A DNA stretch of 63,980 bases, the filler included, from Octopus bimaculoides (Eukaryota): assembly GCF_001194135.2 (NCBI RefSeq). It is 7 parts of 7 records of this genome, joined end to end, with 100 filler letters (N's around TTAATTAATTAA, not from the genome) between each part and the next. Parts side by side here need not be neighbours in the genome. Positions count along the whole stretch, not along the records: positions 1 to 14,115 come from NC_068997.1; 6 more parts are not named here. One strand, written 5' to 3'. This document shows, piece after piece, positions 1-63,980 of the stretch. The notes below the pieces were generated by a model. It saw only the letters and a list, made by a program, of their open reading frames with translations, was not told the origin of the DNA and did no database searches. The position numbers and the translations under genes are program-made. The first letter of the stretch is position 1. Each line of letters starts with the position of its first letter.

Positions 1-109
1 CTATATATATATATTATCTATATTATTATATGATTGAACGCCACGCATCCATTTGCAAGTAAGTTTATATATATATATATATATATATATTATATTCGGC
101 TATAGCCTC

Positions 110-2251
110 ATCACCCGTATAATTAGCCAGGTGATACACGAAAGAGTCATACCCAATGACTGGTGTAGCAGCACCATAGTAAACTGCTACAAAGGTAAAG
201 GTGACGCTTTAGATACAAATAATTACAGAAGTATTAAGTTGCTGGATCAGGTCATGAAAGTCACGGAGAGGGTCATAGACCAACTAATTAAGGAGAGAGT
301 TAGTTTAGATGAGGTGCAGTTTGGGTTCCTGCCTGGGAAAAGCACCACTGATGCTATATTTCTGGTAAGACAGCTGCAGAAGAAACATCTAGCCAAAGAT
401 AAACCCAGTACCTGACCTTTGACAGGTTTCCCGATCCCTTATCTGGTAGTCAATGAGGAAACTAGGGATAGACGAATGGTTAGTGAGAGCTGTGCCAGCC
501 ATGTACGGGGACGTTGTCAGTAAGGTGAGGGTTGGCAACGAGTACAATGAAGAATTCCGGGTAGAGGTAGATGTCCACCAAGGTTCCGTCCTCAGCCCCC
601 TCCTATTTATCATAGTCCTCCAGGCAATAACAGAGGAATTCAAGACGGGATGCCCCTGGGAGCTCCTCTATGCTGATGACCTTGCACTAATTGCTGAGTC
701 ACTATCAGAACTAGAGGATAAGTTTCAGGTGAGGAAGCAAGGATTAGAATCGAAGAGCCTTAGAGTCAACCTAGCTAAAACCAAAGTCCTAATAAGTAGG
801 CAGGTAGACAAACCACAAACCCCTTCAGGTAGATGGCCCTGCTCGATCTGTAGAAAAGGCGTAGGTAGAAACTCTATAAGATGTACCCAGTGTAAGCTAT
901 GGACACATAAGAGATGCAGCAATATCAAAGGAAGGCTAACTAGGAAGATAGTTTTTGTATGTGGCAGATGCTCAGGAGCCATCAACACTGACAATGTGCT
1001 GAGAACAACTTCCGCCACATTCCAGGGAGAAAAACTAGAAGTAGTTGATAGCTTCCGTTACCTAGGTACCCAAGTCAGTAGCGGGGGAGAGTGCGCTGAA
1101 AGTGTAATTGCTAGAATAAGAATAGCCTGGGCAAAGTTCAGAGAGTTCCAACCTTTGCTGGTGTCAAAGGGCCTCTTGCTCAGAGTAAAAGACAGACTGT
1201 ATGACGCATGTGTACGAACAGCCATGCTACATGGCATTGAAACATGGGCCGTGACAGCTGAGGACATGCGTAAGCTCGCAAGAAATGAAGCCAGTATGCT
1301 CCGATGGATGTGTAATATCAGTGTGCATACTCGACAGAGTGTAAGTACCTTGAGAGAAGAGTTAGACCTAAGAAGCATCAGTTGTGGTGTGCAAGAGAGA
1401 CAATTGCGCTGGTATGGTCATGTAGCGAGAATGGACGAGGATAGCTGTGTGAAAAAGTGCCACACACTAGCGGTTGAGGAAACCCGTGGAAAAGGTAGAC
1501 CCAGGAAGACCTGAGATGAGGTGGTGAAGCACGACCTTCGTACATTAGGCCTCACCGAGGCAATTACTAGTGACCGAGACCTTTGGAAATATGCTGTGCG
1601 TGAGAAAACCCGGAAAACCAAGTGAGACCATAATCCGTGGCCTCTGCCAGTAGTGTAGCCAGCTCACTTATTAGTACTTTACTTCATTGGACACTAAACT
1701 CTGCTTGCGAAGACCTGTTGAGGCAAGTGAAATCGAAATCGAACCAAATTCGATCACTCCCATGCCAACCTTTCCTTCATTGGACACTAAACTCTGCTAG
1801 CGAAGACCTGTTGGGCCAAGTGAATTGAAATCGTAATCGAACCAAATTCGATGACTGGCACCCGTGCCATTGGAGCACTCACAGCACCGTCCAAGCGTGA
1901 TCATTGCCAGAGCAGCTATCTGGCTCCCGTGCCGGTGGCACGTTAATAGCACCATTTGAGCGTGATCGTCATTGCCAGTGCCGCAGGACTGGCTCCTGTG
2001 CAGGTGGCACGTAAAAAACACCATTTGAGCGTGGCCGTCGCCAGTACCGCCTGACTGGCCCTCGTGCCGGTGGCACGTAAAAGCGCCCACTACACTCTCG
2101 GAGTGGTTGGCGTTAAGAAGGGCATCCAACTGTAGAAACTCTGCCAGATCAGATTGGAGCCTGGTGCAGTCATCTGGTTCGCCAGTCCTCAGTCAAATCG
2201 TCCAACCCATGCTAGCATGGAAAGCGGACATTAAACGATGATGATGATGAT
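110..2251 (+). mobile_element. 5'-truncated RTE-clade LINE with 3' UTR and (GAT)n tail
   Basis: The ORFs at 53-415 and 453-1514 carry RT motifs (NYRSIKLL, QFGFLPGKSTTDAIF, VHQGSVLSPLLF, LLYADDL, FRYLG) and the RTE C-terminus (RQLRWYGHVARM, RGKGRPRKT). The element ends in ...catgctagcatggaaagcggacattaaac(gat)n at about 2238-2251. Confidence 0.9.
453..1514 (+). pseudogene. RTE reverse transcriptase C-terminal half containing a PHD (C4HC3) finger
   Basis: 353-aa ORF; YADD is followed by C-x2-C-x10-C-x2-C-x4-H-x2-C-x14-C-x2-C (840-972) before FRYLG. The upstream RT portion is separated by a stop and a small deletion near 415-453. Confidence 0.85.
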
Positions 2252-2894
2252 TATATATATTATATATTATATACACACACACACACACTCGTCCAATTAC
2301 AAGAAAAAAGAGCAGAAACAGAGAAGGTCGTCGAGGTAGGTGATTTTGTTTTATCTGAGCTGGGTGTAATTTGTTATATTGTAATTTTTTGTTAATAAAT
2401 TTCGCCCAGCTCTGGAACAATTTCGCCCTGCTCTGGAACAATTTCGCTTGCTCTTGGCGGCTGCTGTTTTTTTATATTGTGAATTCTTTGGATTCGTTTT
2501 AAAAATGGGGGCATATCCTCGCCCGAACGATTAGAACCTGTGACAGTTGCTGTTGCAGTTACCGTTGGCTGTAGCCAGTATTGTGTTTGGATTTATTGGA
2601 TTTATTTTACCAATTACTGGAAAAAAAAAGATTCACGCCAAGGACCCTATCCACATTCGGCCGGGAGTACCTGTTGGCCAGGAAATTGGATTTTTGCCGT
2701 ATGAATTGTTTTTCTTTCTCCGTCTATCTTTCCTGATTTTTTCTTTCGTTTTGAACTGTTTATTTATTTTTTGGACTTCTTTGTTTTATTTTTTTTTTTT
2801 ACTGTTTCTGTTAACTTTTTGTGTATCTTTTTTTGAACGTTTTTCTTTGACCTTTGAACTTTCTTTGAACTTTTAAGACTTTTTCTTTTTGCAC

Positions 2895-4154
2895 ATGGCA
2901 AAAATAAACGGTGCCGCTGCTTTGGAGTGGGAAGCGGTCCCACCCAAACAGTGGATTAAAGATCTTGAGAAGAGGACGGTGGTACTGTGGACCTATTCTA
3001 CGTCGCGTGGTGCTATTGCCCACTTCGACAAGAATGTGATTGAGAAAGAGTTGGCAGACTACCTGCCAACTATAAAATTTATTTCTCGGGGGACCAAATT
3101 TGCAACGGTCTGGTTGCTGTTTGGTACCCCCGAGAAAGCTGGCAAATTTGCCAGCGAGCCCCTTGAGGAGCAAGAAATTTTGTTCTTCCCCACATATTGT
3201 GGGAGGAGGATGATAAGAGCCTGGGTATGTGGGCTACCCCGAGCACAGAAGCGGGATGGATTGGTGATACCATCTGGCAGGGCCTGGGGAATAGCGAGCC
3301 TAGGCTCTTAAATGTGAGAATGACGCCGGCAGTCGATTGGAAAGGGTCAAAAATAATTTTGACACTATGGACCCCATCGGCCGCAGGTGAAATTGTATTC
3401 CCGGACTTCCTAAAAATGGTTGGCTGCAGGTATCCGGTGATACTTGAGGGTCACCTCCTCCCCGAGTGGCATTCGTCCCCGGAGCCAGGCCACATTAAGA
3501 AGGACTGCCCCCGGGGCCGTAACATGGCACAGAAAATTAAGGTGTCCACCGCACCCCATTGTGGTGGGGGTGACGGTTGAAATTGTGGTGGTAGTTGCCT
3601 CCACGAAAAGAAAAAAGGAAGGTGAGTAACAACAGTTGCTCACCAAAAATGGGCAAGTGGCACAGGAGGCGGGGGGACAGTGCCCCCCGTGCACGCCAAC
3701 GCAGGCTCCTGCTCCTGTAGCCTCTGAAAGAAAGAGGAAAAAGAGGAGCAGAAGACAGTCAGCGGATGTTACTGTGCCGCCGAGTGAACGGCCCGTGGTT
3801 CACTTCCCACCAGCGGAAAAGGCTCCGTCAGTGGGAAGTGTGCCACTGACGGAGCAGCTTGAGGCCTCTTCCTCTGAGGAAGAGGAGGAGGAAGAGGAGG
3901 AAGAGTTTGTCCTCCTTTATCACGAGGGAGGGCCTGTAGAAGAATTTTTGGACGGCCTGGGCGACCGAGACCGTATGCACTCGGCCTGCACATGCATTCC
4001 AATATGGCCTCCGCAGGTGGCTGCGGAGGTAATAGAGTATCAGGTTTTGTCAAGGGTCATGGCGACCTTTGACAAGAAAGAATTTGCCTACCTGTTCACG
4101 GGCCCCGACTTGTCGGTGCAGAGTTGTCTGCAGGCGGCAAGTCAACTTGTTTGA
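2895..4154 (+). pseudogene. Gag-like ORF1 of a Tx1/L1 element (RRM-like N-terminus, decayed zinc knuckle, acidic tract)
   Basis: Three consecutive ORF segments (2889-3311, 3197-3580, 3636-4154) are linked by frameshifts. They include EPGHIKKDCP (a GHxxxxC knuckle remnant), a basic RKRKKRSRR stretch and a poly-E tract. Confidence 0.65.
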
Positions 4155-4181
4155 GGGCTCCGATGAGGAGGACTAATTTGT

Positions 4182-4448
4182 TAAATTGTAAGAGGTTTGT
4201 AACCTCATATTTTGTAATTCACAAGATGAAGAACTTACAGACATTGAAAATTTTGAGGACTAAAGTTTTTATTGTAAGAGGTGTAAAAACCTCGTATAAA
4301 TTGTAAGAGGTTTGTAGCCTCNNNNNNNNNNTTCACAAGATGAAGAACTTACAGACATTGAAAATTTTGAGGACTAAAGTTTTTATTGTAAGAGGTGTAA
4401 AAACCTCGTATAAATTGTAAGAGGTTTGTAGCCTCATATTCTGTAATT
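4182..4448 (+). repeat. About 114-bp tandem repeat in the 3' UTR, spanning a 10-N gap
   Basis: taaattgtaagaggtttgta recurs at 4182, 4297 and 4411. The 10 Ns stand where the first unit has the 11-nt atattttgtaa. Confidence 0.8.
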
Positions 4449-5864
4449 TATAGGAGAGAACATTGTTTTAGGGAGACGAGGGGTCGGCGGGCGCCACTTG
4501 TCTCCCTCATTTTATCATTTAATTTTATTATCATTCATCTCATTAATGTACTAGTCTAGCCCGCAACTGCTTCTTCTGTGTAATGCCCTTGTGGCAAATC
4601 ATATGAAATAAAGGAGCTGGCTTCTCACGCATACGTATTATCAGTCGAAGCGCTGAAGGAGGTTAGGCCACGCTAAGTAGCGTAGCGAATGAAGACAAGC
4701 TCAACTGCAAGGTAAGACTTTTTGTATTTTGGGTCCAGTGGGGGTTTGTTTGTTTGTAATATTTTTGTACAAGCAAGGAGTCCCTACTGGATTCTGTACA
4801 CTGGTTTGCCTGCAGTTGGGTAGAATTTGTTCACTTTGAGTGAAAAGTTTTTTTTCGCTTAATTGTAAGATTTGTGTCTGAGGGCGTATCCCGCTTCGAA
4901 AGATTTGTTCACGTTAAGTGGATAGCTTTTTGTTCTCACTTTATTGTGAGAATTGTTGAGGCGTATTTCGCGTCCAAAATTTGTTCACCTTTAGTGGATA
5001 GTTATGTTTCAAAAATTGTGAACATTTAGAAGATACTACAGCTTCTTTTTACCAATTTTTGTGAAAGCTGTGTTCCAAGTTGTGGCGTTCCGGGTTCAAG
5101 TTGGAGTACCAAATAGGCCTGGATTACCGAGTGGCCAGAAAACTTTTGGCTGTTTTTTTTTTTTTTTTTTTTTTTTNNNNNNNNNNNNNNNNNNNNNNNN
5201 NNNNNNNNNNNNNNNNNNNNNNNNNNNNNNNNNNNNNNNNNNNNNNNNNNNNNNNNNNNNNNNNNNNNNNNNNNNNNNNNNNNNNNNNNNNNNNNNNNNN
5301 NNNNNNNNNNNNNNNNNNNNNNNNNNNNNNNNNNNNNNNNNNNNNNNNNNNNNNNNNNNNNNNNNNNNNNNNNNNNNNNNNNNNNNNNNNNNNNNNNNNN
5401 NNNNNNNNNNNNNNNNNNNNNNNNNNNNNNNNNNNNNNNNNNNNNNNNNNNNNNNNNNNNNNNNNNNNNNNNNNNNNNNNNNNNNNNNNNNNNNNNNNNN
5501 NNNNNNNNNNNNNNNNNNNNNNNNNNNNNNNNNNNNNNNNNNNNNNNNNNNNNNNNNNNNNNNNNNNNNNNNNNNNNNNNNNNNNNNNNNNNNNNNNNNN
5601 NNNNNNNNNNNNNNNNNNNNNNNNNNNNNNNNNNNNNNNNNNNNNNNNNNNNNNNNNNNNNNNNNNNNNNNNNNNNNNNNNNNNNNNNNNNNNNNNNNNN
5701 NNNNNNNNNNNNNNNNNNNNNNNNNNNNNNNNNNNNNNNNNNNNNNNNNNNNNNNNNNNNNNNNNNNNNNNNNNNNNNNNNNNNNNNNNNNNNNNNNNNN
5801 NNNNNNNNNNNNNNNNNNNNNNNNNNNNNNNNNNNNNCGTTGTCATTGGTGCCTGGAGCCTGGC

Positions 5865-6305
5865 CATAAAATTTCGAAGGGAATGAAAAATAAAAACATT
5901 TTCCATCTAGCACCTGGACCAATTGCTTCTGACTTATTTTAGTATCAAATCTATCGCTTGCGCGGTAGATTTGAAAAATTAGAATGTATAAGCATGGAGC
6001 ATATACGGGATTGCCTCTGGGTGTACCTGCTGAAGAAGACTTTGCCTGGCAAATTATTTTATTTGCTAAAATAAGTCAGAAGTCAATGGTCCAGGAGCTA
6101 GATGGCAAATGTTTTCATTTTTCATTTCCTTCGAAATTTTATCCCTAATAGTGGTTTGGAACTTAGCTGTTCTTTCTAGCGTGAGGGAATCCTATGATGG
6201 ATACCGCTTATGTGTTTAAATGTATAGTGTGCTTATATGAATAATATATAGTCTATGGACTAAATTTTTACACGCTAGGCCACTGGTAGTAGAAATTTCT
6301 AATAT
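5865..6305 (+). mobile_element. Retrozyme-like element, copy 2: partial permuted unit with a 5' inverted arm and degenerate hammerhead
   Basis: 5950-6305 is collinear with the reverse complement of 9378-9903 but runs across that copy's terminal junction. 5865-5941 is an inverted repeat of about 6067-6143. The HHR remnant is GTACCTG-CTGAAGA-A-GACTT...AAGTC-agaagtcaatg-GTC-CAGGAGC (6023-6098). Confidence 0.7.
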
Positions 6306-6352
6306 TTCTAATTATTCCTGATAATATTAATTTATTGAAAATTATACATATA

Positions 6353-6384
<32 letters not shown>

Positions 6385-6488
6385 CGGACGTGAGTCGTCT
6401 AAGAGACTATGACTCAGGGAAAAGGTAATTTAACACTGTAAATAGAGTGGGTACATTAACCGAGATGTATAATATTATATATCCATCA

Positions 6489-6582
6489 CGGCTGATCTTA
6501 CCAATCGGTTTCGCGCAAGAGGTACAATGGAGTATTAGGTAACAATCCGATTATATAACCTTACGCTCATCAGAGTTAGCCG
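6489..6582 (-). ncRNA. Type I hammerhead ribozyme in a Penelope pseudo-LTR
   Basis: The minus strand reads CGGCUAACU-CUGAUGA-GCGUAAG-(40 nt)-CUUGCGC-GAAAC-CGAUUG-GUA-AGAUCAGCCG. It has the full conserved core, a 7-bp stem II, stem III ACC/GGU and a stem I with an internal loop. Predicted cleavage is after 6499. Confidence 0.85.
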
Positions 6583-6964
6583 ACATGGAAGAGAACATGG
6601 CGACAGCTCTCTATTGTCGGAGGTGGATTAACAACCGATTATCGGTTATTGCGAAAAAGGTGGTGAAACGAAAATAGGTCAGGTAATTTAGTTAAGAGTT
6701 ATGTGTTTACGTTCCCGTTAACTAGCGGTTCGGCAAAAGAGAATAAATAATAGGCGTAAGAAATAAATTGATTTGCTCGACTAAAACCCTTCAAGGTGGT
6801 GTTCCCTCATACTAACAGATTCAACAAAATATTTAATAGACATTCACTATTATCCTTTAGCTGTGCACCTAGTGTAAAAAGATTTTAGTATGTAGGCCTA
6901 CACCCGATAGAATAAATATTAGGCTTAAGAAATAAGTTGATTTGTTCGACTAAAACCCTTCAAG

Positions 6965-7500
6965 TGGTGTTCCCCAGTACTAATAGATTCAACAAAATAT
7001 TTGATAGACATTCCTTGAGATTATCCTTTAGATGTGCATCTAGTGTAACAAAGAGTTTAGTAAGTAGGCCTACACACGAGGCAGAGGCAGGGTGCTCATG
7101 CAGGGGTAACACAACTTGTCCGCTGAGGCAGAGGTAACAGCCATAGGACCCAATGGACAACCGAGCGTGCAGAAGTATGTGGGGGCAACGGGAGGCCCCT
7201 TCAGAAACCGCTTTAACAACCACAAATCCTCCTTCAATATCTCAGAGAGACGTAACGCCACAACCCTAGCCAAGTACGTTTTGTCTTTGAAACAAAGTGC
7301 CACAGAGTAAAGTATAAAGTGAAAATATCTGGAGAAATGCAACCATACTTCAATTACAACAGGAAGTGCAGGTTATGCCTGACTGAGAAGAGATCAATTT
7401 TAAAGAGTAGTCAACGCCCGGATGTTTACCAGAATAGCAGGAGTGAGGTGTTTAATCCTTGCCCACATCAAAGGAAGTACATCCTATCGTATCTCCTCAA
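6965..7500 (+). pseudogene. Penelope ORF C-terminus with GIY-YIG endonuclease
   Basis: FPSTNRFNKIFDRHSLRLSFRC; CSCRGNTTCPL; KYVGATGGPFRNRFNNHKSSF; LAKYVLSLK; CRLCLTEK; NSRSEVFNPCPHQRKY. Contains stops and frameshifts. Confidence 0.85.
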
Positions 7501-8074
7501 CCATGACTGCAAGTACAGGTCCCGCCTCGAACTTCCACCAATGTCCTCGGGCCCAGCAAAGCGTTTGACCAAGTCACATATCAATGCACCCTTATACACA
7601 CACGCACACACCCATAAGGCGGCAACCCCACATATACAACCCTAATATATACAACTTCACACTCATTGTACCCTACACACACACATTTATATAGACATAC
7701 ACCCATTTATATATACACACATTTATATATATATACATACACCCCCGGAAAAAATTATGCATATGACACCACTACACATCTCGCACACCTCATTCCCACA
7801 GGAGAACTATACATATCATACACCCCTTCCCCACAGCAGTACCACACTTAATAATGCACACATTCCCCACTAACACTTGAAGATAAATCTTACCAGTCTC
7901 ACAGTATACCCAACCAAGGGACATAATTCTTAATCTAATCCCTGGTCCTTTTTCGTTTCACCAACTTTTTTCACAGCAGCCGCTGACCGGTTGTGTTAAT
8001 TGGATTAACACTTCCGACAATAGAGAGCAGTCACCATATTCCCTTCCATATCGGCTAACTCTGATGAGCGTAAG

Positions 8075-8285
8075 AATCCTGGATAGGCACCACATTGTCA
8101 AGCCCCAACTTCTGCTCCATCTAAGGTAACAGGGAGTTCTTCAGGGCGTCAGATACTCTTTTGTGCCGATCTTCAAACCAGACTCAATTAAGTGTGGCTG
8201 CATAACACTTCCATCATTCACTGCGGCTCCAACTACCATCACAGAGTCTATATACGGTGATCCAACACAACGAATGACTTCTTGC
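8075..8285 (-). mobile_element. Tc1/mariner transposase fragment
   Basis: The minus strand gives SVMVVGAAVNDGSVMQPHLIESGLKIGTKEYL/DALKNSLLP*MEQKLGLDNVVPIQD, matching the VMVWG...Y...L.P...QD catalytic region. Confidence 0.7.
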
Positions 8286-9105
8286 CCTCAAACACTTCCT
8301 ACACCTTCGACCCAACCCCTAACCTGACACATCCACAATTCTTTGTCTGGCCAAAATTGTTCTCTCCCTCAACTGCTTCTCGTTCGTGGGGGAGTTTTAC
8401 CAACAGGTCTCGCGAGTGGCCATTGGAACGAGAATGGGCCCCAACTATACGAACCTGTTCGTTGGCTACGCTGAAGCCCAAATATTTTCAAGATTCACTG
8501 GTCCCACTCCCGAACTATACGGTCTTTACATTGATGAGTGTATCGGTGCGACCTCACTCTCCCGCAAACACCTAGACTCCTTCCTCTCTTTTGTCCAATC
8601 CTTCCATCCTGCCCTCGAATTCTCCTGTACCATTTCCAATACTCCCGTTCCCTTTCTCAACATTTCCGGCAACATACACAATTCCATTCTTACTACTTCC
8701 ATCCACTACACTGACTATCCACTAGCACTGACCACTTCCCAGCACCCACACCATCATCTACACACCCACACTTTACAGACGCACACAACCACACGTCAAA
8801 GTCACCAGCCCCTATCCACACGCACACATTTACACACTCTCACATACACACACGCACGCACACTTTCGTTTTGGGACCACAAGTACTTTATTATCTTCCC
8901 TTCTTCCTAGCTCTCCTGTCTAACCACCTTTGTCCAACCAGTCGTCATGATTGGCCGCTAAATCCACAAGTTTTTTATTCTCTTTCTATTTTACATTTCT
9001 GTTGAAGAGTATAGGCTCGAAACGTAAAAGACGTTGTCACCTTCCCGAGCGTCAAACTAATACACCTGCATGTTGTTTATACACCAGTCTTCGTCTTCTG
9101 TTTTT
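8285..9105 (+). mobile_element. Penelope-like element B: RT fragment plus pseudo-LTR
   Basis: GEFYQQVSRVAIGTRMGPNYTNLFVG, LYIDECIG, SFHPALEFS, PFLNIS and TTSIHY are Penelope RT motifs. The terminal segment is homologous to 34835-35045. Confidence 0.8.
8995..9030 (+). ncRNA. Atypical minimal hammerhead-like motif (CUGUUGA core)
   Basis: uuu-CUGUUGA-A-GAG-UAUAGG-CUC-GAAAC-GUA-AAAG, with palindromic ACGU where stem III would be. A6 is replaced by U. Confidence 0.45.
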
Positions 9106-9162
9106 CNNNNNNNNNNNNNNNNNNNNNNNNNNNNNNNNNNNNNNNNNNNNNNNNNNNNNNNN

Positions 9163-9194
<32 letters not shown>

Positions 9195-9298
9195 TATATA
9201 TATATATGTATATATGCATATATATATGCACATATATATATACATATATATATGTATTGTGTATATATGCATCATATATACATTGTATATATATATAT

Positions 9299-9340
<42 letters not shown>

Positions 9341-9377
9341 ATAGATATATACATTATATGCAACATATAAAATTAGC

Positions 9378-9903
9378 GTACGTTTAAACACAAAAGAGGC
9401 GACCCTTAATAGGCAGCCTTACATGCTAGAAGGAACAGTCAAAACGCCCAAAACTACATTTAATAGCAATTTCGAAGGGAATGAAAAATAAAAACTTTTA
9501 CCTAGTTTTTTACAGCCATACCTAGATTTCGAACTCTAATTATTAAATAAAATAATTTGCTAGGCAAGGTTCTCATCAGTGGCTACACCAAAACAAGTAG
9601 CATATAATTTAGAGACAGAATAACACGTGTTTCATCCTTATATATTATAATCTTTCAAATTCACCGCGCAAGCGCGGTTTCAGTCGACAGCAAATAAAGA
9701 GATGCCGAATTAACGTCAGAAATTACTAAAATCATATTCATAAAATAAGATAGGGTAGCCAAATTTTAGAAATTTCACTACCAGTGGTCCAGCATGTATA
9801 AAAAGTCAATAGACAACATATTTTCCCTATCAAATTAATGTACATTTAAACACAAAAGACATTACCCTTAATAGGCAGCCTTACATGCTAGAAGGGGCAG
9901 TCA
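9378..9903 (-). mobile_element. Retrozyme-like non-coding element, copy 1: 462-bp unit plus about 60-bp terminal direct repeat
   Basis: The direct repeat tttaaacacaaaaga...cccttaataggcagccttacatgctagaagg..cagtca occurs at 9383-9441 and 9845-9903 (period 462). There is an internal HHR and no ORF. Both flanks are TA-rich microsatellite. Confidence 0.75.
9511..9587 (-). ncRNA. Minimal type I hammerhead ribozyme
   Basis: The minus strand reads UGUAGCCA-CUGAUGA-GAAC-(34 nt with an AAUUAUU/AAUAAUU hairpin)-GUUC-GAAAU-CUAG-GUA-UGGCUGUA. It has an 8-bp stem I (two G-U pairs), an intact core and a palindromic CUAG loop 3. Predicted cleavage is after 9519. Confidence 0.9.
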
Positions 9904-10231
9904 TATATATATATTTATGTATAATATATAGACATTATATGTAACATATATACATATAAACATTATACATATTAAAACTACTATAAACATAGTTTATATA
10001 TTTATATAAAATAAGTGTTCTTTTGTTCGTTTATTTGTTTCAGTCATTTCGAGTTGCTACTATTGCTCATCATTTGCTCGATTGAGGAAAATTTTGTGAG
10101 GTAAGTGCTGAGCATGCCAAGTCCTCAGATACAACAATAAGTCAAGGTCTTTCAATTCCAACTAGTTTCTCTTGATCTGGTTTTACGGAAAAGACTTGGG
10201 TGATGAAAGTTATGTATATATATGATGAAAG

Positions 10232-10279
<48 letters not shown>

Positions 10280-10317
10280 CATACATACATACATACATAC
10301 ATACATACATACATACA

Positions 10318-11393
10318 TCACCCTAACAACATCTCCATCAATGGCCTATCTGTTTCTCCAATATCTGATGAGGAATCCTACAGATACCTGGGAGTAGATG
10401 AAAACGTATCATACGAAGGTACTTGTAACAAGGAACGTGTTACTAAGGAATACAGAAATCGGGTTAGGAAAATATGGACCTCGAAACTCTCTGCACTCAA
10501 TAAAGCAATAGCCCGCAATGTGTTTGCAGTACCAGTACTCGTACCGACATTCAGGATACTTGACTGGACGATCGATGAAATCCGAGCCTTTGATGTGAAG
10601 ACCCGGAAAATACTAACGAGCACGAACAACTTTCACGTCAATAGCGATGTAGACCGCCTATACCTAAAACGAAATAAAGGAGGGAGGGGCCTAACATCAA
10701 TTCAGACTGCCTTTGAATGCCGTGTCATATCTCTTCGACATCATCTCATAACCACCAAGTGTCGAAGTGCACCCCTTGATGAAGTCTGCAGACATGAGGT
10801 AAATACCATCATGAGATTGGGAAGGCAACTACTTGACAAGCATTCCTTATTCGACAAACCTGATCTCTTACCCAAACAAATTGCAAGACTCTACCGTAAC
10901 ATAACATCAGAGGAGAGGATGAATGCATTCCAGCAGAAGACCATGCTTGGCTACGTTAACAGAAAGCTCCAGGGGGATAACAACATTGACAACCAGAGCA
11001 GTCTATCGTGGACAAACAATCGGGTCACCAACTTTCACTTTAAAGGGTATGCCTTTGCTATTCAAGAACAAGAAATAGCAACCAAATTCCTAATAAACAA
11101 AGAGACAGAGAGGCGGGGAAAGCGCCACAATGTAATAATCGATGCAGACTCTGTGGAATCAGTATCGAAGATATCACCCACATCATTAGCAGCTGTCCAA
11201 AAATGTCATCACGGTATTACCTACCTATGAGACATGATGTTGTGGCCAAGACACTGTACAATGAAATCCGCCGACAGGATAACCCCGGGGCTAAGGAGAT
11301 GAAAACCCATAATGAGGTAGAGGCTATTACCACTCACAATATGAAAGAGTATTGGTGGAATGTCCCAATAAAAACCTCAATAAAGTGCAGACA
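10318..11393 (+). mobile_element. R4/Dong-type (RLE) non-LTR retrotransposon, 5'-truncated and cut by a gap
   Basis: YRYLGV, NSDVDRLYLKRNKGGRGL, FAIQEQEIAT, YLPMRHDVVAK and EYWWNVPIKT, with frameshifts. Confidence 0.8.
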
Positions 11394-11924
11394 TNNNNNN
11401 NNNNNNNNNNNNNNNNNNNNNNNNNNNNNNNNNNNNNNNNNNNNNNNNNNNNNNNNNNNNNNNNNNNNNNNNNNNNNNNNNNNNNNNNNNNNNNNNNNNN
11501 NNNNNNNNNNNNNNNNNNNNNNNNNNNNNNNNNNNNNNNNNNNNNNNNNNNNNNNNNNNNNNNNNNNNNNNNNNNNNNNNNNNNNNNNNNNNNNNNNNNN
11601 NNNNNNNNNNNNNNNNNNNNNNNNNNNNNNNNNNNNNNNNAAAGATATGTAAAACTTTCCAAACATTTAGCACATAAATACATATGCATGCATCTAGACA
11701 TGAAAGTATATACATAAAAACGCATCCATAAAACAAACATACAAATCTGCGCATACACTAACACCAAATACTGCACACACACACACATGTGCACAAATAC
11801 CTAGATGATGTTGATAAAAGTTCCAATGAAGGAACCTTGAATCTATGTTAGAGTCCGGCTCTTTCTCTATGGACAAGAAATACAGAAATGAAACTGATTG
11901 TTAACATACATACATACATACATA

Positions 11925-12897
11925 CAGCCTTGGCCAAAAGTATTAGGCCACCCCAATGTTTTGGGGTTCTGCTGTCTCAATGTTAATGAAATGCGTGCAC
12001 ATGGTAGATTATGATATATTTCACAATATGCATTAATTTTAATATCTGGTTGACCCTCCTTTAGCATCAATTACGGCTTTTATACTGCTTTTATACAAAA
12101 TTAACTTATATTTCCTTGATTATTTCAGAGTTTTATGCTAAAGTGCATTGTAGATACAGTTAATAAACAATAAAATGCCTAAAACAAGGGAGTTGAGTGC
12201 GTGTGAGCGAGATCAAATCGTAGCTCATCATGAAAATGGAATGTCTCAAAGGCAAATTGCTCAGAAAATGAAATGTTCTCGATGTGCAGTGCAAACGACT
12301 CTCAAGCACTTCAGAGAGACAAAAGATGTGAAGACAATACAAAGAACAGGCAGAAGAAAGGTTACATCACCTCGTGATGATAGATCCATCATCCGTCAGT
12401 TGCTCAGAAATAGAAGCAAAATATCTTCGGAGCTCTGTGCGGACTTTAACAAGGCAAATACTTCACAAATATCAACCAGAACTGTTAGAAGAAAGCTTGT
12501 AGAGTACGATCTGAAAGGCTGTAACGCCAGGAACAAGCCATGGGTTTCTGAAGCGAAAATGGGAAAACGTCTTCTCTGGGCCAAAAACCACTCAAATTGG
12601 ACCAGTGAGCAAAGGTCAAAAGTCATATGGTCTGATGAAAATAACTATGAGGTAAGATAGTACATGTATTCGATCAACATATAAACTTAATGTAACTGGT
12701 TTGTTGCCCAAAATATATAAAAGGGTATGGGTATCCAACATAAAGCTAATATTATTTTTCATGTTTTTAGTCAGGTTTTCTGTACATCTGTTTTTATGTC
12801 AGGGAAGGATAAATTCAGCTACCTATGCTTGTATGTTATCAGATGATTTAGAGCCATCAATTGCTAAATTGCATCCAAGAGAATTTGCATTTTGATA
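11925..12897 (+). mobile_element. Tc1-like DNA transposon: left TIR plus partial transposase, 3' end missing
   Basis: TA followed by CAGCCTTGGCCAAAAGTATTAGGCCACCC. ORF 12175-12660 has paired-type HTH domains, TGRRKVT and VIWSDE. A later segment reads GRINSATYACMLSDDLEPS...FAF. Confidence 0.9.
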
Positions 12898-12899
12898 TA

Positions 12900-13180
12900 G
12901 AAATTCTTCTCTTCTTTCCTATGGTAAATTCTCTCGAGCTGTGCGATGTTATTCAACATTTTGATGTAAATTTCTCCTCCTCTTTTCTGTGATATATATT
13001 CTCTTGCTACTCTATGTTGATGGAGTCCTGCTTGGCTCAAGTTAACCCGTGCTTCTCTCCGTCGTGCAGCATTTATGTTTCTTACAGTTTCTCGTCGGTT
13101 ACTGTCAATCCTCTTCGCCTCTCCTGTTGACGAGACTGGTTGCTTCTCTTCTCTGGCTAGCCCACATCAATACTCATAAT
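12900..13180 (-). mobile_element. Possible Helitron Rep/Hel N-terminal fragment
   Basis: Arg/Glu-rich helical repeats on the minus strand (RRETVRNINAARRREARVNL; RRRNLHQNVE*HRTARENLP*ERRE) resemble Helitron N-termini. No catalytic motif was seen. Confidence 0.3.
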
Positions 13181-13821
13181 GGGATTTTAATAGTTACAAA
13201 AAATAAGAAAATGTGTGTTTAAGCAATGATTTCAAATTTATGAAAATAAGAGTGTAGCACATTTACAGGGTTTCAGTGCACATAATTATTTTCAAACACC
13301 ACTATATTTTCTGCTTCGTATCCATTATTATAGCATGGATTTTAATGAGCAAATATTTATTAAAACATACAAGTAACAATAGATTTAAATAGAATTACCT
13401 TCCACACGTTCTTTAACTTTCAAACTTTGATATCCACGGACCTTTAAAGATTTCATATCTGAACCTCAAAATTTTTTATTACCTATCAACCTTTTATAGA
13501 AAATTAAACCCCCTTGTACTCCTACCTTTATTATATTTTAAGTAGTTATTCTATTTTATTTTTTCTCGTCTTCCTATCCTACTAATGGCATTATCCTGGT
13601 GTCTTATTAAAATCCAACCATGTTACCTGAGATACACTAACATAGGGGCGGGTATCATTTGAAGATCTGGTTGCTATTTGTCGCAAGTCGGGCAACTGCA
13701 TAGATGCTTTGTTGTAGTATCAATTGCTGAAAGAGCAACAGATAAGAGAAAAGAGTCCCGAATGTCGCCCAAAATTAGAATACTGCATTCAGAGTCTGTA
13801 TCTATATACCAACTTTTCTTT

Positions 13822-13854
<33 letters not shown>

Positions 13855-14079
13855 AATCTATCTATCTGTCTCTCTATCTATCTATTGTCTCTCTCACTTT
13901 CTCTCTTTCTCTCTCACTTCCTCTGTGTCCCTCCTTTCTCCTGTTTTAATTTAACAATGTGTGTATGTATGTATGTATGTATCTACTTTTTTATTATCTA
14001 TGTATCTATTTTTCTTTATGTATGTATCAGTCTACTCTGAAAATACTGATAAACATTTTTCCTCTCTTCCTTCCAGTCA

Positions 14080-14115
<36 letters not shown>

Positions 14116-14215
14116 NNNNNNNNNNNNNNNNNNNNNNNNNNNNNNNNNNNNNNNNNNNNTTAATTAATTAANNNNNNNNNNNNNNNNNNNNNNNNNNNNN
14201 NNNNNNNNNNNNNNN
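14116..14215. other. Artificial 100-bp contig-join spacer (N44-TTAATTAATTAA-N44); also at 19669-19768, 26210-26309, 56202-56301, 61132-61231 and 62704-62803
   Basis: Identical geometry six times. TTAATTAATTAA encodes stops in all six frames. Confidence 0.95.
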
Positions 14216-15119
14216 TATATACATATACATATACATAAATACATACAAATATAATACACAGAAATAACGGATTGTATATATTTATTTTTATAGGCTCACA
14301 GCAGTTTCAGATATGCGTTTGGAGGCGTTCATGGTTCAACCATATCAATCAATCAATTGACTAACTGAAATTATTGTGAACTGATTTTCCTAAACCTATC
14401 TTTTTCAGAGCCGTCTACTGTCAAAAGTAAACGAAGAAAACAATGACGATGTTTGTCACAGCGATACGCTTCAAATAGGATTAGCTCATCCACTTTTAGA
14501 TCTTAACCTTAATCAATTGTTGGTTGTCACTACGGGTGGGCACTATTGGCACCCAGTAAAGAAACTTAGTACCCTAAAACCTCTTTAAGGTCAGTCGCAG
14601 GCTGTTGGCGTTTAATAATACTCTTTGGAAAAGTTGTCAAGTCAGTTATATGTAAATATGCAGACGAAAGGGCAACTAGTGCTATACTGATTAGTTTAAA
14701 CCTGAGGTGTCAAATCTATATACCTGCCATGAATGCATATAAGTATACAGAGTTAATAGTAATGGTTTAAAGTGGAAATCAGGATTCAGATGAACAAATC
14801 TGAGACAGACTCTAGGCAGACCTTGAAAAGAGAGGACATGTCACTGAGGAGGTCGTGAATAGTAATGAAATGTGTTTCAAAAACAGATTGATTGTTTAAC
14901 CAACATATTAAGGAAATGTTAGTCGGTTAGATGTTTAACCGATTGACTAAGAATAAAGAATTTATATTAAATCAGTGCGTGCGCTCATTCTTATTGTCAT
15001 AATGACCCAACCGAGACACAAAAATATTTCTTTCATAATACGAATTCACATCAAGGATTTTGCAAACCAAATACAGAAGCGAAGTATTATGTGCACGCAC
15101 GCGCCGCACACTTACACGT

Positions 15120-15164
<45 letters not shown>

Positions 15165-15279
15165 NNNNNNNNNNNNNNNNNNNNNNNNNNNNNNNNNNNN
15201 NNNNNNNNNNNNNNNNNNNNNNNNNNNNNNNNNNNNNNNNNNNNNNNNNNNNNNNNNNNNNNNNNNNNNNNNNNNNNNN

Positions 15280-15319
<40 letters not shown>

Positions 15320-17854
15320 AGACAGAAAGACAGACTGATACAGAGAGCATGTGGATGCCATCGCAGATAAGGAAATTGTGATAAAATTATATACATGTCT
15401 ATGTTTGGGTATATGCATATATATAGGTATGTGTAATATATGTACATACATATATATACACTATGCTTATATATGTGTGCGTGTGTGAGTGTATTTATAT
15501 ATATATATATATATACATACGCACACATACTTACATATGCATATACATACATACGCACATACATCCATGCATGCCTACTGACCTGTACACAGACATATAT
15601 GTGCCTATATGTATTCTCTCGCGCTCTCATACACACTGATATACACACAGATATGATTAGCTGCGAGCACGCAAATGTCTGTCATCGTAGATAACGGAAC
15701 CAGAATTAGTAATGTAGCTAAAGTAAATGAAAGTAAAATTAATTTATTGTTATCCTTTGTCTTCTTTTGTTTCATCTTCTTATATGCTTATATAGCTATT
15801 TCAAATAACTCCTTTTGTATCTGCCTAAATCTTATTTCATGTTGTAATGTCTAGACATGAATGCATCATATCAGCCTGCATCTAATGTTTTCCTGTAAAG
15901 TCAGTATACCATATAATCTTAAGATCAATGCACAATCACACACTAACGTAAGTCAAATCGACTCAAACAATAAACAACAAACTAAACAGTGTCAGACACA
16001 TTGAGCGAAAATGAAAGAGAAAGTGAAACAGAAAATAAGCGAAGAGAGGAAAGAAAAAAGGTATGTTAGAGAAACAACGCTAAAACTAGAGATCAATAGT
16101 AGATATCGTAAACCCTGTAATTTAATAAGTTTATTATCTCACTCAATTTAGCAGCTCTAAACTTGGCTTAACATTTCAATTTTACTCAGATGTTTCTTTA
16201 GGTAATGGTGTACCTCATGTAATAGGTGTGTGTTGATAATACTATTATCCCTGCTTATCTTGACCATAATTTTCTTATACATGCATGTATCTTACTATAT
16301 ACTACACAATTACTGTCTTCCTGCTTATGCTCCCTGCATGCATATATATATACACACAAAAAAGCATATATTTATGGAGAAATATCAATATAGATGATGC
16401 AAACAATTTATACATACGTATATGTATGTATGATGTATGCATACGCATATGAATAACTTTATCTATACATGCATACACTCGTATATATTTGCACTGTGAT
16501 ATATGTATCTATATATGCATATATCTTACACTCAAATACACCTTCACACAAACACGCACACATACAAATATATATTAAAATGTGTGGATGTTTAAGTGGG
16601 GATGCACATGTATAAATGTATGTTATTTTCCTTGTTCTATAGTTATTACATTTTGTATACTGAATGCAAAATCCAAATGATTTGCATACAAAGTTGCAAC
16701 CCTGGATTATATGATGAGGGATTAAGTTGTGTGCAAATGGGTAAACTAAAATTTTACTTCACAGAAGGAATTTATATAAGATGCCTTTTAATTTCCGGTA
16801 ATGTGCTCTTTAAGGAAGATGCTTAGCTTGCGTCTTGGACATGATGGTCATTGCTGTTTCCTATTTTAAGAGCAAGACGAGTAACACGATCTGTATTTGA
16901 ATGATTTGTATGTGCGTTTACATCTATATCTATAGAAATAGATACCTGCGTGTATGTATAAAATGCTGTGTATATTTTATAAAACATCAATAAATGTTAA
17001 GGAAAAATAAGAATGTGAACAGACTTTCTATTATAGTTATGTGGGAATGGCAGCGGGACTTACTCATATTCTGTATACAATCTTTAGCAGAAACGGTTAG
17101 CACATTGGAGAAGGTAACCTGGTTTGGGTACTTTTGACGACTCGTCACTGATTAAACACTAGCTGTTTGTGCACTAAATATATCACACGTTAATTTATTT
17201 ATTACACAGCTTTGGATTAAAAAGATAAGAGTATATATGCACATTTCCTGCATACTTTTTGATATGAATGGAAATGAAATCTCTTTAATGATCGTTTCGC
17301 AATTCTTTCAATGCTTCTCAAATAATACTTACTTCTGAATTTAAACCATTGTTAGACGTTATATTCATACTTACACAATTTTTTTGTGATTACTGCTATG
17401 TTGTCCTGAAATAGATAAAGTTTAATTAGTGATAAACTGTCTGAAAAACAAAAACAAATATTCAGACGTTATTGTACTTGTATTCCTAATTAAAGATTGT
17501 TTTACCAGCGATTGATCTATAATCAGAGAATGGGATATGGGTACGCTTTCTCAGATGAGTTTCATCTAACCTGTTAGCAGACACGGCTTGATGACAATCG
17601 TGTCAGTTGATATGATGTTCACCAAAGCCTTTTTCCCACATGTCAATATTGTAATCATAATGTGTTTACGTTCTTATTCTTATTTAACCATTCTTGAACT
17701 CACAGTAACGCATTATCATATTTATATTTACTTCAGTTCTTATTATTTAAGCTGTCTTTGCACAGATAAATATTACAAATATATGTGTATGAGTATATGT
17801 CTATGTTTATCTGAGTGTGCATGTGTGAGCGTGCGTGTTTAGTATATGTATATG

Positions 17855-17886
<32 letters not shown>

Positions 17887-17928
17887 TGTATGTATGTATC
17901 TATGTATGTATGTATCTATGTATGTATG

Positions 17929-17960
<32 letters not shown>

Positions 17961-19768
17961 NNNNNNNNNNNNNNNNNNNNNNNNNNNNNNNNNNNNNNNN
18001 NNNNNNNNNNNNNNNNNNNNNNNNNNNNNNNNNNNNNNNNNNNNNNNNNNNNNNNNNNNNNNNNNNNNNNNNNNNNNNNNNNNNNNNNNNNNNNNNNNNN
18101 NNNNNNNNNNNNNNNNNNNNNNNNNNNNNNNNNNNNNNNNNNNNNNNNNNNNNNNNNNNNNNNNNNNNNNNNNNNNNNNNNNNNNNNNNNNNNNNNNNNN
18201 NNNNNNNNNNNNNNNNNNNNNNNNNNNNNNNNNNNNNNNNNNNNNNNNNNNNNNNNNNNNNNNNNNNNNNNNNNNNNNNNNNNNNNNNNNNNNNNNNNNN
18301 NNNNNNNNNNNNNNNNNNNNNNNNNNNNNNNNNNNNNNNNNNNNNNNNNNNNNNNNNNNNNNNNNNNNNNNNNNNNNNNNNNNNNNNNNNNNNNNNNNNN
18401 NNNNNNNNNNNNNNNNNNNNNNNNNNNNNNNNNNNNNNNNNNNNNNNNNNNNNNNNNNNNNNNNNNNNNNNNNNNNNNNNNNNNNNNNNNNNNNNNNNNN
18501 NNNNNNNNNNNNNNNNNNNNNNNNNNNNNNNNNNNNNNNNNNNNNNNNNNNNNNNNNNNNNNNNNNNNNNNNNNNNNNNNNNNNNNNNNNNNNNNNNNNN
18601 NNNNNNNNNNNNNNNNNNNNNNNNNNNNNNNNNNNNNNNNNNNNNNNNNNNNNNNNNNNNNNNNNNNNTGTATAATGCAATTATTCGTATGCTTCAACTG
18701 TACTTTCAGGTGATTAGAAAGGATATTTTTGTGTCTATTCGTTAAAGTATTTATCTGAAGCATTGCTTAATCTTCCTAAGACTTCGTTTAATTACGCACC
18801 ACAGAATGTGTTGTGTGTGTGTGAGTGTATGTGTGTGCATGTATGTGTATATATGAGTGTTTGTGTGTTTGTTTGTTTGATTGTTTGCGTGGGTGGGGTG
18901 CGGGCGAGCGTGTGTGTCTGTGTGTGTTGGCAGAAGAACGTAGAATAAAAATATTATCTAAAACCCAGCTGTGCCATTTTACTTTCAGTTTTTAGAAATA
19001 GCTTCGAGGTTGTTTTAGCTATTTTCTCCAACATGTGAGATATTAATTGATGACATAAATTTTCTCTCTTGCAAAGGTATACGAAACTTCGATATCATTC
19101 AAGTTTACACTTTATTCTTTATTGCCCTGAACTGACTTCATTCTTTAAATTAACAACGTAATTGTAATAATCAAATTGTTAAGTACGTTATCTATTTAGA
19201 CGTATATATAAATACACACGGGTACGGTTGTACATACCTACGTAAATACTTATAAATGTATGCGTATGTGTGTGTGTGTTTGTGTAGATACCGAACAGGC
19301 AAAAATAAGTCATATTTCTCACATATCTTTTCAAACAGCTGCAGTTACATGCATTTTTCGTCTGCAGAGACATGTGAATTTCTGTAGCAGCTGATGTTTC
19401 TATAATTATTAGCATACATGTTATTGTTTTTCACATTGTTTCTGTCAGTGATTTTTGATCTTCATATTTGTTTCTATGTTTTTCATTTGACCAGACTTTC
19501 AGATATAGATCTTCGAATGCATATGCAGTCATTCCCTTTATTAAGAATGGGATCCACATCGGGAAAAATATCTCACACATCTCTAACAGATAGTGCTTCA
19601 AAATCTATTGCCATCTATCAATCTATTTATTTATCTTTCTCCCTCTCTCACTATGTGTGTGTGTGTGTNNNNNNNNNNNNNNNNNNNNNNNNNNNNNNNN
19701 NNNNNNNNNNNNTTAATTAATTAANNNNNNNNNNNNNNNNNNNNNNNNNNNNNNNNNNNNNNNNNNNN

Positions 19769-20232
19769 GTGATGGTCATAGTGACCATGAAGATGATGGT
19801 GAGGGTGATGTTGGTAGTGGTGGTGGTGGTGGTGGTTGTGGTGATAGTAGTGGTGGTGGTGTAGGGGGCTGGTGCAGATGATGATGATGGTGATAGTGTT
19901 GGTAGTGGTGGTGGTGTTGTGTTTGTTGGTGGTGGTGGTGATGAAGATGATGGTGGTGGTGTGGTGGCGGTGGTGGTGATGGTGATGGTCATAATGACGA
20001 TGGTGACGATGAAGATGAAGATAATGGCGAGGATGATGTTGGTGGTGGTGATGATTGTAGTAGTGAAGATGAAGATGGCGATAGTGAGGGCGGTGGTGAT
20101 GGTGGTAGTGATGGTGATGGTGGTAATACAGATGACGATAAGGATGATGTAGTGAATGCTGATGATGATGACGGTAATGACAGTGAAAGTGACAATGGTG
20201 GCGGTGGTGATGATGATGATGGTGGTGGTGGT
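19769..20232. repeat. Degenerate (GGT/GAT)n trinucleotide array
   Basis: Low-complexity repeat that produces spurious poly-V/M/T/I ORFs. Confidence 0.9.
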
Positions 20233-20359
20233 TTCTTTATTAGCTTCAAGGACCCAAAGGAAAAAAAACAAGCAAAAGCATTAACAAAGAGTCCTACTAA
20301 AAGCAGTAGGCCTCTGAAATTTGGGGAGAGGGGACTAATCAATAACATCGACACCTTTA

Positions 20360-22047
20360 TCTGACATTCTAAACAGAACTGGATGCGGATACAAATGTTA
20401 CGGCAAAGAATTCAGCCACTTCTTATATATGGTTGACCTAAAACTATACGCTACAAATGATAAACAGCTGGAAACACTACTACAGATAGTACATGGATTT
20501 ACCAAAGAAATAGATATGAAATTTGGCTATAAAAATGTACCAAAATAACCTTGAAAAGAGGAAAACTAGTTAAGAGTAGCAACATCACACTCGATAAAAC
20601 CAATGAAATAAGAGAATTAGATCAAAGCCAGGCATACAAATATTTAGGAATCAATGAGCTAGATACGATAAAACACACACAAATGTAAGAGAAAATAAAG
20701 AAAGAATACTACAGACGAGTTAGATCAATACTGAAAACAGAGCTCAATGCTAAAAACAAGTTGATAGGTATTAACACTCTATCTGTCCCAGTTATAAGTT
20801 AGAGCTACAGTATCCTTAACTGGACGCTAAATGAACTAACCAAAATAGATAGGAAAACAAGAAAAATAATGACAGGATCTAGGATGCACCACCCAAAATC
20901 TGACATAGAAAGGCTATATATACAACGTATAGAAGATAGTAGAGGCCTTACACAGCTGGAAAACTATTATAAAATAACCACCATAGGACTGCAAAAATAC
21001 CTACTCCAGAACCAAGGAAAACTAATACAAATAGCCACAAAACACGAGCAAAACAAAAAAACTGTTTTCAGTATTTAAGGAAGCTGACAAATACAAACAA
21101 GAAATCAATCTACCTAACAAATACGAAGACGAAGAAGAAGAAGAAACAACAAAAGCTATAAAACAAATGAAATCCAAACTAAAACTAGAACAGCAACGGA
21201 CCATGATAAAACGATGGCAAGAAAAGCCCCTACATAGTAAATACTGGGCTAAACTAAATGCAAAAGAAATAGACTGAAAAAAATCCCAGCAATGGTTGAG
21301 AAGCTCAAGACTCAAAGCAGAGACTGAAGGATTTTTAATTGTAGCACAAGACCAAAGCCTCCCCACCAGAATTTACCAAAAACATATAATGAAAAGAAAC
21401 ATAAGTAACTGTAGAATATGTGGAGATGGACAAGAAACAATAAATCATATTATCTCTGGCTTCCCAGTCCTGGCTAAGAAGGAATATATTCACAGACACG
21501 ACAGAGCTGGGACCTACATACACTGGAAGCTATGCCAACACTATGGAATAACAATAGTAAAAAGATGGTATAAGCACACGCCAGAAAAGCTCACAGAAAA
21601 CGAGAAAGCAACCATACTCTGGGATATGCCAATACACACAGATAGAGAAATTAAGGCAAATAGACCAGATATAGTTGTCAGAGATCACCAAGAAGAAAAA
21701 TGCTCTCTAATCGATGTATCAATACCAACAGATGACGATGTTTCTCTAAAAGAAACTGAGAAACTTTCAGAATACAAAGATCTGGAAATAGAGGTAACAA
21801 AAAGCAGAAACAATTCCTATCATAGTAGGCGCATTAGGTATGATAAAAAAACAACATTCAGACAAACCCATAACAAAACACTAGGACTAACTAGTGTAAA
21901 TAGCACTACTAGGCACAGCACACATCCTACGTAAAACACTTTCAATACAGTAAAAATAAGAGCATCACAGCAAACCACAGCACATACCCAAGGCACACAG
22001 AGCTGTGCTCAGTAGTACAGTGAAAGCACGTGATAAAAATAAAACTA

Positions 22048-22080
<33 letters not shown>
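20360..22080 (+). mobile_element. R4/Dong-type (RLE) non-LTR retrotransposon, 5'-truncated, with (TAA)n tail
   Basis: FLYMVDLKLYA, HPKSDIERLYI...RGL, AETEGFLIVAQDQSL, CRICGDGQETINHIISG, RHDR and NRPDIVV...LIDVSIP...KYKDL (PD-x-D RLE). Ends in (aat)n at about 22050-22080. Confidence 0.9.
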
Positions 22081-22081
<1 letters not shown>

Positions 22082-22084
22082 GCT

Positions 22085-22250
22085 GTTGGTCTTGTCGTGC
22101 ACATATGGTTGTGATGCATGTGTTTGGTGTACCCTCGTCAGTCGGGTAGTCATGATGGGTATATTGGGCTTCATATATTTGTACCCAGTGTCACTTCGAT
22201 GGTATACGCTGTTTGCTCTCACTCAGTTAATAATAATAATAATAATAACA
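22085..22250 (+). mobile_element. SINE/LINE 3'-end repeat with (AAT)n tail; second copy at 26548-26645 (minus)
   Basis: Both sites share gggtagtcatgatgggtata.tgggcttc.tata...ccagtgtcactt.gatgg.at.c.ctg...ctctcactca.t.aataataat. Confidence 0.6.
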
Positions 22251-22254
22251 TTAA

Positions 22255-51459: not shown

Positions 51460-51915
51460 CATCGGAACAGCATAATCTTTATACGCATGCTTTTTAATTC
51501 TCTGTCCGTTTCCTCGCATACTGTTATTTTCTATGATTTTGGTGCGTTATGGCGGTTAAATTGAGACCTAAGGTCTCAATTTAACGGGACTTATTTCTAC
51601 AATGGCAACTAGTGGAACTATCAGCAACACCAATATTATTACTAAGATTTAAATTATTGTTGTTACAATTATTCGCATTGATATTATTTCCCCTATTATT
51701 AATTCTATTACCAGGCATATTATGATCACTTCTATTACTAACTCCATTTCCATCGTGCTATCAGATAGAATCATTCCCGTAACATCAGGCATACGAATAT
51801 TTTCTATTTCCATATATGGACTTTTATAGCATATATTTGATCTCTCACCTTAATGTATAATCTTCCTGCGAAAACTAAACTTTTAACTTTATCCATGGAT
51901 GGTATATGGTTTTAT

Positions 51916-52005
<90 letters not shown>

Positions 52006-52039
52006 TATCTGTTTGTCTGTGTCTGTGTCTGTGTTTGTC

Positions 52040-52230
52040 CCCCACCACAGCTTGACAACTAGTGTTGATGTGCTTTGGTCCCCGTAACTTAGCGGTTCGG
52101 CAAAAGAAAACGCTAGAACAAGTACCGGGCATAAGAAAAATACTCAAGTCGATTCATTCGACTAAGCATTCTTCAAGGCAGTACCCCAGCATGGCCGCGG
52201 TCTACAGATTGAAACAAGTAAAGGATAAGA
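52040..52230 (+). mobile_element. SINE 3' portion; family also seen at 6700-6790
   Basis: ccccgtaacttagcggttcggcaaaaga...ttcgactaa...cttcaaggc.gt.ccccagcatggccgc. Confidence 0.7.
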
Positions 52231-55197
52231 AATAGAAGGTTTGTTTTATTCTCGCATCTACGTTATTTAGTTTTATGTCGCTTCAGTCAATTGCTATGGC
52301 TATGTTTGATTTTCATGCTTACATAATTCGTTCTCAATGACTTACGGTCATTATTTTTATTGTATTTTTATATAGAGATGTTATTCTAATATTTTATTCT
52401 AATATTCTAATATTCTAAAATTGTATAAAACAGTATTTTATATTCGATATTCAGAAAATTTTGCATTTGAATGTAAAATTTCGTCAGAGATTTTTATGCT
52501 TAAAATAAATGCTTAGAGGATGAAGACGGAAGTTATGTATTTCTTTTATGATAAGAGTAAGGCCATTGTCTTTTACCTCTAAATTTGAAAGAGCGCATAA
52601 AAATGGAAATTGTTGAAGTGCCACTTGATGCCAGGAGCTTTTATCATGTAATTCTTTCTATTCTTCAATATATGTACTAGTGTATTTGTATGTGTATACA
52701 TGCGTTGTGCGCATGTGCGACGGCATTTTTGTCTTCTTAGATGCTTATACCAAGCCTGAATTCCGATTGAAACTGTTGCAATCATTCGACAACTCTATTG
52801 CCTTTATGAAATGCTTGATCATTATTATTTTTCTCTTTTTGTTGTTAGATGAATGAAAATGCAGTGATATCTTATGACTCAAAACTCATTGAAACTTGCA
52901 AAAATAAATATTCAGATATTAAATTTCAGGCTTATATTACTAAATCGTACACATCTTACAGGGTTGATTATAAGGCTCAATTTTAATTTATATTTATTCC
53001 TGTCTACCCAAGTGGTGGTGGTGGTGGTGGCAGCAGCAGTAGTAATAGTGTTATTGCTGTAGCTTTTTGTTAGTAGTGGTGTTGTTACTGTAACGAATTT
53101 TTCTACCTTAAAATTTTCAAAAAGCAGAAACAAATATGGCCCAGAGAGAAAGAACAAAAGAGAGAATTCATTTGGTCGTCAGTATCTTGAATGTATTGTA
53201 ATGTCTAAGAGTGTGTCGCTGTTGATTCACTCCAACTTATTTACGATGGTACAACTTTATGGCCAAAATACTTCCAAACGTATAAATGCCATTATACTTG
53301 GTGATGTGACACTTCGTTTTTTAATATGTAGTAACACAATTCTGACGTATATTTCTGTACATGGTTTTCAATGCTCATAATTTTCCGTAGAACATTCTTA
53401 GTAACTATATGGGTCTGGAGAATGGTCTGTCTCTGGAGAAGAAAATCCACTATTTCTAATGCTGCTGTGGAGAACGTTAGAGTTACTATGAATGACTAGT
53501 AAGTCTAGTTGTGGAGAGGAAATTAGAGTTTTATGCATGTTTTCCATATATTGAGGGGATTCTATACTAAATGCTTTTTGACAAAAATTAAATCTCTTAT
53601 ACTAGAAAATACACTTGGGTGGTTCTATATATATATAAAATATCCGCTTGACCAAGTATTGAGTCAAACCGGGGAAGAATATGTATGTATGTATATAACA
53701 GCAGATATCAGTGAAATAACTACAGGACAGCGTTTATGGTAAAAGCTCTAGTTTCTTCAACCAAATAAAAGTTGATTTATCGATTCTGCTGCTCACATAA
53801 AAAACTTCGGACATTATCCCTAAAAGAGAAATCAAAATATTAATATTCGTTCCATCTTAGATGCTTCTTAGTGATACTGAATTATTGATTAACAAAGTCA
53901 TATGTTGTACCTTTATAGACCTTGATGAAACAAAAATAACTTCTAAAGTATTTAAAGAAACAAGTGATATTCTATTCCAAGCTGTTTGAATATTGAAAAC
54001 CTGTTTTCTAAGTATTTCAGGGTCATTAATAAGTATTTCAATCAATAAGTACTGACTGAACTCATTCCGAATATAAAATGAATAACAAAGTCCTATCATT
54101 CAATATAAAACAACTGTATTCCCAATTTTGCTTTTCGTATAACTTAGGTTTACATTGAGAAACTATAATATTTAACCATATATCTAATGCATTATTTTTC
54201 TATGTGCTCCTGTGATTGAAATTGAACGAAATGATATTCCATAATTTTAAACATATCAAAAGAGAAAAAAAATTAAGTCAAAGAACCAAAATCAACCAGG
54301 AAAAGAAACCAATAAAGTCGCTCTGTTTTTGTGGCCTACAGCAGAAGCTGTAACAAATAACAAGTAAACTAATTCTATGAAGTTCAAAATGCTCATAAGA
54401 CGATAATGTGTTGATAATTAGTTTTTTTCTTTTTTTACATCCAATTTCTTAGAGAGGGGATACGAACATTAAACAGATTTTTAGGACTACATCACTCAAA
54501 AAAAATAAATAAATAACCAGTTTTATTAATCCCCAATGTCTTGCATCAATATTGAATAATTGTTTGCCGGAAAAAGTAAACGAAATAAAAATCTTGCCCT
54601 TGTATCCAAACCTTATTTTCCTCTAAGCACTTTACTAGCGCCGGATTGTACGATACTTCATTGAGCAGATAAACAATTTCTGGGAATTTTATCCGGTTAG
54701 TGAGTATTAAAGCACGAAATGCAGTAGTATTCTGGGTTTGCTTCATTAAACGCATTTCCGGCAAAGCAAGGCTCAATATATTGTGGTAAGCTTCGGTGAG
54801 ATATTGACATTTTATTACGTTTGATTTTTTTAAATAAATTCCTTGAATATTTATTAACAAAGGCATAGTGGTTTATCAATCTTAAAGATCTCCAATTTGA
54901 TGAAATGAAGCCTTTGTTTATACTATATTGTAAGCGAGATTTTGTTATAATTATATATGTAATATCTTCACTGCTCGCTATCTTATCAAATATCTCGGTA
55001 TATGTATGCAGAGTATCCTGTTGTAAAGGCATTAGCATCACAATCCCATCTAGGTGTTTCTATTCATCCCTTTTTCTTTGCTTTATCCACACCCTTTCAT
55101 TCAAGCTCGCATTCTTTTACATTTGTGTTCGATATCATTTCTTCTTTCGTTTCTCATTCCATTAGGAAAATGTTATATAAAGAAATGTGCGAGCGCA

Positions 55198-55282
<85 letters not shown>

Positions 55283-55544
55283 ATAAAGAGGAGAGAAATA
55301 CAGCAAATCTATTATTATTCAGCCTCATGTCACATATTTAAAAGTTTATTGTGAAATACGTATTAAAGAGCATACATACATATACTTATCTACATTATTA
55401 GTTTCTTGACACAAAATGTTAAAAGGAAAAATCATCTTCCTTTAGATTACGATTCGTCCGTAAAAATGTGTTACTGCAATTCGTTACCTGAGAAAACGTT
55501 ATGCGTATATCAACTGACTTGCGATTATTGGAATTTTAAATAAT

Positions 55545-55655
55545 CATTCGGGTTCAATCCCACCGCGTGGCACTTTGGACAAGTGTCTTTTACTATAGAC
55601 TTGAGCCGACCAACGCCTTGTGAGTGGATTTGGTAGACGGAAACTGAAAGAACCC
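55545..55655 (+). mobile_element. CORE-like tRNA-derived SINE
   Basis: B-box gggttcaatccc, then ccgcgtggcactttggacaagtgtctt (CORE-like) and gtgagtggatttggtagacggaaactgaaaga. Confidence 0.75.
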
Positions 55656-55659
55656 CGTC

Positions 55660-55920
55660 GTATATATAATTTGATTAATTCTACTGGCCTCAGTAAATAT
55701 ATTTGGGAACTTAAATCTAAAAATATTAACTATATTTTAAAATGGGAGATAGTTTGTAAAGCTAAATCCTATCATATAGGTAATAACTTTTGTAATTTAT
55801 GTAATAATGAATTTAAAGAGATATTATTTCATAAGGATAATAATTTACTTAGTTATTTTGATGAACGAAAAATAAAATGTAGACATAAACTACTTTATTT
55901 ATATAAAAACTTTAGCTAAT
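55660..55920 (+). mobile_element. Penelope GIY-YIG C-terminal fragment
   Basis: STGLSKYIWELKSKNINYILKWEIV...Y......CNLCNNE...KCRHK parallels 7250-7500. Confidence 0.75.
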
Positions 55921-56301
55921 GATTTTTTATTTATTTTTTTATATGGGTATGTGTATATGCATGAGTATATGTATATATATGAGTGTGCGTGTTTTAGTCT
56001 ATATGCGTTAGTATGTATGTATATTTTTAGGTGTATGTATATATGTTTACGTATGTATTTATATAGATTTAAGTATATATATATGTGTTTGTGTTTATAT
56101 ATGTTTGTGTATGTTGAGTGTATATTTGTATTTACATGTATGTATAAATATATGTATTTGCGAGTATAGATGTATATTTATATATATTGTGTGTGTGAGT
56201 GNNNNNNNNNNNNNNNNNNNNNNNNNNNNNNNNNNNNNNNNNNNNTTAATTAATTAANNNNNNNNNNNNNNNNNNNNNNNNNNNNNNNNNNNNNNNNNNN
56301 N

Positions 56302-59105
56302 GGATGCACCCTGCATCTAAAGAGTGGCATATTCTGGATTACATCCTTGTTATGATGCGTGACAGACGTGATGTGCGGTGTGTTCGTGTTCTTCGTGGAG
56401 CTGAGTGTTGGACTGACCACCGCCTGGTACGTGCCAAAGTCAAATTAATCACAAAACGTAAAATCCGGGCTGCAGGTATTACCCTGCCTAAAAGACTGAA
56501 TGTTGCTCGTCTTAGTTGTAATGGTGTGAAGAGAACATTATGAGAGGAAATGAATGTTGCAGATTTTGGGGAAGATTGGTCGACCCTCAAAAAGTCAGTT
56601 TATAATATAGGCAGGAAAGTTCTGGGATTGATACAAAGAAAGCATCAAGATTGGTTTAAAGAAAATGATGAACATATAGATGATTTATTAGCTGTTAAAA
56701 GACGTACTTTGTCACGCTATTTGTCAACAAAGCCACAGGAGAGAGATGTATTACATAGGGAACTCAAGGATGTGAAATCACGTGCGAGGCGGAGGCTCTC
56801 TCAAATGAGGGATACCTGGTGGAGTAAGAAGGCTGATGAGATACAGGCGGCATCGGATTACAATAACACAAGGCTGTTATATGGTCTCTTGCGAGAAGTT
56901 TATGGACCGACTTCTCTGATGACACCACTTCGAAGCAGGGATGGTAAAGAACTTCGTGATTCACAAGGAATTCTGCAAAGGCGGCAAGAACACTTTGATG
57001 AACACTTGAATCAACAGTCTATAGTTAGTGAGGATGTTCTCAATCGCATCCCTGAATTATCTGTGAGAGTAGCTCTTGCAGAGCCACCTATGTTGAAAAA
57101 AGTCGCGGTGGCTGTCTCAAGGATGAATAATGGGAGGTCTCCGGGTTTGGATGGCATTCATGCAGAGTTGTTGTAGCATGGTGGTGAAAAACTTCTACAG
57201 CAACTTCACTCCTTGTTTGGCAGGATATGGGATAGTGAATCTGTACCTGAGGACTGGAGAGATACAGTAATGGTGGTCTTATATAAGGGAAAGGGTAACA
57301 GGAATGATTGTGGTAACTACAGGGGAATATCATTGCTTTCTGTCATAGGAAAGGTTTTATGCAGGGTACTTTTAGACCGTCTGTTGAAACACGTTGCAGA
57401 CTGTGTAATTCCAGAAAGTTAATCTGGTTTTCGTGTGGGACGCGGCACTGCTGATGTGATCTTCTCAGCTAGACAGCTTCAGGAAAAGTGTGTGGAACAG
57501 GGTCTCGATTTATATCAGGTTTTTGTCAATCTGACAAAGGCTTTCGATGCAGTTTATAGAAAGTCCTCCAGAAACTTGGTTGTCCTGAAAGGTTCCTTGC
57601 TGTGGTTAGGTCTTTTCATGAAGACATGAAGGGTAGGGTTAATGTTAGAGGTAAAATGTCGGAGCCCATTTCAATACAAAATGGAGTGAAGCAAGGGGAT
57701 ATTCTGGCACCGACTCTATTTGCCATATATTTTGCGATGGTTTTCTGTATTGCGTTCAGAAACTGCAGATATGGTGTTTACATCCATTATCGAACCTCTG
57801 GCAGCATATTTAATATCAGACGCTTTGCTGCAAAAACAAAAGTATTTACCTCTATCATAAAGGACTTTTTGTATGCGAATGATTGTGATCTAGTAGCGCA
57901 CACAGCGATTGATATGCAACACATTTTGAATGCATTCTCTGATGCTTGCACTGCCTTAGGAATGACAGTCAATCTCAAGAAAACTATTGTCATGTACCAA
58001 CCTGCCCCTGGTAAGCAGTATATTGAACCAAATATCTATGTGTATTGTAGAAGACTTGGTGTAGTCAATCAGTTTGTCTACCTGGGAAGCACTGTTAATA
58101 GATATGGCAATTTGGACAAAGAAATTCCATAAAGAATTAGGAAAGTAAGTGATGCTTTCGGAAGGCTAGAAAGACGTCTCTGGGGTCGGTGAGACATATG
58201 CAGGAAGACAAAGATAAAGGTGTACAAGGCGTGTGTACTCTCCACTCGTCTTTATTCCTGCGAGACCTGGGTCACATATCATTACCACCTTAGACAACTG
58301 GAACGTTTCCATCAGATGTGTCTCAGACGGATCTGTGGCATCAAGTGGGAGGACCGCATCAGCGATCTTGAGATATTGAAAAGCTCTCGGTGTGAAAGCA
58401 TAGAAGCTCTTGTGTTGAAGCAAAGGCTCAGATGGAATGGTCATCTGGTCAGGATGAAAGATTCAAGGATGCCAAAACAACTATTTTATGGAGAGTTAGC
58501 TAAAAGAGAACGACCTCGACATAAACTAAAAAAGAGATATAAAGACTTGCTGAAGGTTTCCTTGAGAGATGCCAACATCTCTCCTAACACGTGGGAAGGC
58601 ATAGCTACTGACCGTGGCAGGTGGAGAAGGATTGTGCATGAGGGGACAACTATTTTTGAGAAATCACGAATTGCACATGAGAAATTAAGGAGGGATGTCA
58701 GGAAGGGCATTGTTGTTGCACTTCCAGATGGCAAGGGTCTTCCTATGACACTGACATGCAGTGTCTGTGCAAGACCGTGCCTCAGCTGGGCTTATGAGTC
58801 ATCTTCGTAGTCATAAAGCAAAACTGATGATTGACTACCAGGCCGCTGGTGATGATGCTACACACCATACTAATCATGTCTGTCGGGCATGTGGAAGGGA
58901 GTGTGATTCAGCAGGAGGACTTAAACGACACGCAAAGGTACATGGAGCCCAATTACAACAACAGCAAGCTATTGCCAGTAAAGGTTTTGGATGCCAACTC
59001 TGTGCAAGACATTGTAGATCTTTGGCTGGGCTAAAAAGTCACATTCAATCACAGCACCATTACGTTAGGCTTCCTGCAATGGCCATACTCGATAACGAGG
59101 GGGCA

Positions 59106-59136
<31 letters not shown>
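56302..59136 (+). mobile_element. RTE-clade LINE (APE end, RT, three C2H2 fingers) with (TA)n tail
   Basis: LDYIL...CWTDHRLV (APE), NYRGISLLS, FVNLTKAFD, GVKQGDILAPTLF, FLYANDC, FVYLGS and QRLRWNGHLVRM. C-terminal zinc fingers at 58757-59060. Many stops and frameshifts. Confidence 0.9.
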
Positions 59137-59138
<2 letters not shown>

Positions 59139-60780
59139 GTAGTCCCCCAGTATTCGCAGGGGGTATGTTCCTTGAGCAATAATAAAAAAACGCAAATATT
59201 GGACATGGTCCATAAAAATGCCTATAAATGTCAAAATATAACGTAAAATATTATAAATAAATAAATAAATAAATATATATATATATATATATCTATATAT
59301 ATATATGCAATATTTAATAATAATTTAATAAAAATTAAAGTTAAATATACTGTTACTCACCAATAATGAATGATATTGATTTAAGATGATGATGATGAAA
59401 ATAATGAAGGTAATGACTGCACAAAGAAGATTTAAAGCTTCTTCAGGTGCTTCAGGGGATGTTGTGCCTTTGCGCAAGCAAGGCTTTCTTGATGGGCTTG
59501 AGGAGCATTGTGATGGAAAGATGCTGTCATTGTTTCTTCATGGTGGTAAGGAGAGTTTTATGTCTGCATGGTAGCATCGATGGCATTTTTAAATTGCAGA
59601 GTCCGAACCATACGGGGATCCCAGATCTTCGATTGCCAGTCCCACCTCATCTTCCCCTTCCTCTGGATCTGGCTCTTCCTCTTCACAGGCAAACTTTGTT
59701 AACTCCAACAAATCTTCTGCCAGGGTTTCAGAGTGGGCATCAATGAGGCTGTTGACCTCATCTTGTGTAATCTTGTCGAAACCTTCGCCACCAAGTACCT
59801 TTGCCAGTTTCACCACATTGTTGACAACCTTGTGCTGAATATCTTCAGGTGAGAAGTCCTCGTAGTCTTGGACACACTCTGGTCACACCTTCTTCCAGCA
59901 TGCGATGAGGGTTTCTTTTTTCATGTCTTAAGAGCAGCATGGACGTCTGACAGGCATGTTGCAATTGTGAAGTTATGCCAGTACACCTTTAACTTAAAAT
60001 TCTCGTCCGAATCCATTGTGTCCACAAGTGGTTGGAGAGAGTTCTGAGTGTAAAGTGCCCTGAAGGCACAGATCATGCCTTGATCCATAGGCTGGATGAG
60101 GGAGGTGGTGTTGGAAGAGAGGAACTCAACTTGAACTCCCTCATGATTCAAATCCAAAAAGTGACCACCCATATTATCCATAAGAAGCAACACATTGAAT
60201 TCCATGCAAACATTTTGGAGGTATTCCTTGACTTGAGGGATGAAGCATTGGTGGAACCAATTCAAAGTTAGACTTTTGGTAATCCAGGCCTTGAGGTTGT
60301 GTATCCAGTGGACTGGCAGCAAATTTTAATTCTTATTTTTGAAGGCCCTTAGATTTGCGGACTTGTAGATAAGTCCTGGTTTCATCATGAAGCCTGCAGA
60401 ATTGCCACACATAATTCTCATCACTCTGTCATTCTGTGCCTTAAATGCTTGGGCTCTGGCTTTGTCCTTCATGATGTACGTTCTGGAAGGCATCTTCTTC
60501 CAGAACAAGTCAGTCTTGTCCATACTGAAAGTCTGTCCTTGATGGTCTACCAAGTCAGTCTTGTCCATGCTGTAAGCTCGTCCTCGATGATCTACCTGAA
60601 GGTCTTGAGGTACTTCTCAGTGGCTTTTTTGTCAACTGATGCTGTCTCTTCATGCAGAGAAACACACTTTATTTTAGGCTGTTTCTGGAAACGATCCAAC
60701 CAATGTGTGTTTAAAGCGAGGGTAGTTTTAGTATATAAATATAGGTGAATGTACGGATTGGTGCACTTACGCAAACCTAT
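59137..60780 (-). mobile_element. Tigger/pogo (DDE_1) DNA transposon, 5' part missing
   Basis: TIR (T)AGTAGTCCCCCAGTATTCGCAGGGGG follows TA. Contains FSMDKTDLFWKKMPSRTYI, CGNSAGFMMKPGLIYKSAN, KAWIT, LLLMDNMGGH and NTTSLIQPMDQG. No second TIR was found. Confidence 0.9.
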
Positions 60781-61000
60781 AGACTTCTCTACTCCCTTAC
60801 CTTTACCTTACTTAGTGGTCTATTAGCTCTTTTGTCTTAATGACGGTCACCACACAGTAATTTCCCTTTGCTTAACGGTCATTTTTCACAGGAATTTTCA
60901 ATGACCGGATAACTGAAGAGATGTTGGCGTGGGCTCCCACCTCGGCATCCAAAATTCGGAGTTTTATCATGGCTACCAAATAAGTGTCACATATTTTTAC

Positions 61001-61040
<40 letters not shown>

Positions 61041-61374
61041 GTATAAAATTAGATTCAAGGTGAATATGGTACTTAAGTTTAGGCACCAGAATTTAGTATG
61101 GTATTATCCAAACAACTCCAAAAATAAGGTGNNNNNNNNNNNNNNNNNNNNNNNNNNNNNNNNNNNNNNNNNNNNTTAATTAATTAANNNNNNNNNNNNN
61201 NNNNNNNNNNNNNNNNNNNNNNNNNNNNNNNGAAAAGGCTGCCGCCTGTATCTGTATAACTTCTGTAATCTGTCATAGGGTTGGACCTTTTATTCTGGAA
61301 AGAATTTTTTCTGCTGTATTTTTCACTGAACTGATGAGTTTCTGTACAGCATGTCGACAGATTCATTTTTCGGA

Positions 61375-61640
61375 CGAGTAGCCTGGAGTAACATGAAATG
61401 AAGTGTCTTGCCTGGGTCGGAAATCGAACACATCTTACAGTCATCGACCCTTATCCTAACGACTGGGCCACGTGCTCTTACTAATTGCGCATCACTAGAA
61501 ACACAAATGGCTTAATTAATTTTTACCAGCTGAGTGGACTGGAGCAACGTGAAATGAAGTGTTTTGCTCAAGATCACAACGAATCCTCCGCTCCAAGAAT
61601 CGAAACTACAATCTTAGGATTATGAGTCCAATATCTTAAT
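61375..61640 (-). mobile_element. Two adjacent CORE-like SINE remnants
   Basis: tggagtaacatgaaatgaagtgtcttgc and tggagcaacgtgaaatgaagtgttttgctcaag, each followed by the reverse complement of a B-box (atcgaa). Confidence 0.6.
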
Positions 61641-61787
61641 TATTAAAGCATGTGCTTCCGGCGCCACGTTCACGGGAGGAAAATATACGCAAGAGGAACC
61701 TGGAAACAGGCTCTATGATTCTTATGGAGTAATGGGGACTAAGCCAAACACAAGCACCACTACAAGTATAAGTTATACAACGATTGA

Positions 61788-62219
61788 TTTCAAATTTTAG
61801 CACAAGGCCAGAAATTTCTGGGGAGGAGGTGGGTTGATTACATTGACCCCAGTACAAAAATGGCACTTATCGACCCCGAAAGAATGAAAAGCAAAGTTGA
61901 CCACGATGGAATTTGAACTGAGAACGTAAAGACGGAAGAAATATCGCTAAGCATTTTGCCTGGCCTGTTGACGATTCTGCCATCCCACAAAGAACAGTAA
62001 TAATGGTTTCAAATTTCTGCACAAGGCCAGTAGTTTTTGAGGGGAGGGGGAGTAAGTCGATTACATCGACCCCACTACTTGGCTGATGCTTTCTGTATCG
62101 ACCGTGAAACGATAAAAGCAAAGTCGATCTCGGCGGAATTCGAACTCAGAACGTAAGGACGGACGAAATGCCGCTAAGCATTTATCCCGGCGTGCTAACG
62201 ACTCTGCCAACTCGCCGCT
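61788..62219 (-). mobile_element. Two tandem tRNA-derived SINEs (61788-61985 and 62000-62219)
   Basis: The second copy has a full head on the minus strand: A-box ggcgagttggcagagtcgttag, B-box gttcgaattcc, then gccgagatcgactttgc. Confidence 0.8.
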
Positions 62220-62659
62220 TTTAACTATATAACTACCAACAAACAACATGCATAAGCAACTATCAACAGCACAACAAACATAAGCAATACTAATATTATC
62301 ACCAACACTACAATTACATTCAACTATCGCATTTTTCTCAACCAACACTACCACAGTCACCAAACAACAAGAGTACAAACAGTACAGACTTAATCCGAGT
62401 CACCACAACTACTACCAACACCTACTTCAATACGACCACCACATCCAACAACCACAGCAATAATAACAACATCATTCATTCGGCTTGTTTCGCTGTTAAC
62501 TGGAATACAAATACATCTCTTATCATCTGGTAAAAACAGATGGCCCAAACAACAATTGGGCGTGTATATGTGCGTGTCCGGATTTATGTATGTTCGCATA
62601 TTTGTATATTCGCATATACAATAGGGTAAACGTAGTAAATGGTTCAATAATATATAGAC

Positions 62660-62703
<44 letters not shown>

Positions 62704-62964
62704 NNNNNNNNNNNNNNNNNNNNNNNNNNNNNNNNNNNNNNNNNNNNTTAATTAATTAANNNNNNNNNNNNNNNNNNNNNNNNNNNNNNNNNNNNNNNNN
62801 NNNATATATATATATATATGAACACATATTTCTACTCTATGTTATTTAATTTTTTTTCTTTTTGCTCACTTATGCTCTCCACACACAAACTTCTACTCTG
62901 CTCATATATCAGACACATATTTCATTGACGTTCATTTGATATATATATGCACATCACTGCAAAT

Positions 62965-63005
<41 letters not shown>

Positions 63006-63604
63006 GATATATATAAATATACGAATAAATAAATGTATATATGTACATATGCATACATCTGTGCTTGCATTTGTGTATGCGGAGGAGAGGCAGAAAGAGC
63101 GTAAGACAACGATTACGTGTATGGACGTACACACACTACCATCCATATGTGTGTACGTGCGTGTATTTGTATATGACTCCAAGTGTGCAGCCTACATTCG
63201 GGAGCCATTTTTAATTCTTATTATTTTTTATATTTCATGCCTTCTGCAGTTTCTACTGTATTTCGTTTCGTACTTTATTTTATTTCAACGAAGACATTCT
63301 ATCGATTGTTTTCCTGAGTTTGCTTTCTTCTCCTTCATCTTCTTCTTCTGTATCATTTAAATATTTATATTAGTCAGTCAGTGTATATGAATCGTTGCAC
63401 GCTTTTGTACGCATGCGTATGCATTCAAGAATGTAGATACGTTTTAATATTTGTTTACATGTTTATCTTCGTTTTATTATATATATTTTTTAATTATTAT
63501 TCTTCTTTCTGTAACGAAAAGCGCTGGTTTCTAGTAGATTATCAAAGGCACCTCTACTAGGATGTAGATAAACGAAATGTTACTTGTTGAATTATGTATA
63601 TATA

Positions 63605-63955
63605 TACTACGGCACTCCGTCGGTTACGATAATGAGAGTTCCATTTGATCCGATTAACGGAACAGCCTGCTCGTGAAATTAACATGCAAGTGGTTGAGCA
63701 CTTCACAGAAACGTGTACCCTTAACGTGGTTCCCAGGGAGATTCAGCGTGACACAGAGTGTGACAAGGCTGGTGCAACAGAAAAAAGGAAGAAAGAGTGG
63801 GAGAATGTTGTGGAGAAAGAGTACAGCAGGGTTCAGCATCAGCCCCTGCTGGTGCTTCGTGGGGATTTAGGTGTTTTCGCTCAATAAACACTCACAACGC
63901 CCGTTCTGGGAATCGAAACCGCGATCCCACCACTGCTAGTCCGCTGCACTAACCA
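63605..63955 (-). mobile_element. tRNA-derived SINE with a 3' half different from the related copy at 36915-37185
   Basis: Head tggttagtgcagcggactagc...ggtttcgattccc is shared with 36915-37185 down to about 63775. The remainder (63605-63770) is unrelated to that copy. Confidence 0.7.
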
Positions 63956-63980
63956 TATATATATTTATATATATATATAT

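Follow-up and report, generated by a model that had tools for sequence, protein, structure and literature searches.

How a short non-coding repeat carrying a hammerhead motif came to be inserted in the genome of Octopus bimaculoides (GCF_001194135.2), and on which RNA template it was copied, is the question raised by a 462-bp unit present in slightly more than one length of itself. The window analysed is the whole stretch of 63,980 nts, made of seven joined parts, of which positions 1 to 14,115 come from NC_068997.1. The first copy of the unit (copy 1) occupies positions 9370-9903 on the minus strand and was delimited by its self-match with a period of 462. Unit coordinates follow the sense strand, i.e., the window minus strand, with s1 at 9903, s462 at 9442 and the 3′ end at ~9378-9370. 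The unit has a GC content of 33% and, as the first-pass annotation had stated, is devoid of ORFs (none >35 aa, the longest being of 35 aa). ARAGORN detected no tRNA in the unit and an Rfam search detected no tRNA, 5S or 7SL match in the window; on these grounds, identity as a Sm-alpha-like SINE was rejected. Being short, non-coding, low in GC and hammerhead-bearing, the unit corresponds to the description of metazoan non-LTR retrozymes (~150-1000 bp).

The two ends of copy 1 are redundant on the minus strand. The sense 5′-terminal segment lies at 9828-9903 (core 9845-9903; blastn) and the sense 3′-terminal segment at 9366-9441 (core 9383-9441; repeat search and blastn). The direct repeat annotated at 9383-9441 and 9845-9903, with a period of 462, was thus recovered by both methods, and blastn aligns 9378-9441 with 9840-9903 at 57 of 64 positions (89% identity), the mismatches being clustered (GGCG/CATT and AA/GG). 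A weaker but longer match joins 9366-9441 to 9828-9903 (86.8% over 76 nts). Because the terminal match extends to 9366 and 9828, the unit-derived DNA amounts to 526-534 nts, i.e., 1.14-1.16 units, which agrees with the ~1.14 monomers proposed previously. The predicted cut site of the ribozyme, after position 9519, coincides with neither end of copy 1.

The surroundings of copy 1 suggest a discrete insertion. A candidate target-site duplication (TSD) is formed by 9345-9369 on the left and 9926-9950 on the right, which match at 23 of 25 positions, a score reached in 2 of 1000 first-order Markov nulls. This 25-bp TSD is only a candidate because it lies in low-complexity sequence with a 22-nt periodicity. 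A TA-rich stretch of 22 nts (9904-9925; sequence and TRF 9902-9952) separates the sense 5′ end of copy 1 from the right TSD and could be filler, a "tail" or microsatellite. On the other side, ~30 nts past the sense 3′ end, TRF identified a (TA)n followed by a (TG)21 microsatellite (9163-9339), which are the AT-rich target context of copy 1.

Hammerhead repeats often occur in arrays, newt satellite 2 being the classic case (PMC7229834), and PLE-type (Penelope-like element) tandem and inverted structures are known to disrupt assemblies built from short reads (PMC8557442). Copy 1 could accordingly be the remnant or assembly-collapsed stub of a tandem satellite array, its 1.14 units being accidental. 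There are four N gaps in this assembly piece, one of them 210 bp from copy 1, which leaves room for the collapse of a longer tandem array. However, with 7 mismatches in 64 positions, the terminal segments are not a collapse of identical reads, and microsatellite directly adjoins both ends of copy 1, with no further unit sequence. In addition, the candidate 25-bp duplication brackets copy 1 and has diverged (2/25) about as much as the terminal repeats, which fits a discrete insertion. A satellite origin is consequently regarded as very unlikely.

The type I hammerhead motif of copy 1 extends over 9511-9587 on the minus strand and was examined by descriptor scans, shuffle controls and covariation with a second copy of the unit (copy 2a). 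It lies where the first-pass annotation had placed it and comprises, on the minus strand, a stem I of 8 bp (9587-9580 with 9518-9511), a CUGAUGA core (9579-9573), the GAAA (9530-9527) and a GUA site with U16.1 at 9520 and A17 at 9519, where cleavage is predicted 3′ of A17. Helix II consists of 4 bp (GAAC/GUUC; 9572-9569 with 9534-9531) and is extended by a branched insert of 34 nts (9568-9535), which is atypical. The helix III region, AUCUAGGU (9527-9520), contains a UCUAGG loop that holds the CUAG palindrome. All core positions (C3 U4 G5 A6 N7 G8 A9, G12 A13 A14, A15.1-U16.1 and H17) are present at 9587-9511, as are the three-helix layout, the open stem I and the G10.1-C11.1 closing pair. Helix III has 1-2 bp in the monomer and 8 bp in a dimer; a helix III of 1-2 bp with a palindromic loop that acts as a dimer is a published pattern (PMC4209133).

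Scanning both strands of the window with a strict descriptor returned a single match, at 9587-9511. None of 3000 dinucleotide shuffles combined a stem I of at least 8 bp with a stem II of at least 4 bp, and 62 of 3000 passed a very relaxed setting. With a bulge-tolerant descriptor, two loci were found in the window, compared with an average of 0.002 in the shuffles. When 74 kb of real DNA from other eukaryote-like loci was scanned, the hammerhead descriptor matched nowhere. The Infernal check proposed in the earlier annotation was negative, as the Rfam hammerhead models gave no match at E<=1 over the whole window or at E<=10 over 9490-9610. On the microsatellites, Rfam returned spurious miRNA matches only.

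Structure prediction is less favourable to an active ribozyme. The hammerhead is not the MFE fold of the 91-nt region (z = -1.0), and non-hammerhead pairing is predicted to be preferred in the monomer (MFE -16.5 vs -8.6 for the hammerhead fold) as well as in the dimer (MFE -39.4 vs -32.4 kcal/mol for the double hammerhead). In the competing structure, the UGCCUAG segment of helix II is paired to the CUAGGUA that spans the cut site. When constrained, the double hammerhead reaches -32.4 kcal/mol, compared with -17.2 for two single hammerheads. For the unit as a circular monomer, the predicted MFE is -103.2 kcal/mol (z = -2.3) with 60% of the bases paired. At copy 1, these models predict that an inactive conformer is favoured over the active hammerhead fold. 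Hence, of the "intact minimal" hammerhead described initially, the core stands, but Rfam does not recognize it and its MFE differs from the hammerhead fold.

The unit is present at a second, diverged locus within the same 14 kb. Copy 2a (5955-6345, plus strand), identified by blastn and by local alignment to the concatenated unit, is oriented opposite to copy 1 and runs from s230 to s462 and on from s1 to s173, covering 406 of 462 positions (0.88 units) with 76.5% identity. It is therefore circularly permuted relative to copy 1, and the s462|s1 point at which the copy 1 insertion begins is contiguous sequence in copy 2a. A comparison of copy starts and ends had been set beforehand as a test, and the two copies indeed differ in the unit phase of both. 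Upstream of copy 2a, copy 2b (5866-5942, minus strand) was detected as an inverted repeat, a 77-nt duplicate of 6066-6142 (unit s~361-437) that is 91% complementary and whose 5′ end faces that of copy 2a in a head-to-head arrangement. The sense 3′ end of copy 2a adjoins a (TA)21 microsatellite (6343-6384; TRF, alignment end 6345), which on its far side meets an unrelated PLE remnant at the 3′ end of the latter.

Copy 2a carries a degenerate hammerhead (6022-6099, plus strand; sequence and structural alignment) with CUGAAGA at 6030-6036, a stem I CCUG/CAGG and a canonical GUC cut site (C17 at 6091). GAAG replaces GAAA, placing in copies 2a and 2b a G at 15.1, and positions 10.1/11.1 of copy 2a are A.A, changes that would be expected to cripple cleavage. 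In a comparison limited to two sequences, copies 1 and 2a, 91.7% of cells are paired over 18 pairs, compared with 25-40% in slid controls. Double compensatory changes affect three pairs of stem I (A-U>G-C, C-G>U-A and G-C>C-G) and one of stem II, suggesting that the hammerhead fold has been under selection, with both stems kept by compensatory change. Whether the helix II insert and the cut-site region had changed in a compensatory way between copies 1 and 2a was also considered; the idea was dropped because the segments that pair do not occupy homologous positions.

The second copy bears directly on whether the motif ever was a ribozyme. A chance look-alike in an unrelated AT-rich interspersed repeat would explain why Rfam does not match it and why the MFE (z = -1.0) differs from the hammerhead fold; moreover, the motif was picked from many windows, and multiple testing could surface a rare motif. 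However, coincidence accounts poorly for its absence from the 3000 shuffles and from the 74 kb of other loci, for the four double compensatory changes in stems I and II and for the canonical GUC of copy 2a. The context is, in addition, Penelope-like, and PLEs are known carriers of such motifs. A fortuitous origin appears extremely improbable.

This context includes PLE coding remnants of two different types, all decayed, within 1-2 kb of the unit copies. One is an RT fragment (8335-8710), which at a homologous locus is followed by HTH_animal and GIY-YIG. A search with this fragment matched metagenome proteins only, and no cephalopod record is found among the best 120 of 1850 matches of the RT profile search. 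The other is an EN-like remnant (~7083-7500), assigned by visual comparison of its motifs with those described in PMC8557442; its homologues have RT motifs upstream, and neither it nor they have a Pfam match. The window also contains a second hammerhead (6584-6489), which is part of a Hydra-clade-like PLE remnant. For this one the hammerhead fold is the MFE, yet Rfam misses it too, which indicates that the models evidently reject long helix II inserts. Co-existence with PLEs, a feature of metazoan non-LTR retrozymes, is thus found in the window in the form of decayed remnants.

Could the unit be simply the terminal pseudo-LTR or UTR of an autonomous PLE, 5′-truncated or internally deleted as a one-off, rather than an independent family? 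Dispersed minimal hammerheads of animals have mostly been ascribed to truncated PLEs (PMC4209133), the coding remnants at ~7083-7500 and 8335-8710 are close by, and the hammerhead at 6584-6489 does belong to a PLE remnant. However, the period is of 462 bp without coding capacity within, and no RT-GIY-YIG ORF lies between the repeated ends of copy 1, as it would between PLE pseudo-LTRs. The second locus, although ~24% diverged, keeps the non-coding order across s462|s1, implying that the ORF-less arrangement predates either insertion. Relative to the two PLE coding remnants, copy 1 lies in antisense orientation. Furthermore, the unit shares no sequence with the 3′ region of the adjacent PLE remnant, which was rejected as its parent because the local alignment scores below the shuffle mean. 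An origin as a one-off PLE terminus is therefore considered unlikely.

Taken together, copy 1 is best read, with a probability of about 0.7, as the old insertion of a retroelement that is short, non-coding and hammerhead-carrying and that behaves as a non-autonomous passenger of PLEs. Against this reading, the searches turned up no autonomous PLE whose termini resemble the unit. The retrozyme-like character originally proposed for this repeat is supported by the compensatory changes in copy 2a, the variable phases and the Penelope-like context. The two loci jointly display a partial tandem, an inverted partner, (TA)n targets and, at copy 1, a candidate TSD. Partial tandems, an adjacent inverted 5′-truncated copy and microsatellite targets are PLE features (PMC8557442), and a PLE has been reported to nick AT-rich DNA, to extend both strands and to initiate RT internally (PMC11167929).

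For a passenger of this kind, the following pathway may be envisaged. A source locus would be transcribed on the strand that corresponds to the window minus strand at copy 1. The hammerhead, if active at all, would act by double-hammerhead cleavage between two units of a multimer, so that multimeric RNA would be processed to monomers, from which circles could form by ligation. A PLE RT/GIY-YIG endonuclease would nick AT-rich or (TA)n DNA, and reverse transcription would be primed on the repeat RNA ~150 nts 3′ of the ribozyme site. Synthesis of the cDNA would pass through an uncut or re-ligated ribozyme and continue for 1.15 unit lengths, the template being a circular monomer or a linear transcript of tandem units. 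At the locus of copy 2, priming on both DNA strands would yield the head-to-head pair 2b/2a.

The first-pass annotation had taken the insertion of more than one unit as the signature of a circular RNA template, and this is the part of it that finds no specific support. All that a cDNA of 1.15 units implies is a template exceeding one unit in length, and this is as compatible with a linear tandem transcript as with a circle. Partial tandems (pLTRs) are routine products of PLEs (PMC8557442). The proposed template of the sole PLE studied biochemically is the transcript of a multi-copy locus; in vitro, its dominant substrate is unprocessed RNA and RT starts internally, hammerhead cleavage not being needed (PMC11167929). 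A linear multimer is somewhat favoured as the template of the copy 1 insertion, a circle being the less probable of the two.

No tandem array (at least two units with a ribozyme in each) is present at either locus: copy 1 has 1.15 units, copy 2 has 0.88 plus the 77-nt inverted piece, and there is one ribozyme per locus. It follows that the genomic copy 1 could not itself yield a processed monomer. The family is represented by two loci in 14 kb. Searches for the unit elsewhere returned no copy in three eukaryote-like loci (one of them 20.9 kb of the O. vulgaris chromosome OX597814.1), none in prokaryote genomes and viral contigs and, in an exact-pattern scan of JGI metagenomes, a single chance 22-mer match without extended similarity. 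Repeats shared by the window and an O. vulgaris locus are 77-85% identical at the nucleotide level, and a flanking LINE ORF has an O. vulgaris protein as its best named match (80% identity).

The earlier annotation also knew of no such family in cephalopods. In the literature searched, no description of retrozymes in cephalopods was found. However, a giant squid genome study mentions 235 Rfam hammerhead-1 matches in passing (PMC6962438), and cephalopods are known to harbour PLEs (PMC8557442). If confirmed genome-wide, the octopus repeat would extend hammerhead-bearing PLE passengers (retrozymes) to cephalopods and would mean that covariance-model annotation undercounts ribozymes with a long helix II, both hammerheads of the window escaping Rfam. 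In addition, the two loci are a compact natural example of PLE-style integration (variable phase, more than unit length, head-to-head pairs and (TA)n targets), and their anatomy could be of use in deciding between circles and tandem transcripts as the templates of passengers.

The two hammerheads with a long helix II, in the 462-nt repeat and in the PLE remnant at 6584-6489, are unrelated in sequence. A broader and rather doubtful reading is that octopus genomes harbour a class of hammerheads missed by the models, in which the halves of the core are separated by a branched helix II domain of 42-54 nts with a built-in conformational switch. The proposed switch is a helix II segment of 6-7 nts complementary to the helix III/cut-site region. 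Craig et al. (2021, PMC8557442) reported unexplained "HHR_half_core" cases with a spacing of 35-50 nts, not fitted to descriptors. If true, the missed class would correspond to these cases, and cephalopod ribozyme repeats, possibly with circular RNAs, would be far commoner than the 235 squid matches suggest.

Among known systems, the hammerheads of PLE pseudo-LTRs (Cervera and de la Pena 2014, MBE, PMC4209133; Craig et al. 2021, PMC8557442) share with the octopus motif the CUGANGA...GAAA core and a very short helix III with a palindromic loop, implying activity as a dimer. The terminal redundancy as a partial tandem, the inverted partner and the microsatellite or AT-rich targets are also common to both. 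In contrast, the octopus unit has no RT/EN ORF between its ends and a period of 462 bp instead of ~3 kb, its helix II has only 4 bp before branching, and its stem I has 8 bp compared with 4-5 bp in Schistosoma PLE hammerheads.

The Poseidon PLE of Anolis (PAc), whose retrotransposition was studied in vitro by Frangieh et al. (2024, Mob DNA, PMC11167929), resembles the octopus copies in its AT-rich target, in the uncut ribozyme site of the inserted copy and in the position of the 3′ end of the insert, which lies on the order of 100 nts downstream of the cut site (~149 nts in octopus). For PAc, cleavage occurs 26 nts and RT starts 111-118 nts into the ORF, i.e., ~85-92 nts apart (PMC11167929). 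Extension of both nicked strands, as in PAc, also fits the head-to-head pairs. However, the octopus copies give no evidence for a defined initiation stem-loop, copies 1 and 2a end ~100 nts apart in unit coordinates and the element is non-autonomous.

Schistosoma Sm-alpha and newt satellite 2 are likewise non-coding repeats, interspersed or in tandem, that carry type I hammerheads. They differ from the octopus unit, in which no tRNA-like or pol III head was detected, which forms no long array and whose ribozyme is not of the canonical loop-loop type. The newt and axolotl ribozymes need dimers, as is predicted for the octopus hammerhead.

The metazoan non-LTR retrozymes (Cervera and de la Pena 2020, NAR, PMC7229834; Li, Clavereau and Pollet 2026, bioRxiv 10.64898/2026.07.22.740005) have published unit lengths of 150-450 bp and 51-972 bp. 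The octopus copies differ from them in having no tandem array, with 1.15 and 0.88 units and one ribozyme each, in a minimal ribozyme devoid of loop I-loop II contacts, in the 34-nt branched helix II insert that Rfam models do not accept and in a cephalopod host, which is not among the clades described in the literature searched. Like the octopus unit, non-LTR retrozymes carry a type I hammerhead in a short non-coding unit of low GC, have TSDs of >4 bp where present and co-occur with PLEs, and monomer-like dispersed derivatives are reported to be common among them. The octopus repeat leaves the current picture of retrozymes and PLE passengers unchanged: its class, the animal "non-LTR retrozymes" or PLE-derived repeats, is already published, and the repeat is a further example of it rather than a new kind of element.

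The 462-bp hammerhead-bearing unit of Octopus bimaculoides, a family of two loci within 14 kb, is best read as a non-autonomous passenger of Penelope-like elements (PLEs), i.e., a member of the retrozyme class, present as two old insertions. In copy 1, a repeat search recovered the direct repeat reported at both ends by the first-pass annotation (9383-9441 and 9845-9903, period 462 bp). By blastn, 9378-9441 and 9840-9903 are 89% identical over 64 nt, with a weaker extension (9366-9441 and 9828-9903, 86.8% over 76 nt), and copy 1 therefore comprises 526-534 nt of unit-derived DNA, or 1.14-1.16 units. The 7 differences within the 64-nt core are clustered, with a GGCG/CATT block and an AA/GG pair accounting for all but one of them. 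The unit (33% GC) is non-coding, as had been stated, with no ORF longer than 35 codons; a tRNA search of it found none, nor did it contain any Rfam family apart from microsatellite artefacts. In sense coordinates (s1 at 9903, s462 at 9442), the ribozyme occupies s317-393, with the predicted cut after s385.

The minus-strand RNA of copy 1 reads 5'-UGUAGCCA / CUGAUGA / GAAC [34 nt] GUUC / GAAA / UCUAGG / U A^ / UGGCUGUA-3', where ^ is the predicted cut. This hammerhead (C3 9579, A17 9519, minus strand; stem I of 8 bp, helix II of 4 bp) was the single match in the window, on both strands, to a descriptor requiring CUGANGA, helix II, GAAA, A15.1...U16.1, H17 and stem I. None of 3000 dinucleotide shuffles contained a hammerhead of this quality, 2% passing a very relaxed version, and 74 kb taken from other genomic loci gave 0 matches, relaxed setting included; the motif is hence not an artefact of composition. 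Its earlier description as an intact minimal type I hammerhead holds for the core rules only, and the ribozyme is non-canonical: the Rfam hammerhead models did not match the 121-nt region even at E<=10, and helix II branches after 4 bp, its 34-nt insert forming two small hairpins. In the unconstrained MFE fold, the insert segment UGCCUAG pairs with the cut-site CUAGGUA, and the predicted energies for the single hammerhead region are -16.5 (MFE) versus -8.6 kcal/mol (constrained hammerhead). As a dimer, the RNA is predicted to form an 8-bp intermolecular helix III via AUCUAGGU, with constrained folds of -32.4 kcal/mol for the double hammerhead versus -17.2 for two single hammerheads, although the former still lies 7 kcal/mol above an alternative dimer fold. 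Activity of copy 1 would therefore be plausible only as a dimer, the mode published for ribozymes in which helix III is short and loop 3 is palindromic (PMC4209133).

A blastn comparison of the unit with the surrounding piece revealed a diverged copy 2a (5955-6345), in the orientation opposite to copy 1. Aligned to the concatenated unit, it runs from s230 through s462 and s1 to s173 (406 positions, 76.5% identity), unbroken across s462/s1, the start point of the copy 1 insertion. From copy 1 to copy 2a, three core-adjacent pairs of stem I changed on both sides (A-U>G-C, C-G>U-A and G-C>C-G), as did one pair of helix II (A-U>G-C), and the cut site of copy 2a is the canonical GUC. Over both copies, 91.7% of cells are paired, versus 25-40% with partners slid by 1-3 columns. 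This limited evidence from two sequences points to selection on the fold during their divergence, and would otherwise be hard to explain. Copy 2a carries G at 15.1 and A.A at 10.1/11.1, and its own hammerhead appears inactive.

Both insertions carry further traces of how they may have arisen. A 77-nt inverted duplicate, copy 2b (5866-5942), 91% identical to 6066-6142, lies head-to-head against the 5' end of copy 2a, whose sense 3' end (6345) passes straight into (TA)21 (6343-6384). In copy 1, the sense 3' end is separated by about 30 nt from a (TA)n(TG)21 block, and the sense 5' end adjoins TA-rich sequence. At the TA, TG and ATAC microsatellites (9161-9371 and 10248-10318), Rfam 'miRNA' families such as mir-297 and mir-3149 matched below threshold; these matches were rejected as low-complexity artefacts. 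Copy 1 is flanked by a candidate target-site duplication (TSD; 9345-9369 and 9926-9950, 23 of 25 positions matching), a score reached by only 2 of 1000 Markov nulls, although the flanks have a 22-nt periodicity. Its divergence (8%) is similar to that of the terminal repeats (11%), as expected if neither pair contained differences when the insertion occurred. PLE integration has been described as producing partial tandems, adjoining inverted 5'-truncated copies and microsatellite targets that obscure TSDs (PMC8557442), and as involving nicking of AT-rich DNA, extension of both strands and internally initiated reverse transcription (PMC11167929). The insertion features of copies 1 and 2 correspond to these published hallmarks. 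If both strands of a single target were primed, a 5'-to-5' pair with 3' ends outward would be expected, the pattern seen in 2b/2a.

The unit copies lie in a nest of retroelements. On the plus strand, 8335-8710 encodes a Neptune/Nematis-like PLE RT fragment (motifs ..AIGTRMGPNYTNLFVGY.. and ..YIDE..; 47-65% identity to four database fragments). In the locus of one homologue, the RT leads on to an ORF where a CX..CxxC linker precedes HTH_animal and GIY-YIG domains; the fragment in the window is decayed, and CA-rich low-complexity sequence comes after it. A 5'-truncated, Hydra-clade-like PLE remnant (6385-8074, plus strand) contains an EN-like region (~7083-7500) with the motifs CSCRGNTTC (CxCX5C), YVG..R..NNHK, CRLC..E and N..CPH, which Pfam GIY-YIG does not recognize; in its homologues, the RT motifs YRDDGL and FLDV occur upstream. 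By these motifs, it fits the description of the 'Hydra' PLE clade (PMC8557442). The remnant also holds a 169-bp tandem duplication (6740-6907 and 6909-7079). Its flanking inverted repeats (6560-6683 and 7941-8074) show a head-to-head inverted, 5'-truncated PLE copy, and the right arm, ending at 8074, has only the 5' half of a hammerhead. The 3' end of this PLE meets (TA)21 from the side opposite to copy 2a, so that the microsatellite lies tail-to-tail between 3' ends, with copy 2a to its left and the inverted PLE copy to its right. This suggests that one microsatellite was targeted repeatedly by different hammerhead elements.

Other elements include a plus-strand LINE-type RT ORF (53-1514) whose C-terminal part is PHD-finger-like and which is interrupted by a frameshift; a predicted protein of Octopus vulgaris matches its segment 453-1514 at 80% identity. 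The window and a 20.9-kb O. vulgaris locus have common repeats at 77-85% nucleotide identity, and an octopod origin is accordingly likely; the repeat beside the LINE ORF (1895-2278, with a 69-bp tandem repeat) occurs there several times. A plus-strand ORF at 10380-11394, without a Pfam match, resembles the C-terminal part of a non-LTR RT (..RLYLKRNKGGRGL..) and runs into an assembly gap at 11395, and a Tc1/mariner-type transposase is represented at 12175-12660 (plus strand) by its N-terminal HTH domains (HTH_Tnp_Tc3_2, Sleeping Beauty-like HTH).

An ordinary PLE pseudo-LTR was the alternative named by the first-pass annotation, with copies sharing fixed ends and sitting on coding Penelope ORFs. 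Copy 2a ends at unit phases other than those of copy 1. Furthermore, no sequence shared by the unit and the Hydra-clade-like PLE was found and copy 1 is antisense to both PLE coding remnants, hence the copies do not sit on coding Penelope ORFs in the manner of ordinary pseudo-LTRs. The first-pass annotation also took the length of 1.14 units to indicate a circular RNA template that was reverse-transcribed past its start. This exceeds the DNA evidence, since the same result is expected from every template of more than one unit and PLEs form partial tandems as a rule. The template proposed for PLEs in vivo is the transcript of a multi-copy locus (PMC11167929), while the circle is still the published hypothesis for retrozymes (PMC7229834). 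Neither end of copy 1 lies at the cut site, which is intact mid-insert, an arrangement compatible with a re-ligated circle as well as with an uncut multimer. The 3' phases (s~72 in copy 1, s173 in copy 2a) fit a template lacking a fixed 3' end, circle and multimer alike. The assembly has gaps, and a tandem array could have been collapsed in it.

The passenger reading places the element in an already known class. No description of retrozymes in cephalopods was found in the searchable literature, in agreement with the earlier impression; a listing for the giant squid genome gives 235 matches to Rfam hammerhead-1 (PMC6962438), cephalopod PLEs are known (PMC8557442), as are retrozymes in other molluscs (PMC7229834), and it has been argued that non-LTR retrozymes derive from PLEs (bioRxiv 10.64898/2026.07.22.740005). 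The single feature worth pursuing is the long, branched helix II common to two unrelated hammerheads. A bulge-tolerant descriptor found 2 loci in the window versus a mean of 0.002 per shuffle. The second (6489-6584, minus strand; CUGAUGA, C3 6573, GAAA, GUA site, A17 6499) lies in the left arm of the inverted repeats and is unrelated in sequence to that of copy 1. Its helix II has 8 bp with a 37-nt extension, its helix III 3 bp and a tetraloop (ACC-GAUU-GGU), and its stem I a single mismatch and a single bulge; the MFE fold of this site is the hammerhead three-way junction. An Rfam search of this region gave no detection, both hammerheads being invisible to Rfam because of the long, branched helix II. 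The helix II domains (9535-9568 and 6521-6558, minus strand) also hold segments complementary to the helix III/cut-site region (UGCCUAG with CUAGGUA in copy 1, AAUCGG with CCGAUU in the second hammerhead), a post hoc observation that may reflect a conformational switch or coincidence. The long helix II of both hammerheads recalls the 'HHR_half_core' cases of Craig et al., which were left unexplained there.
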